Source: Thermoanaerobaculia bacterium (GTDB taxonomy: Bacteria; Acidobacteriota; Thermoanaerobaculia; Multivoradales; UBA5704). Taken from it: a DNA stretch of 55,423 nt. The stretch is taken from contig DATDGZ010000306.1 in the NCBI GenBank assembly GCA_036521795.1, positions 1 to 55,423 on the forward strand, given 5' to 3'. Position numbers and translations under genes: made by a program. The notes beneath the pieces are model-generated. The model had not been told where the DNA came from. It saw only the letters and a program-made list of their open reading frames with translations, and searched no databases. Positions within the stretch are counted from its first letter, which is position 1, and each line of letters starts with the position of its first letter. Shown in pieces: positions 1 through 55,423 of the stretch.

Positions 1-705
1 CCGGCCCCTGGCGGACTGCGACTCGTTCGGGCTGGCCAGCCTCTCCAGCGCGCCTACCTCCAGCTCGGCACCCTGCTCCTGCTGCGGCCTGGAACCGAGG
101 CCGGGGCGGAGGCCGAGGAGGCCTATACGACAGCCCTCGACGCGTGGCCCTACGCGCACGCGGAGCCGCTGGCGGGGATCGCCGCGGCACGCCTGCGGCG
201 CGAGCGCTACGCCGGCGCGGTGGAAGCCGCCGGCCGGGCGATCATGGCCGGACCCGGCAGCCCGGCAGGTCTGCGGGCGCGCTCCACGATCTGCGTGGCG
301 CGGCAGGCGGGGAACCTGCCCCGAGAGGCCGCGCCGTTGCCGCCGCTGCCCCACGCCCCGGCGGACCCCGCGGCGGGGACAAGCGCCGAGACGGCGCCGC
401 GGGACGAGCCGTCGGGCATCCTGCGTATCGAAGGCGAGGTCGTCAAGCCCAGCAAGCTCTACGCTCCGGCGCCGGTCTACACCGAGATGGCGAGGAAGGC
501 GCGCCTCCAGGGGGTGGTGATCCTGGAGGCGATCCTCGACCAGGACGGTTGCGTCGTGCAGCCGCATATCCTGAAGGGTATGCCCATGGGCCTGGATGGC
601 GCGGCGGTCGCGGCGGTGCGGCAGTGGGTCTTCGCGCCGGCGACGCTCGCCGGCAGGCCGGTGAAGGTCTACTACACTCTCACCGTCACCTTCAGGGTCG
701 AGTAG
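1..705 (+). CDS. TonB C-terminal domain protein with TPR-like N-terminal part (5' end outside window)
   Basis: Frame 1 is open from base 1 ([47 protein letters not shown]-like helices). The C-terminus [39 protein letters not shown]...[14 protein letters not shown] is a typical TonB_C signature. Confidence 0.8.
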
Positions 706-722
706 CTCCCCGGGGAGGTCGC

Positions 723-3119
723 ATGGCAGGGACGAACGGCGAGGCGGCGCCGTTGGCGCCGGAGCTGCTGCGGCGCATCGACGCCTACTGGCGCGCGGCG
801 AACTATCTCTCGGCCGGGCAGATCTACCTCTTCGACAACCCGCTGCTGCGCGAGCCGCTGCGGCGCGAGCACGTCAAGCCGCGGCTGCTCGGGCACTGGG
901 GCACGACGCCGGGCCAGAACTTCATCTACGTGCATCTGAATCGCATCATCCAGCAGCACGACCTCGACATGATCTATATCGCGGGGCCGGGTCACGGCGG
1001 CCCGGCGGTGGTGGCCAACACCTGGCTCGAGGGCACCTACAGCGAGATCTATCCGGCCGTCTCCCAGGACGAGACCGGCATGAGGACGTTGTTCCGGCAG
1101 TTCTCCTTTCCCGGCGGCATTCCCAGCCACGCGGCGCCGGAGACGCCCGGCTCGATCCACGAGGGCGGCGAGCTGGGGTACTCGCTCAGCCACGCCTTCG
1201 GCGCGGCGTTCGACAACCCGGACCTGATCGTCGCCTGCGTGATCGGCGACGGCGAGGCGGAGACCGGGCCGCTCGCCACGGCCTGGCATTCCAACAAGTT
1301 CCTCGACCCGGCGACCGACGGTGCGGTGCTGCCGATCCTGCACCTCAACGGCTACAAGATCGCCAACCCGGCGGTGCTGGCGCGTATCAGCCGCGAGGAG
1401 CTCGACCAGCTGCTGCGCGGCTACGGCTGGTCGCCGCTCTTCGTCGAGGGGAGCGAGCCCGAGGCGATGCACCGGGCGATGGCCGCCGCGCTGGACGAGA
1501 TGCTGGACGGCATCCGGCGGAGCCAGCGGCAGGCCCGCCACGAGGGCGTCACCGCGCGGCCGCGCTGGCCGGTGCTGGTGCTGGCGACGCCCAAGGGATG
1601 GACGGGGCCGAAAGTGGTCGACGGGCTGCCGGTCGAGGGGACGTTCCGCGCCCACCAGGTGCCGCTCGGCGATCCGGCCGGGAACCCCGAGCACCTGGCG
1701 CAGCTCGACAGCTGGCTGCGGAGCTACCGGCCCGAGGAGCTGTTCGACGAGGCGGGGCGGTTGCGGCCGGAGCTCGCCGCGCTGGCGCCGCGGGGCGAGC
1801 GGCGGATGGGCGCCAACCCGCACGCCAACGGCGGCCTGCTGCTGCGCGATCTCCGGCTGCCCGACTTCCGGGACTACGCGGTTGCAGTGCCCTCGCCAGG
1901 CGCCGCCGACGCCTCGGACACCGAGACCCTGGCAAGGTTCCTGCGCGACGTGGTGAAGCTGAACCGGGAGCAGCGGAACTTCCGGGTGTTCGGGCCGGAC
2001 GAGACTGTCTCCAATCGCCTGGGCGCCATCTTCGAGGCCACCGAGCGGCAGTGGGAGGCGCCGGTGCTGCCGACCGACGAGCACCTCGCCCGCGACGGGC
2101 GGGTGATGGAGGTGCTCAGCGAGCACCAGTGCCAGGGTTGGCTGGAAGGGTACCTGCTGACCGGCAGGCACGGCTTGTTCAACAGCTACGAGGCCTTCAT
2201 CCATATCGTCGACTCGATGTTCAACCAGCACGCGAAGTGGCTGAAGGTGACCCGGGGATTGCCCTGGCGGCGGCAGATCGCTTCGCTCAACTACCTGCTC
2301 GCCTCGCACGTCTGGCGGCAGGACCACAACGGCTTCACCCACCAGGACCCGGGGTTCATCGACCACGTGGTCAACAAGAAGGCGGAGATCGTGCGCGTCT
2401 ACCTGCCTCCCGACGCCAACTGCCTGCTGTCGGTGATGGATCACTGTCTGCGCAGCCGGCACTACGTCAACGTGGTGGTGGCGGGCAAGCACCCGGCGCC
2501 GCAGTGGCTGGGCATGGCCGAGGCCGAGCGGCACTGCGCCGAGGGCATCGGCATCTGGAAGTGGGCGAGCAACGACCTGGGCTTCGAGCCCGACGTGGTG
2601 ATGGCCTGCGCCGGCGACGTGCCGACGCTCGAGACGCTGGCCGCCGTCGCGATGCTGCGCCGGTCGCTGCCGGAGCTCAAGGTGCGGGTGGTGAACGTCG
2701 TCGACCTGATGAAGCTGCAACCCGGCAGCGAGCACCCGCACGGGCTCGACGACCGGGACTTCGACGCCCTCTTCACCAGGGACCGGCCGGTCATCTTCGC
2801 TTATCACGGCTATCCGTGGCTGATCCATCGGCTGACCTACCGGCGGACCAACCACCCGAACCTGCACGTCCGCGGGTACAAGGAAGAAGGGACGATCACC
2901 ACGCCTTTCGACATGACGGTCCTGAACGACCTCGACCGCTTCCACCTGGTCCAGGACGTGGTCGACCGCCTGCCCCAGCTCGGCGCCAGGGGGGCCTACC
3001 TCAAGCAGGAAGCGCAGGACCGGCTGGTCGATCACCGCCGCTACATCGTCACCCACGGCGAGGACATGCCCGAGATCCGCCACTGGCGGTGGGACGGGGC
3101 GCCGGCCGCGGGTCGATGA
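723..3119 (+). CDS. xfp: Xylulose-5-phosphate/fructose-6-phosphate phosphoketolase
   Basis: Homology starts at [42 protein letters not shown]. Further motifs are [33 protein letters not shown] and GDGEAETGP (TPP binding). Length is about 798 aa. The track ORF's upstream extension (144-722) overlaps the TonB gene and is Arg/Gly junk. Confidence 0.95.
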
Positions 3120-3137
3120 CTCTATGATCCGCTCATC

Positions 3138-4895
3138 ATGACCGCTCCATCGGCCGCGGGCGAAGGCTCCGGCACCGGTGCCGGAGCCATGCGGCGGCAG
3201 CGCGCGGCGTGGCTGGCGCTGCTGGGCGCGCTGTCGGCGTGGGGCGGATGGCTCATCTTCAGAACGTCGTTCGTGCTCGACGGCCGGCGGGTGTTCTGCC
3301 TGTTCGACGACGCCATGATCTCGATGACCTACGCGCGCAACCTGGTCGAGGGCTGGGGCCTCAACTGGGCGCGGCAGGGGGCGCCGGTCGAGGGCTTCTC
3401 CCATCCGCTGTGGACGGCGCTGATGGTGCCGGTGAACCTGCTGCCGATCGCGCTCGACCGCCGCGGCCTGGTATTGCAGATCGTGGCGCTCGCGCTGCTG
3501 CTGCTGCACGTGGCTCTCGTGCGGCGGCTGGTGCTGCGCCACTTCACGCGGCCGGGGGCGCGCCACTGGGCGCCGGCGTGCGTGCTGACCGCCTTCTACC
3601 TGCCGCTCGCCCACTGGGCCCTGATCGGTATGGAGACCGGCCTGCAGGCGGTGCTGACCACCGGCATGGTCCTGCTGGCGCTCGACATCGTGCACGGGCG
3701 GCGGGACCGCCACCTGGCACTGTTCGCGGTGTGCACGCTGGCGGTGCTGACGCGCCTGGACATGGCGCCGCTGGTGGTCGCGGTGCAGGCGTGGGTGATC
3801 GCACACGGCGGGCTGCGGCGCGGCGGGCCGCGGGCGGGGCGGCATTGGCTGCTGGGGGCGGCACTGCTGGCGGCGGCGGTGGGCGGCTATGAGCTCTTCC
3901 GCTGGGTCTACTTCCACGACCTGCTGCCGAACACCTACTACCTCAAGCTGGGCGGCATCCCGCTGGCGGTGCGGCTGCTGCAGGGGCTGAGCACGATGCT
4001 CGCGACGTGGCGGGCGCACTGGCCGCTGCTGCTGGCGGTGGGCGTCGGCATCGCGCCGCTGGCGCTGCCCGCCGCCGGCGCGCGCCGCGACCGGGAGTGG
4101 GGCAGCCGGCTGGCGCTGCCGGCGATGCTCTTCGTGCTCTGCTGCGCCTACAGCGTCTACGTCGGCGGCGATGCGTGGGAGGAGGAGGTGACGGCCAACC
4201 GCTTCGTCGCCTTCGCGATGCCGCAGGTCTTCGTGCTGTTCAATGCGCTCGTCAACCAGGCCCTGGCGGCGGCCCATCGGCGGCTGAGGCGGCTGAGGAG
4301 CCGGCGGCGGCTCCGGCGCGGCGAGCCGCTCCCGCTGCGCTACGCGCTGCTGGCGGCGACCGTGGCCGCGCTGCTGGCGGCCAACGGGCTATGGGGGCAA
4401 GATGACCTCGAGGAGAGCTGGAAGACGTTCACCGCGGTGAACCGCCCGACTCACGCGGATCGGTACGCGGCGCTACTCGACCTGGTGCACCAGCTGCAGC
4501 GCATCGCCGAGCCCGCCGCCTCGGTGGCTGTGGTCTGGGCGGGCACCCCTGCCTACTTCAGCGACTTCCGGATGGTCGACACCCTGGGCTACAACGACCG
4601 CCGCATCGCGCACGGCAAGCCCGCCAGCCAGCTCGACGAAGACAGCTTCGGGGACTACGTTCCCGGTCACGTGAAGTGGGACTACCGCTACCTGCTGGAC
4701 GTGCGCCGGCCCGACGCCGTCCTGCAGCTCTGGGGAGACGTGGACGCCGTGGTGCCGATGCTGCGCGCGCACGGCTACCGGCGTGCCGGCGACCTGTGGC
4801 TCGACACCGCCTCTCCTTGGATCCACCTCACCCCCGAGGCGGCCGCCGCGCTCGACAGCGGACCGGACCCGGGGCAGGAGGCCGGGAAGGAATGA
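3138..4895 (+). CDS. Polytopic membrane protein, GT-C-type glycosyltransferase-like (arabinofuranosyltransferase-like)
   Basis: Many hydrophobic helices. The N-terminal motif FCLFDDAMISMTYARNLVEGWGLNW resembles the DDAxIS(F/M)xYARNL motif I associate with GT-C-like membrane transferases. The function is not secure. Confidence 0.55.
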   Translation: MTAPSAAGEGSGTGAGAMRRQRAAWLALLGALSAWGGWLIFRTSFVLDGRRVFCLFDDAMISMTYARNLVEGWGLNWARQGAPVEGFSHPLWTALMVPVNLLPIALDRRGLVLQIVALALLLLHVALVRRLVLRHFTRPGARHWAPACVLTAFYLPLAHWALIGMETGLQAVLTTGMVLLALDIVHGRRDRHLALFAVCTLAVLTRLDMAPLVVAVQAWVIAHGGLRRGGPRAGRHWLLGAALLAAAVGGYELFRWVYFHDLLPNTYYLKLGGIPLAVRLLQGLSTMLATWRAHWPLLLAVGVGIAPLALPAAGARRDREWGSRLALPAMLFVLCCAYSVYVGGDAWEEEVTANRFVAFAMPQVFVLFNALVNQALAAAHRRLRRLRSRRRLRRGEPLPLRYALLAATVAALLAANGLWGQDDLEESWKTFTAVNRPTHADRYAALLDLVHQLQRIAEPAASVAVVWAGTPAYFSDFRMVDTLGYNDRRIAHGKPASQLDEDSFGDYVPGHVKWDYRYLLDVRRPDAVLQLWGDVDAVVPMLRAHGYRRAGDLWLDTASPWIHLTPEAAAALDSGPDPGQEAGKE

Positions 4896-4912
4896 AAGCG
4901 GAGTGAAAGCGG

Positions 4913-7900
4913 CTATTCCCGGGACGAGCTGTTGCCGCCGCTGCCCCCTGCCGCCGGCGGAGCGCCCGGCTTGACGAGGAGGGCCGGGTCGCCCAGCAGC
5001 TCGTAGATGCGGAGCACGTCGGGGTTCCCGCCCGCGGCGGCAAAGTCGCGCAGGGTGCGCTGGATGACGTCGCCCAGCCGCTGCGGGCTCGTCCCCTGGC
5101 CCCGTCCCAGCTCGAGGTAGAACTTCTGGCCGAGCAGCTTGGCGGCGTCCGAGACGGAAACGCCAGTCGGAGCCCACACGGCCGCCGCGGCGCCGCTCGG
5201 CTGCGCCACGAAGGCCGAGCCGAGCGACAGGAAGCCCGGGATCTCGAAGCGGTTGATGGTGCAGGTGAGGGCGGTCAGGATCGGCTGCCGGGGACCGTTG
5301 GTCAACCCGGCCGCATCGCTCGCCAGCAGCAGCCCGGAGGAGCTCAACTGGTTCAGCCCGCCGTGGCCGACGTAATTGACCAGGCCGACGCCGCTCTGCA
5401 AGTCCGCCAGCAGGGTCGGTCGCGCACCCGCGGGCGGTGGCGAGTCGAGGTCGATGCGCTCGGCCTGGTGGAAAGGCGGCAGGTCGCCCAGGATCGCGCT
5501 GCTGTCGTTGGCGAAGTTCTCGGAGCTGTCGGAGACGAGAACGGCGCGGCTGCTCCAGGCGGCCGGTGTGGCCGCCTCGTAGGCCTCGATCTTCTGCACC
5601 AGGTTGTGCAGGTCGGCGTTGGTGCCGACCGGCAACCGGCCGATCGCGGTGTCGGGGATGCCGGTCCCGAAGATGTCGGCGAAGGCGTTGTCGGACGCGA
5701 ACAGGCCGTACGCGGTCGCGATCATCAACGGTGGCACGAGGTTGCCGCCGAGCCCGAGATTGTTCTTGTAGTCGAGGGTCCCCGTGCCCGCCAGCACGAC
5801 ATAGCGGGGCGCCGGGTTCCAGTACGAGTGCGCATAGGCCAAGAAGTCATGGATCGCGTGCGGGTCCTGCAGACCGCCCGTCATCTCGTCGTAGATGTTC
5901 TGGACGTCGAGGACCATCGTCTTGAAGCCCTGGCTGGCGCGGTAGCTCGCCAGCTCCTGGGCGGCGGGCAGCAGCGCTTGCGGGGCGATGACCAGGACGT
6001 CGGCGCCGAGGGCAGGGGTGCGCAGCGGCATCGGCGACTCGGCCACGATCGAGTCCGGGAGCCGCCAGGAGGCGCCGCTGGCCGCGAAGTAAGGTGTCTG
6101 GGGAGATGCCGGCTGGAAGGAGACCTCGAAGCCGCCGCCGGGCGCGGAAGTCACCGCGGGTCCCGACAACCAGACGGGATGCGTCGGGTCGGTCAGATCG
6201 AAGACGTGGGTGCGCGGCGCCGTGAAGCCGCCGACGGTCACCGACGGGTTGCCGCCGCCCTGCACGAGCAGGGCGTTCATGCTCGTCTGGTAGAGCCGCT
6301 GGTAGGCGAGGTCGAAACTCTGGAGATACCAGTAGCTGTACGGGACCCCGGGGCCCAGCTCGGCGGTGACCTGGACGCTGTTGGCGCCCGGCCGCAGCAG
6401 GGCCCCGTTGAAGGGCAGATCGAGGGTCTGGGCCGTCGCGCCCGTCCACTGCGCGCCGCCGATCGGCGTGCCGTTGAGGGAGACCAGGGCCTGGTGCTCG
6501 TCGACGATCCCCGTGGCGCTCGCTCCCTGCACGTTCAACCGCAGGTGGGCGGTCTGGCCGATGTTGTTCGCGGCCTCGGCGCTGAGCGGGAAGGTCTGCG
6601 AGCCGAGCTGAGGATCGCCGGCGATGAGGCTCGCCCAGTACCAATAGTCCGAATCCGGGTTCGTCGCGAGGACCGTGGCGGCGAAGGTCTCCTGCTCGGC
6701 GTGCGCGCTGTAGGCGAAGCTCTCTCCGGGAAGCGGTGGAGCGGGAGAGAGGTACCGGGCGCTCATCCAGGTCCCGGGGGAGGCGCTCAAGTGATAGACG
6801 TTCTGGGCGGTGAAGATGCTCTGCGGCGCCTGGCCGTAGAAGATGATCCCGGACCATTCAGGCGCCCAGATGGTGGCCGGGAACCAGGCGATCTCCGCTC
6901 CGGCGTTGGTCAAGCGGAGCTGCTGCGAGGCGATGAGCCCCTGGACGACCGGCAGGCTGAGGCCGAGGCCCGAGGCGATCTGCGCCGCCGGGACGGCGTA
7001 GATGCCGGAGTCGTGCACCCGGAGCGCCAGGAGCTGCGCGGACCCGCCGCCCTGAACGGCGGCGGCGGCCAGCGCGCGGTCCTGCTCGGAGGCCAGCAGC
7101 GGCGGCATTGCCGGAGCCAAGGGCGCCTGCGGCGGATGAGGCACGCGGTCGAAGCCTTGCTCCGGCAGGGCCGGGCGATCGGGAGCGAAGTCCGCGGCCG
7201 CCACGTCGAGATCGAAGGGTCCCAGGACCAGCCGGTCGCTATGCCGGGCGGTCGTCACGTGCTCGACGATGAGGTAGCGCTCGGTCGCTCGCGAGCCCGT
7301 CGTGCGGTCGAGGACCCGGTAGTGACCGCCCTGCGTGGCGGTGAGCATGGCCGGCACGGGATTCTCGTTGACGAGGATGTAGCGCCCCTCGCGCGGCTCC
7401 CAGCGCAGCAGGTCGAAGGCGACCGTCCCCACCTCCGAATGGGAGTCCCACTCGACGACCACGCCGCCGCGGTCGCCCTGCCGCGCATGGACGTCCGCGA
7501 CCACGACGGGCGTGATGACGGACTGGGTCGCGGCGAGCTCGCAGAGCGGCCCGAAGGTCAGGGTGGCGCGCGCCTGGGTGGTGTTGCCAGTCTCGTCGAC
7601 CCAGACCCCCTTCGTGCCGTTGCCCGAGGCGACCGTGCCGACCACCGGGATCCTCTGGTTGGCCGAGGTGGGCGTCACCTTCACCTGGTAGGTGAGCAGC
7701 GCGGTGGTCGCCGCGGCGACGGTTCCCGGGTTCCAGGTGACGTTGCCGGTGCCGCCGACCGCGGGCTGTGCGGTGATCGTCCCCTGGGTCACGGCGGCGT
7801 TGCCGTTGTAAACGAGATTGGCGACCGGGCCAGGGACGTTGACAGTCACCAGGTTGGTGGCGGAGAAGGTGATGGCGGAGGCCGTCGGGTTGACCACCTG

Positions 7901-9271
7901 GACGGTGATCACCAGGGTGGTCGTCTGGTTCACCACCGGCGGGTTCGGGCCGCCCGCGCCGCCGTTGAACAAGTAGGTCACCTCCTGCTCCATGTAGGGC
8001 TTGACCGGCGTCCCCAGGGAATCGGTGGGGAGGTAGACGCGGAAAGTGTTGGCGGAGGGGGCGTTATCGGTGGGCGCGCAGCCTTGCCCGCCCGAGACCT
8101 CGGTGCAGGTGGCGACGTTGGAGTTGGCGATCTCGATGTTGGCGTAGTTGCCGTTGAAGCCGTTCTGGTTGGTGAAGTTGGTAATGGTCGCCGACATGGT
8201 CCAGATGCCGTAGTCGGTGGCGCTGTTGTCGGTGGTCCACCCGGTGACGGTATTCGTAGTCCACGCGTCGTTGATGGAGAGGGAGGTGTTGGCGATGTTC
8301 TTGGTGAACAGGGTCTGGGGGGCGGTGCTGGGGCTGGTGAAGGAGATCGAACCGACTGTCTGTGTGGCGCCGCCGTTGGTGTTGTTGAGGTCGTAGTCGA
8401 AGTCGTTCTCCAGGAAGGAGCAGCCGGACGTGATGTAGGGGTAGAGGGCGTAGGTCTTGGTGCCGGCGGTGCCGCTGGCGGTCGGGTTCTGGCCGAGCTG
8501 CGTATGCGCGGAGTAGTAGACCGGCAGTTCGATCGGCGCATGCGTGCCTTCCGGCTGACCAGAGCCTTCGTCGGCTGCGATGCCAAAGGCGTTGACGTCG
8601 TCCTCGGTGCCGCCAGTCTGCACGTCGGCGCCCTGATCGACGTCCAACTCCCAATGCCCGTTCGCGATCGGAGTGGTGGTGGTGTTGAACAGCGTCGACC
8701 AAGCGTTGAAGTTGCAGAAAGCGGGAGTGGTGCTGCCCCCGGTGCAGGTCTGCGTTGCCACCGTTGTACCTGCGGGATTGATCAACGTGTACTTGACGTT
8801 GCTGGTGAAGCCGCCAGTGTGCTTGGTGCGGTCGCGTTGGGCGGTCGCCTCATTGTTTCCCTGCGAGGCGAAGCCCGCTCCGAACCCAGCATCGAAGATC
8901 GAAACCCGCAGCCGCGCGAGACCGGCCGGCACTTCGATGAAGTAGCGGTAGAAGGTGGCATGTGCGACGCTGCCGAGGCCGTTCCCCTGCAGGCAGCCCG
9001 GCGCTGGCGGGGTGGGCGTGTCGCAGGTGGTATTGGTGGTGGTGGTGTTGGAGCTGATGAAATCGCCAAACTGAACCTGGCCGCCCGCGCCCTGCGGCAT
9101 GAAGAGCCCGGTGGCGGTCGTCGAGGTGGCGCCGCTGGGACCGGTGCCCCCGGCGTGCGCGAGGGGCGCGGCGGCGGGAGCCATGGCCAGGACCGTCAAG
9201 CACACGGCGATCCGGATGCTTGGCGCGCATCGGGTCCAGCTTGGATGCAAGCGGTGCGTCTGAAGACTCAT
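4913..9271 (-). CDS. Giant secreted peptidase C25 (gingipain-like cysteine peptidase) family protein
   Basis: 1452 aa. The N-terminal signal peptide is IRIAVCLTVLAMAPAAAPLAHA. Long Thr/Asn/Gly-rich beta-type regions follow. The C-terminal third looks like C25: VLVIAPQALLPAAQELASYRASQGFKTMVLDVQNIYDE, YVVLAGTGTLDYKN, NYVGHGG (His) and ILTALTCTINRF (Cys). Confidence 0.8.
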   Translation of the reverse strand: MSLQTHRLHPSWTRCAPSIRIAVCLTVLAMAPAAAPLAHAGGTGPSGATSTTATGLFMPQGAGGQVQFGDFISSNTTTTNTTCDTPTPPAPGCLQGNGLGSVAHATFYRYFIEVPAGLARLRVSIFDAGFGAGFASQGNNEATAQRDRTKHTGGFTSNVKYTLINPAGTTVATQTCTGGSTTPAFCNFNAWSTLFNTTTTPIANGHWELDVDQGADVQTGGTEDDVNAFGIAADEGSGQPEGTHAPIELPVYYSAHTQLGQNPTASGTAGTKTYALYPYITSGCSFLENDFDYDLNNTNGGATQTVGSISFTSPSTAPQTLFTKNIANTSLSINDAWTTNTVTGWTTDNSATDYGIWTMSATITNFTNQNGFNGNYANIEIANSNVATCTEVSGGQGCAPTDNAPSANTFRVYLPTDSLGTPVKPYMEQEVTYLFNGGAGGPNPPVVNQTTTLVITVQVVNPTASAITFSATNLVTVNVPGPVANLVYNGNAAVTQGTITAQPAVGGTGNVTWNPGTVAAATTALLTYQVKVTPTSANQRIPVVGTVASGNGTKGVWVDETGNTTQARATLTFGPLCELAATQSVITPVVVADVHARQGDRGGVVVEWDSHSEVGTVAFDLLRWEPREGRYILVNENPVPAMLTATQGGHYRVLDRTTGSRATERYLIVEHVTTARHSDRLVLGPFDLDVAAADFAPDRPALPEQGFDRVPHPPQAPLAPAMPPLLASEQDRALAAAAVQGGGSAQLLALRVHDSGIYAVPAAQIASGLGLSLPVVQGLIASQQLRLTNAGAEIAWFPATIWAPEWSGIIFYGQAPQSIFTAQNVYHLSASPGTWMSARYLSPAPPLPGESFAYSAHAEQETFAATVLATNPDSDYWYWASLIAGDPQLGSQTFPLSAEAANNIGQTAHLRLNVQGASATGIVDEHQALVSLNGTPIGGAQWTGATAQTLDLPFNGALLRPGANSVQVTAELGPGVPYSYWYLQSFDLAYQRLYQTSMNALLVQGGGNPSVTVGGFTAPRTHVFDLTDPTHPVWLSGPAVTSAPGGGFEVSFQPASPQTPYFAASGASWRLPDSIVAESPMPLRTPALGADVLVIAPQALLPAAQELASYRASQGFKTMVLDVQNIYDEMTGGLQDPHAIHDFLAYAHSYWNPAPRYVVLAGTGTLDYKNNLGLGGNLVPPLMIATAYGLFASDNAFADIFGTGIPDTAIGRLPVGTNADLHNLVQKIEAYEAATPAAWSSRAVLVSDSSENFANDSSAILGDLPPFHQAERIDLDSPPPAGARPTLLADLQSGVGLVNYVGHGGLNQLSSSGLLLASDAAGLTNGPRQPILTALTCTINRFEIPGFLSLGSAFVAQPSGAAAAVWAPTGVSVSDAAKLLGQKFYLELGRGQGTSPQRLGDVIQRTLRDFAAAGGNPDVLRIYELLGDPALLVKPGAPPAAGGSGGNSSSRE

Positions 9272-9627
9272 CGAAACCTCCCACCAGGACCTCTGCCTGC
9301 GATCAGCGTCTCGAACCGCGGAGCCGGCTGGGGCCCTGCGGCCCCCATTGCCCCACCCTCCCAGGGATCATGGGAATCGCGGGTAAGTGTAGCACAGTTC
9401 CTGTTGCAGCCGGCGGGGTGTCGCCGGTGGATATCTTATTCTAAAGTGCAGATACCACGATGCTTGGAGGCGGGCCGAGTGCACGGTGCCGCGCTGCCGG
9501 TGCCGGTGGCGTTGCCCTCGTTCGAGGTGATGAAGTCGCCGGATTGCACCTGTGGCGACGGCGCAGGAGGCGCGAGCGCAACCGAGGGAGCGCTCGCGCC
9601 GCGGCCGCCACGATCGTCAACCTTTCG

Positions 9628-11079
9628 TCACTGGGAGTTGCCCTCCCCGGGCTGCCGCTGCCACAAGAGAGCGCGGACCTGGTGCTGCAGGTCGTCGATC
9701 TGCGCCTGCTGCCGGTCGATGCGCTCCTGCTGGGAGGCGATCGTGCGATGCTGGCGCTGCACCTCGTTCAGCATCATCGCATCGATGAATTGCGAGCGCA
9801 CCGCGAGCGGCTTGCCGTCGCGGTCGAGCTGCACGAGCCCCGGATAGACCTTGGCCACCTCCTCTGCGATGAGCCCGTACTCGAGGAGGCGGGAGCCGTC
9901 GTCGTATGCGGGCTTGTAACGGAAGGTGACGGGGCGCAGTTGCATCAAGCCTTCGGTCGCGGTCCCCATGTCTTCGACGTCCTGCTTGAAGCGCAGCGAC
10001 GACGTCAAGGTCCCCAACTGATCATTGCTGTTCACGTACACCGGGATGCCGCTGGCGGTGGTCGCGCCGTTGATCCCGGAGATGAAGGCCGCGGTGTAGG
10101 GATGAGAACACGCGCCGACGCCACAGCCGATCCGGATCACGTTGTTGTCGCCGCTCACGCCGTAGTTGCCGATGAGGATGTCGTAGCTCTCATTGGCTGC
10201 GAGGTTCTGGCCGGCGGCCTCGCCGATCGCGATGTTGTTAAGGCCGCCGCCGAGCTGATTGGGTAGAGCGCTGGCCCCGATGGCGATGCCGTTGTCTTCA
10301 AGCGAGTACAACATGGCCCCGTCTCCCACCGCTGTATTGGAGCTCCCACCACCGACCGTCTGCAACGCTCCCGCGCCAAGACCGACGTTGCCATTGCCGG
10401 TGAAAGTGAGACTGCCGGCTCCGGGACCCAGGAATAGGTTTTCATGGCCGGTGCTCGGGCTGCCCGGGATCACGCTGCCGCTGCTGAAGTATCCGACGAC
10501 GTCCCCGACGAGATCGGTCGTCGAGTGCGAGCCCGCCGAGAGCACGCTGATGTCCGCGCCTTGCGTGTCCTGGCGCATGGCGAGGACGACCTGGTTGGCG
10601 AGAGTGACCCCGGTGAAGAAATCGATGAGCGAGGTGGCCGGCTCGCTGTGGTCCGTTGGCCACGCATTCAAGAAGCCGTTGCCGGCCGGGTTCACCACCG
10701 TCAGGTTGATCACCACGGCCTGCACCTGGGGCGGGCCCTGTATGGTGGCATCGGGTACGGCGCCAGCAGCCGCCGAGCGACGGATCGGCGCCTCGCCCTG
10801 CAAGACCGCAAACCCTGGCACCGCGCAGCCGCCGCTCGGCCCGCCCTGGTTGGTGAAATACGTTCCCGTGTTGTTGCCGACGATGTTGAAGGTCTGGACC
10901 ACGTTGGGCTGCAGCTTCCCGGCGATGGAGTTCCGGGTGTCGATGATGCGACACGGCACGACGCTGGTATAGATGAGATTGGGCACCATGACCTGTGCGC
11001 CGGCAGCGCCGACGCCCAGCAGCTGCAGGACGACCAACGGCAGGAATCGGAGGGAGAGACTCGAAGAGATGGATCGCAC
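9628..11079 (-). CDS. Secreted fibre protein with Gly-rich Hep_Hag-like repeats and a C-terminal peptidase S74 intramolecular chaperone domain (tail fiber domain-containing protein)
   Basis: A GTG start at 11079 is preceded by AAAGGAGG. The signal peptide is LRFLPLVVLQLLGVGAAGAQV. Repeats include NTAVGDGAM and NIAIGEAAG. The C-terminus SSLRFKQDVEDMG...LRPVTFRYK...EYGLIAEEVAKVYPGLV followed by a coiled coil matches the S74 auto-processing chaperone. Confidence 0.8.
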   Translation of the reverse strand: MRSISSSLSLRFLPLVVLQLLGVGAAGAQVMVPNLIYTSVVPCRIIDTRNSIAGKLQPNVVQTFNIVGNNTGTYFTNQGGPSGGCAVPGFAVLQGEAPIRRSAAAGAVPDATIQGPPQVQAVVINLTVVNPAGNGFLNAWPTDHSEPATSLIDFFTGVTLANQVVLAMRQDTQGADISVLSAGSHSTTDLVGDVVGYFSSGSVIPGSPSTGHENLFLGPGAGSLTFTGNGNVGLGAGALQTVGGGSSNTAVGDGAMLYSLEDNGIAIGASALPNQLGGGLNNIAIGEAAGQNLAANESYDILIGNYGVSGDNNVIRIGCGVGACSHPYTAAFISGINGATTASGIPVYVNSNDQLGTLTSSLRFKQDVEDMGTATEGLMQLRPVTFRYKPAYDDGSRLLEYGLIAEEVAKVYPGLVQLDRDGKPLAVRSQFIDAMMLNEVQRQHRTIASQQERIDRQQAQIDDLQHQVRALLWQRQPGEGNSQ

Positions 11080-11509
11080 GGCACTGCCTCCTTTTCGGAA
11101 GTGGAGTTTCACGGAGTCGCGCCCGCAACCGGGTCGCGTCTCTCTATAGCAACTGAGCTCTTGCGCAACCAAAGCAGACTGATGGCGACCTGCTGTTTCC
11201 AATGTACAGAGCATCGCATTTGAGGTTAGCATAAATGACCGCAAGAAAGTTGACCATTTGTCCCTTCAGGGACGGGTGACCGCGAGCGCCGTTGCCCGCG
11301 TAATGGGTGTCCCTACGCCTGAAGTCTCCGCCTCTCCAGGCTGGAGGGCAAGTGACCAGTGAGCTCGGGGACCGGCAGCGCCGAGCAGGGAGCGTGTGGC
11401 GGCTGCCCATGACCCGCGGCATCGCCGGTCGGGGGTGCCGCTCGGGTGGCTGACGCTATTGAAAGCGCGGCGGTCCGGAGGTATTTTTAGCAGCCGGGGC
11501 GCGGCGGCC

Positions 11510-12751
11510 ATGAACCACTGGAAAGAGACGGCGGAGATCCTGTCGCGGCTGGCCGAGCTGGGGGCGGCGGGGCGGCGGGCGGCGCTGGCCACGGTGGTGG
11601 AGATCGCGGGCTCGGCCTACCGGCGGCCGGGCGCCAAGTTCCTGATCGAGGACACGGGCGGCACCCTGGGCAGCGTCAGCGGCGGCTGCCTCGAAGCCGA
11701 CGTGCGCGAGGTGGCGAACGCCGTCGTCGAGACTGGCACGCCATCGCTGCGCCACTACAACACCGGCGACGAGGACGTGGTCTGGGGTCTCGGCCTGGGC
11801 TGCAACGGGCTGGTGGACGTCTTCGTGCAGCCGGCGACGGACGGGCCGCTGGCGGCGCTTGCGGGACCGCTGCGGGAGCTGTTCGCCGGCGACGGCACGG
11901 TGGCGCTCGCCACGGTGGTGGGGGCCGGACCCGCCGGACCCGACGCCGATGCCGAGGCGGGGTCGCCGGCGGGTGGCGAGGTCGGCGCGACCCTTGCAGT
12001 CGATTGCAGCGCGATGCAAGGTCATTCGCCGGCGCTGGTTCACGGGTCGCTGGGATCGGCGGCGCTCGACCGCGAGGTGGTGGAGCGCATCCGCGGGTTG
12101 GCCGCGGCGGGGCGCTCGGGCGTGCAGGCGGTCGCCGGCCGCAGGGTGTTCATCGAGGTGCTGCCGCCGCCTCCTCACCTGCTCGTCTGCGGCGGCGGCG
12201 ACGACGCCCGGCCGCTGGTCGCGTATGCCGCCGACGTCGGTTTCCGCGTCACCGTGCTCGACCACCGCCCGGCGCTGCTGGCCCCCGAGTGGTTCCCGCA
12301 GGCGCTGCGCCGGGTCGTGGCCCGCCCCGAGGACCCGGACCTGGCGTTGCCGCCGCCGCCGCGCACGCTGGCGGTGGTGAAGACCCACTCGCTGGCCCAC
12401 GACCGGGAATGGGTGCGGCGGCTGCTGGCGGCCGGGCTGCCGTACATCGGGGTGCTGGGGCCGCGCGGGCGGACGGAGGCCATCCTGCGCGACGTCGGCA
12501 CCGAGGCGGCGGCCGAGGCCGCCGGCGTCCGCGGTCCCGGCGGTGCCGATGGTCCGGGCGAACATCGGCGATTCGCGGCGAGCCACGGCGGGTCCGTCGA
12601 GGAGCGGGTCTTCGGCCCGGTAGGCCTCGACCTGGGCGCCGACGGGCCACGGCAGGTCGCGATCAGCATCGTCGCCGAGCTGCTCGCCTTCACCGCCCGC
12701 CGCGAGGCGCGCCACCTGTCGGCGCGGCGGGAGGCCATCCATGCGGGATGA
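11510..12751 (+). CDS. XdhC/CoxI-family molybdoenzyme maturation protein
   Basis: MNHWKETAEILSRLAELGAAGRRAALATVVEIAGSAYRRPGAKFLI...GSVSGGCLE is the XdhC_CoxI N-domain. The later LLVCGGGDDARPLVAYAADVGFRVTVLDHRP is the Rossmann-like XdhC_C domain. The start is in frame with track ORF 11396. Confidence 0.85.
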   Translation: MNHWKETAEILSRLAELGAAGRRAALATVVEIAGSAYRRPGAKFLIEDTGGTLGSVSGGCLEADVREVANAVVETGTPSLRHYNTGDEDVVWGLGLGCNGLVDVFVQPATDGPLAALAGPLRELFAGDGTVALATVVGAGPAGPDADAEAGSPAGGEVGATLAVDCSAMQGHSPALVHGSLGSAALDREVVERIRGLAAAGRSGVQAVAGRRVFIEVLPPPPHLLVCGGGDDARPLVAYAADVGFRVTVLDHRPALLAPEWFPQALRRVVARPEDPDLALPPPPRTLAVVKTHSLAHDREWVRRLLAAGLPYIGVLGPRGRTEAILRDVGTEAAAEAAGVRGPGGADGPGEHRRFAASHGGSVEERVFGPVGLDLGADGPRQVAISIVAELLAFTARREARHLSARREAIHAG

Positions 12752-13403
12752 CGCCGGCTTGCCGGCCGGTGAGGAAGGTGCCGGCCCCGTCGCGAGCGTC
12801 GCGGGCGTGGCGGGGGTGCTGCTGGCGGCAGGCACCTCGAGCCGCATGGGGTGCAACAAGATGCTGTTCGAGCTCGGCGGAGAGAGCGTGCTGCGGGGCG
12901 CGGCGCGGCGAGCGCTGGCCGGCGGCTTGTCGCCGCTGCTGGTGGTGCTCGGGCACCAGGCGGAGAGAGCGCGGCAGGAGCTCGACGGCCTCGCCTGCCA
13001 GGTGGTCATCAACCCGGAGTACGACCAGGGGATCACCGCGTCGCTCAAGGCCGGGGTGTCGGCCCTGCCGCCCGCGGCGGCGGCGGTGGTGGTGTTGCTC
13101 GCCGACATGCCCCTGGTCAGCACTGAGATGATCGCCGAGATGGTGACGCGCTACCGCGCGACCGGGGCGCCGCTGGTGATCTCGGACTATGGGGGCGTCA
13201 CCGCGCCCCCCATGTTGTACGATCGCAGGCTCTTCGGCGAGCTGCGGCAGATGACCGCGGGCGGCTGTGGCCGTCAGGTGGTCAAGCGCCACCGCGCCGA
13301 GGCGCAGGTGCTGTCCTGGCCGGCGGCGACACTCGCCGATCTCGACGTGCCGGAGGACTATGCGCGGATCCGAGACCGCAGCCGGCCGGTCGGAACGGTC
13401 TGA
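12741..13403 (+). CDS. mocA: Molybdenum cofactor cytidylyltransferase (MobA-like NTP transferase)
   Basis: VAGVLLAAGTSSRMGCNKMLFEL, VVLLADMPLV and DLDVPEDY are typical MocA/NTP_transf_3 features. Overlaps the xdhC stop by 11 nt. Confidence 0.85.
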   Translation: MRDDAGLPAGEEGAGPVASVAGVAGVLLAAGTSSRMGCNKMLFELGGESVLRGAARRALAGGLSPLLVVLGHQAERARQELDGLACQVVINPEYDQGITASLKAGVSALPPAAAAVVVLLADMPLVSTEMIAEMVTRYRATGAPLVISDYGGVTAPPMLYDRRLFGELRQMTAGGCGRQVVKRHRAEAQVLSWPAATLADLDVPEDYARIRDRSRPVGTV

Positions 13404-13415
13404 GCGGTCGCCCCC

Positions 13416-13451
13416 GACGCGGGCGACGCGGGCCACGCGGGCGACGCGAAC
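13416..13451. repeat. Intergenic tandem repeat, 4 x 9 bp (GACGCGGGC-like)
   Basis: gacgcgggc gacgcgggc cacgcgggc gacgcgaac, read directly between mocA and the next gene. Confidence 0.8.
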
Positions 13452-13493
13452 AGTGGTCAGGACGCGCCGGAACCGAGAGGGACGCTGATCCTC

Positions 13494-14657
13494 ATGCATG
13501 CCGAGCTGCTGCGAATGGCGTCGGAGCTGGCGGGGAGGGAGGAGCCCTTCGTGCTGGCCGTGGTGGTGCGCCGCCAGCCGGCCAGCTCGGCGCAGGCAGG
13601 CGACATGGCGCTGATCACCGCCGCGGGCGAGTTCCACGGCTGGCTGGGCGGCAGCTGCACGCAGCCGACGGTGGTGCGCGAGGCGCGGCGGGCGCTCGCC
13701 GACGGCAGGCCGCGGCTGCTGGCGCTGTCGCCCGATCCGGAGGCCGAGCGGCGGCCCGGGGTGGCGGTCTTCCCGATGACCTGCCACAGTGGAGGGAGCG
13801 TGGAGATCTATCTCGATCCCATCCTGCCGGCGACGCGGCTGCTGATCTTCGGCGCCTCGCCGATCGCCCGGGCCCTGGCGACCCTCGGCCAGGCCATGGG
13901 CTACTCGGTCTCGGCGATGATGGATGGCGCTGCGGACCAGCCGGCGCCGGCAGCCGCCGCCCACGCTGCCACGGCTGCCGGGGGCGCCACGGCTGCCGGC
14001 GGCGGCGCCGCCGCTCCCCGCGATCCTGCCGTGCGGGGGGCGCGCTCCTACGCCGTGGTGGCGACGATGGGGGAGCGTGACGAGGAGGCCATCCGCGCGG
14101 CGCTGGCGCTGCGCCCGGCCTACCTCGGAGTGGTGGCGAGCGCCAGGCGCTTCGCCCAGGTGCGCGAGAGCCTGCTGGCCCAGGGAGTGGCGGCGGCGTC
14201 GCTCGACTCGATCCGCAGCCCGGCCGGGGTGGCGATCGGGGCCCAGGAGCCGGCGGAGATCGCGGTGAGCGTGCTGGCCGAGATCGTCGCCCTGCGGCAC
14301 GGCGCCGCGGAGGCACCGCGGACCGCGGAGACCGCGGTGTCATCCGCAGCACCGGAGACCGCGGAGACGCCGGAGCCATCGGAGCCATCGGAGCCATCGG
14401 AGACATCGGAGATCAGCGCGACCGCCTCCGGCCAGGCGATCGATCCGATCTGCGGCATGACCGTCGAGACGGCCGGCGCCCGCCACACCGCCGAGGCCGG
14501 CGGGCGCACGTGGTACTTTTGCGGCGAGGGTTGCCGCGGGCGGTTCCTGGCCGCGCCGGAACGGTTCGCGGCGCCCCGGCCCGTGGCCGCGGCACCCCGG
14601 GGACCGGCGGCACCCCCGGCACCCGGCCAGCCGCGGAGATCGGCGGGAGGGGTGTGA
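13494..14657 (+). CDS. XdhC/CoxI-family protein fused to a C-terminal YHS/TRASH-type metal-binding domain
   Basis: N-domain: EPFVLAVVVRRQPASSAQAGDMALITAAGEFHGWLGGSC. Rossmann part: LLIFGASPIARALATLGQAMGYSV. Then a low-complexity linker (PSEPSEPSEPSETSE) and IDPICGMTVETAGARHTAEAGGRTWYFCGEGCRGRFLAAPERF, the YHS pattern DPxCGM...YFC..xC...F. Confidence 0.85.
   Translation: MHAELLRMASELAGREEPFVLAVVVRRQPASSAQAGDMALITAAGEFHGWLGGSCTQPTVVREARRALADGRPRLLALSPDPEAERRPGVAVFPMTCHSGGSVEIYLDPILPATRLLIFGASPIARALATLGQAMGYSVSAMMDGAADQPAPAAAAHAATAAGGATAAGGGAAAPRDPAVRGARSYAVVATMGERDEEAIRAALALRPAYLGVVASARRFAQVRESLLAQGVAAASLDSIRSPAGVAIGAQEPAEIAVSVLAEIVALRHGAAEAPRTAETAVSSAAPETAETPEPSEPSEPSETSEISATASGQAIDPICGMTVETAGARHTAEAGGRTWYFCGEGCRGRFLAAPERFAAPRPVAAAPRGPAAPPAPGQPRRSAGGV
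14354..14416 (+). repeat. In-frame 9-bp tandem repeat (GGAGCCATC x3 perfect, plus degenerate flanking copies) encoding the PSE/PET linker
   Basis: ggagccatc ggagccatc ggagccatc ggagacatc ggagatcag, read directly inside the XdhC-YHS linker. Confidence 0.8.
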
Positions 14658-15583
14658 AGCCGGAGATCGTAGAGCTGTTGCAGGCGATGGAGCGGCACGG
14701 CTACGTCGCCGATGCGGCCGTCGCCACCGCCGTCTTCCTGGCCAAGGAGATGCGCCGGCCGTTGTTGATCGAGGGCGACGCCGGGGTGGGCAAGACCGAG
14801 GTCGCCAAGGTGCTGGCGCGGCTGCTGCCGGCCGAGCTGATCCGGCTGCAGTGCTACGAAGGCCTGGACGTCGCGACGGCGCTCTACGAGTGGAACTACC
14901 AGCGCCAGATCCTGCGCCTGCGCTTGGCGGAGCACGAGGGCAAGAGTGCGGCGGAGATCGAAGAGCTGATCTTCAGCCGCGCCTACCTGCTGGAGCGGCC
15001 GCTGCTGCGCGCCATCACCCGGCGCGAGGCGCCGCCGGTGCTGCTGATCGACGAGGTGGATCGCGCCGACGACGGCTTCGAGGCGTTCCTGCTCGAGGTG
15101 CTCTCCGATTTCCAGGTGACGATCCCGGAGCTGGGCACGGTGCGGGCGGAACACGTGCCCTATGTGGTCCTGACCTCGAACCGCAGCCGCGAGATCGGCG
15201 ATGCGCTGCGGCGGCGCTGCCTCTACCTCTATATCGATCATCCGACGCTCGACAAGGAGGTGCGCATCCTGCGCGCCCGCGTGCCGCAGGCCGGTGCGCG
15301 GCTGGCGGTGGAGATCGCCTGCTTCGTGCAGGCGCTGCGGCGGCGGCGGCTGAGCAAGGCGCCGGGAGTGGCGGAGACCATCGACTGGGCACAGGCGCTG
15401 CTGCGCCTCGATCGCGACCATCTCGATCTCGAGACCGTCGAGCAGACCCTGGGCTGCGTGCTCAAGGACCACCACGATCTCCACGACCTGGGCGGCGGCG
15501 AGCTCGAGGCGGCGCTGGCGGCGGCGCTCGCGGAGGTCCCGCCACTGCCGGCGGCGCCGGCGGCGGAGGCGGCGGCGCGATGA
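14654..15583 (+). CDS. coxD: MoxR-type AAA+ ATPase, CoxD-like CODH maturation factor
   Basis: The GTG start overlaps the previous stop (GTGA), with GGGAGGGG upstream. Walker A is LLIEGDAGVGKTEVAK and Walker B is VLLIDEVDRA. Typical MoxR length, followed by a VWA gene. Confidence 0.85.
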   Translation: MKPEIVELLQAMERHGYVADAAVATAVFLAKEMRRPLLIEGDAGVGKTEVAKVLARLLPAELIRLQCYEGLDVATALYEWNYQRQILRLRLAEHEGKSAAEIEELIFSRAYLLERPLLRAITRREAPPVLLIDEVDRADDGFEAFLLEVLSDFQVTIPELGTVRAEHVPYVVLTSNRSREIGDALRRRCLYLYIDHPTLDKEVRILRARVPQAGARLAVEIACFVQALRRRRLSKAPGVAETIDWAQALLRLDRDHLDLETVEQTLGCVLKDHHDLHDLGGGELEAALAAALAEVPPLPAAPAAEAAAR

Positions 15584-16821
15584 GCCCATCGGCGGCGGCC
15601 TCGGGCATGGGCTCCGGGCTCGTGCCGCACCTCGTGCGGTTCGGGCGCGCCCTGCGCGGCCACGGCGTCGGCGTGGGGCTGAGCGACGAGGCCGACGCTC
15701 TCGAAGCAATGTGCCTGGTCGACCTGGGCGACCGCGACGAGGTGCGCCGTGCGCTGGGGGCGGCGATGAAGATCCGGCCGCGCGACGCGGCAGCGTTCGA
15801 CGAGCTGTTCGCGCGGTGGTGGAGCAAGCGGCCGCCGCACGAGGCTGCCGAGACGCCGCGCCCCGAGCAGCCCCGGTTCGAGGACCCGACGAGGCCGCCG
15901 CGGCCGGGGCCGCAGCGGCGGCCCGGCCCGAGACTGGCCGGCCCGGAGTGCCAGCCGGCGCCGGCGACCGCGGCGGCCGGAGCGAGCGAGGTGCCCGCCG
16001 GCGAAGAGCCGGGTTACAGCCCGGAAGCCCTGCTGCGGCGCAAGTCCTTCGAGGAGTGCTCGGCGGCGGACCTGGAGGCCATGGAGCACCTGATGGCCCG
16101 GCTTGCCCTGCGGCTCGCCACCCGTCCCAGCCGGCGGCGGCTGCCGGCGCGTGGCGCGGTGCGCGGCGAGGTCGACCTGCGGCGCAGCTTCCGGCGCGCG
16201 CTGGCCGACGGCGGGGAGCTGCTGTCGCTGGCCCGGCGGCGGCGGGCGATCGAGCTGCCACGCCTGGTGGTGCTCTGCGACACCAGCGGCTCGATGGATC
16301 CGCATACCCGCTTCCTGCTCGCTTTCGTGCTGGCGCTGCGCCGCATGGCGCGGCGCTGCGAGCTGTTCGCGTTCAACACCGCGCTGGTGCGGCTCACGCC
16401 CTGGCTCCGCGAATCGCGGGCGGCGCCGGGCCTCCCAGGGACGCCGCCCGCGGGCTGGGAGATCGATCGGGTGCTGCGGCGGCTCGCCGCGGACGTGCCC
16501 GGCTGGTCGGGCGGCACCAGGATCGGCGAGTGCCTGGCCGCGTTCGCCGGCCAGTGGCTGGACGAGCTGGTCGACGGACGGACCGTGGTGCTGATCCTCA
16601 GCGACGGGCTCGACCGCGGCGACGTCGGGCCGCTCGTGGGCGCGATGCGCGCCATCCGCGGGCGGGCGCGGCAGGTGCTGTGGCTGAACCCGCTGGCGGG
16701 AGACCGGCGCTACGAGCCCACGGCGCGCGCCATGGCGGCGGCGATGCCCTACGTCGACCGGCTGGCGCCGGCCCACAACCTCGAAGCCCTGGAGCGCCTG
16801 CTGCCTCTGCTGTCGGCCTGA
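15580..16821 (+). CDS. coxE: VWA domain-containing CoxE-like protein
   Basis: ATGA overlap with coxD. N-terminus LVRFGRALRGHGVGVGLSDEADALEA. The MIDAS-type motif VVLCDTSGSM and later VLILSDG are typical CoxE/VWA_CoxE features. Confidence 0.8.
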   Translation: MSPSAAASGMGSGLVPHLVRFGRALRGHGVGVGLSDEADALEAMCLVDLGDRDEVRRALGAAMKIRPRDAAAFDELFARWWSKRPPHEAAETPRPEQPRFEDPTRPPRPGPQRRPGPRLAGPECQPAPATAAAGASEVPAGEEPGYSPEALLRRKSFEECSAADLEAMEHLMARLALRLATRPSRRRLPARGAVRGEVDLRRSFRRALADGGELLSLARRRRAIELPRLVVLCDTSGSMDPHTRFLLAFVLALRRMARRCELFAFNTALVRLTPWLRESRAAPGLPGTPPAGWEIDRVLRRLAADVPGWSGGTRIGECLAAFAGQWLDELVDGRTVVLILSDGLDRGDVGPLVGAMRAIRGRARQVLWLNPLAGDRRYEPTARAMAAAMPYVDRLAPAHNLEALERLLPLLSA

Positions 16822-16832
16822 AGGGAGCGACG

Positions 16833-17723
16833 ATGGGCATCCCGATCGAGAAGCGCTTCGTCGTCGCCGCCCCGGCGGCCGCGGTGTGGGAGTTCCTCAC
16901 CGACCCCGCCAAGGTGGCGAGCTGCTTGCCCGGCGCCGCGATCACCGGCAAGGAGGACGACTCGACCTGGGTCGGAACGATGAACGTCAAGGTCGGGCCG
17001 GTCACCGCGAGCTACCGGGGCAAGCTGCGTTTCGAGCGCCTGGACGCCGCGGCGCGCGAGGCGGAGATCGCCGCCTCCGGCCAGGAGACGCGCGGCAAGG
17101 GAGGCGCCGACATGCGGATGAAGAGCCGCGTCGTCGAGCGCGGTCCCCGCGAGACCGAGGTGACGGTCGCCTCCGACGTCAACGTGGTCGGCGTGCTGGC
17201 ACAGTTCGGCCGCGGCATGATCCAGGACGTCAGCGACCAGATGTTCCGCAAGTTCACCGAGGCGATGCGACGGCAGCTGGAGGCGGGGGGGGCGCCTAGG
17301 GCTGCCGGAGAGGAGACGGCGACTGCGGCGGCTCCCGCGACGACGGTGGCTCCTGCGACGCCGCCGCCTGCCGTGACGGCCACGACGACGGTGGCGACGG
17401 CGACGACGACGGCCGGTGCCGGCCGCGAAGTTGTCGAAGCGCCCCAGGGACCCGCCGCGGCGTCTCTGGCTGCCGAGAGGCACGCGGACTCCGTGCCGCC
17501 TGCGCCCTCGGCGGCGCCGCCGCCTTCCGAGAGACGTACAGGGTCCGTGCCGCCTGCGCCCTCGGCGCCGCCCCCTCTGCCTTCTCCAGAAAACGTCCTG
17601 GACGTAGGTGCGCTCGGAGGCGCCGCGCTGGGCCGGGCGGCAATGCGGACGCTGCGGCGCCCGGGGTTCTGGATTACCTTCGCGGCGGTCGTCTTGATCG
17701 TCTACTGGTGGGTGACCCGCTGA
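16833..17723 (+). CDS. coxG: CoxG-like SRPBCC protein with low-complexity linker and C-terminal transmembrane anchor
   Basis: MGIPIEKRFVVAAPAAAVWEFLTDPAKVASCLPGA...GPVTASYRGKLRFERLD is the CoxG/SRPBCC pattern. An Ala/Thr/Pro-rich tail follows, with a duplicated SVPPAPSA segment, ending in FWITFAAVVLIVYWWV. Confidence 0.8.
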   Translation: MGIPIEKRFVVAAPAAAVWEFLTDPAKVASCLPGAAITGKEDDSTWVGTMNVKVGPVTASYRGKLRFERLDAAAREAEIAASGQETRGKGGADMRMKSRVVERGPRETEVTVASDVNVVGVLAQFGRGMIQDVSDQMFRKFTEAMRRQLEAGGAPRAAGEETATAAAPATTVAPATPPPAVTATTTVATATTTAGAGREVVEAPQGPAAASLAAERHADSVPPAPSAAPPPSERRTGSVPPAPSAPPPLPSPENVLDVGALGGAALGRAAMRTLRRPGFWITFAAVVLIVYWWVTR

Positions 17724-17783
17724 TGCCTCGCAACCGCTTGCCGGTGCGTGCCGGCGTTGTCGCCACAGCCGCCGTTATCGTGG

Positions 17784-17914
17784 CCTCCCGGCCAACCGTC
17801 CCCTCTCCGCCCACCCTCGGCGCTACCCGCGCCTCCTCCCGGCCAACCATCCCCTCTCCGGTGCCCCTCGCCGCTACCCGCGGCTCTCTCCGGCACCCCT
17901 CGCCGCTACCGGCG
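17784..17914. repeat. Intergenic tandem repeat (about 2.6 copies of a roughly 48-51-bp unit) between coxG and coxM
   Basis: CCTCCCGGCCAACCGTCCCCTCTCCGCCCACCCTCGGCGCTACCCGCG is followed by CCTCCCGGCCAACCATCCCCTCTCCGGTGCCCCTCGCCGCTACCCGCG, then a partial copy CTCTCCGGCACCCCTCGCCGCTACCGGCG. Confidence 0.85.
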
Positions 17915-17937
17915 CCTCGTTCGGAAAGGAGCCATCG

Positions 17938-18810
17938 ATGATTCCCGCAGCCTTCGATTACCACGCGCCGCGGACGCTGGACGAGGCGCTGGCGCTGCTC
18001 GCGGAGCACCGCGACGACGCCAAGGTGCTCTCCGGCGGGCAGAGCCTGCTGCCGCTGATGAAGCTGCGGCTGGGGGGGGCCGCGCACCTGGTCGACATCG
18101 GGCGCATCCCCGGCCTCGAATACATCCGCGAGGAGGGGGGATCGCTCAGGATCGGCGGCCGCACGCGCGAGGCGGAGCTCGAGCGTTCCGAGCTGATCCA
18201 CGCCAAGCTGCCGCTGCTCGCCGACACCGCGGCGGTGATCGCCGATCCGCTGGTGCGCAACCTGGCGACGGTGGGCGGCAACCTGGCGCACGGCGATCCC
18301 GCCAACGATCATCCAGCCGCCATGCTGGCGCTGCGCGCCGAGGTGGTGGCGACCGGACCGCGCGGCACGCGGACGATCCCGATCGACGAGCTCTTCGTCG
18401 GCCTGTTCGCGACAGCGCTCGACGCCGGGGAGATCCTGACCGAGATCCGCATCCCGCTGCCGCCGCCCCGCAGCGGCGGCGCCTACGAGAAGCTCGAGCG
18501 CAAGGTGGGCGACTTCGCCACCGCCGCCGCCGCGGTGCAGGTCACGCTGGGCGCCCGCGGTGCGGTCGAGAAGGCCGGCATCGCCCTGACCAACGCCGGT
18601 CCGACGCCGGTGCGCGCCGCCGAGGCCGAGCGCTACCTGGTGGGCAAGCAGCCGTCCGACGCGGCGATCGCCGAGGCGGCGCGCCTGGCGGGGGCGGCGG
18701 CGGCGCCGAGCGCCGACCGGCGCGGCAAGGTCGAATACAAGCGCGAGATGGCGCGCGTCCTCACCGCCCGGGCCCTGCGCCGGGCCATCCAGCGGGCCAA
18801 GGAGCACTAG
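17938..18810 (+). CDS. coxM: CO dehydrogenase medium (FAD-binding) subunit
   Basis: [21 protein letters not shown]...[17 protein letters not shown]...[22 protein letters not shown] is the FAD_binding_5 / CO_deh_flav_C pattern. Confidence 0.92.
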
Positions 18811-18812
18811 CC

Positions 18813-19304
<492 letters not shown>

Positions 19305-19316
19305 GGAGAGAGAGCC

Positions 19317-21683
<2,367 letters not shown>

Positions 21684-21697
21684 CGCGGCGGGGGCGC

Positions 21698-21732
21698 GGA
21701 GTAGTGTCCTTGTTGCTAGCCAGGACACCACC
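21698..21732. repeat. Imperfect palindromic element (copy 1 of the GTAGTGTCCTG...CAGGACAC family), possible coxL terminator hairpin
   Basis: GGAGTAGTGTCCTTG-ttgctagc-CAGGACACCACC starts 15 nt after the coxL stop. It shares its core with the copies at 31483 and 36271. Confidence 0.6.
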
Positions 21733-21813
21733 ATCGATGCCTCTGCATATGTGCAGGTTCGGCTTTGATCCCGCCGCGCTTTGGACTAAGATCGCGCCGA
21801 CCTGAACCCACGT

Positions 21814-22443
21814 ATGCTCTACCAGATCCTTTTCCTGGTTCTCGGTTGGATCCTGGGCTTGCTCAGCCCCGTTGTTGCCGACTTCTTTACGAAAAAGCGC
21901 CGCCTGGCGGAGATGCGGCGCGGCCTGCTCGTCGAGCTGGCTGAAGTGAGGTTCAGCCTAGCCAGCACGACGCTGGCGGTGGCAGGCACGATCGGCGCCT
22001 GGGACAGGCACTACCTCGAGTGGTTGAAGTCGGTCCTCGAAGCGTATCGCGGCGCGCGCGACGAGGACCGCAAGCAGCTGCAGGGCACGGTGGCCGGGCT
22101 GCTGAACCTGGACGACCAGCAGCTCGACGCGGCGGCCAGGTCGGCGGGATCGCCGGTCTCCCCCGCGCTCAGGAAATACCGTCTGCCTTACCTGGAATCG
22201 ACGATGGATCAAGTTGCCACCCTGGGTCCGGGTGCGCAACGGCAGCTGCTCGAGATCCAGGCCCAGGTCGGCGTGATCAACGACCTGCTGGACGACATCC
22301 GCTTCTGCCTCGGGAAGAGCTTCGATTCGCTCCCTCCCTCCACGCGCCAGGCCATCGACGCCAGTCTGCAGAACTCCTACCGCGCGGTCCTGCACTCCTC
22401 GCAACAGACGGCCGACCTGATCGGCAACCTGAAGCTCGCCTGA
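21814..22443 (+). CDS. Hypothetical membrane-anchored protein
   Basis: 209-aa ORF with one N-terminal TM helix (LYQILFLVLGWILGLLSPVVADFF) and a helical remainder. No motif recognised, no obvious SD, and somewhat lower G+C than the flanks. Confidence 0.5.
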   Translation: MLYQILFLVLGWILGLLSPVVADFFTKKRRLAEMRRGLLVELAEVRFSLASTTLAVAGTIGAWDRHYLEWLKSVLEAYRGARDEDRKQLQGTVAGLLNLDDQQLDAAARSAGSPVSPALRKYRLPYLESTMDQVATLGPGAQRQLLEIQAQVGVINDLLDDIRFCLGKSFDSLPPSTRQAIDASLQNSYRAVLHSSQQTADLIGNLKLA

Positions 22444-22506
22444 AGTCTGGGAGGGTCCGGGGCTGGAGGGGGCTTGCCAACTATATCCGTAGCGGTTATA
22501 GTCGGC

Positions 22507-22872
22507 ATGGAGATAGATGGCATGACTGAACCTGGCGCGCTCTCGCCCCTGCAGCCGGCGGCATTCCATATCTTGCTGGCGCTGGCGGATGGGGACCGGC
22601 ATGGGTACGCGGTCATCCAGGAGGTCGAGGCGCGGACCGGGGGCAAGGTGCGGCTGAGCGCGGGGACGCTCTACCGGTCGATCCAGCGGCTGCTCGAGCA
22701 GGGGCTGATCGCCGAGGTGAAGGAACGGCCGCTGCCGGAGCTGGACGACGAGCGCCGGCGGTATTACCGGATCACGCCTCTCGGGATCGCGACGGCGCGA
22801 GCGGAGGCGCGGCGGCTGGCGCAGCTGGTGGACATGGCACGCGCGCGCGGACTGGCGCCGGGGAGGGCTTGA
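22507..22872 (+). CDS. PadR family transcriptional regulator
   Basis: FHILLALADGDRHGYAVIQEVEARTGGKVRLSAGTLYRSIQRLLEQGLI...RRYYRITPLG is the PadR winged helix. The start could be 22507 or 22522. Confidence 0.88.
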   Translation: MEIDGMTEPGALSPLQPAAFHILLALADGDRHGYAVIQEVEARTGGKVRLSAGTLYRSIQRLLEQGLIAEVKERPLPELDDERRRYYRITPLGIATARAEARRLAQLVDMARARGLAPGRA

Positions 22873-25463
22873 TGATGCGCCTCTACCGGGCCCTGTTGAC
22901 GGTCTATCCGGCTTCGTTTCGCCGCCAGTATGGGGCCGAGATGCTCGGCATCTTCGCGCGGCGCCGGCGCGAGGCGGCGGGGCCGCTGGCGGTCGTGGGA
23001 TTGTGGGCGGCGACGCTCGGCGAGGTGCTCGGCAACGCCGCCGCGGTGCACTGGGACCTCCTGCGGCAGGACCTGCGCTACACCGCGCGCGGGGTGCGGC
23101 GGGCGCCCGGGTTCGCGGCCACCGTGCTGCTGGTGGTGGCGCTCGGGATCGGCGCCAACACGGCGGCGTTCACGGTCACCGACTTCGTCCTGGTCCGGCC
23201 GCTGCCGTTCCAGGAGCCCGAGCGGTTGGTGAAGCTCTGGGAGAGCCGCCCCGGCTATGAGTGGATGGAGCCGTCTCCGGCCAATTACCGCGACTGGAAG
23301 CGGATGAGCTCTGCCTTCGAGAGCATGGGCGCCTTCACCGGCACCTCGGTGAACCTCGTCGGCCATGGGGACCCGGTGCGGCTGGCTGGCGCGGAGGTCA
23401 CCGCGGAGGTGCTGCCGCTGCTCGGGGTGCGGCCGCTTCTCGGCCGCTTCTTCACCGCCGCCGAGGACCGCCCCGGCAGTGGCGGGACGGTGCTCCTGAG
23501 CTATCGCCTGTGGCAGGACGAGCTGGGCGGCGACGCCCACGCGCTCGGGCGCCGGGTGACCCTGGACGGCGCGCCCTTCGTGGTCATCGGCGTCATGCCG
23601 CGGGATTTCCATTTCCCCGACACGCGGGCGCGGTTCTGGATGCCGGCGCGGCTTCGCGACCAGGACTTCCTCGACCGCAACGACAACTGGCTCGAGGTGG
23701 TGGCGAAGCGCAAGCGCGGCATCTCGCTCGCCGCGGCAAGGGCGGAGATGACGGTGGTCGCGGCCCGCCTCGAGCGCCAGTATCCGAAGGAGGACGCGCG
23801 CACCGGCGCCCTGGTCATCGGCCTGCGCGAGGAGCTCTCGCAGCAGTCGCGCCTGCTGCTGCTGGCGCTCTCCGGCGCGGCGCTCTGCGTGCTGCTGATC
23901 GCCTGCGCGAACCTCGCGGGCCTGCTGCTGGCACGGGCGCTGGCCCGCCGGCAGGAGCTCGAAGTGCGGGCCGCCCTCGGCGCGGGCCGCGAGCGGCTGC
24001 TGCGGCAGCTGCTGACCGAGAGCCTGGTGCTCGCGATGCTGGGCGGTGCGCTCGGGATCCTGGTGGCGGGCGCGGCGGTGCCGCTGCTGGCACGGCTTTC
24101 CCCGGCGTCGCTGCCGATCGCCCAGGCGCCGGCGATCGACCTGCGCGTGCTGCTCTTCGCCGTCCTGCTCACCGCTGCGACCGGCATCGGCTTCGGCCTG
24201 GTGCCCGCGCTGCGCGCCTGCCGCGAGGCCGGCTTCGCGGCCTTGCGGGAAGGGGGTGCGCGCGGCGGCGGCGGGCGCCGGGAGAGGCTGCGCGCCGCGC
24301 TGGTCATGGTCGAGGTGACCGCGTCGGTGGTGCTGCTGATCTCGTCGGGGTTGCTCATCCGGGCGCTGTGGCGGTTGCAGGCGACCGACCCCGGTTTCCG
24401 CGCCCAGGGCGTGCTGACACTGCGCACCGCGCTGCCGACGCCGAAGTACGCGTCGACGGCCCGCCGGGCGGCGTTCTACCAGCACGTGCTCACCGGTGCC
24501 CGCGCGCTGCCGGGCGTCCAGGGCGCGGCCTACGCCAGCTTCTTGCCGATGGTGCATTCCGGCGGCATCTTCCCGGTCGCGCTCGAGGGGCAGCCGTTGC
24601 AGCGCGAGGCGGCGACGGCGGCGAGCCTGCGCTTCGTGACTCCCGGCTACTTCGCGGCGATGGGAATTCCCCTGCGCCGGGGACGGGAGGTGAACGAGGC
24701 GGACGCCCGCGAGCGTCCTGCCGTGGCCGTGGTCAGCGATTCCTTCGTGCGCCGCTACTGGCCGGACCAGGACCCGCTGGGCCGCCACTTCCAATTCGCC
24801 TTCGGCGAGCGCACGGTGGTCGGCGTGGTCGGCGACGTGCGGGTCCGCGGACTGGACCGCAGCAGCGAGCCGCAGGTCTACCTGCCCTACCTGCAGGTGC
24901 CGGACGGCGCGCTGGCGTATTACGCGCCGAGGGACCTGGTGGTGCGCTCGGCGGCGAGCGTCGAGGCCCTGCTGCCGCCCCTGCGCCAGATCATCCGCGA
25001 AGCGGACCCGGAGCAACCGGTCTCGGAGGTGCGGACGCTGGCCGCCATCGTCGCCGAGCAGACCGCATCGCGCTCGCTGCAGCTCAGGGTGCTGGGAGCG
25101 TTCGCCGCCATCGCCTTCCTGCTCGCCGGCATCGGCATCCACGGGCTGCTCGCCTGCGCGGTGTCGCAGCGGGCGCGCGAGATCGGGGTGCGGCGAGCCC
25201 TGGGCGCCCAATCGGCCGACATCCTGACCATGGTCCTGCGGAGCGGGGTGCTGACCGCGGCGATAGGCCTGGTCCCCGGCTTGGCGCTCGCCTACGGTGC
25301 GGGAAGGGCCATGGAAGCGCTCCTCGCCGGGGTCGAGCCCGGCGACGCGCCGACGTTCGCGGCCGCGGCGGCCCTGTGCCTGCTGATGACGGTGTCGGGC
25401 AGCATCGTACCCGCGCTGCGCGCCCTGCGCGTGGACCCGATGACGGTGGTGCGGACGGAGTAG
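22869..25463 (+). CDS. Duplicated FtsX/MacB-type ABC permease (ADOP family)
   Basis: ATGA overlap with padR. N-terminus LYRALLTVYPASFRRQYGAEM...LRQDLRYTARGVRRAPGFAATVLLVVALGIGANTAAF, with two MacB_PCD plus FtsX halves in 864 aa. PadR followed by this permease is a recurring pairing. Confidence 0.88.
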   Translation: MMMRLYRALLTVYPASFRRQYGAEMLGIFARRRREAAGPLAVVGLWAATLGEVLGNAAAVHWDLLRQDLRYTARGVRRAPGFAATVLLVVALGIGANTAAFTVTDFVLVRPLPFQEPERLVKLWESRPGYEWMEPSPANYRDWKRMSSAFESMGAFTGTSVNLVGHGDPVRLAGAEVTAEVLPLLGVRPLLGRFFTAAEDRPGSGGTVLLSYRLWQDELGGDAHALGRRVTLDGAPFVVIGVMPRDFHFPDTRARFWMPARLRDQDFLDRNDNWLEVVAKRKRGISLAAARAEMTVVAARLERQYPKEDARTGALVIGLREELSQQSRLLLLALSGAALCVLLIACANLAGLLLARALARRQELEVRAALGAGRERLLRQLLTESLVLAMLGGALGILVAGAAVPLLARLSPASLPIAQAPAIDLRVLLFAVLLTAATGIGFGLVPALRACREAGFAALREGGARGGGGRRERLRAALVMVEVTASVVLLISSGLLIRALWRLQATDPGFRAQGVLTLRTALPTPKYASTARRAAFYQHVLTGARALPGVQGAAYASFLPMVHSGGIFPVALEGQPLQREAATAASLRFVTPGYFAAMGIPLRRGREVNEADARERPAVAVVSDSFVRRYWPDQDPLGRHFQFAFGERTVVGVVGDVRVRGLDRSSEPQVYLPYLQVPDGALAYYAPRDLVVRSAASVEALLPPLRQIIREADPEQPVSEVRTLAAIVAEQTASRSLQLRVLGAFAAIAFLLAGIGIHGLLACAVSQRAREIGVRRALGAQSADILTMVLRSGVLTAAIGLVPGLALAYGAGRAMEALLAGVEPGDAPTFAAAAALCLLMTVSGSIVPALRALRVDPMTVVRTE

Positions 25464-25711
25464 GGGCGGAGGGGACATGGCGGACCTGATCGGGTAGGCT
25501 GAGCTGGGCTGAAGGCCGAACAGGCTAGTGCGGGAGCGCTGCCAGCGCCAGTCAATCGAGCTCGGTCCAGTGGAGCCACGTAGCGATACCGGGCTGACTC
25601 TTGCCCGAGACGAAAGCGAGGAAATGCATGGGAACTGGAGGCGGGGGTGTTGCCCGCATTCGGCCTCAAGACGGCCCTGAGGGCCAATAACAGTTGAGAA
25701 TCCCTCTCGGC

Positions 25712-25739
25712 TTGACAGTGCCCGAGAAGGGAGTAGCAT
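25712..25739 (+). promoter_or_regulatory. Sigma70-like promoter candidate (TTGACA-N16-TAGCAT) for the island genes
   Basis: cTTGACAgtgcccgagaagggagTAGCATgc, read directly about 25 nt upstream of the AGGTGGA SD and the ATG at 25765. Confidence 0.4.
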
Positions 25740-25764
25740 GCTAGCAGATTAGGTGGAACCGTCT

Positions 25765-26580
25765 ATGATGGTGGCGGGGTCAAGTCCATATGGGAAATGT
25801 CGACTTGAGCCCGTGCCTGAGGCCGGAGTGAGCCGGCTGCGTGGAAGCACTAGTCATTTCCATGTTTACTGCGAGGATGCTCTCGGGACAGCCGGTGTGC
25901 GTCTCGCCGACGGCATCTTGGCTGCATGTGAGGCTGACTACGAGAGGTTCCGAAACTGGTTTGGCGTCACTCCTGCAGGCTTGCCGTTCGAGGTCTATCT
26001 CGTAGGTGGCGACTTTGGCGCCAAGCATGCTACCTGCGCCGCGACTAAGATGACCTGCGCCGCCTTCGACGGCCACGATGTCAACTTGGTGAGGATGCTC
26101 GTGGCTGCTGAAGAGGTTGAGGTGTTTTCGGCAGCGCTGAATGGCGGCTGGAATTGTGCGACGAGTTCCGGAGAGGGACTCTCGCGAGTTCTCGCGGCGG
26201 AGACCGTTCCGAACGGCATCTCCGGATTCGCCACTGCCGCGTGCTGGCTAGACACTCCAGACCGCCCAGACTTCGTCTCCTGCAACTACCCAAACGACGC
26301 TCACCTCGTCTCGATCGGATGCTCGACTCTTTTTCTCAACTACCTTAGGTACCAGCTAGGGTTCAGCTGGACGGAGATCATTCGGAAGGGTGGCTCAACG
26401 TTGGCGTCGACCTATCACCGCTTGGCTAATCGGATGGACGCGTTCGGTCCCTTCGCAACGCTGCTGGAATCATTTTTCCCACCCGGCGCACGGGCGCTGT
26501 TGCTTAGCGACAACCCGTTCCCGCTCCCGCTTGACGCTAACGCTAAACGCCGCGCACCGATGACACTGGCAAGTGTGTGA
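25765..26580 (+). CDS. Hypothetical Cys-rich protein (ORFan A of the low-G+C island)
   Basis: ATG at 25765 is preceded by AGGTGGA at 7-nt spacing; the track's alternative GTG start is 25753. No signal peptide and no domain I can name. Conserved-looking blocks are HFHVYCEDALG, GGDFGAKHATCAA, AAEEVEVFSAA, SSGEGLSRVLA and GCSTLFLNYLRYQLG. Confidence 0.6.
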   Translation: MMVAGSSPYGKCRLEPVPEAGVSRLRGSTSHFHVYCEDALGTAGVRLADGILAACEADYERFRNWFGVTPAGLPFEVYLVGGDFGAKHATCAATKMTCAAFDGHDVNLVRMLVAAEEVEVFSAALNGGWNCATSSGEGLSRVLAAETVPNGISGFATAACWLDTPDRPDFVSCNYPNDAHLVSIGCSTLFLNYLRYQLGFSWTEIIRKGGSTLASTYHRLANRMDAFGPFATLLESFFPPGARALLLSDNPFPLPLDANAKRRAPMTLASV

Positions 26581-26646
26581 GTCCTATTCTAAAGTGATAG
26601 AGATGGAGTCGCTAGAGAACCTTAGCTGTAAGAAAGGAGCGACAAC

Positions 26647-27576
26647 ATGAGCATTGCAACCTTTACGCTGCGCATTCATTTCACGGGGATATGCGCGCTG
26701 GTACCGAATGATCCCGATCCCGAGTTGGCAACTAGCATGTACGTTGTACTTCCCGGCTGCGAGAATGTATCAGGCCGTGTCGCCGCGGATGGAAGTGTCC
26801 TGCGCACGCACAGGCCGATCGTGCGCTTCCGTGCCTGCAACCTGCTTGGCGTTGAAGGCGTTCCCGGCCTGACCGTGACGTGGCCGATCCACGGCAAGCG
26901 CTTGACGATCGCAGCAAGAGGATCAAGTTCTGCCGTCAATGACTTCCATATCGTGACGCAAGGCGAGACGAGCATCTACAACTTGGTCCATCTGGATCGA
27001 GTCGCACCTGACTTCGGTATTCTCGACTCCATTCACATTGCCTCCGCTCCATCCGAACTCGTGCAGGCCCAGGTGTTTGTCCAGCAAGGCAGGTTATGTG
27101 CGGGGTTGCCGCTTGCGCCCTGGCGGTTTCCAGCGACGCTTGTATCGGAGTCGCTGAGGTTACCGCTCGCTCAGAAAGCCCTGTTGGAGCTAACCGGCCT
27201 ACATGCCGCCGACCTGGTGGCCGAGTCGTTGCGCGGCGAAGCGAATGAGGTGCTGCGTCTTGCGCCTGGCCTTGGGGACACGGAGGTAGATGGCGAACCA
27301 GTCGTTGAGGTGACCATCGCCAACTTCTGCGGTGAAGATAGTGGCAAGAGCCTCGCTCCTCTTCCTGACGAGGACTTCAAATGGTACTTCCAGCTGGTGC
27401 CAAGTTCTCTCCAGGAACCACTGAGGACTCGTCTTGACGGGCTGCCGTTGCCGATTCCTTATCCCATCCTGGAAGACAGTCATTTCATTAACTATGGCAA
27501 TTGCTACCCCGCGGTTATCCACACGATAAAGCGGCTCGTAGACGCGGTCATGGGGAAGGGTGCGCAGGGGGACTAA
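26647..27576 (+). CDS. Hypothetical protein (ORFan B of the low-G+C island)
   Basis: Strong SD: AGAAAGGAGcgacaacATG. 309 aa, no TM helix or signal peptide, no recognisable motif. The N-terminus is FTLRIHFTGICALVPNDP. Confidence 0.6.
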   Translation: MSIATFTLRIHFTGICALVPNDPDPELATSMYVVLPGCENVSGRVAADGSVLRTHRPIVRFRACNLLGVEGVPGLTVTWPIHGKRLTIAARGSSSAVNDFHIVTQGETSIYNLVHLDRVAPDFGILDSIHIASAPSELVQAQVFVQQGRLCAGLPLAPWRFPATLVSESLRLPLAQKALLELTGLHAADLVAESLRGEANEVLRLAPGLGDTEVDGEPVVEVTIANFCGEDSGKSLAPLPDEDFKWYFQLVPSSLQEPLRTRLDGLPLPIPYPILEDSHFINYGNCYPAVIHTIKRLVDAVMGKGAQGD

Positions 27577-27639
27577 AGGTCGACCATCATCGCAGTCCAC
27601 ATTGATCGTCAATATTGGGGGACGCACGGGCCGGCGCCG

Positions 27640-28040
27640 TCATCGTCGGTCTGGGCGACGAGTTCTCGCAGCCGCCGACATCCAGACGATGATCCCGTCG
27701 GCCTTGACCTTCGACCCGTCCACCACCTGCGGGCCCAGCCGCACCACCCGGCCTCCCGAGCGATCCGCACCACCTGCACGAACAGCTCCCCAAACGCCTT
27801 CAGGTGCTCCTGGCGGAACTCGCAGATCGTTCGATGGGCCGGAAAGTTGCCTGCTGCCAACACCCGGTAGGCCACGTCCTCCTCCAGCTTGCGGGCGATC
27901 CGCCGCGACGAGAACGTTCCCGTCGCGTGGGCGTAGAGCAGCACCTTGACCATCATCGCCGGATCGAACGCCTGGTTGCGCCGACCGTCCCCTTCGTAGG
28001 GCGCATAGAAGGCACTCCGATCCAGGGTATCGACGGCTGC
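27640..28040 (-). pseudogene. Decayed IS5/IS1182-type (DUF772 N-domain) transposase remnant
   Basis: The minus strand reads VDTLDRSAFYAPYEGDGRRNQAFDPAMMVKVLLYAHATGTFSSRRIARKLEEDVAYRVLAAGNFPAHRTICEFRQEHLKAFGELFVQVVRIAREAG. After a frameshift it continues LVRLGPQVVDGSKVKADG and then loses similarity. There is no start codon for the N-terminus and the catalytic DDE part is absent. Confidence 0.75.
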
Positions 28041-28093
28041 GGTTATGATTCTTGCCGCCGCACTGCTTCACCGCCGGTGCGTGGGAGGTACCG

Positions 28094-29086
28094 ATGACCA
28101 CCGCCGCAGCTTCTCGTCTCTCGGTGTCGCTGGCGGACGTGCGCGCGGCGCACGAGCGGATCGCGGGGCGGGTCCATCGGACGCCGGTCCTCGCGTCGCG
28201 CCAGCTGGACGCGCTCACGGGCTGCCGGATGTTCTTCAAGTGCGAGCTGTTCCAGCGGGGGGGCTCGTTCAAGGCGCGGGGAGCGTTCTCGCGCCTGACG
28301 CTGCTGGCTCCCGCGGAGCGCGCGGGCGGGGTGGTGGCGTTCTCGTCCGGCAACCATGCGCAGGCGGTGGCGCTGGCGGCGCGCGAGCTGGGGATGCGGG
28401 CGACGATCGTGATGCCGACCGACGCGCCGGCGATCAAGGTCGCGGCGACCCGCGGCTACGGGGCGCGCGTGGTGCCGTACGACCGGGCCTCCGGGGACCG
28501 CGAGGAGATGGCGCGGCGGATCGTGGCCGAGGAAGGGGCGGTGCTGGTGCCGCCGTTCGACGACGACGCGGTGATCGCCGGACAGGGGACGCTGGCGCTC
28601 GAGCTGCTCGACGAGGTGCCCGACCTGGACGCGGTGGTGGCTCCCTGCGGCGGCGGCGGGCTGCTGTCCGGCATCGCGGTCGCGGGGCGAGGGGTGCGGC
28701 CAGGGCTGCGGGTCTTCGGGGTGGAGCCCGAGGCGGGCGACGACATGAAGCGCTCGCTCGCCGCCGGCGAGCCGGTCAGCGTGCCGCTGCCGGCGACGAT
28801 CGCCGACGCGCTGATGACGATGCGGCCGGCGGCGCGCACGCTGGCGATCGTGCGGGCGCTGGCCGAGGACGTCCTGACCGTCTCCGACCTCGAGCTGCGC
28901 CGGGCGATGGCGCTGCTCGCCTCGCGGCTGAAGCTGATCGTCGAGCCCGGCGGGGCGGCCGGGTTCGCGGCGCTCCTGCATGGCAAGGTCCCAGGGGTCG
29001 CCTGGCGGCGGATCGGGGTCGTGCTCTCAGGAGGCAACGTCGACCTCGAGCGATTCGGGAGCCTGGTCGCGGGCCTCCCGTCCTGA
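28094..29086 (+). CDS. PLP-dependent threonine/serine dehydratase-like enzyme (threonine ammonia-lyase / serine racemase family)
   Basis: SD GGGAGG lies before the ATG at 28094. FFKCELFQRGGSFKARGA carries the PLP lysine, with SSGNHAQAVA and APCGGGGLLSG further on. Confidence 0.88.
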   Translation: MTTAAASRLSVSLADVRAAHERIAGRVHRTPVLASRQLDALTGCRMFFKCELFQRGGSFKARGAFSRLTLLAPAERAGGVVAFSSGNHAQAVALAARELGMRATIVMPTDAPAIKVAATRGYGARVVPYDRASGDREEMARRIVAEEGAVLVPPFDDDAVIAGQGTLALELLDEVPDLDAVVAPCGGGGLLSGIAVAGRGVRPGLRVFGVEPEAGDDMKRSLAAGEPVSVPLPATIADALMTMRPAARTLAIVRALAEDVLTVSDLELRRAMALLASRLKLIVEPGGAAGFAALLHGKVPGVAWRRIGVVLSGGNVDLERFGSLVAGLPS

Positions 29087-29096
29087 AAAGGCCCGC

Positions 29097-31400
29097 CTAG
29101 CGCGACCCGGCCGGAGGGGTGCCCGGAGGCGGCGCCAGGTGCGTGGTGAAGAAGGCGAGGATGCGCTCTTGCAGCGCGCGCTGGACTACCGCGTCGGGGA
29201 CCATGTGGGTGAAGCCGGGGAGGACCAGGAACTCGTAGGGGCGGCCGGCGTGGAAGAGGGCGTCGGTCAGCTTGAGGCTGTGCATGAAGTAGACGTTGTC
29301 GTCGGCAGTGCCATGGATGACGAGCAGCGGCACCCGGAGGTCGGGGCACCAGGTCTCGACCGAGCTGCGGCGGTAACCTCCCGGGTTGGCCTGCGGCAGG
29401 CCGAGATAGCGCTCGGTGTAGTGGGTGTCGTAGTCCCGCCAGTCATTGACCGGGGCCCCGGCGACTGCCGCCCGGTAGACGTCGGGGCGGCGCATCGCCG
29501 CCATGGCGGAGAAGTAGCCGCCGAAGGACCAGCCGAAGATCCCGGCGCGCGAGAGGTCCATCTCCGGGTACCTCGCCCCGGCCGCCTGCAGGCCGGCCAC
29601 CTGGTCGGCAAGCGGAATGTCGATCAGGTTGCCCTTGATGGCTCGCTCCCAGGCCCTGCCGCGCCCGGGGGTGCCGCGACCGTCGAGGGTGAGAACGATG
29701 AAGCCGTGGTCGGCGATCCACTGGTCGAGCAGGTACGCGCCCCAGGGCTCGCGGCGGACGGTCTGGACGTGAGGGCCGGCGTAGACGCTCACCAGCACCG
29801 GGTACCGGCGGCCGGCCTCGAAGGTCCGCGGACGGAAGATCGCGGCGTTGAACGCCAGCGGGCCGAGCTTGGTCAGCTCGAGCTTGGGGAGGAACGGCGG
29901 CCTCTCGGAGACGGAGCGCAGCCGCCCGGTCTCGCCGCCGTCCCGGCCGCGCACGCTCCAGCGGCGCTCGCCGGAGAGCAGCGTCTCGGACCATACCGAG
30001 GCGCTGCCGTCGCGCGCGAAGACGGCGGCGTGCATGCCTGGCTCGCGGGTCAGCGGGACTGGCGGGCCGCCGCCCAGCGGCACGCGCCACAGCTGCTCCT
30101 CTGTCGGATCGGCGCTGGCGACGACGTAGGCGGCGCCGCCGGCGGCGTCGACACCGGCGAGCGCGCGCAGGCCGAAGTCCGGCGGCGTCAGCCAGCGCCC
30201 CGGGGCGCCGTCGCGGCCACGCAGCTCGAGTCGGGGCTCCCCGGTGCGCTCGCTGATCCACAGCATGCCGCCGCCGTCCTCGAGCCAGCGGGGAACCGTG
30301 GGCGCGAGGTTGAGCCAGGCGGCGTCGCTCTCCACGAGCAGGGTGCGCGTGGCGCCGGTCGCGGGGTCGGCGGCCAGGAGCCGCTCCTCCGTCTGCTCCC
30401 GGTCTTGTACCAGGAGGGTGAGAGGTCCGCCGCGCTGCCAGCGCACCGCCGCCAGGTAGGGGTAGCGGGTGCGGTCCCAGGCGACCCACGTCGTTGCACC
30501 TCCGGCGGCGGCCACGACGCCCAGCCGAACCACGGCGTTGTCCCGGCCTGGCCGCGGGTAGGGCCACGCGTCGGCCTGGCGCTCGGGGTGCATCGGGTCG
30601 GCAATGTGAAAGACCTCGACCCGGCTGGTGTCCGCCTCCTCGTACGCCAAGGCCTGGCCGTCGGGCGACCACCAATAACCCTCGCGACGGTCCATCTCCT
30701 CCTGTGCCACGAACTCGGCAAGGCCGTGAGTGAGGGTCGGCGTGGCGCCGGTGGTCAGGCGGCGCTGGGATCCGGTGGCGACGTCGATGACGTGGAGATC
30801 GCCCTCGCGGACGCAGGCAACGCGCGCGCCGTCAGGCGACAAGCGGGGATCAAGGGGGTAGCCGCCGGCCGCCGGCAGCTCGCGGACCGTGCCGGTCGAG
30901 CGCTCGATCACGAACAGGCGGCCGGAGAGCGGCACCAGGACGCGCGCGCCGTCGTCCGGCAGGGCATAGGACGCGATGCCGCGGGCGGCGAGCCGGGCGC
31001 GCTCGCGGCGCGCCTTCTCCTCGGCGGAGAGGCGCTCCTCGCCGCCGCCCAGGAGCTGTTCGGCGCTGGCCAGCAGGCGCTCGTCACCGGCCATGGGGTC
31101 GAGCTCGTAGAGGTCCCGCACGAACGAGCGCGGTCCCGAGCGTAGGAAGAGCACCGCCCGGCCGCCGGGCACAACCTGGATTGCTTGCGGCGTGCCGAGA
31201 GTGAAGCGCAGCGTCGCCGTGTACTGCTCGAGGAACCGAGGATCCGGGCCGGCAGGTGGAGGGTTACCCACCGTGGCCGCTGGAGCGCTCGCCGGGACGG
31301 CCGGCGCCGCCGGCGCTTGGCGCCGGGAGGCGCCGGGCGACAGCAGGAGCGCGGCGGCGCAGGCAAGAGGCGCCCAGGGGAGTCTGGGAGAGCGGTTCAT
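29097..31400 (-). CDS. Secreted dipeptidyl-peptidase IV-type S9B serine peptidase
   Basis: Signal peptide MNRSPRLPWAPLACAAALLLSPGA, then a beta-propeller-type N-half. Catalytic triad contexts are GIFGWSFGGYFS (Ser), VIHGTADDNV (Asp) and PGFTHMV (His). Confidence 0.88.
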   Translation of the reverse strand: MNRSPRLPWAPLACAAALLLSPGASRRQAPAAPAVPASAPAATVGNPPPAGPDPRFLEQYTATLRFTLGTPQAIQVVPGGRAVLFLRSGPRSFVRDLYELDPMAGDERLLASAEQLLGGGEERLSAEEKARRERARLAARGIASYALPDDGARVLVPLSGRLFVIERSTGTVRELPAAGGYPLDPRLSPDGARVACVREGDLHVIDVATGSQRRLTTGATPTLTHGLAEFVAQEEMDRREGYWWSPDGQALAYEEADTSRVEVFHIADPMHPERQADAWPYPRPGRDNAVVRLGVVAAAGGATTWVAWDRTRYPYLAAVRWQRGGPLTLLVQDREQTEERLLAADPATGATRTLLVESDAAWLNLAPTVPRWLEDGGGMLWISERTGEPRLELRGRDGAPGRWLTPPDFGLRALAGVDAAGGAAYVVASADPTEEQLWRVPLGGGPPVPLTREPGMHAAVFARDGSASVWSETLLSGERRWSVRGRDGGETGRLRSVSERPPFLPKLELTKLGPLAFNAAIFRPRTFEAGRRYPVLVSVYAGPHVQTVRREPWGAYLLDQWIADHGFIVLTLDGRGTPGRGRAWERAIKGNLIDIPLADQVAGLQAAGARYPEMDLSRAGIFGWSFGGYFSAMAAMRRPDVYRAAVAGAPVNDWRDYDTHYTERYLGLPQANPGGYRRSSVETWCPDLRVPLLVIHGTADDNVYFMHSLKLTDALFHAGRPYEFLVLPGFTHMVPDAVVQRALQERILAFFTTHLAPPPGTPPAGSR

Positions 31401-31482
31401 CGCGGATCGGGCGCCGGTGCGCGGCGCCAGCGTATGGCCGCGAGCATCGCCGCGTCAACGGTGAAGAGCTACGGGAGCTAAG

Positions 31483-31516
31483 GGTAGTGTCCTGGTCAGC
31501 AAATCAGGACACTACC
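31483..31516. repeat. Perfect 12-bp-stem palindromic element (archetype of the GTAGTGTCCTG family), possible terminator of the ATPase gene
   Basis: GGTAGTGTCCTG-gtcagcaaat-CAGGACACTACC lies 3 nt beyond the TAG stop (31520-31522) of the minus-strand ATPase gene. Confidence 0.7.
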
Positions 31517-31519
31517 GAG

Positions 31520-33025
31520 CTACGCATAGGGCAGCAGTGGTTGCGGGTCCTCGCGCCGGGCCGCGCGGCGATGCCTCGCCCCGGCCGGCGGATGCGGATC
31601 GAGGTGGAGCGGGCCGAGGAGCTCGGCGCGTGTCACGGCGGCGATGCCTTGCTGTCGCGGCGCGCGCCAGGTGCCGGAGAGGGCGCGAAAGGCCACGGTC
31701 CTCGCGCTTTGGCCGGCGAGCGATGCCTCCTGCGGCTCGGCGACGAGCAGACTGTCGTCGGGCACGCCGCTCACCACGGCCGGGGAGTGCGTGTTGACGA
31801 TGACCTGCCGCAAGGGGTTGCCGGCTCCCACCGGCTCGTCGACGTCGGTCGGAATCGCTTGCAGCAGGCGCAGCAGGGCCGGGATGCGCGCCGGATGGAT
31901 GCCGTTCTCAGGCTCCTCGAGGCAGACCAGGCCGGGCGCCCGCGGGTCGACGGCGAGGACCGCGAGCGCCAGCAAGCGCAGCATGCCGTCGGAGAGGGAG
32001 CGCGCCCCATGGGCGACGCCGTCGCGGCCGGTGACCATCAGCGTCAGCAGCTCTCGCTTGGCGTCGGCCTCGACCCGGATCGCGCCGACTTCCGAGCCGA
32101 GCTCGCCCAGCTCGCCCAGCTCGCCGATTTCCGCGAGGCGGGCGGCGAGCGCTGCGTAGATCCGCTCCGGTGCCGCCGCCGCGGTGCCGCCGGCTCCCGC
32201 GGCGTCGCTCGGCCGGCCGCCGGTGGCAAGACGATGCAGCGTCGCGGCGAGGTGCGCGCCGTCGCTGCCCAGGCTGGTGGGCGCCCGGAAGTCGTCAGGC
32301 TCGCGCAAGCTCGACGGCTCGAGCCGCAACAGCTGCCAGGACTGCATCTCGCGCCGGGCCGCCAGCGCCGTCGGGCTCTCGGCGGCGTTGGCGGCCGAGA
32401 GGACGGTGCGCGGCAGGCTCTGAGCCGGGACGCTCCAATGACGGGCGCCGCCGCCGTCCTGGTGGAGAGTGACGACGCGGTTGCCGCCCTCTCGCTCGGT
32501 GGAGATGAAGTAAGGCGCCCGGCGCGAGCCGGTGACGGCGGATCGCCGCCAGGTGGCGGCGCGGTGCGGGAATGGCAGGTGCCTGAAGGCCTCGCCGAGG
32601 TTGATGTGACCCAGCTCCTCCTTGACGATCTCGAGCGGCCCGAGATGCCTGGACGCCGCGTCCTGCCGCCTGGCCAGGACGAGGTGGTAGTGGAGGAAGG
32701 TGATGCTCGGTCGCGCTGTCTGCCCGAGATCGTCGACCGCTTCGCCGGACACGATCATCTCGGCCGCGAAGGACATCTCCGCGACGGAGTCGGCGCCGGC
32801 GCGCAAGAAGAGACCGTCGACATCGGTTGCCCGCCGGTCCCTGGCCCGGACCGACTCGGCGGCATCGGCGAGCGGGCGGTCGGCGAGGGCGCCGAGGAAG
32901 CCCACGGCATCGAAGAGGTTGGACTTGCCGGCGCCGTTGACGCCGGCGACGCAGGTGAAGGGACCGAAGTGGAGATCCAGGTCGAGGAGATTCTTGAAGC
33001 CGGAGACTCTCAGGCGCGTGAGCAT
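31520..33025 (-). CDS. Orphan ABC/OLD-type (AAA_15/AAA_21-like) ATPase
   Basis: MLTRLRVSGFKNLLDLDLHFGPFTCVAGVNGAGKSNLFDAVGFL holds Walker A. SLSDGMLRLLALAVL is signature-like. PGLVCLEEPENGIHP is Walker B plus D-loop, and VIVNTHSP is the H-loop. No nuclease domain was recognised in the roughly 90-aa tail. Confidence 0.8.
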   Translation of the reverse strand: MLTRLRVSGFKNLLDLDLHFGPFTCVAGVNGAGKSNLFDAVGFLGALADRPLADAAESVRARDRRATDVDGLFLRAGADSVAEMSFAAEMIVSGEAVDDLGQTARPSITFLHYHLVLARRQDAASRHLGPLEIVKEELGHINLGEAFRHLPFPHRAATWRRSAVTGSRRAPYFISTEREGGNRVVTLHQDGGGARHWSVPAQSLPRTVLSAANAAESPTALAARREMQSWQLLRLEPSSLREPDDFRAPTSLGSDGAHLAATLHRLATGGRPSDAAGAGGTAAAAPERIYAALAARLAEIGELGELGELGSEVGAIRVEADAKRELLTLMVTGRDGVAHGARSLSDGMLRLLALAVLAVDPRAPGLVCLEEPENGIHPARIPALLRLLQAIPTDVDEPVGAGNPLRQVIVNTHSPAVVSGVPDDSLLVAEPQEASLAGQSARTVAFRALSGTWRAPRQQGIAAVTRAELLGPLHLDPHPPAGARHRRAARREDPQPLLPYA

Positions 33026-33090
33026 GCGAGCGTCCCTATCCTACCGCCAACGAGGCGCGCCGAGCGGATGGCCGCCGGAGCGCAAAGACC

Positions 33091-33122
33091 GGAGGCGCGG
33101 AGGCGCGGAGGCGCGGAGGCGG
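33091..33122. repeat. Tandem 8-bp repeat (GGAGGCGC x4) in the divergent ATPase/HTH intergenic region
   Basis: ggaggcgc ggaggcgc ggaggcgc ggaggcgg, read directly. On the ATPase (minus) strand this is GCGCCTCC x4, 66-97 nt upstream of its ATG. Confidence 0.85.
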
Positions 33123-33244
33123 TACGGCGGTTCCGGCAACGGGCGTGGCCGCGTTGCCGGTACATAGAATGCCAAGATATCTCTCGCTTTGGCGTAAAAT
33201 GCGCTATCATCTTGGATAACCAATGGGGAGGGTGGAAACTCCAA

Positions 33245-33745
33245 ATGAAAAAGTCGAGGCGTCAAACCGGTGCACCGCAAGAGGGGGGAGGAGCGGTAAT
33301 CTCCCGAGAGATGTCGAAGTCGGAGGGGGCGCGCATCACCGCGATGCTGCAATCGGCCATCCGGCTGTCCAACCTGACCTACCGCGACGTCGAGCGCGAG
33401 CTGGGTTGGAGCGTCGGGACGATCACTCGGCTGATGCGCGGCGGGCTCGAGTTCAAGCTCAAGCACCTGCTGAGCATCCTGCGCGTGGTCCACTTCTCGC
33501 CCGCCCGCCTGTTCGTCGTGGCCTACCCATTCACCAGGGGGGACAACCCGGCCGAGGACCGCTTGCAGCGGCTGCTCGAGAACATGCACGGCGAACCCGA
33601 GACCTGGGAGAGAACGTCCGCGCCGTCCGCCCCGGCACGTCCCAAGCAGGCGGTGACGCAAGAGGACGTCGACTCCATGGTCATGGTGTCGCTCCGCAAG
33701 CTGATCCGCGGCGTGGAAGACCGGGCCGAAGGCGAAGCGGAGTAG
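33245..33745 (+). CDS. XRE-like helix-turn-helix protein
   Basis: LSNLTYRDVERELGWSVGTITRLMRGGLEFKLKHLLSILRVVHFSPARLF is an HTH plus the typical following helix. GGGGAGGG lies upstream of ATG 33245; an alternative start is ATG 33311. Confidence 0.65.
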   Translation: MKKSRRQTGAPQEGGGAVISREMSKSEGARITAMLQSAIRLSNLTYRDVERELGWSVGTITRLMRGGLEFKLKHLLSILRVVHFSPARLFVVAYPFTRGDNPAEDRLQRLLENMHGEPETWERTSAPSAPARPKQAVTQEDVDSMVMVSLRKLIRGVEDRAEGEAE

Positions 33746-33828
33746 GGCCCGCGGGCCGCTCCCGCCGCTCGCCCTTGGGGCCGGCGCGAGCGCCCGCATC
33801 CTCCGTGTCGCACGCGTCGATCGAGGTC

Positions 33829-33869
33829 GATCGCTGCGATCGCATCGCTTCGATCGCTTCGATCGCTTC
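33829..33869. repeat. Intergenic tandem 9-bp repeat (GATCGCTTC-like, 4 copies)
   Basis: gatcgctgc gatcgcatc gcttc gatcgcttc gatcgcttc, between the convergent HTH and TPR genes. Confidence 0.75.
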
Positions 33870-34016
33870 GGGAGCGTCCCGGGTGGCCGCGTGGTTGCCC
33901 GGGCCGCCGGCGTGGTGGCGCGCTCTGGCGCCCTGTCGCCCCGCTGCTGTGGCTGACCGCGCGCAGCTCGCCACGCGCCCCGGGGTGGGCGTGATCGGCC
34001 CGGGCCGGCCGCCGGC

Positions 34017-35660
34017 TCAAGAGAAATAGTGGTGGAAGCTGAGCTGGGGATCGTGCTCGGCGGCACGCATGAACTCTGCCATCTCTTCGAGCAGCACGGC
34101 GGTGGTCGCCAGTCGGAACTTGACCGTCGACTTGAGCAGCATCATGGCTACCGCCGCCTCGCGCCCGATGTTAAGACCGAGGAAGATGTCGGCGGCCTCG
34201 AGCGCTTCGCGGCGCGCATCCTCGTCACGTCCCTGGCGGATGTGCAGCGCCGCCAGGTCGAGGAGAATCAGGCTCGCCATGTACGGGTGGCCGATCTCGG
34301 CGAAGCCGCGCCGTGCCTCCTCGAAGTCCCGGTCGGCGCGCTCGGGCTCGTCGATGCCGGCGTGGATGCGGCCTTCGAGCAGCCGCAGCCTGAGGCGCAG
34401 GACGCGGCCGCCGTAGCGCCGGTAGAGCGGCAGGTTGCGCCACAGCAGCGTGCGCGCCTCGCGGTACCTGGAGGAGTCGACCAGGAGGTTGGCCAGGTTG
34501 TGGACGGCGAGCAGCGCCAGCTCCGGATGGGTGGTGGGGTCGATCAGCGCCAGTCCCTCGCTGAGCAGCTCGAGCGCCTCGTCGAGGCGGCAGGCGTAGC
34601 CGCAGTACATGCCCTTCTTGATCAGCGTATCTCCCACCTGGTACGGCTCGCCGAAGTCGCGGTAGACCTTGATCGCGCTGTCGAAGGCGGCGAGGGAGGT
34701 CTCGAAGTTGTGGCGGTCGCCGGAGACCTGTGCCTGGATGACGAACAAGCGGGCCGCCATCAGGCGATCCTGGGTGCCCATGCGGAAGAACTCGAGCGCC
34801 TCGTTGAGGGCGGTCTGCGCCTCGGCTGGACGGCCGATGACCCGGTAGGCATTGGCGAGCTCGATCGCGGCGCGGCACTGGCAGTCGCGGACCCGCTCGC
34901 CGCCGTACCGGCTGGCGGACAGCCCGGCGGCGACGACGGAAGCGAGCTCGCAGAGCTGCACCATCTGCCGCGGATCGTCGAAGCGCAGCGACCAGCTCCG
35001 CTCGAGCAGGGCCTCGTAGCCGGCCAGGCCGCGGAGGTGGGCAGGCATCTCGCAGAAACCCGCGACGCCCTTCCGCTCGAGGACGGCGAGCACCTGCTTG
35101 ACGCGCTTCGACTCGCGGGTGGCCTCGGTGCCGTAGCGGACGACGGACGCCAGCGCGCGATCGATCGCCCGCTCGTAGGCGGCGTCGATTGCCGGCGTCT
35201 CCTGCGTCTCCTGCGTCTCCGACACCGCCAGCGCTGCCGCTTCCGCCGCGGGCTCCGGCTTCTCCGAGATCACCCGGTTCGCCGGCACCTGCGGGGATGC
35301 CAGCGCCTGCGGCCTGTGCGGAGAGTCCGAGAACCCCGGGGCCTCCGGGACGGCGGCGGGGAAACCGGTGGGAGAGGTCTGCGAGCAGGCGGTGGTGGTC
35401 AGCAAGGAGGTCGTCCGCGAGGCGAGGGGAGGGGTGCGGGGCGCCTCGCCTTCACCTGGCGCGCAGCGCTCGCGGCTGGGCCGGTCGGAGGGAACGTCGG
35501 ATGGACGACGGGGAAAGAGGAGATGCGCGTAGGCGGCGAGAGCGGCGCGGCAGGTCGCGCAGCCGGTCAGCAGATGGCGCACCACGGCGCGCATCTCGTC
35601 GCGGTCTAGTCCACCATGGAGCAGCCGCTCCAGCTCCGCTGACGTCGGGTGCTCACCCAC
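34017..35660 (-). CDS. Regulatory protein with N-terminal zf-HC2-like motif and C-terminal TPR repeats
   Basis: GTG start. The N-terminus LERLLHGGLDRDEMRAVVRHLLTGCATCRAAL looks like an anti-sigma-type H-x4-C-x2-C motif. A Pro/Ser/Thr-rich linker follows, then about 350 aa of TPR-like helices (AIELANAYRVIGRPAEAQTALNEALEFF and similar). Confidence 0.7.
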   Translation of the reverse strand: MGEHPTSAELERLLHGGLDRDEMRAVVRHLLTGCATCRAALAAYAHLLFPRRPSDVPSDRPSRERCAPGEGEAPRTPPLASRTTSLLTTTACSQTSPTGFPAAVPEAPGFSDSPHRPQALASPQVPANRVISEKPEPAAEAAALAVSETQETQETPAIDAAYERAIDRALASVVRYGTEATRESKRVKQVLAVLERKGVAGFCEMPAHLRGLAGYEALLERSWSLRFDDPRQMVQLCELASVVAAGLSASRYGGERVRDCQCRAAIELANAYRVIGRPAEAQTALNEALEFFRMGTQDRLMAARLFVIQAQVSGDRHNFETSLAAFDSAIKVYRDFGEPYQVGDTLIKKGMYCGYACRLDEALELLSEGLALIDPTTHPELALLAVHNLANLLVDSSRYREARTLLWRNLPLYRRYGGRVLRLRLRLLEGRIHAGIDEPERADRDFEEARRGFAEIGHPYMASLILLDLAALHIRQGRDEDARREALEAADIFLGLNIGREAAVAMMLLKSTVKFRLATTAVLLEEMAEFMRAAEHDPQLSFHHYFS

Positions 35661-35691
35661 GCTGCATCCCCCCGAGGGCGACTCTGATGAG

Positions 35692-35720
35692 ATTACAACA
35701 TATTCTCGTTTTGGTTACAA
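35692..35720 (-). promoter_or_regulatory. Sigma70-like promoter candidate for the zf/TPR gene (TTGTAA-N17-TGTAAT on the minus strand)
   Basis: The reverse complement reads TTGTAAccaaaacgagaatatgtTGTAAT, in an AT-rich patch about 30 nt upstream of the GTG start at 35660. Confidence 0.4.
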
Positions 35721-35783
35721 AAGCGACGCTGTGAACCTTGCCGGCGGCGCGCTGCCGCCAGGCGTGCAAGCCGGCGAACCGGC

Positions 35784-36053
35784 CTAGAAGAACGACTTGC
35801 TCTTCGGCTTGTTCCGCCCGTCGCTGCTCTGCCCGGCGCCACACTTCGCGTCGTCCGGAGCGCTCGTCACGGTTGTCGTCCAGAAGCCGCGGAACCAGTC
35901 CATTGCCTTGGTCCATAGCCTGCTCGCCGGAACGAAGAACGAATCCATGTTCGGGACCGCCGCGTTGGCCTTCGCCGGGACGGCCAGAGTGCAGGCCATC
36001 ACGACCAGCAACGCCGCGAGAACCCGTGCCCATCTCGAAGGGCTTCTGGACAT
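35784..36053 (-). CDS. Small secreted protein (89 aa)
   Basis: Strong SD: GAGGAGGAAGcgttcATG. The signal peptide WARVLAALLVVMACTLAVPAKANA is followed by a Trp/Phe-rich mature part and a Lys-rich tail. No homology recognised. Confidence 0.6.
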   Translation of the reverse strand: MSRSPSRWARVLAALLVVMACTLAVPAKANAAVPNMDSFFVPASRLWTKAMDWFRGFWTTTVTSAPDDAKCGAGQSSDGRNKPKSKSFF

Positions 36054-36270
36054 GAACGCTTCCTCCTCTCCTGCTCCGTTCCTACTCCATCGGGCACCGC
36101 GCCGGTCCGCCCCGAACCGGCTCCGGCAGCGGGTCGAGTGCCGGGTCGCCAGGTCCCCTAAAAGCTCCAGCTTCCCCGTCCCCCAGAGGGGGTACCAGAA
36201 CCAGCAATGGGGAAGACTGTTCGTGAGTATAGCACTACTAGTCTGTCGCGAGAAGGTCAGCGAATGGCAG

Positions 36271-36406
36271 TTAGTGTCCTGGCCGGATTGCCCTTGCCAC
36301 CCTCCCTCCCTTTGGGCAAGGGTTCAAGTCTAAACGGCGGCGTGGGACTGCGGCCCTCGCCCAAAGGGAAGGAGGGTGGTAAGGGCAATGTAGCAATTAG
36401 GATACT
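36271..36406. repeat. Composite palindromic element: degenerate outer arms of the GTGTCCTG family enclosing a 31-bp imperfect inverted repeat with a 41-nt loop
   Basis: Outer arms are TTAGTGTCCTGG (36271-36282) and TAGGATACT (36398-36406). Inner arms are ATTGCCCTTGCCACCCTCCCTCCCTTTGGGC (36287-36317) and GCCCAAAGGGAAGGAGGGTGGTAAGGGCAAT (36359-36389), which mismatch at 2 of 31 positions. Confidence 0.75.
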
Positions 36407-36489
36407 CGCGGGCGGGAAGAGGGGTGAGGCCGTAAAGCGGCGGTAAGGGGCGTTATACTCGGCCGGCTCCCAAGACCCGCTCACCCGCG

Positions 36490-37365
36490 ATGGAAGTCCC
36501 CTCTGTCAGCCAGCCGGCCGTTCGCACCGTCGAGATTGCGCCGCCTTCGGCGCGCGCCGAGACCTGGAACGTGTTGCGGGCGGCGGCGCTGATCCTGCTG
36601 GCGACGTGGATCTACATCGCCGACACCGCGGCTCCCGCCGGGAGCGGGACGGGAGGGGCGGCGCCGGGCTCGCCGCGGGAGTCCGGGGCGCCGGGGCTGG
36701 CCGGCGCGTCGGGACGGGGCGGGGTGACGGGCGCCGACGCGCGCGACCTGATGCCCTATCAGCGGCTGTTCCGGGGCCTTGACGGCGAGGACCAGCGGCT
36801 GTTCCGCGAGCTGCAGGAGGGGTTGCTCGAGGCCGAGAACGCACGCTCCTCGACGCGCCGCTGGCCCGCTCCAGGGACGCTAGCCGGTCGGGGCATCCCG
36901 CCCTTCGCCGATGCCGCAGGGCGCGGCGGCCGGCGGTTCTACCGCTGGCAGCTGCGCCAGGAGGGCCCGATCGTGAACTATCTCGGCCTGCCGGCAGATC
37001 GCCGCGATCCGGCCTTCCTGTTGCTGGTGCAGGAGCCTGATCCGGGGGCTTCGGCGGACGGATCGCTGCCGGGTGGGCCGGCAGGCGGCGCCGGGCCGGC
37101 CCAGGGAGCGCGAGCGATCACCGGCGCCGCGGCCGTCGCCGGTGCCGCCGGTGCGCAAGCGACGGACGAGGTGCACCACCGGCTGGCGGACGGGACCTTG
37201 CTCCATGTCTCGGTCTGGCTTCGCGAGGCGCCGGCGGCAGCGGCAGGGGCCGGCGCGGCGGGCCGGCCCGTGGCGGCGGACGACGCCGGCCGCGATGCCG
37301 GGGTGATCGCCGTGCCTTACGCTCGGGGTTGGACCCAGGTGCTGGTCGGCGCGACGCGGCAGTGA
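36490..37365 (+). CDS. Hypothetical membrane-anchored protein upstream of the metal ABC transporter
   Basis: 291-aa ORF with one TM helix (WNVLRAAALILLATWIYIA), a Gly/Ala-rich linker, then YQRLFRGLDGEDQRLFRELQEGLLEAENARSS...FYRWQLRQEGPIVNYLGLP. High GC3 is consistent with coding. No domain recognised. Confidence 0.55.
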   Translation: MEVPSVSQPAVRTVEIAPPSARAETWNVLRAAALILLATWIYIADTAAPAGSGTGGAAPGSPRESGAPGLAGASGRGGVTGADARDLMPYQRLFRGLDGEDQRLFRELQEGLLEAENARSSTRRWPAPGTLAGRGIPPFADAAGRGGRRFYRWQLRQEGPIVNYLGLPADRRDPAFLLLVQEPDPGASADGSLPGGPAGGAGPAQGARAITGAAAVAGAAGAQATDEVHHRLADGTLLHVSVWLREAPAAAAGAGAAGRPVAADDAGRDAGVIAVPYARGWTQVLVGATRQ

Positions 37366-37408
37366 GGGGCGGTGAGCGGTCACGGTCGATGAGGGACGAT
37401 GACGGGCC

Positions 37409-38476
37409 ATGAGGAAGGAGGCTGCCGAGATGCGTGAGTTGCGGTTCCGCCGCCGATGCGGCGCTCGCGGTGCCCTGGCCGGCGCGGCCCTGCTCGCCCT
37501 GCCGGCCCTCCTGGCCCTGCCGGCAGTCTACGGCGGCGCGGCGCTCGCTGCCGCAGCCATCGCGGCGGCGCCGCCAGCCGCGGCGCGGACGGCGGCCGGG
37601 GCGGCCAGGGCGCCCGGCTCGGGGCCGGCGCTGGTGATCGGGGTGACCCTGCACCCTTATTACTCGTGGACCCGCAACATCGTGGGCGACCTTCCAGGCT
37701 TCGAGGTGCGCCCGATCCTGCCCGGAGAGATCGACGCCGGCGACTACCAGCCGCGGCCGGAGGACATCCGGAAGCTGGCCGATCTCGACGCCCTCGTGGT
37801 CAACGGGATCGGGCACGACGACTTCATCTTCCCCATGCTGCGGGCGTCGGGGAACCGCAAGGTCGTCGTCATCCGGCCCAATGACGCGACGCCGCAGATC
37901 CGCTCGGCGCACGGCACGGCGGTCAACTCCCACACCTTCATCTCGTTCACCAACGCGGTGCAGCAGACCTATGCCATCGAGAAGGCGCTGGCGGCGCTGC
38001 GGCCTGCCGCGGCTCCCGCGCTGCAGCGCAACGCCGAAGCGTACGCGCGGCGCCTGCGCCTGATCAAGGCGCGCGCCGCGGCGAAGCTCGCCGACGCCAC
38101 GATCACGCGCGTGGTCACCGTGCACGACGGCTATGGCTACCTGCTGCAGGAGTTCGGCCTGGAGGTGGCCGGCGTGGTGCAGCCGGCGCACGGCTTGACA
38201 CCCTCGGCGGCAGAGCTGCGCGACATGATCGAGCTGGTGCGCCGCGAGCGGATCCGGGTGGTGTTCAGCGAGGAGAGCTTCCCGCCGCAGCTGCTCGCGG
38301 TGCTGCGCGGCGAGACCGGAGTGCGGGTCTACACCATCAGCCACATCGCCTCGGGCGCCTATACCGCCGACAAGTTCGAGCAGGAGATGCAGCGCAACGT
38401 CGACACCATGATCGAGGCGCTGGTCCCTGCGCTGCGCCGCGCCGCGCCGCATCGCGCCGCATCTCCGCATGGCTGA
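37409..38476 (+). CDS. Metal (Zn/Mn) ABC transporter substrate-binding protein, ZnuA/TroA family
   Basis: The RFRRR-containing signal is Tat-like. VIGVTLHPYYSWTRNIVGD, DALVVNGIGHDDF, NSHTFIS, TVHDGYGYLLQEFGL and VVFSEESFPP are the ZnuA/TroA cluster-9 pattern. Confidence 0.85.
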   Translation: MRKEAAEMRELRFRRRCGARGALAGAALLALPALLALPAVYGGAALAAAAIAAAPPAAARTAAGAARAPGSGPALVIGVTLHPYYSWTRNIVGDLPGFEVRPILPGEIDAGDYQPRPEDIRKLADLDALVVNGIGHDDFIFPMLRASGNRKVVVIRPNDATPQIRSAHGTAVNSHTFISFTNAVQQTYAIEKALAALRPAAAPALQRNAEAYARRLRLIKARAAAKLADATITRVVTVHDGYGYLLQEFGLEVAGVVQPAHGLTPSAAELRDMIELVRRERIRVVFSEESFPPQLLAVLRGETGVRVYTISHIASGAYTADKFEQEMQRNVDTMIEALVPALRRAAPHRAASPHG

Positions 38477-39257
38477 GCCGGCGGTCCGTCTGGCCGGCGC
38501 AGCGGCCGGGCCGCCGCGGGGCGGGTCACCGGCAGGCGCGCCGCTGCTCGAGATGCGCGACCTGTGGGTGCGGCGCGGGGGCGAGGCGCTGCTCGAGCGG
38601 GTGAGCCTGACGGTCGCGCGCGGCACGTTGCACGTGCTGGTCGGCCCCAACGGCGCCGGCAAGAGCACCCTGCTCGCCGCCATCCTCGGCCAGATCGACT
38701 TCGCCGGACGGATCGTGGCGCATTGGCGCGGCGACGGCCGCATCGGGCTGGTGCCCCAGAGCTTCGCCGTCGACCGCACCCTGCCGGTGACGGTGGCCGA
38801 TTTCCTCGCTCTCACCCGCCAGCGCCGGCCGGTGTGCCTGGGGATCGCGGCAGCGACGCGGGCCAGGGTGGCGGCGCTGCTGGCGCGCGTCGGCCTCGCC
38901 GGCGCCGAGGGCAAGGCGCTCTCCGTGCTCTCCGGCGGCGAGCTGCGGCGGGTGCTGCTGGCGCACGCCCTCGACCCGCTCCCCGAGCTCCTGCTGCTCG
39001 ACGAACCGGCAAGCGGCCTCGACGAGGAAGCGGTGCGGCGGCTCGAGCAGCTGCTGGTGGCGCTCTGTCGCGGCGAGGGGGTGACGGTGCTGATGGTGTC
39101 GCACGACCTCGCGCAGGTGCGCCGGCTGGCAGACCGCGTCACGGTGCTCGCCCGGACGGTCCGCGCGGACGGGCCGACCGCCGACGTGCTGGCCGGCGGG
39201 CAGGCGCTGGTTGAGTTGGTGGGGCTGCCGGGGTCGCCGGCAGGCATCGGTCACTGA
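38469..39257 (+). CDS. Metal ABC transporter ATP-binding protein (ZnuC-like)
   Basis: Walker A GPNGAGKST, signature LSGGELRR and Walker B LLLLDEPASGLD. Overlaps the SBP stop by 8 nt. Confidence 0.9.
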   Translation: MAEPAVRLAGAAAGPPRGGSPAGAPLLEMRDLWVRRGGEALLERVSLTVARGTLHVLVGPNGAGKSTLLAAILGQIDFAGRIVAHWRGDGRIGLVPQSFAVDRTLPVTVADFLALTRQRRPVCLGIAAATRARVAALLARVGLAGAEGKALSVLSGGELRRVLLAHALDPLPELLLLDEPASGLDEEAVRRLEQLLVALCRGEGVTVLMVSHDLAQVRRLADRVTVLARTVRADGPTADVLAGGQALVELVGLPGSPAGIGH

Positions 39258-39271
39258 GACGAGGTGACGGT

Positions 39272-40180
39272 GTGAGCGAGCGCTTCTACGAGTGGATCGC
39301 GGAGCTGGCACGGTCCGGGAGGCTGCCGTCCGACTTCCAGTATCCGTTCATGGTGCGCGGTTTCCTGGCGGTGCTGGTGCTGGCGCCGCTGCTCGGCGGC
39401 CTGTCCCACCTGGTGGTGGCGCGGCGCATGGCCTTCTTCAGCGCCGCGCTCGGGCAGGCGGCGCTCACCGGGCTGTCGATCGGATTGCTCGCCGGCGAAC
39501 CGCTGAACGCGCCGTACGGCGGCATCTTCGGCTTCTGCCTGCTGTCGGCGCTGGGCATGGTGTACGTCAAGCGGCGCTCGGCCTTGCCGCCGGACACCCT
39601 GATCGGGGTCTTCCTCGCCCTGACGCTGGGACTGGGAATCTGCCTGCTGGTGGCGGTCACGCGGCGCTTCAACATCCACCAGGTGGAGTCGGTGATGTTC
39701 GGCAGCCTGCTCACGGTCACCGACGGCGACCTGGTGCTGCTGGCGGCGGCGGGGCTGTGGGTGGCGGCGCTCATGGTGCGCGAGTACAACGGGATGCTGC
39801 TCGACAGCCTCAGCCCGCCGCTCGCCGGCGTGGCGGGGGTGGATTCGGCGTGGGTCGAGTACCTGTTCGCGGTGCTCCTCACCACGGCGATCGTGGTCGG
39901 CCTCAAGGTCATCGGCGCGCTGCTGGTCGAGGCGCTGGTGGTGGTGCCGGCGGCAGCGGCCCGCAACCTGGCGCGCGGCACCCGCGCCTACCTGCTGCTG
40001 AGCATCGCGGTGGCCTTCCTGGCCGGCGCCGGCGGCCTCGGCATCTCGACGCGGCTGCTGGTGCCGACCGGCGGCGCGGTGGTCCTGGCGGCGAGCCTGC
40101 TCTTCTTCGCCACCCTCGGCGTCGGCGCGCTCCGCCAGCGCCGCGGCGCCCGCGACCGGCGCGCGGCGGCGGAGCGCTGA
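39272..40180 (+). CDS. Metal ABC transporter permease (ZnuB-like)
   Basis: GTG start. FMVRGFLAVLVLAPLLGGLSHLVVARRMAFFSAALGQAALTGLSIGLL is typical of the ABC-3 family, with about 8 TM helices. Confidence 0.88.
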   Translation: MSERFYEWIAELARSGRLPSDFQYPFMVRGFLAVLVLAPLLGGLSHLVVARRMAFFSAALGQAALTGLSIGLLAGEPLNAPYGGIFGFCLLSALGMVYVKRRSALPPDTLIGVFLALTLGLGICLLVAVTRRFNIHQVESVMFGSLLTVTDGDLVLLAAAGLWVAALMVREYNGMLLDSLSPPLAGVAGVDSAWVEYLFAVLLTTAIVVGLKVIGALLVEALVVVPAAAARNLARGTRAYLLLSIAVAFLAGAGGLGISTRLLVPTGGAVVLAASLLFFATLGVGALRQRRGARDRRAAAER

Positions 40181-40196
40181 GCGCCGGTCCGGCCGG

Positions 40197-40475
40197 TCAT
40201 GATCCGGGCAGCGCGCGCCGCGGCGGGTCGCCCGGCGGCTCGATACCGAAGACCACGTGCCAGTAGGCCCAGGAGCGTGGATCGAAGAGCCCCGGCGGCG
40301 GCTTAGCCAGGACGGCGCGGAAGGCGCTCGACGGAAAGTGCCGGCGTGCCACGGCGAGATCCTCGGGCGTGCCGTAGACCATGACGCGCGCGAGCAGGCG
40401 CTCCCGGTCCCGCAGCGTCGCCGCCGCCGGCTGCCACCAGACGAGACGGCCGGCCAGGTTCTCGAGGTCGGTCAC
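40197..40475 (-). CDS. Small protein translationally coupled to the nucleotidyltransferase (putative cognate partner/antitoxin)
   Basis: The GTG start overlaps the upstream TGA (GTGA). The product VTDLENLAGRLVWWQPAAATLRDRERLLARVMVYGTPEDLAVARRHF...LAKPPPGLFDPRSWAYWHVVFGI resembles small proteins I have seen next to DUF1814-type transferases. The family name is not certain. Confidence 0.55.
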   Translation of the reverse strand: MTDLENLAGRLVWWQPAAATLRDRERLLARVMVYGTPEDLAVARRHFPSSAFRAVLAKPPPGLFDPRSWAYWHVVFGIEPPGDPPRRALPGS

Positions 40476-41134
40476 GGTGCGATGCCTCCAGGCAGGGGTC
40501 GAACCTCGGGGATCTGGAGCGGGTCGACCCGGCTCACCGCCTCCGCCAGTCGAGCGCGGACGTCGTGGGATAGCGATAGCAGATCGCCGTCGCCGAAGTA
40601 ACAGAGGGCCTTCAGGCTGGGCAGCGGGTTGAAGGTCGGACCGTAGACGGCGCCCGCCGCGCCGAGAGCTTCCGCCAGGCCGATCCCATGCTCGAGAAGG
40701 TGGCTGACGTCGAGATAGTCCTTGCTCTCGGCGCGGTCCTGCACGACTTTCACCTTGGTCGCCGCGAGGTCCAGCGGCGAGGCGATGCGAAGTCCGGGCA
40801 GGCCCTCGACGGTGTCCGGATCGCGCACGCGCCGCAAGCCGAGGCCGCCGAAGAAGGAGACTTGGACCGGTCCGCCGCGCTCGACCCGCGAGACCAGGGT
40901 GTTGGGAGAAGACTGCAGGCGGACGGCGCCGCGGAGGAAGGGGACCTCCGCCTCGAGCTCGGGCGGTGAGAAGGGGTGGTTGGCGAAGAAGTCGAAGTCT
41001 TCCGAGCTCCGATGCTCGAACCTGAGCGCGAGCGCCGTGCCGCCGTAGAGCACGAACCCGCGCGGCACATCGCCGAGCTCCTCCCACAGGCGCCGCTGCG
41101 CGGGCGGCAAGGTGCCAAGCTTTGCCCGGTACAT
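40472..41134 (-). CDS. AbiEii/AbiGii-like (DUF1814-type) nucleotidyltransferase
   Basis: MYRAKLGTLPPAQRRLWEELGDVPRGFVLYGGTALALRFEHRSSEDFDFF is the GGTAL...HR.S.D.DFF transferase motif, with LDLAATKVKVVQDRAESKDYLDV further on. It is 220 aa, taken from the 3' part of track ORF 40472..42841. The start is set to the track frame and may be off by 1 nt. Confidence 0.7.
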   Translation of the reverse strand: MYRAKLGTLPPAQRRLWEELGDVPRGFVLYGGTALALRFEHRSSEDFDFFANHPFSPPELEAEVPFLRGAVRLQSSPNTLVSRVERGGPVQVSFFGGLGLRRVRDPDTVEGLPGLRIASPLDLAATKVKVVQDRAESKDYLDVSHLLEHGIGLAEALGAAGAVYGPTFNPLPSLKALCYFGDGDLLSLSHDVRARLAEAVSRVDPLQIPEVRPLPGGIAP

Positions 41135-41242
41135 GATGATCCCGCTCCCGGTCCCGCGGAAGCCTACCATCAGTCGGCAGGTCCGGCGGCTGCTATGCTT
41201 GGCCCGGGCGGCGTGCCGCGCCGTCGGTTGGAGGACGTTGCG

Positions 41243-42817
41243 ATGGGCGATCCGGCCACCCTGCGGGTGGTGGTGTTGAAGCCGAGCAAGTATGCGGCCG
41301 ACGGTTACGTCGAGCGCTTCCGGCGGGGCTTCATGCCGAACGCCACGGTCGCCTACCTGCGCAGCTTGACGCCGGCGGCGGGCGGGCCGGCGGCGCGCGC
41401 CGTGCACGCCGTCGACGAGTACGTCCACACCGATCTCGACTACCTGTCGCTGCTGCGGCGCGAACCCGGCCGGCGCACGCTGCTCGCGCTGGTCGGGGTG
41501 CAGAGCCACCAGCTGCACCGGGCGCTGGACCTCGCGGCCTACGCGCTGGCCCAAGGCGTCGAGGGCTGCGTCGTCGGCGGGCCGCACCCGATGACCTGCG
41601 ACACCTCGATGCTGCAGGGGCGCGGAGTGAGCTTCGCGCTGGCCGAGGCGGAGCGGGTCTGGCCGGAGATCCTGCGCGACGCGGCCGCCGGCGAGCTGCG
41701 GCCGGTCTATGGCGGCGAGCGGCGCTGGCAGCAGGAGCTCGGCGCGGACAGCGTGCCGGTGCTCGAGCCGCCCTCGCGGCGCGACCTCTCGCGCTACGTC
41801 GTGCGCATGCTCGGGGTCTATCCGGCTCGCGGCTGTCCCTTCACCTGCAACTTCTGCTCGGTGATCAAGATCGCGGGCCGGCAGGTGCGCAGCGAGCCGC
41901 TCGCGGTCACCCTCGCCACCTTGCGCGCCGCCAAGGCGGCCGGGGTGCGCTACATCATGTTCACCTCCGACAACTTCAACAAGGTGCCGGAGGTGGGGAC
42001 GCTGCTCGACGCGATGATCGAGGAGCGGCTCGAGCTGCCGTTCTTCGCCCAGTGCGACGCGCAGATCTACCGCCAGGAGGAGCTGGTGGAGCGCATGGCG
42101 CGCGCGGGATGCTTCCAGATGTTCGTCGGCGTCGAGTCGTTCCGCCGCGCCACGCTTGCCGAGGCGCACAAGCTGCAGAACCAGCCGCGGCACTACGCGC
42201 GCATCGTCGAGCTGTGCCGCGCCCACGGCATCTCCAGCCACTTCTCGAACATCCTCGGCTTCCCCGGCGACACCGCGGCCGGCATCGACCAGCACCTGCG
42301 CGCCCTGCAGGCGCTGCGCCCCGACGTGGCGTCGTTCTACGTCCTGACGCCGATCCCCGGCACCGAGCAGTACGACGACTTCCTGGCGCAGGGGCTGATC
42401 ACCGAGCCGAACCTGGACCGCTTCGACGGCGCGACCCTCAACTGGCGGCACCCGCGGCTGTCCGCCGCCGAGCTCGAGCGCGAGCTGTTCCGCTGTTACC
42501 GCGAATACTACGCCGTGCCGGCGGTCGCCTCTCGCCTCGCCCACCTGGCACGCATGCCGCGCGACTTCCGCGCCGCCGGTCGCCTCTCCTCGGTGTTCGG
42601 CTACGCGGTGCAGTCTCGCCTCGCGGCGCGCCGCCGCACGCACCCGATGGCCGGCGGCGTCGGCCGCGTGCGCCGCGACCGCGCCGCCGACTATGCCGCC
42701 CTGCGCCGCGCCCGCTTCGACTGCGACCTGGCGCCCCTGCCGCACAGCCTCTCCCTGTCCGCCGCCGACGAAGCGCTGAACCGCCGCGCGAAGCTGCCGA
42801 TCGCGCGCGGGGCCTGA
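41243..42817 (+). CDS. B12-binding domain-containing radical SAM protein
   Basis: The N-terminal Rossmann-like part is LRVVVLKPSKY...LALVGVQSHQLHRALDLA. The radical SAM cluster is YPARGCPFTCNFCS (CxxxCxxC), followed by TSDNF, VGVESF and SNILGFPGDT. Confidence 0.8.
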   Translation: MGDPATLRVVVLKPSKYAADGYVERFRRGFMPNATVAYLRSLTPAAGGPAARAVHAVDEYVHTDLDYLSLLRREPGRRTLLALVGVQSHQLHRALDLAAYALAQGVEGCVVGGPHPMTCDTSMLQGRGVSFALAEAERVWPEILRDAAAGELRPVYGGERRWQQELGADSVPVLEPPSRRDLSRYVVRMLGVYPARGCPFTCNFCSVIKIAGRQVRSEPLAVTLATLRAAKAAGVRYIMFTSDNFNKVPEVGTLLDAMIEERLELPFFAQCDAQIYRQEELVERMARAGCFQMFVGVESFRRATLAEAHKLQNQPRHYARIVELCRAHGISSHFSNILGFPGDTAAGIDQHLRALQALRPDVASFYVLTPIPGTEQYDDFLAQGLITEPNLDRFDGATLNWRHPRLSAAELERELFRCYREYYAVPAVASRLAHLARMPRDFRAAGRLSSVFGYAVQSRLAARRRTHPMAGGVGRVRRDRAADYAALRRARFDCDLAPLPHSLSLSAADEALNRRAKLPIARGA

Positions 42818-42870
42818 GTCGCCGGTCCGGATGGGTTCCAATGCATCAGTGCGCTCAAATATCGAAATTC

Positions 42871-42899
42871 TTGACGCCTCCAGGCATATGAATTAGCAT
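42871..42899 (+). promoter_or_regulatory. Sigma70-like promoter candidate (TTGACG-N17-TAGCAT) placing the TSS at or next to the vapB ATG (leaderless)
   Basis: TTGACGcctccaggcatatgaatTAGCATatttcttATG. There is no SD before the ATG at 42907. An ATATG-N6-CATAT partial palindrome overlaps the spacer and -10. Confidence 0.4.
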
Positions 42900-42906
42900 A
42901 TTTCTT

Positions 42907-43101
42907 ATGCGAACCACGCTTGACATCCCAGAGAGCCTCATCGAGGAGGCGCGCCAGCTTCTCGGCTTCAAATCGAAGACGGACACGGTGGTGCTCTCGC
43001 TGCAGGAGCTGATTCGCAGGCGGCGGATCGAAGAGCTCAAGTCGTTGATGGGCGCCGTCAAGCTGGAGATCGATCTCCCGCGGTCCCGCCGCCGCTCGTG
43101 A
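42907..43101 (+). CDS. vapB: Type II antitoxin, VapB family (DUF2191-like)
   Basis: [44 protein letters not shown] is the classic 'MRTTLDIDD.LL..A' antitoxin pattern. 4-nt overlap with the PIN gene. Confidence 0.85.
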
Positions 43102-43499
43102 TCTTCGTCGACACCTCGGTGTGGGTGGCCGCCTTACGATCCGCGACCGGAGTCGAAGCCGAGAACCTGCGACGCCTACTGGACCTCGACGCGGTCGCCC
43201 TGGCGGCGCCCGTCAGGGTGGAGATCCTGGCCGGGGCTTCGACCGGGGACCGGGCGCGGCTGCGCCGCCTGCTCTCCGCGATCCCGACCTTCTACCCCAC
43301 GGCAGCCACCTGGGAGCGCCTCGAGTCGTGGCTCGAGCGGGCGGCGGCCGGCGGCGAGCATTTCGGCTTCGCCGACCTCTTGATCGGAGCGCTCGCCGTG
43401 GAGCATGGCGGCCGCCTCTGGTCGCTCGACTCGGACTTCCGGAGGATGGCCAGGCTCGGCCTCGTCGAGCTGTTCGTGCCGGCGTCGTCCGGCGCGTAG
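43098..43499 (+). CDS. vapC: PIN-domain ribonuclease toxin VapC
   Basis: [13 protein letters not shown] holds the first acidic residue, with [32 protein letters not shown] further on. 133 aa. Confidence 0.88.
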
Positions 43500-43900
43500 G
43501 CAGCCGGCGCCAGCGCCCGGACGCGCTACACCTGCTCAGGCTCCTGGGGGGCGACCTCGAGCTCGTAGACGAAGCGCGAGCCGTGGACCGCGCGCGCGCG
43601 CCAGCTGTGCGGACGTGGGATATCGGGATATCGGTGCCGCCGCATCCCGGACCCCGTTGTAGTAACGTAAAGAGCACGTCGCGCGGAGGCAAGCCCACCT
43701 TGAAACCGCCCGCGGCGGGCGGCTCGACGTGGACTCCAGCGCCGTCTATCGCATCGAGCACTCGCGGCATGTCTCGAGACGCGCCACCGATGACGGGCCA
43801 CTGGGCCACCCGGCGCGAGGAGGCGCTCCGGTGACGGACAGCCGCGATCCCCGGCGCCCTGCCGACCCCCCTGCCGATCCCGAAGGGTCGCGCGGCGGCG

Positions 43901-46900
43901 GTGGGGAGCGAAGACGGGTCCCGCGCGGGAGGGCCGCGGCCGGCGCCGGTGCATGTGACGGCCGGGGAGGTGCTGGCGGGGCGCTTCGAGATCGTCCGCT
44001 TCATCGGCCACGGCGGGATGGGGGACGTCTACGAGGCCGAGGATCTCGAGCTGGGCGAGCGCGTAGCCTTGAAGACGGTGCGCCCCGAGATCGCCCACCT
44101 CAAAGGCGCCCTCGACCGCTTCCGGCGCGAGATCCAGCTGGCCCGCAAGGTCACCCACCCGAATGTGTGCCGCATCTTCGACCTGTTCCGCCACCGCCCG
44201 GAGGAGGCGGAGGGACAGGGGACGGAGATCAGCTTCCTCAGCATGGAGCTGCTCGGCGGTGAGACGCTCGAGGAGCGGCTGCGCCGCGGCGGCAGGCTGC
44301 GGCTGGAGGAAGCCCTGCCGATTGTGCGCCAGGTGGGAGAGGGATTGACGGCGGCGCACGACGCCGGAGTGATCCACCGCGATCTCAAGCCCGCCAACGT
44401 CATGCTGGTCCCGTCCTCGGGAGGCCTGCGCGCCGTGGTGACCGACTTCGGCCTCGCCCGCGCCCACGCCGAGGGAGAGGGTCGCGGTGGAAACCTGACC
44501 GTGCTTGGCGAGATCCTCGGCACGCCGTCCTACATGACGCCGGAGCAGGTCAGCGGCGGCGACGTTACGGCAGCGACCGACATCTATGCCTTCGGAGCGG
44601 TGGTCTACGAGATGGTCACCGGCAGCCCGCCATTCGTCGGCGAGAACCCCTTCTCGGTCGCCTTCAAACGCCTCAAGGAGGCGCCTCCGCCGCCGAGCCT
44701 GCGGGTGCCCGGCCTCGATCCCGTCTGGGAGGGCGCTATCCTGCGCTGCCTCGAGCGCTCGCCGGCCGACCGCTTCTCCCGGGCCCGCGAGGTGGCGGAG
44801 GCGATTGCGGGAGAGGAGAGAGGGAACGCGCCCTGGCGGCGCCGCCGCCGCCGCGGCGCCCTGGCGATCGCACTCCTGGTGGGCCTTGCGGCCGCCGGCG
44901 TCTGGCGGTGGACCGGGCGGCGCGGGCACGAACGGAGCCAGGGCGGCGGCCCTCTGCCGGCCAGCGCTCCCTCCTCGCCACGCAGAGCCGTGGCCGTCTT
45001 GGGATTCGACAACCTCTCCGGCAGTCCGGCGACCTCCTACCTGCAGGCCTCGCTGGTCCAGATGCTGCCTTCGGAGCTGGCCGCTGGAGGGCGCCTGCGG
45101 GTCGTGCCGAGCGAGGAGATCGAGCGCGTGCGCCGCGACCTGGGCATCACCACCGCCCGCAGCTTCGCGCCGGACACCCTCGCCAAGCTGCGTGAGCGCC
45201 TGGGCGCTGACCTGGTGATCGCCGGCTCCTATCTGGCGGTCGCTGCGCCGGCCGGCGGCCGCAGGATCCGCTGCGACCTGCAGATCCAGGATGCCGTGAG
45301 CGGGGAGACCGTGGCCACGCTGCAGGAGACCGGGACCGAGGCAGGCTTCCTCGACCTGGTTCCCCGGCTGGGCGAGGAGCTTCGCGCGCGCCTGCATACG
45401 GGTCCCCTCTCCGTTGCCGAGAGCGACGCCGTGAAGGCCTCGCTCCCCGCCAACGCGGAGGCCGCGCGGCTCTATGCCCAAGGCGTCGAGCAGCTGAACC
45501 GTCTCGACGCGGTAGCCGCCCGCGGCCTGTTCGAGAAGGCCCTGGTCTCCGATCCGAAGAACCCGCTCCTCCATGCCCGTCTAGCCGCCGCCTGGACGGC
45601 CTTGGGGTACGACAAGCGGGCGGCGGGCGAGATCAAGCAGGCCGCGGCGCTCGCCCAGGGCCTGTCGTTTGAGGAGAGACGGCAGATCGAAGCGCAATCC
45701 CGCGCCACCCTGGGCGATTGGGCGGGTGCGGCGGCGATTTACGGTGAGCTCGCTTCCTACTTCTCGGACAACCTGGACTACGGGCTGCAGCTGGCGCGCG
45801 CCCAGGTCCATACAGGACATGCCGCGGACGCTCTGCACACCGCCGACCAGCTCCGCCGCCTGCCCCCTCCGCTCGGCCGCGACCCCCGCATCGACCTCGC
45901 CGAGGCGGAGGCGGCCCTGGGTCTTTCCAGCTTCGAGCGAGCGCGCGACGCCGCGGTCCGCGCCGCCCGCAAAGGCGCCGAACAGAGGGCACTGGTCGTG
46001 GTGGCCTCGGGCCGCCTCGACGAGAGCAAGGCGCTGCTCTCGCTGGATCGCCTACAAGAGGCCCAGGGCGCCGCCGAGGAGTCGAGCCGCATCGCATCCG
46101 AAGCCGGCGACCTCGCCGCGGCCGCCCTGGCGCTCAACAGTGCCGGCGGCGTCCTGTTCGGCCGCGGCGACCTGGAAGGCGCCGAGAGAACGTTCGAGAA
46201 GGTCCTCAGTCTCAGCCGCCAGATCGGCAACGAGAAGCTGCGGGCCTTTGCTCTCGGCAACCTGGGGGTCTGCCGCCGCCGCCAGGGCGATCTGGCAGGG
46301 GCCCGCCGCAGCTACGAGGAGGCCGGGTCTGTCTTCCACAAGGTTGCCGACCGGGGGCACGAGGCTGCCATGCTGGAGAACCTGGCGGCGATCTTCTCGC
46401 AGGAAGGCCGTGGCGCGGAGGCACGGTCGCGCCACGGCGAGGCCCTGGCGATCTACCGCCAGCTCGGCCAGCGCAGCGGAGAGGCGACCGTTCTGCTCAA
46501 CCTCGGGTCCTTGGAGCTCGAGCAGGCGGATCTCGCGGGGGCGCAAGCGCTCCTCTCGCGCGCCGTGGCGATCTATCGCGAGATCGGCGAGGCGGGAGGT
46601 GCAGTCGAGGCCCAGGCGGCGATCGGCCAGGTGCTGATGCAGCGGGGCGACCTCGCGGCCGCGGGGCGTCTGCTGGAGGGGGCCGTAGCCGAGGCCGACC
46701 GGGTGGGCGAGAAGGGGACGGCGGCCGCCTTGCGCCTCATGCTCGCCGACCTCGAGCTGGGCAAGGGGCGTGCCCCGCTGGCGCAGGCCTATGCCCGCGC
46801 CGCGCTCGAGCAGTTGCGCGGCATGCACACGCGGGACCAAGAGGCCGAGGCCGGAGCGCTGCTGGCGCGGGCGCTCCTCGCTCAGCGCTCGATGGCGGAG

Positions 46901-47200
46901 GCGCGGAGCGCGATCGATGAGGCCGACCGGCTCGCGGCGCTGAGCCTGGACCCCGCAGTGAGGACATCGGTGGCGCTCGCCAAGGCCAGCGTCGTCGCGA
47001 CGGCAAGGCCCGAGGAGGCGATGCGAATTCTCGACGACGCCCTCGGCCAGGCCCAGGCGGCGGGGCTCGGGCAGAGCGCCCTCGAGCTGCGCCTCGCCAT
47101 GGGCGAGATCGAGATGGCAAGCCCGCGCGGCGACCGCGGCAGGCCGCCGGCCGCCTTGCGGCTCTCGAGAAAGAGGCCAGAAACCACGGCTTCCGGCTGA
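43901..47200 (+). CDS. Membrane-spanning Ser/Thr protein kinase with extracytoplasmic domain and TPR repeats
   Basis: Kinase motifs are GHGGMGDVYEA, VALK, HRDLKPANVM, DFGLAR and GTPSYMTPE. The TM helix is ALAIALLVGLAAAGVWRW, followed by VAVLGFDNLSG and long TPR-like repeats. The start is uncertain (GTG 43901 or an internal GTG). Confidence 0.85.
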   Translation: MGSEDGSRAGGPRPAPVHVTAGEVLAGRFEIVRFIGHGGMGDVYEAEDLELGERVALKTVRPEIAHLKGALDRFRREIQLARKVTHPNVCRIFDLFRHRPEEAEGQGTEISFLSMELLGGETLEERLRRGGRLRLEEALPIVRQVGEGLTAAHDAGVIHRDLKPANVMLVPSSGGLRAVVTDFGLARAHAEGEGRGGNLTVLGEILGTPSYMTPEQVSGGDVTAATDIYAFGAVVYEMVTGSPPFVGENPFSVAFKRLKEAPPPPSLRVPGLDPVWEGAILRCLERSPADRFSRAREVAEAIAGEERGNAPWRRRRRRGALAIALLVGLAAAGVWRWTGRRGHERSQGGGPLPASAPSSPRRAVAVLGFDNLSGSPATSYLQASLVQMLPSELAAGGRLRVVPSEEIERVRRDLGITTARSFAPDTLAKLRERLGADLVIAGSYLAVAAPAGGRRIRCDLQIQDAVSGETVATLQETGTEAGFLDLVPRLGEELRARLHTGPLSVAESDAVKASLPANAEAARLYAQGVEQLNRLDAVAARGLFEKALVSDPKNPLLHARLAAAWTALGYDKRAAGEIKQAAALAQGLSFEERRQIEAQSRATLGDWAGAAAIYGELASYFSDNLDYGLQLARAQVHTGHAADALHTADQLRRLPPPLGRDPRIDLAEAEAALGLSSFERARDAAVRAARKGAEQRALVVVASGRLDESKALLSLDRLQEAQGAAEESSRIASEAGDLAAAALALNSAGGVLFGRGDLEGAERTFEKVLSLSRQIGNEKLRAFALGNLGVCRRRQGDLAGARRSYEEAGSVFHKVADRGHEAAMLENLAAIFSQEGRGAEARSRHGEALAIYRQLGQRSGEATVLLNLGSLELEQADLAGAQALLSRAVAIYREIGEAGGAVEAQAAIGQVLMQRGDLAAAGRLLEGAVAEADRVGEKGTAAALRLMLADLELGKGRAPLAQAYARAALEQLRGMHTRDQEAEAGALLARALLAQRSMAEARSAIDEADRLAALSLDPAVRTSVALAKASVVATARPEEAMRILDDALGQAQAAGLGQSALELRLAMGEIEMASPRGDRGRPPAALRLSRKRPETTASG

Positions 47201-47582
47201 TCGCAGACCGGGCCGCCAAGCTGCTGGCGTCCGGCCGCTCCGCCCCCGGTTAGCGTTAGCGCTCCAGAGGTGTACAAGTCCCCCGGGCGGCCTGAGTCCT
47301 TTGGTCATCGATCGCCGGAGGCGGCGCCGGTCGCATGGCCGCCTGGAAACTCAATGCCGGTCCGGCCCGCGCATGCTGCCAGCGGCCGCACCCGCGGCGA
47401 GGCCGGAGTCCCGCCGGCGTAGATCACCCTGGGGTCGTGGTTTTCACTCTCGAACGAGCCCCATCGGCAAGAACGAACAGCCAGAAACCCTCCTTCGGAC
47501 GTTGGGTAAGGTCCAGGAGGGCACAGGTGCCCCCGCGGCCCGGCGGGTGTACACTCGGCGCACGGAAACACGAAGCCGCGGG

Positions 47583-49100
47583 ATGCTGGCGCCGAGGTGG
47601 CACACCCGGCGCTTGGTGGCATGGCTGGCGCTCGCCGCCACGACCGGGGGAGGCGTGGCCTGCTCGGGTGGGCCTGGCGGCGGCGCCGAGCCGCTCCGCC
47701 TGGTGTTCCACAGCGGTCCCCAGGGGCTCGATCCGCATCTGCACGACGAGCTCGCCACGCACTGGGTGCTGGACAACGTCTATGACTCGCTGGTCACCTT
47801 CGACGTGGACATGCACGTGCGGCCGGCGCTGGCGGCGGGTTGGGACAACCCCGACGATCTCACCTGGCGATTCCGGCTGCGCTCGGGCGTCCGGTTCCAT
47901 GACGGCCGGCCGCTGGGGGCGGCGGACGTGGTGGTGAGTCTCGAGCGTGCGCGCTCGCATCCGCGGAGCAAGATGTCGGGCTACCTGGTCGAGGTGGCGG
48001 CGGTGCGCGCCGTCGCTCCGCTCACGGTCGAGGTGCAGACGCGCCGGCCGTACCCGATCCTGCTCAACAAGCTGACCTTCATCGCCATCGTGCCGCGCGA
48101 CTCGCCGCCGCTGATCGCGCGGCCGGTGGGCACCGGTCCGTACCGCTTCGTCTCCTACGAGCCGGGCCGCAGCGTCGAGCTCGCGGCCTTCGACCGCGGC
48201 CGGACGCTGCGCGAAGCGGGCGAGCCGCGGGTGAGCATCGGCTTCGAGAGCGATGCGGCGAAGCGCGTCGAGCGCCTGGTCTCCGCCAAGGCGGACCTCA
48301 TCGCCGAGCTGCCATACAGATTCGCCGACCGGGTGCAGGCGGCGCCGGGCTGCGCGGTGCGCGCGGCCGGCGGCCTGGCGGTCGACTACCTGCAGCCGCG
48401 GGTGGACGCCCCGCCGTTCTCGGACCCGCGGGTGCGCCAGGCCATCAGCCTGGCCGTGGACCGCGAGGCGCTGGTGCGCTCCATGCTGCACGGCCGCGGC
48501 GCCCCGGCCGGCCAGATGGTCGGCCCCAAGGTGTTCGGTTATGCGCCGGAGATCCGGCCGCCGCGCCGTGACCTCGTGGCGGCTCGGCGGCTGCTCGCCG
48601 CGGCCGGCTACCCCGGCGGCCTCGACGCCGCCATCGAGTACCGCGACGGCCAGGACATCGCCCCCTTGCGCGCGCAGCTGGCCGAGGCCGGTATCCGCCT
48701 GCAGCCGCGGCCGCGGCCATGGAGCGAGCTCTACCCGCGCCTGCTGCGCGGGCAGGTGGCGTTCTACTACGGCAGCTGGCAGTGCGCCTCGGGCGACGCC
48801 AGCGATCTCTTCGACAACAAGATCCACACCCGCGATCCGGCACGCGGCTACGGCGACAGCAACTCCAACGGCTACGCCAACCCGGCGCTCGACAAGCTGA
48901 TCGAGAGCAGCGGCGCCACCCTCAACATGAACGAGCGCCGCCGCATCCTCGAGAGCGCCATGCGCCTGCTCGCCGCGGACCTGCCGTTGATCCCTCTCGC
49001 CGTCCCCTACAACCTCTACGGCGTCCGCACGGACCTCGCCTGGGCCCCGCGGCTCGACTCCCGCATCGCGGCCGCCAACATGCGGCGGGTGGAGGGGTAG
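47583..49100 (+). CDS. Family-5 (peptide/nickel-type) ABC substrate-binding lipoprotein
   Basis: Lipobox LALAATTGGGVAC. LRLVFHSGPQGLDPHL, YDSLVTFD, PALAAGWDNPDDLTWRFRLRSGVRFHDGRPL are the SBP_bac_5 pattern. No cognate permease or ATPase genes are nearby. Confidence 0.82.
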   Translation: MLAPRWHTRRLVAWLALAATTGGGVACSGGPGGGAEPLRLVFHSGPQGLDPHLHDELATHWVLDNVYDSLVTFDVDMHVRPALAAGWDNPDDLTWRFRLRSGVRFHDGRPLGAADVVVSLERARSHPRSKMSGYLVEVAAVRAVAPLTVEVQTRRPYPILLNKLTFIAIVPRDSPPLIARPVGTGPYRFVSYEPGRSVELAAFDRGRTLREAGEPRVSIGFESDAAKRVERLVSAKADLIAELPYRFADRVQAAPGCAVRAAGGLAVDYLQPRVDAPPFSDPRVRQAISLAVDREALVRSMLHGRGAPAGQMVGPKVFGYAPEIRPPRRDLVAARRLLAAAGYPGGLDAAIEYRDGQDIAPLRAQLAEAGIRLQPRPRPWSELYPRLLRGQVAFYYGSWQCASGDASDLFDNKIHTRDPARGYGDSNSNGYANPALDKLIESSGATLNMNERRRILESAMRLLAADLPLIPLAVPYNLYGVRTDLAWAPRLDSRIAAANMRRVEG

Positions 49101-50864
49101 TTGGCGGACGCGCGCGTGCGCAGGATCCGCAGCCTGCGGCTCCGTTTCGTGCTCGCCATCGCGACGCTGGTGGCGCTGGTGCTGGTGGCCAACAGCCTGG
49201 TGCTGGCGCTCGCCAACCGCCCCCACCTGCGCGAGGACCTCGAGAACCGCGCGCAGGCCTACGCGCGGCTGTCGACGGCGCAGCTCTGCAACGCCTACGA
49301 GACCTACTATGCCAGCGGGTACAGCAAGTTCCGCGAGATCGTGCAGGACAAGATGCAGCTCGAGCCCGATCTCGCCCGGCTGGCGATCTACGACACCGGC
49401 GGCCGCGTGCTGTTCGATTCGCGGGAGCTTGGCAACGAGCTCGGCGAGCCCGGCGAGCCCGTCGATCGCGGTGATCGCGGCGGTGATCGCGGCCAGCGCG
49501 CCGGCCGCGCCGATGGCCGGCAGGCGCCCGCCGCCGCCGGCGAGCGGCTGCTGGCGGCGGTGCAGGGCATGGCGCCGAGCGCCTGGCAAGCCGACGACGG
49601 CCGGACCTACGTGGTGGTGGCGCCGTACGTCGAGGAGTGGGGGCGGCACCGCTACTCGGTGGCCTTCACCTTCAGCTACGACAGCCTCCGCCTGGCGGCC
49701 CTGGCGGCGGGCTGGCACATCTTCTGGCTGTCGGCGGGCTCGCTCGCCCTGGGCGTGGCGATCGCCATCCTGCTGGCCGCGCAGAGCGTGGGTCCGATCG
49801 AAGTGCTGACCCGCGGCGCGCAGGACATCGCCGATGGGCACCTCGCGCGGCGCATCGAGCTCGCGACCGGCGACGAGTTCGGGGTGCTGGCCGCGACCTT
49901 CAACCAGATGGCGGAGAAGCTGGCCCGCACCATCTCCGATCTCGAGACCAGCAACCGTACCTTGGGCCAGATGAACCTCGACCTGCAGCAGATGGACCGG
50001 ATGAAGAGCGACCTGCTGGCGAACGTCAGCCACGAGCTGCGCACGCCGCTGACCGCCATCCAGGGCTACACCGAGGCGATGGACGAGGGCCTCCTGGGCG
50101 AGGTCACCGGGCAGCAGCGCGACGCGTTCAAGGTCGTGCAGCGCAACTCCCGCCGCCTGATGGGGATGATCGATCAGCTGCTGGCCTTCTCCCGCCTCGA
50201 CGTCCCCGACGCGCTTGGCTCCAACGAAGCCGGCGGCGCCAGGCTCGCCCAGACCGCGTTCGACCTCGCCGAGGTGGCGGCGCAGGTGGTGGGAAGCGTG
50301 CGCGCCGGCGACGGCGCCGCGCGCGACCTGCGGCTCGAAGTGCCGTCAGGCGCGGGCGGGCTGCCGCCGGTGTGGGGCGATCCGGGGCGCATCGGGCAGG
50401 TGCTCGAGAACCTGGTCACCAACGCGGTGAAGTTCACCCCGGCGGGCGGCGAGATCCGGGTGCGCCTCAGCCGGTGCGGCGAGGAGGCGGAGGTGGCGGT
50501 CGCCGACCGCGGCATCGGCATCCCGCCGGCGGCCAGGGCGAGGATCTTCGAGCGCTTCTACCAGGTCGACACGTCGTCGACACGCGCCTATGGTGGGATG
50601 GGGCTGGGCCTCGCCATCGTGCGCGAGATCCTCGCCGCGCACGGACGCGAGATCCAGGTCGAGAGCGAGGAGGGCAAGGGCACCACCTTCCGCTTCACGC
50701 TGCCGCTCGCCGGCGCCGGCGCGGGCGCGGTGCCGGCGGCCGAGGCGGCCGAGACGGGCACGGTGGCCGAGGTGGGCACGGTGGCCGGGACGGGCACGGT
50801 GGCCGAGGCGGCCATGGTGGCCGAGACGGCGATGGCGGCCGGGCCGCGGGAGGGTGCCGCGTGA
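49101..50864 (+). CDS. Sensor histidine kinase (2 TM, periplasmic domain, HAMP, HisKA, HATPase_c)
   Basis: The TTG start is directly adjacent to the SBP stop. H-box [15 protein letters not shown]-box [17 protein letters not shown] and [10 protein letters not shown] are present. Confidence 0.88.
50751..50840 (+). repeat. In-frame tandem repeat, 5 x 18 bp, encoding hexapeptide repeats at the kinase C-terminus
   Basis: gagacgggcacggtggcc gaggtgggcacggtggcc gggacgggcacggtggcc gaggcggccatggtggcc gagacggcgatggcggcc encodes [30 protein letters not shown]. Confidence 0.85.
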
Positions 50865-51253
50865 GCAAGATCCTGGTCGTCGACGACGAGGAGGACGTGC
50901 TCGACGTGCTGCGGCTGGTGCTTGCCAAGAGCGGCTACGAGGTGCTCTCCGCGACCTCCGGGATGGCGGGGCTGACGCAGGCCGAGAGCCAGCTCCCCGA
51001 CCTGATCGTGCTCGACATCATGATGCAGCAGATGGACGGCTGGGAGGTGCTCAAGCTGCTCAAGCTCGACGAGCGCACCTCGAGCATCCCGGTGGTGATC
51101 CTGTCGGCGCGGGCCGAGCCGAAGGACAAGATCCGCGGCCTGCAGGAGGGCGCGATCGACTACGTGACCAAGCCCTTCGCGGTGCGCGAGATCCTGACCA
51201 AGGTCGCCGCCCTGCTCGGCCCACCGCCGCCCCGGACGGAGGGCCGCGAGTGA
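50861..51253 (+). CDS. Stand-alone receiver-domain response regulator
   Basis: GTGA overlap with the kinase stop. KILVVDDEEDV, LIVLDIMMQQMDG (acceptor Asp), VVILSA and YVTKPF are present. Confidence 0.88.
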   Translation: MSKILVVDDEEDVLDVLRLVLAKSGYEVLSATSGMAGLTQAESQLPDLIVLDIMMQQMDGWEVLKLLKLDERTSSIPVVILSARAEPKDKIRGLQEGAIDYVTKPFAVREILTKVAALLGPPPPRTEGRE

Positions 51254-52590
51254 GCGACCAGCAATACTGGGAGCTGCGCGCGGAGTGGCTGAAGCTGCGC
51301 GGCTATCTCTTCGATCCCAACACCGGCCTGCCGGCCCTGCCGGCGGTGATCGAGGACGTCCGCAGACGCCTCGAGGACGGCGAGCCGATGGGCCTGATCT
51401 ATCTCGACCTGGCGAGCGGCGAGCGGCTGGAGTCGATCTGCGGCTGGCAGACCTACGACCGGCTGCTCAAGCAGGTGACCACGGCGCTGCTCGAGTTCCG
51501 CGGCCGCTCGCTGACGCCGCGCGACGCCGTGGCGCTGACCGGGGTGCGCGGCGACGAGTTCCTGATCTTCGTCGGTCCGCGCGACGGGCAGGGGCTCGAC
51601 GAGCGCCGGCTGACGCGGCTGCGCGAGCGGTTGTCGGAGGAGCTCTACGGCCGGCTGCGTCTCGACATGGACAGCGAGATCCCGCAGGGCATCGCGGTCT
51701 CCTGTGGCAGCGCGCTGGTGCACACCGACCCGACGGTGCGCATCGAGCGCTCGATCTACCAGTCGATCGAGGAGGTGCGCACCATCTGCCGGCGGCAGCG
51801 CGAGCGCCGGCACGGCCTGCGCCTGAACGAGCTGCGCCGCATCCTGGCGACGCGCGACGTGCTGATCCGCTACCAGCCGATCGTGCGCCTGGACGACGGC
51901 ATCATCCACGGCTTCGAGGCGCTGTCGTCCGGCCCGCCGGGCGACATCTTCGAGAACCCCGAGATGCTGTTCTCCTTCGCCGAGGAGACCGAGCAGATCG
52001 TCGAGCTCGAGCGCCTCTGCCGGCTGCAGGCGATCCGCGGCGCGGCGCGCCTCAACGCGCCGCAGAAGCTGTTCATCAATTGCTCGGCGCATGGCTTCGT
52101 CGATCCGGACCTGGTGTCGGCGCCGATCCTCGAGGAGGTGCGCCAGGCGGGGCGGGATCCGCGCGACATCGTCTTCGAGGTCACCGAGCGGGTGGCGATC
52201 ACCGAGTGGAAGGAGTTCCGCGCCATCCTCGCGGCCCTGCGCGGCATCGGCTTCTCGATCGCCATCGATGACATGGGCGCGGGGTACTCCTCCCTGCAGA
52301 CGGTGGCCGAGGTCGAGCCCGACTACCTGAAGTTCGACATCTCGCTGGTGCGCGACATCCACCTGTCGCCGATCAAGCGCAACCTGCTCGAGACGCTGGT
52401 GGTGCTGGCGGACAAGATCCACGCCCAGGTGATCGCCGAGGGGGTGGAGAGCGCCGAGGAGTTCCACGCGCTGCGCGCCATGGGCGTGATGTTCGCGCAG
52501 GGCTTCTACTTCGCCGTGCCGGCGGCGCTCACCGGGCCTGCGCCGCTCGAGCTGCCGGAACATTTCAGGGCGATTGGCGAATCGGCTTAG
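51250..52590 (+). CDS. GGDEF (variant RGDEF motif) plus EAL domain protein, probable c-di-GMP phosphodiesterase
   Basis: GTGA overlap with the response regulator stop. GGDEF features are DPNTGLPALP and GVRGDEFLIFV. EAL features are YQPIV, GFEALSS, EVTE, AIDDMGAGYSSL, KFDISLV and EGVES. Confidence 0.85.
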   Translation: MSDQQYWELRAEWLKLRGYLFDPNTGLPALPAVIEDVRRRLEDGEPMGLIYLDLASGERLESICGWQTYDRLLKQVTTALLEFRGRSLTPRDAVALTGVRGDEFLIFVGPRDGQGLDERRLTRLRERLSEELYGRLRLDMDSEIPQGIAVSCGSALVHTDPTVRIERSIYQSIEEVRTICRRQRERRHGLRLNELRRILATRDVLIRYQPIVRLDDGIIHGFEALSSGPPGDIFENPEMLFSFAEETEQIVELERLCRLQAIRGAARLNAPQKLFINCSAHGFVDPDLVSAPILEEVRQAGRDPRDIVFEVTERVAITEWKEFRAILAALRGIGFSIAIDDMGAGYSSLQTVAEVEPDYLKFDISLVRDIHLSPIKRNLLETLVVLADKIHAQVIAEGVESAEEFHALRAMGVMFAQGFYFAVPAALTGPAPLELPEHFRAIGESA

Positions 52591-52606
52591 AACCGAGCGG
52601 GACATT

Positions 52607-52669
52607 AGCCCGCATTTCTCATGCCGGTTCGTCGCGAGGCGCCGCCAACGGGCTCGAGAAATGCGGGCT
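52607..52669. terminator. Candidate bidirectional terminator hairpin (14-bp perfect inverted repeat) between convergent genes
   Basis: AGCCCGCATTTCTC (52607-52620) and GAGAAATGCGGGCT (52656-52669) flank a 35-nt spacer, between the EAL stop (52590) and the SBP stop (52674). There is no clear U-tract, and the large loop makes it atypical. Confidence 0.4.
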
Positions 52670-52673
52670 GGCT

Positions 52674-54188
52674 TCAGCGCCGGCGCATCTCCCGCGCCAG
52701 GAGATAGCCGTCATGGCGCGGCTGCCAGACGAGGTCGTCGCGTGCGCCGAAGAGGCTCCAGGGCACGTAGAGGGGGATGAGGGCGTAGTCCTGCATCAAC
52801 AGGTGCATGCAGTGCTCGAGCTGGGCGCGGCGGGCGAGCATGTCGAGCGTCGAGCCGCTCTCCTCGATCAGCGCGTCGAGCGCGGCGTTGTGGTAGTCGC
52901 CGAAGTTGCCATCGCCGTATCCTCGGGCCGCGTCGCGGCTGTGAACCATGGCGTCGAACAGGTCGCTGGCGTCGGCCGAGGGAGCGAGGATGGCGCCGAG
53001 GTAGAACTCGACGCGGTGAGCGAGGAGGCGCGGATAGAGCTCGGCCCACGGCCGCTCGACGAGACGCAGCCGGATGCCGGCCTCCGCCAGCTGGCGCCGG
53101 ATCTCCGTCGCCTGGCGGCCGGGGCGGAACTCGAGGTCGAGATCGATGCCGCCGGGATAGCCTGCCTGCGCCAGCAGGCGCCTGGCGGCGGCGAGGTCGC
53201 GCGGCGGCGGCCCGATGTCGGGGGCGTAGCCGAAGACGCTGCGGCCGACCATCTGGCCGACGGGGTGACCCTCGCCGCGCAGGATCGCCGCGACCAGGAC
53301 GGGACGGTCGAGCGCCAGGTGGATGGCGCGGCGCACCCGGACGTCGGAGAGCGGCGGCCGCTGGGTCTTGAGCTGCAGGAAGACGACCGTCAGGCTCTCC
53401 TGCTCCAGCACCCGGCAGTGCGGCGTGGCGCGGATACGCTGGAAGTTCTCCGCTCCGGGCTCCTGGATGAGGTCGAGGTCGCCGCCAAGCAGCCGCTCGA
53501 CGCGCGCGCGCTGGCTCGCGACCGGCAAGAAGTCCACCTGGCTGACGGCGGACGCTCCGCCCCAGTAACCGTCGAACGAGCGCAACGCGAGGCGCACGCC
53601 CGGCTGGTAGGAGACCAGCCGATAGGGCCCCGTGCCCACCGGTTGGCGGATCTCGGGCGGTGAGCCGGCGGGCACGATGAGCACGAACGCGAGCTTGTTG
53701 AGCAGGATGGCGTACGGGCGGCGGGTGGTGAGCTCGACGGTGTGGCGGTCGCGGGCGCGCACCTGGTCGACCGCCACCACGTAGCTGCCGAAGCCGCTCG
53801 CGGGGAGGGTGCGCGCGCGCTCGATGCTCCAGACGACGTCGGCGGCGGTCAGCTCGCGGCCGTCGTGGAAGCGCACGCCGGGGCGCAGGTGGAAGACCCA
53901 GGTCAGATCGTTCGGGTTCTCCCACGAGGCGGCCAGCGCCGGGCCGATGCGCATCTCGGCGTCGAAGGCGGTCAGGCCCTCGTAGAGGTTGCGCATCACC
54001 GAGTAGGTCAGCGCCTCGTTGCGCAGGTGCGGGTCGAGCGTCAGCGGATCGCTGTGCAGCGCGATGCGCAGCGGGCGGGCCGGCGCCGGCGCCGGCCGGG
54101 AGCAGCCAGCGGCGCCGGCCAGCAGGCACGCGAGGGAGGCGAGAGCGCCGGCGCGGCGCCGCGCGAGCGCGGATGAGAGGATCTCCAC
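52674..54188 (-). CDS. Family-5 ABC substrate-binding lipoprotein, paralogue of 47583..49100
   Basis: Lipobox LLAGAAGC. LRIALHSDPLTLDPHL, YEGLTAFD and PALAASWENPNDLTWVFHLRPGVRFHDGREL run parallel to the other SBP block by block. Confidence 0.82.
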   Translation of the reverse strand: MEILSSALARRRAGALASLACLLAGAAGCSRPAPAPARPLRIALHSDPLTLDPHLRNEALTYSVMRNLYEGLTAFDAEMRIGPALAASWENPNDLTWVFHLRPGVRFHDGRELTAADVVWSIERARTLPASGFGSYVVAVDQVRARDRHTVELTTRRPYAILLNKLAFVLIVPAGSPPEIRQPVGTGPYRLVSYQPGVRLALRSFDGYWGGASAVSQVDFLPVASQRARVERLLGGDLDLIQEPGAENFQRIRATPHCRVLEQESLTVVFLQLKTQRPPLSDVRVRRAIHLALDRPVLVAAILRGEGHPVGQMVGRSVFGYAPDIGPPPRDLAAARRLLAQAGYPGGIDLDLEFRPGRQATEIRRQLAEAGIRLRLVERPWAELYPRLLAHRVEFYLGAILAPSADASDLFDAMVHSRDAARGYGDGNFGDYHNAALDALIEESGSTLDMLARRAQLEHCMHLLMQDYALIPLYVPWSLFGARDDLVWQPRHDGYLLAREMRRR

Positions 54189-54337
54189 GGCGTATTCCCC
54201 CTCCGAGGCCGGATCGCTGGGCTTGAACGGCGGAAGTCTAGCACCGGCCGCTCAAGGCCGTGGTTCGGGCTGCCGGCCGGCTGGCGCGGTACCGCTGGAG
54301 CGGACCCCGACGTCTCCCCCCCGCCAAGAGGTTCCTC

Positions 54338-55423
54338 CTAGGAGCGCTGCTTGTCGCCGGCGGGCGGGGCTTCTCGGCGGCGCCGGATGGCGGCGCGGGC
54401 CTGGTCGAGGAGGGCTTGGGCGGCGGGATGGCCGGGCACCAGCTCGAGCGCCCGCACCAGCTTGCGGATGGCGTCCTCGTGATCGTCGACCTGCATCAGT
54501 AGGCGGGCGTCGCGCAGCAACCCTTCGGCGGGGCCGGCGGGGCTGGTGGGGCCGGAGAGGTTGGCGCGATCGGCGCGATCGGTGCGGCGGCGGTCGGCCT
54601 GGCGGGCCAGGGCGGTGTCGGCTTCGGCGATCTGGGTGCGCAGGTCGGGCGCCTTGTCCGCCAGTGCGCGCGCCTCCTCGAGCGCGCCGCGCGCCCCGCC
54701 CAGGTCACCGGCCGCGGCCAGCCGCTCGGTCCGCGACAGGATCTCCACGACGTGCTGCGCGACCGCCTGCCGCTTGTGTTGCTCGAGGCGCTCCCACTGC
54801 TCGCGCAGGGTGGGCGCGGCGCCGAAGCGCTCGACCGCCCAGTCGAGCAGCTTGGAGGCCTCGTCGAGCTCGTCGCGCTCGAGCTTGGCGCTCACCGCGG
54901 CGACGGTCTGCGCCAGCTTCTCGGCGCGGCGGCGCTCCCTCTCCCGCTGCGCGGTGGCGACGTCGAGCTCCTCGGCGAGCTCTTGCACGGCCGGGTTCTC
55001 GGGCTCGAGGCGCCGCGCCGACGCGACCGTCTCGAGGGCCTGGTCGAGCTCGCCGTTGGCCCACAGCAGGCGGGCGCTCATCAGCAGCGCCCCGACCTCG
55101 GCGAGCCGCACCTCGGCGCGCAACGCGGCGAGCCGGTCCTGCAGCTGCGGCCAGGCCTCGGCTTCGCCGAGCTCGGCGGCGGCAGCGGCGAGCAGGGTGG
55201 CACCGCCGTCGAGATCGCCGCGGTCGAGCCGCTTGCCGATCTCGGCCGCCTTGCGCGCGATCTGCGCCGCCCGGCGCCGCTCCTCGGAGCGGCGGCGCGA
55301 GGCCTCGTCGATCTGCTCGCGCAGCTCCCGCACGTCCGGGCTGGCGGGCGCGAGGCGCTCGGCGCGCCGCAGCAGCTTGCCGGCTTCTTTCAGGTTCTCG
55401 CTCGCGGCGAGCGCGCGCGCATC
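54338..55423 (-). CDS. Helical-repeat (TPR-like/coiled-coil) protein, 5' end outside window
   Basis: The minus-strand frame stays open to the window edge (DARALAASENLKEAGKLLRRAERLAPASPDVRELREQIDEA...). It has repeated modules of the type LD.A..LL..A..L.P..P, and the C-terminus is Arg-rich. Confidence 0.6.
   Translation of the reverse strand, partial: DARALAASENLKEAGKLLRRAERLAPASPDVRELREQIDEASRRRSEERRRAAQIARKAAEIGKRLDRGDLDGGATLLAAAAAELGEAEAWPQLQDRLAALRAEVRLAEVGALLMSARLLWANGELDQALETVASARRLEPENPAVQELAEELDVATAQRERERRRAEKLAQTVAAVSAKLERDELDEASKLLDWAVERFGAAPTLREQWERLEQHKRQAVAQHVVEILSRTERLAAAGDLGGARGALEEARALADKAPDLRTQIAEADTALARQADRRRTDRADRANLSGPTSPAGPAEGLLRDARLLMQVDDHEDAIRKLVRALELVPGHPAAQALLDQARAAIRRRREAPPAGDKQRS

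Follow-up and report, generated by a model that had tools for sequence, protein, structure and literature searches.

A low-G+C island in a Thermoanaerobaculia genome probably carries the outer genes of a TPR-CHAT protease cassette

Introduction

CHAT and caspase-like proteases are increasingly recognized as executioners in bacterial immunity, with examples including Craspase, SAVED-CHAT/PCaspase, and the activation of gasdermins. In the SAVED-CHAT system, an initiator protease acts on a second protease, PCaspase (bioRxiv 10.1101/2023.06.23.546230), and one account of the type III-E Craspase describes cleavage of Csx30 by TPR-CHAT/Csx29 (PMC10028731).

The locus described here lies in a stretch of 55,423 nucleotides (the window) from a Thermoanaerobaculia bacterium of the phylum Acidobacteriota (GCA_036521795.1, contig DATDGZ010000306.1). 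It contains two adjacent genes, A and B, which an initial annotation regarded as a horizontally acquired two-gene module, perhaps a conflict system or a toxin/immunity pair. Neither gene has a match in Pfam, NCBIfam, PHROGs, PADLOC, or PDB sequences, searched as single sequences or as profiles, in keeping with the original remark that they match no nameable family. The evidence below suggests that A and B are probably the outer genes of an A - TPR-CHAT - B cassette that has lost its central 3.2-kb protease gene and that resides in an acquired island.

A foreign island at a variable site

Windowed G+C falls to 0.54-0.62 across 25550-27650, compared with 0.72-0.77 in both flanks, and no other 2.1-kb stretch of the window is as low as the island (0.585; elsewhere mean 0.715, sd 0.025, minimum 0.646). 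The compositionally foreign block extends over 25464..28033 and comprises A, B, and an insertion sequence remnant, with G+C of 0.54-0.67 and GC3 of 0.65-0.67 in its three coding parts. Codon usage also deviates, with GC3 values of 0.665 for A and 0.658 for B (~0.66) against 0.86-0.95 for neighboring genes, and the low-G+C island of the initial annotation is borne out by both the windowed G+C and the codon usage analyses that it had proposed. In a common-donor comparison, the RSCU correlation between A and B was 0.54, which is not above that of either gene with native genes. In the island, searches for Rfam families and tRNAs found nothing, the whole window holds no tRNA, and no flanking direct repeats were found around the island.

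The two predicted ORFs and their quoted peptide blocks were all found in the sequence, as were strong Shine-Dalgarno sequences before each start codon (AGGTGGA before ATG 25765 and AAAGGAG before ATG 26647) and a promoter-like TTGACA-N16-TAGCAT 5′ of A (25712..25739, forward strand; 10/12 matches). The latter is the sole sigma-70-like match within 25300-28200, where 0.5 would be expected by chance.

The neighboring genes are those originally named: a PadR-like regulator (22507..22873, forward strand; TIGR03433 padR_acidobact 1.6e-13, under the curated cut-off), an ADOP-type duplicated permease (22869..25463, forward strand; MacB_PCD 9.8e-34, FtsX 1.5e-23), and a PALP threonine dehydratase. The regulator and permease show no deviation in composition or codon usage, and the permease has native-like codons with a GC3 of 0.94. 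A palindrome, ACTATA..TATAGT, is present at 22480-22502, 5′ of the PadR-like gene.

The claim that the island was inserted between core genes did not survive comparison with the closest syntenic relatives. Two contigs (L111 and L112), collinear with window positions 14191-37455 at 90-94.5% nucleotide identity, have 106 bp in place of the ∼5.6 kb that holds the PadR-like gene, the ADOP permease, A, B, and the insertion sequence remnant in the window. Because the regulator and permease are also missing from these relatives, the variable segment is 22439..28033, rather than 25464-28040; it lies between a 209-aa gene and the threonine dehydratase, and homology with the relatives restarts at ∼28034. 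In two further contigs (L114 and L115) the site is occupied by a 75-aa Unstab_antitox gene, and the segment is a variable hotspot in this genome. A separate assembly, from run ERR4661006, contains the 6.2-kb arrangement with 100% identity, though this run may share the same sample.

Insertion sequences of the IS1182 family consist of a full-length DDE transposase gene between inverted repeats. The copy at the right edge of the island (27650..28033, reverse strand; DUF772 4.5e-11, NF033551 2e-19) shares a recognizable transposase N-terminal region with these elements, yet it is a partial, frameshifted gene, and neither terminal inverted repeats nor a target duplication was found at it. The match covers NF033551 model positions 57-134 of 488, and its score of 69.7 bits falls short of the cut-off of 270; roughly one quarter of the gene is left (approximately residues 35-160 of about 488), truncated at both ends and with one frameshift near 27725. 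The decayed IS5/IS1182-type transposase reported at this edge is accordingly placed in the IS1182 family.

Horizontal acquisition of the island, as first proposed, is supported by its composition and codon usage, the empty site in syntenic relatives, the IS1182 remnant, and the patchy spread of the A and B families across phyla.

Gene A encodes a predicted gluzincin-fold protein

Gene A (25765..26580, forward strand) encodes 271 aa, and the label of ORFan fits neither this gene nor B. Homologues of A fall into 310 90%-identity clusters at 45-60% identity, with relatives in 154 GTDB species genomes, and A-like domains also occur on megaplasmids of Bacillus, Bradyrhizobium, and Ralstonia, all annotated as hypothetical. 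Residues H88, C91, A115-E116-x-x-E119, and G136-E137 are invariant in the family and all are kept in the window copy, which deviates at 6 of 75 highly conserved columns (median 4).

The AF2 model of A (pLDDT 89.9) confidently predicts a thermolysin-like/M1-like gluzincin fold. Foldseek comparison with M1 aminopeptidases gave E 2.8e-4, prob 1.0, and query TM 0.45-0.52, and matches at prob 1.0 include ERAP1, APN, LTA4H, and lugdulysin. The predicted fold matches the catalytic domain of these MA-clan gluzincins (M1 for the first three, M30 for lugdulysin), and the order of conserved elements in A resembles their GxMEN / HExxH / E arrangement, with putatively equivalent residues: a strand bears G85-A86-x-H88, the helix after it bears A115-E116-x-x-E119, and the one after that bears E137. 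Invariant E137, which is found 17 residues C-terminal to E119 within helix 134-147, may correspond to the downstream Glu ligand.

Gene A differs from these peptidases in several respects. It matches no Pfam or NCBIfam peptidase model, and M1 enzymes have nothing that corresponds to its four conserved cysteines or to the invariant pair of His88 and Cys91. The HExxH zinc-binding and catalytic motif is not in A, and throughout the family A-E-x-x-E stands in its place, with both zinc-ligand histidines swapped (Ala, Glu), which makes catalysis by A uncertain. An hhalign comparison of the A profile with an LTA4H catalytic fragment gave a prob of 0.3.

Gene B and its TPR-CHAT partner

Gene B (26647..27576, forward strand; 309 aa) belongs to a beta-rich family that neighbors TPR-CHAT proteases. 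Profile searches at E<=1e-3 recovered 214 representatives of 50%-identity clusters, and a third word-indexed search using the B profile contributed hardly any further homologues. The window copy is full length, keeps all of the invariant residues G14, H55, G148, D241, D243, and C286, and shows no deviation at any of 20 highly conserved columns; a C-terminal tail, PDEDFKWY...GLPLPxPYP, is conserved in the family. Searches for a plasmid or phage origin of B returned no matches. The AF2 model (pLDDT 91.8, pTM 0.90) is mostly beta, and Foldseek found no match for it in PDB or BFVD (best prob 0.08, TM 0.11). B was also considered as a gasdermin or pore-former, and this was rejected: nothing exceeded a prob of 0.08 in either structure database, no bacterial gasdermin was among the Foldseek PDB matches, and no gasdermin profile in PADLOC or Pfam matched B.

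A TPR-CHAT gene of ∼1030-1106 aa (PF12770, 6e-56) lies on the same strand at 20 of 29 B-family loci. The other nine are too short on the relevant side, and TPR-CHAT is therefore adjacent to B at every informative locus (20/20), directly 5′ of B in 17 of them with a gap of ∼2-18 nt. The conserved partner of B is the TPR-CHAT protease, not A. Some cassettes have the order B - 389/409-aa protein - TPR-CHAT, in which the middle protein has an invariant HELGHVxxGxHP, and others have TPR-CHAT - B - C14 caspase-like protein. An hhalign comparison of the A and B profiles with the 409-aa cassette protein showed no relation, and it was this comparison that brought the HExxH motif of the latter to light.

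The CHAT-B cassettes are low-GC3 islands within their own hosts. Their flanks are of heterogeneous housekeeping types with no defense-gene enrichment seen, and PADLOC v2.0 returned nothing significant for TPR-CHAT, the B homologues, or the 409-aa protein, with a weak generic caspase match for the C14 protein only. No CHAT homologue was detected in the 55-kb window (tblastn, E<=1e-3), making this the sole locus with B and without CHAT among 21 informative loci.

A related cassette with TPR-CHAT between A and B

The closest relatives of the window's A and B occur in one metagenome (SRR12009740), in the order A - TPR-CHAT - B, across two short contigs (46975 and 5161) joined by a 19-nt overlap. 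One of these (L122) carries an A homologue, P0005, at 58% identity. The stop codon of P0005 and the start codon of the next gene share an ATGA overlap, and the 286 aa encoded by that next gene align to TPR-CHAT partners at their N-termini. L122 ends in the same 19 nt with which L001, a contig of the same sample, begins, and L001 carries the rest of the CHAT gene and the closest B homologue, P0122, at 56% identity. Once joined, the CHAT ORF runs in frame for 1070 aa to a single terminal stop and contains the His and Cys dyad motifs HYAGHA and SAC. In neighbor-joining analysis of 43 A-family members, the window's A is sister to P0005 in 99/100 bootstraps. This is the only further instance of the cassette found, and no description of it was found in the literature; A - TPR-CHAT - B is an undescribed cassette type, of which the window holds a truncated instance.

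Window positions 25927-26530 align to 1102-1711 of the merged contig, and 26633-27515 align to 5059-5940. The 3.2-kb TPR-CHAT gene of the related cassette corresponds to the 66-bp A-B spacer of the window (26581..26646; 44% G+C), in which only the ribosome-binding site and roughly the final 10 nt of the CHAT ORF are weakly alignable (score 21; shuffles 14.7 ± 2.0). The metagenome order together with the sister relationship of A indicates that the window holds the same cassette without its protease gene.

Beyond this cassette, A and B do not travel together. No B homologue occurs at any of 80 other A-family loci, no adjacent A homologue occurs at any of 29 B-family loci, and A-B was rejected as a conserved neighbor pair. 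A-family genes are otherwise solitary, and no CHAT or B was found near the close A homologues P0003, P0004, P0002, P0009, and P0016. The proposed check on co-localization of homologues accordingly gave a divided answer, negative across these 80 and 29 loci and positive in one metagenome cassette, with CHAT in between. The two-gene module of the initial annotation stands insofar as A and B belong together, but at their sole other co-occurrence a third gene, the 1070-aa TPR-CHAT, lies between them, and the window cassette is one without its central gene. A toxin/immunity pair found no support, given proteins of 271 and 309 aa, no toxin-antitoxin family match (including type II) for either, and a pairing that is not conserved.

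Interpretation of the window cassette

By analogy with described protease systems, A - TPR-CHAT - B would be a protease-cascade conflict module, and from sequence the originally suggested conflict system is a reasonable guess. TPR-CHAT would serve as sensor and initiator protease, with B as its invariant partner, either a substrate or effector freed by cleavage or a regulator, that may dock via its conserved C-terminal tail. A could act as an accessory second peptidase-like component, a role that may be filled in sister cassettes by the metzincin-motif protein or the C14 caspase-like protein. Lacking its initiator protease, the module here most likely no longer works as a system, with A and B still intact ORFs. 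Neither gene shows decay, and the promoter-like site and both ribosome-binding sites are retained, which fits continued use better than a dead remnant; the host genome may also encode TPR-CHAT elsewhere, beyond the window.

Other histories of the locus can be weighed against loss of the protease gene. A and B could be a working two-gene system, in which zincin-fold A has taken over as protease or as sole partner of B in a sensor-less or re-wired minimal cassette. Both ORFs are intact with all family-invariant residues, one promoter-like site precedes A, the two genes are not separated by a terminator, and B is preceded by a ribosome-binding site of its own; moreover, the order of a peptidase-like gene followed by B mirrors that of CHAT followed by B, and B-family cassettes have recurrently recruited extra peptidases. 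Such a system is nonetheless unlikely, as A lacks both zinc-binding histidines, the window is alone among informative loci in having B without CHAT, B is absent from all of the 80 other A loci, and the adjoining IS debris speaks for local decay.

An ancestral A-B pair, into which TPR-CHAT was inserted in the SRR12009740 lineage, is less probable again. P0123, the next-closest B homologue (47% identity), also lies 3′ of a CHAT gene, as do all of the more distant informative B loci with their short gaps, so the CHAT-B association is older than that with A, and A-family genes are mostly found alone. These points outweigh the scarcity of recognizable CHAT sequence in the A-B spacer and the fact that only two comparable lineages bear on a polarity that is not directly observed, and they suggest that the direction of change was CHAT loss rather than gain. 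The slimmest chance attaches to A and B being unrelated cargo, adjoined by chance rearrangement or by an assembly chimera. Their lack of family co-occurrence, unremarkable RSCU similarity, and proximity to IS debris would fit such an event, but their nearest relatives share one cassette in one metagenome, their GC3 values are alike, and the arrangement is identical in the ERR4661006 assembly, albeit possibly from the same sample.

With protease loss as the preferred reading, the island is a truncated cassette copy in a recombination hotspot, and annotation as a self-contained two-gene system is unwarranted. A wider proposal is possible, if tentative: TPR-CHAT and B, joined by a second peptidase of interchangeable type (gluzincin-like A, metzincin-motif, or C14), may constitute an undescribed protease-cascade family for conflict or defense, with B adopting a fold unseen in solved structures and the window holding an initiator-less derivative in which A and B are under selection, alone or with a protease encoded elsewhere.

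Comparison with known systems

Two uncharacterized families outside Pfam and NCBIfam are now linked to a TPR-CHAT protease: A, a zincin-fold family that is widespread and has the non-canonical AExxE site, and B, a beta-rich family for which no structural relative was found. This raises the hypotheses that TPR-CHAT cleaves or binds B and A and that A is a metal-dependent peptidase despite having no HExxH.

The full cassette resembles Craspase and SAVED-CHAT/PCaspase in its TPR-CHAT protein, its tightly coupled small partner, and often a second peptidase. It differs from them in its neighborhoods, where no CRISPR, CBASS, SAVED, or cyclic-nucleotide component was seen, and in B, for which no similarity to Csx30, PCaspase, or any PDB fold could be detected; the window itself also has no CHAT gene. 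Bacterial gasdermin operons offer a further comparison. Although B differs from gasdermins in being mostly beta and in having a conserved rather than variable C-terminal tail, both arrangements place a ∼300-aa protein beside caspase-like or CHAT proteases of interchangeable type, a likeness that makes a cleavage-activated effector a natural model for B.

Gene B and its protease partner

Gene B (309 aa, 26647..27576, + strand) had only two homologues by word-indexed search, and a profile search of 1.84 billion representatives returned 214 at E<=1e-3, with 110 at <=1e-10, most of them about 300 aa and aligned end to end. None of these homologues had a Pfam match. The AF2 model of B (pLDDT 91.8, pTM 0.90) consists largely of beta structure, followed at the C-terminus by two helices and a Pro-rich tail, and nothing alike was found in PDB or BFVD (best match probability 0.08, TM 0.11). 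The most conserved part of the protein is a C-terminal PDEDFKWY...GLPLPxPYP...NC.P segment.

Of 29 B-family loci, made up of the two closest homologues and 27 loci from metagenomes, 20 encode a same-strand protein of 1030-1106 aa. In 17 of these its gene lies directly upstream of B, some 2-18 nt away, and in the other three it lies one gene downstream. This partner is a TPR-CHAT protease, recognized by PF12770 (6e-56), TPR repeats, and HYAGHA and SAC dyad motifs. Because each of the other nine loci has too little sequence on the side in question, the protease is present in 20/20 informative loci, and CHAT-B is a conserved gene pair. No CHAT homologue was found in the 55-kb window.

Two variant layouts recur, namely TPR-CHAT - B - C14 caspase-like protein and B - 389/409-aa protein - TPR-CHAT. 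The 389-409-aa proteins (L083:1711-2862, L084:8846-10075, L085:8856-10079, L086:4235-5404, and L101:761-1924) share conserved CC pairs and an invariant HELGHVxxGxHP, equivalent to HExxHxxxxxH, the histidine spacing of metzincins. They have no match in Pfam, NCBIfam, or PADLOC and may constitute an unrecognised metallopeptidase family, as predicted from the motif. CHAT-B cassettes repeatedly recruit a second peptidase or peptidase-like gene, their genes are tightly coupled for translation, and their flanks are unrelated housekeeping genes. In many hosts, the GC3 of CHAT-B genes is below that of their own neighbours, with values of 0.61-0.78 for TPR-CHAT and B compared with 0.80-0.98 for other genes on contigs L084, L086, L087, L089, and L093; the cassettes are thus of atypical composition, and compositionally foreign in most hosts rather than in the window alone. 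Searched against PADLOC, neither the CHAT and B proteins nor the 409-aa proteins had a significant hit.

Gene A and its predicted fold

Gene A (25765..26580, + strand) is publicly called as a 227-aa protein with an internal GTG start (P0001), yet the family alignment, the ribosome-binding site, and the call in a second assembly support a 271-aa product from ATG 25765. Its homologues fall into 310 clusters at 45-60% identity, and this family, like the 214 representatives of B, removes both genes from the ORFan category in which they were initially placed. Relatives of A occur in 154 GTDB species genomes, all annotated as hypothetical, and are spread over Dormibacterota, Chloroflexota, Acidobacteriota, Actinomycetota, Pseudomonadota, Bacteroidota, Planctomycetota, and one Deinococcus plasmid. 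In many members of the family, the C-terminus bears DUF346, tectonin, FG-GAP, or DUF5648 repeats. The A-like domain also forms the N-terminus of a 1134-aa hypothetical protein on a Ralstonia solanacearum megaplasmid (L119, 4731-8135) and of a 542-aa hypothetical protein on a Bradyrhizobium sp. 187 plasmid (L120, 5016-6644), the latter surrounded by IS elements. Both carriers are plant-associated megaplasmids, and a link of these proteins to secreted effectors is possible.

The AF2 model of A (pLDDT 89.9) matches the M1 catalytic domains of ERAP1, APN, LTA4H, and tricorn F3, as well as M30 lugdulysin, at a Foldseek probability of 1.0. M1 enzymes have conserved GxMEN, HExxH, and E elements. The invariant residues of the A family, G85-A86-x-H88..C91 on a strand, A115-E116-x-x-E119 on the helix after it, and G136-E137-G-L-S-R on the next helix, resemble these elements in order and spacing, with putative residue equivalence. 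A differs from M1 enzymes in that both zinc-ligand histidines are replaced.

Connection of A, TPR-CHAT, and B

Among 80 A loci, neither a conserved neighbour nor a B homologue was seen, and B loci contained no A homologue, with the single exception of a locus from run SRR12009740. There, contig L122 encodes P0005, an A homologue with 58% identity. Its stop codon shares an ATGA with the start codon of the next gene, which runs off the contig. The 286 residues encoded before the contig ends align to the N-terminal end of the TPR-CHAT proteases at L083, L084, and L085. L122 ends with the same 19 nt with which L001, from the same run, begins. L001 carries the remainder of a CHAT gene and, 14 nt later, the closest homologue of B, P0122 (56% identity). 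Because the two contigs share these 19 nt and the joined ORF is in frame, at exactly 1070 codons plus one stop, the locus reads glnS - A - TPR-CHAT - B, an order resting on one contig join. The proposal that A and B belong to one module therefore stands, but not its two-gene size, the module apparently comprising three genes.

When 43 A-family proteins were placed in an NJ tree, the window A paired with P0005 in 99/100 bootstraps. Against the merged contig, the window DNA aligns as an A block (67% identity) and a second block that starts 13 nt before the B gene (64% identity), and the intervening 3.3 kb is absent from the window. In the 66-bp A-B spacer, nothing beyond the ribosome-binding site and roughly 10 nt from the end of the CHAT ORF can be recognised, and these weakly. 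Because P0123, the next B relative, and all deeper B relatives are CHAT-linked, the window state is read as probable loss of CHAT, and gain elsewhere is disfavoured. A second assembly of the window locus is 100% identical, although it may not be independent.

The island and its insertion site

The observations of the initial annotation were largely right. G+C falls sharply, as reported, to 0.54-0.62 across about 25550-27650 compared with 0.72-0.77 on both sides (300-nt windows), and in a 2.1-kb sliding window over the 55 kb the minimum, 0.585, lies on the island, while the rest averages 0.715 (sd 0.025) and does not fall below 0.646. The GC3 values of A (0.665), B (0.658), and the transposase fragment (0.65) lie below the 0.86-0.95 of surrounding genes and the 0.94 of the ADOP permease. 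A second, milder low-G+C stretch lies at 8001-11000 (0.64-0.68 in 1-kb bins). The promoter-like TTGACA-N16-TAGCAT is present at 25712-25739, the sole sigma-70-like match in 25300-28200 (chance expectation 0.5), as are the ribosome-binding sites AGGTGGA before ATG 25765 and AAAGGAG before ATG 26647, and all quoted peptide blocks. No terminator-like site, Rfam match, or tRNA was found in the island.

The transposase at the right edge, rightly described as frameshifted and truncated, is an IS1182-family remnant on the minus strand, from ~28033 to ~27650 (DUF772 4.5e-11; NF033551 2e-19). Its frame runs to ~27725, then shifts to one encoding RLGPQVVDGSKVKADG with a stop near 27650; the remnant covers model positions 57-134 of 488, is truncated at both ends, and has no inverted repeats.

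Proteins encoded in the flanks share 90% identity or more with Thermoanaerobaculia MAG proteins. Window 14191-37455 has collinear counterparts on two related contigs, L111 and L112 (90-94.5% identity at the nucleotide level), in which just 106 bp stand in place of 22439 to ~28033, so the PadR-like gene (22507-22873) and ADOP permease (22869-25463) are also missing from them. The variable segment is therefore larger than initially delimited, and insertion between core genes is half right, since the left neighbour is not core; only A-B-IS is compositionally foreign. The site between a 209-aa gene and threonine dehydratase (22439-22443 / 28034-28093) is empty in L111 and L112, holds 5.6 kb in the window, and contains a 75-aa Unstab_antitox gene in L114 and L115; it is a hotspot with turnover of content. 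In L113, upstream synteny is broken altogether.

The stop of the PadR-like gene overlaps the permease start, and a palindrome just 5' of the PadR-like gene (ACTATAT..N..TTATAGT, 22480-22502) looks like a PadR autoregulatory operator. An A homologue, P0016 (L126:8001-10871), has as its neighbour on the other strand a fragmented permease of the FtsX/MacB_PCD (ADOP-like) type, echoing the ADOP permease next to A in the window. ADOP-like permeases are very abundant in Acidobacteriota, and this proximity may be coincidence. A ~500-aa ATPase beside a DPP4 gene (31520-33025, minus strand) has the SMC_N/AAA_21/AAA_15/DUF2813 domains typical of OLD/ABC-ATPase defence proteins; conserved in L111-L115, it belongs to the lineage's native genes and lies outside the island.

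State of the cassette and comparison with known systems

No description of an A - TPR-CHAT - B cassette was found in the literature searched, and it is absent from Pfam, NCBIfam, and PADLOC. The window copy is most likely disabled because its first tier, TPR-CHAT, is gone. Counting against this reading, A and B are free of decay and their expression signals are intact, with B deviating at 0/20 highly conserved columns and A at 6/75 (median 4); for that reason, A-B may function autonomously without CHAT, or a CHAT gene may lie elsewhere in the host genome. The cassette family is worth experiments, but the window locus itself is a remnant.

Csx29 is described as cleaving Csx30 (PMC10028731), and SAVED-CHAT activates PCaspase, which also has an inhibitor (10.1101/2023.06.23.546230). 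By analogy with these systems, TPR-CHAT would sense a signal via its repeats and initiate proteolysis, B would be its obligate substrate, effector, or regulator, and the second tier would be A, the metzincin-motif protein, or the C14 protein. Docking of the conserved C-terminal segment of B on the TPR array is speculative. The cassette is best filed with known CHAT/caspase-protease-centred modules, here in truncated form.
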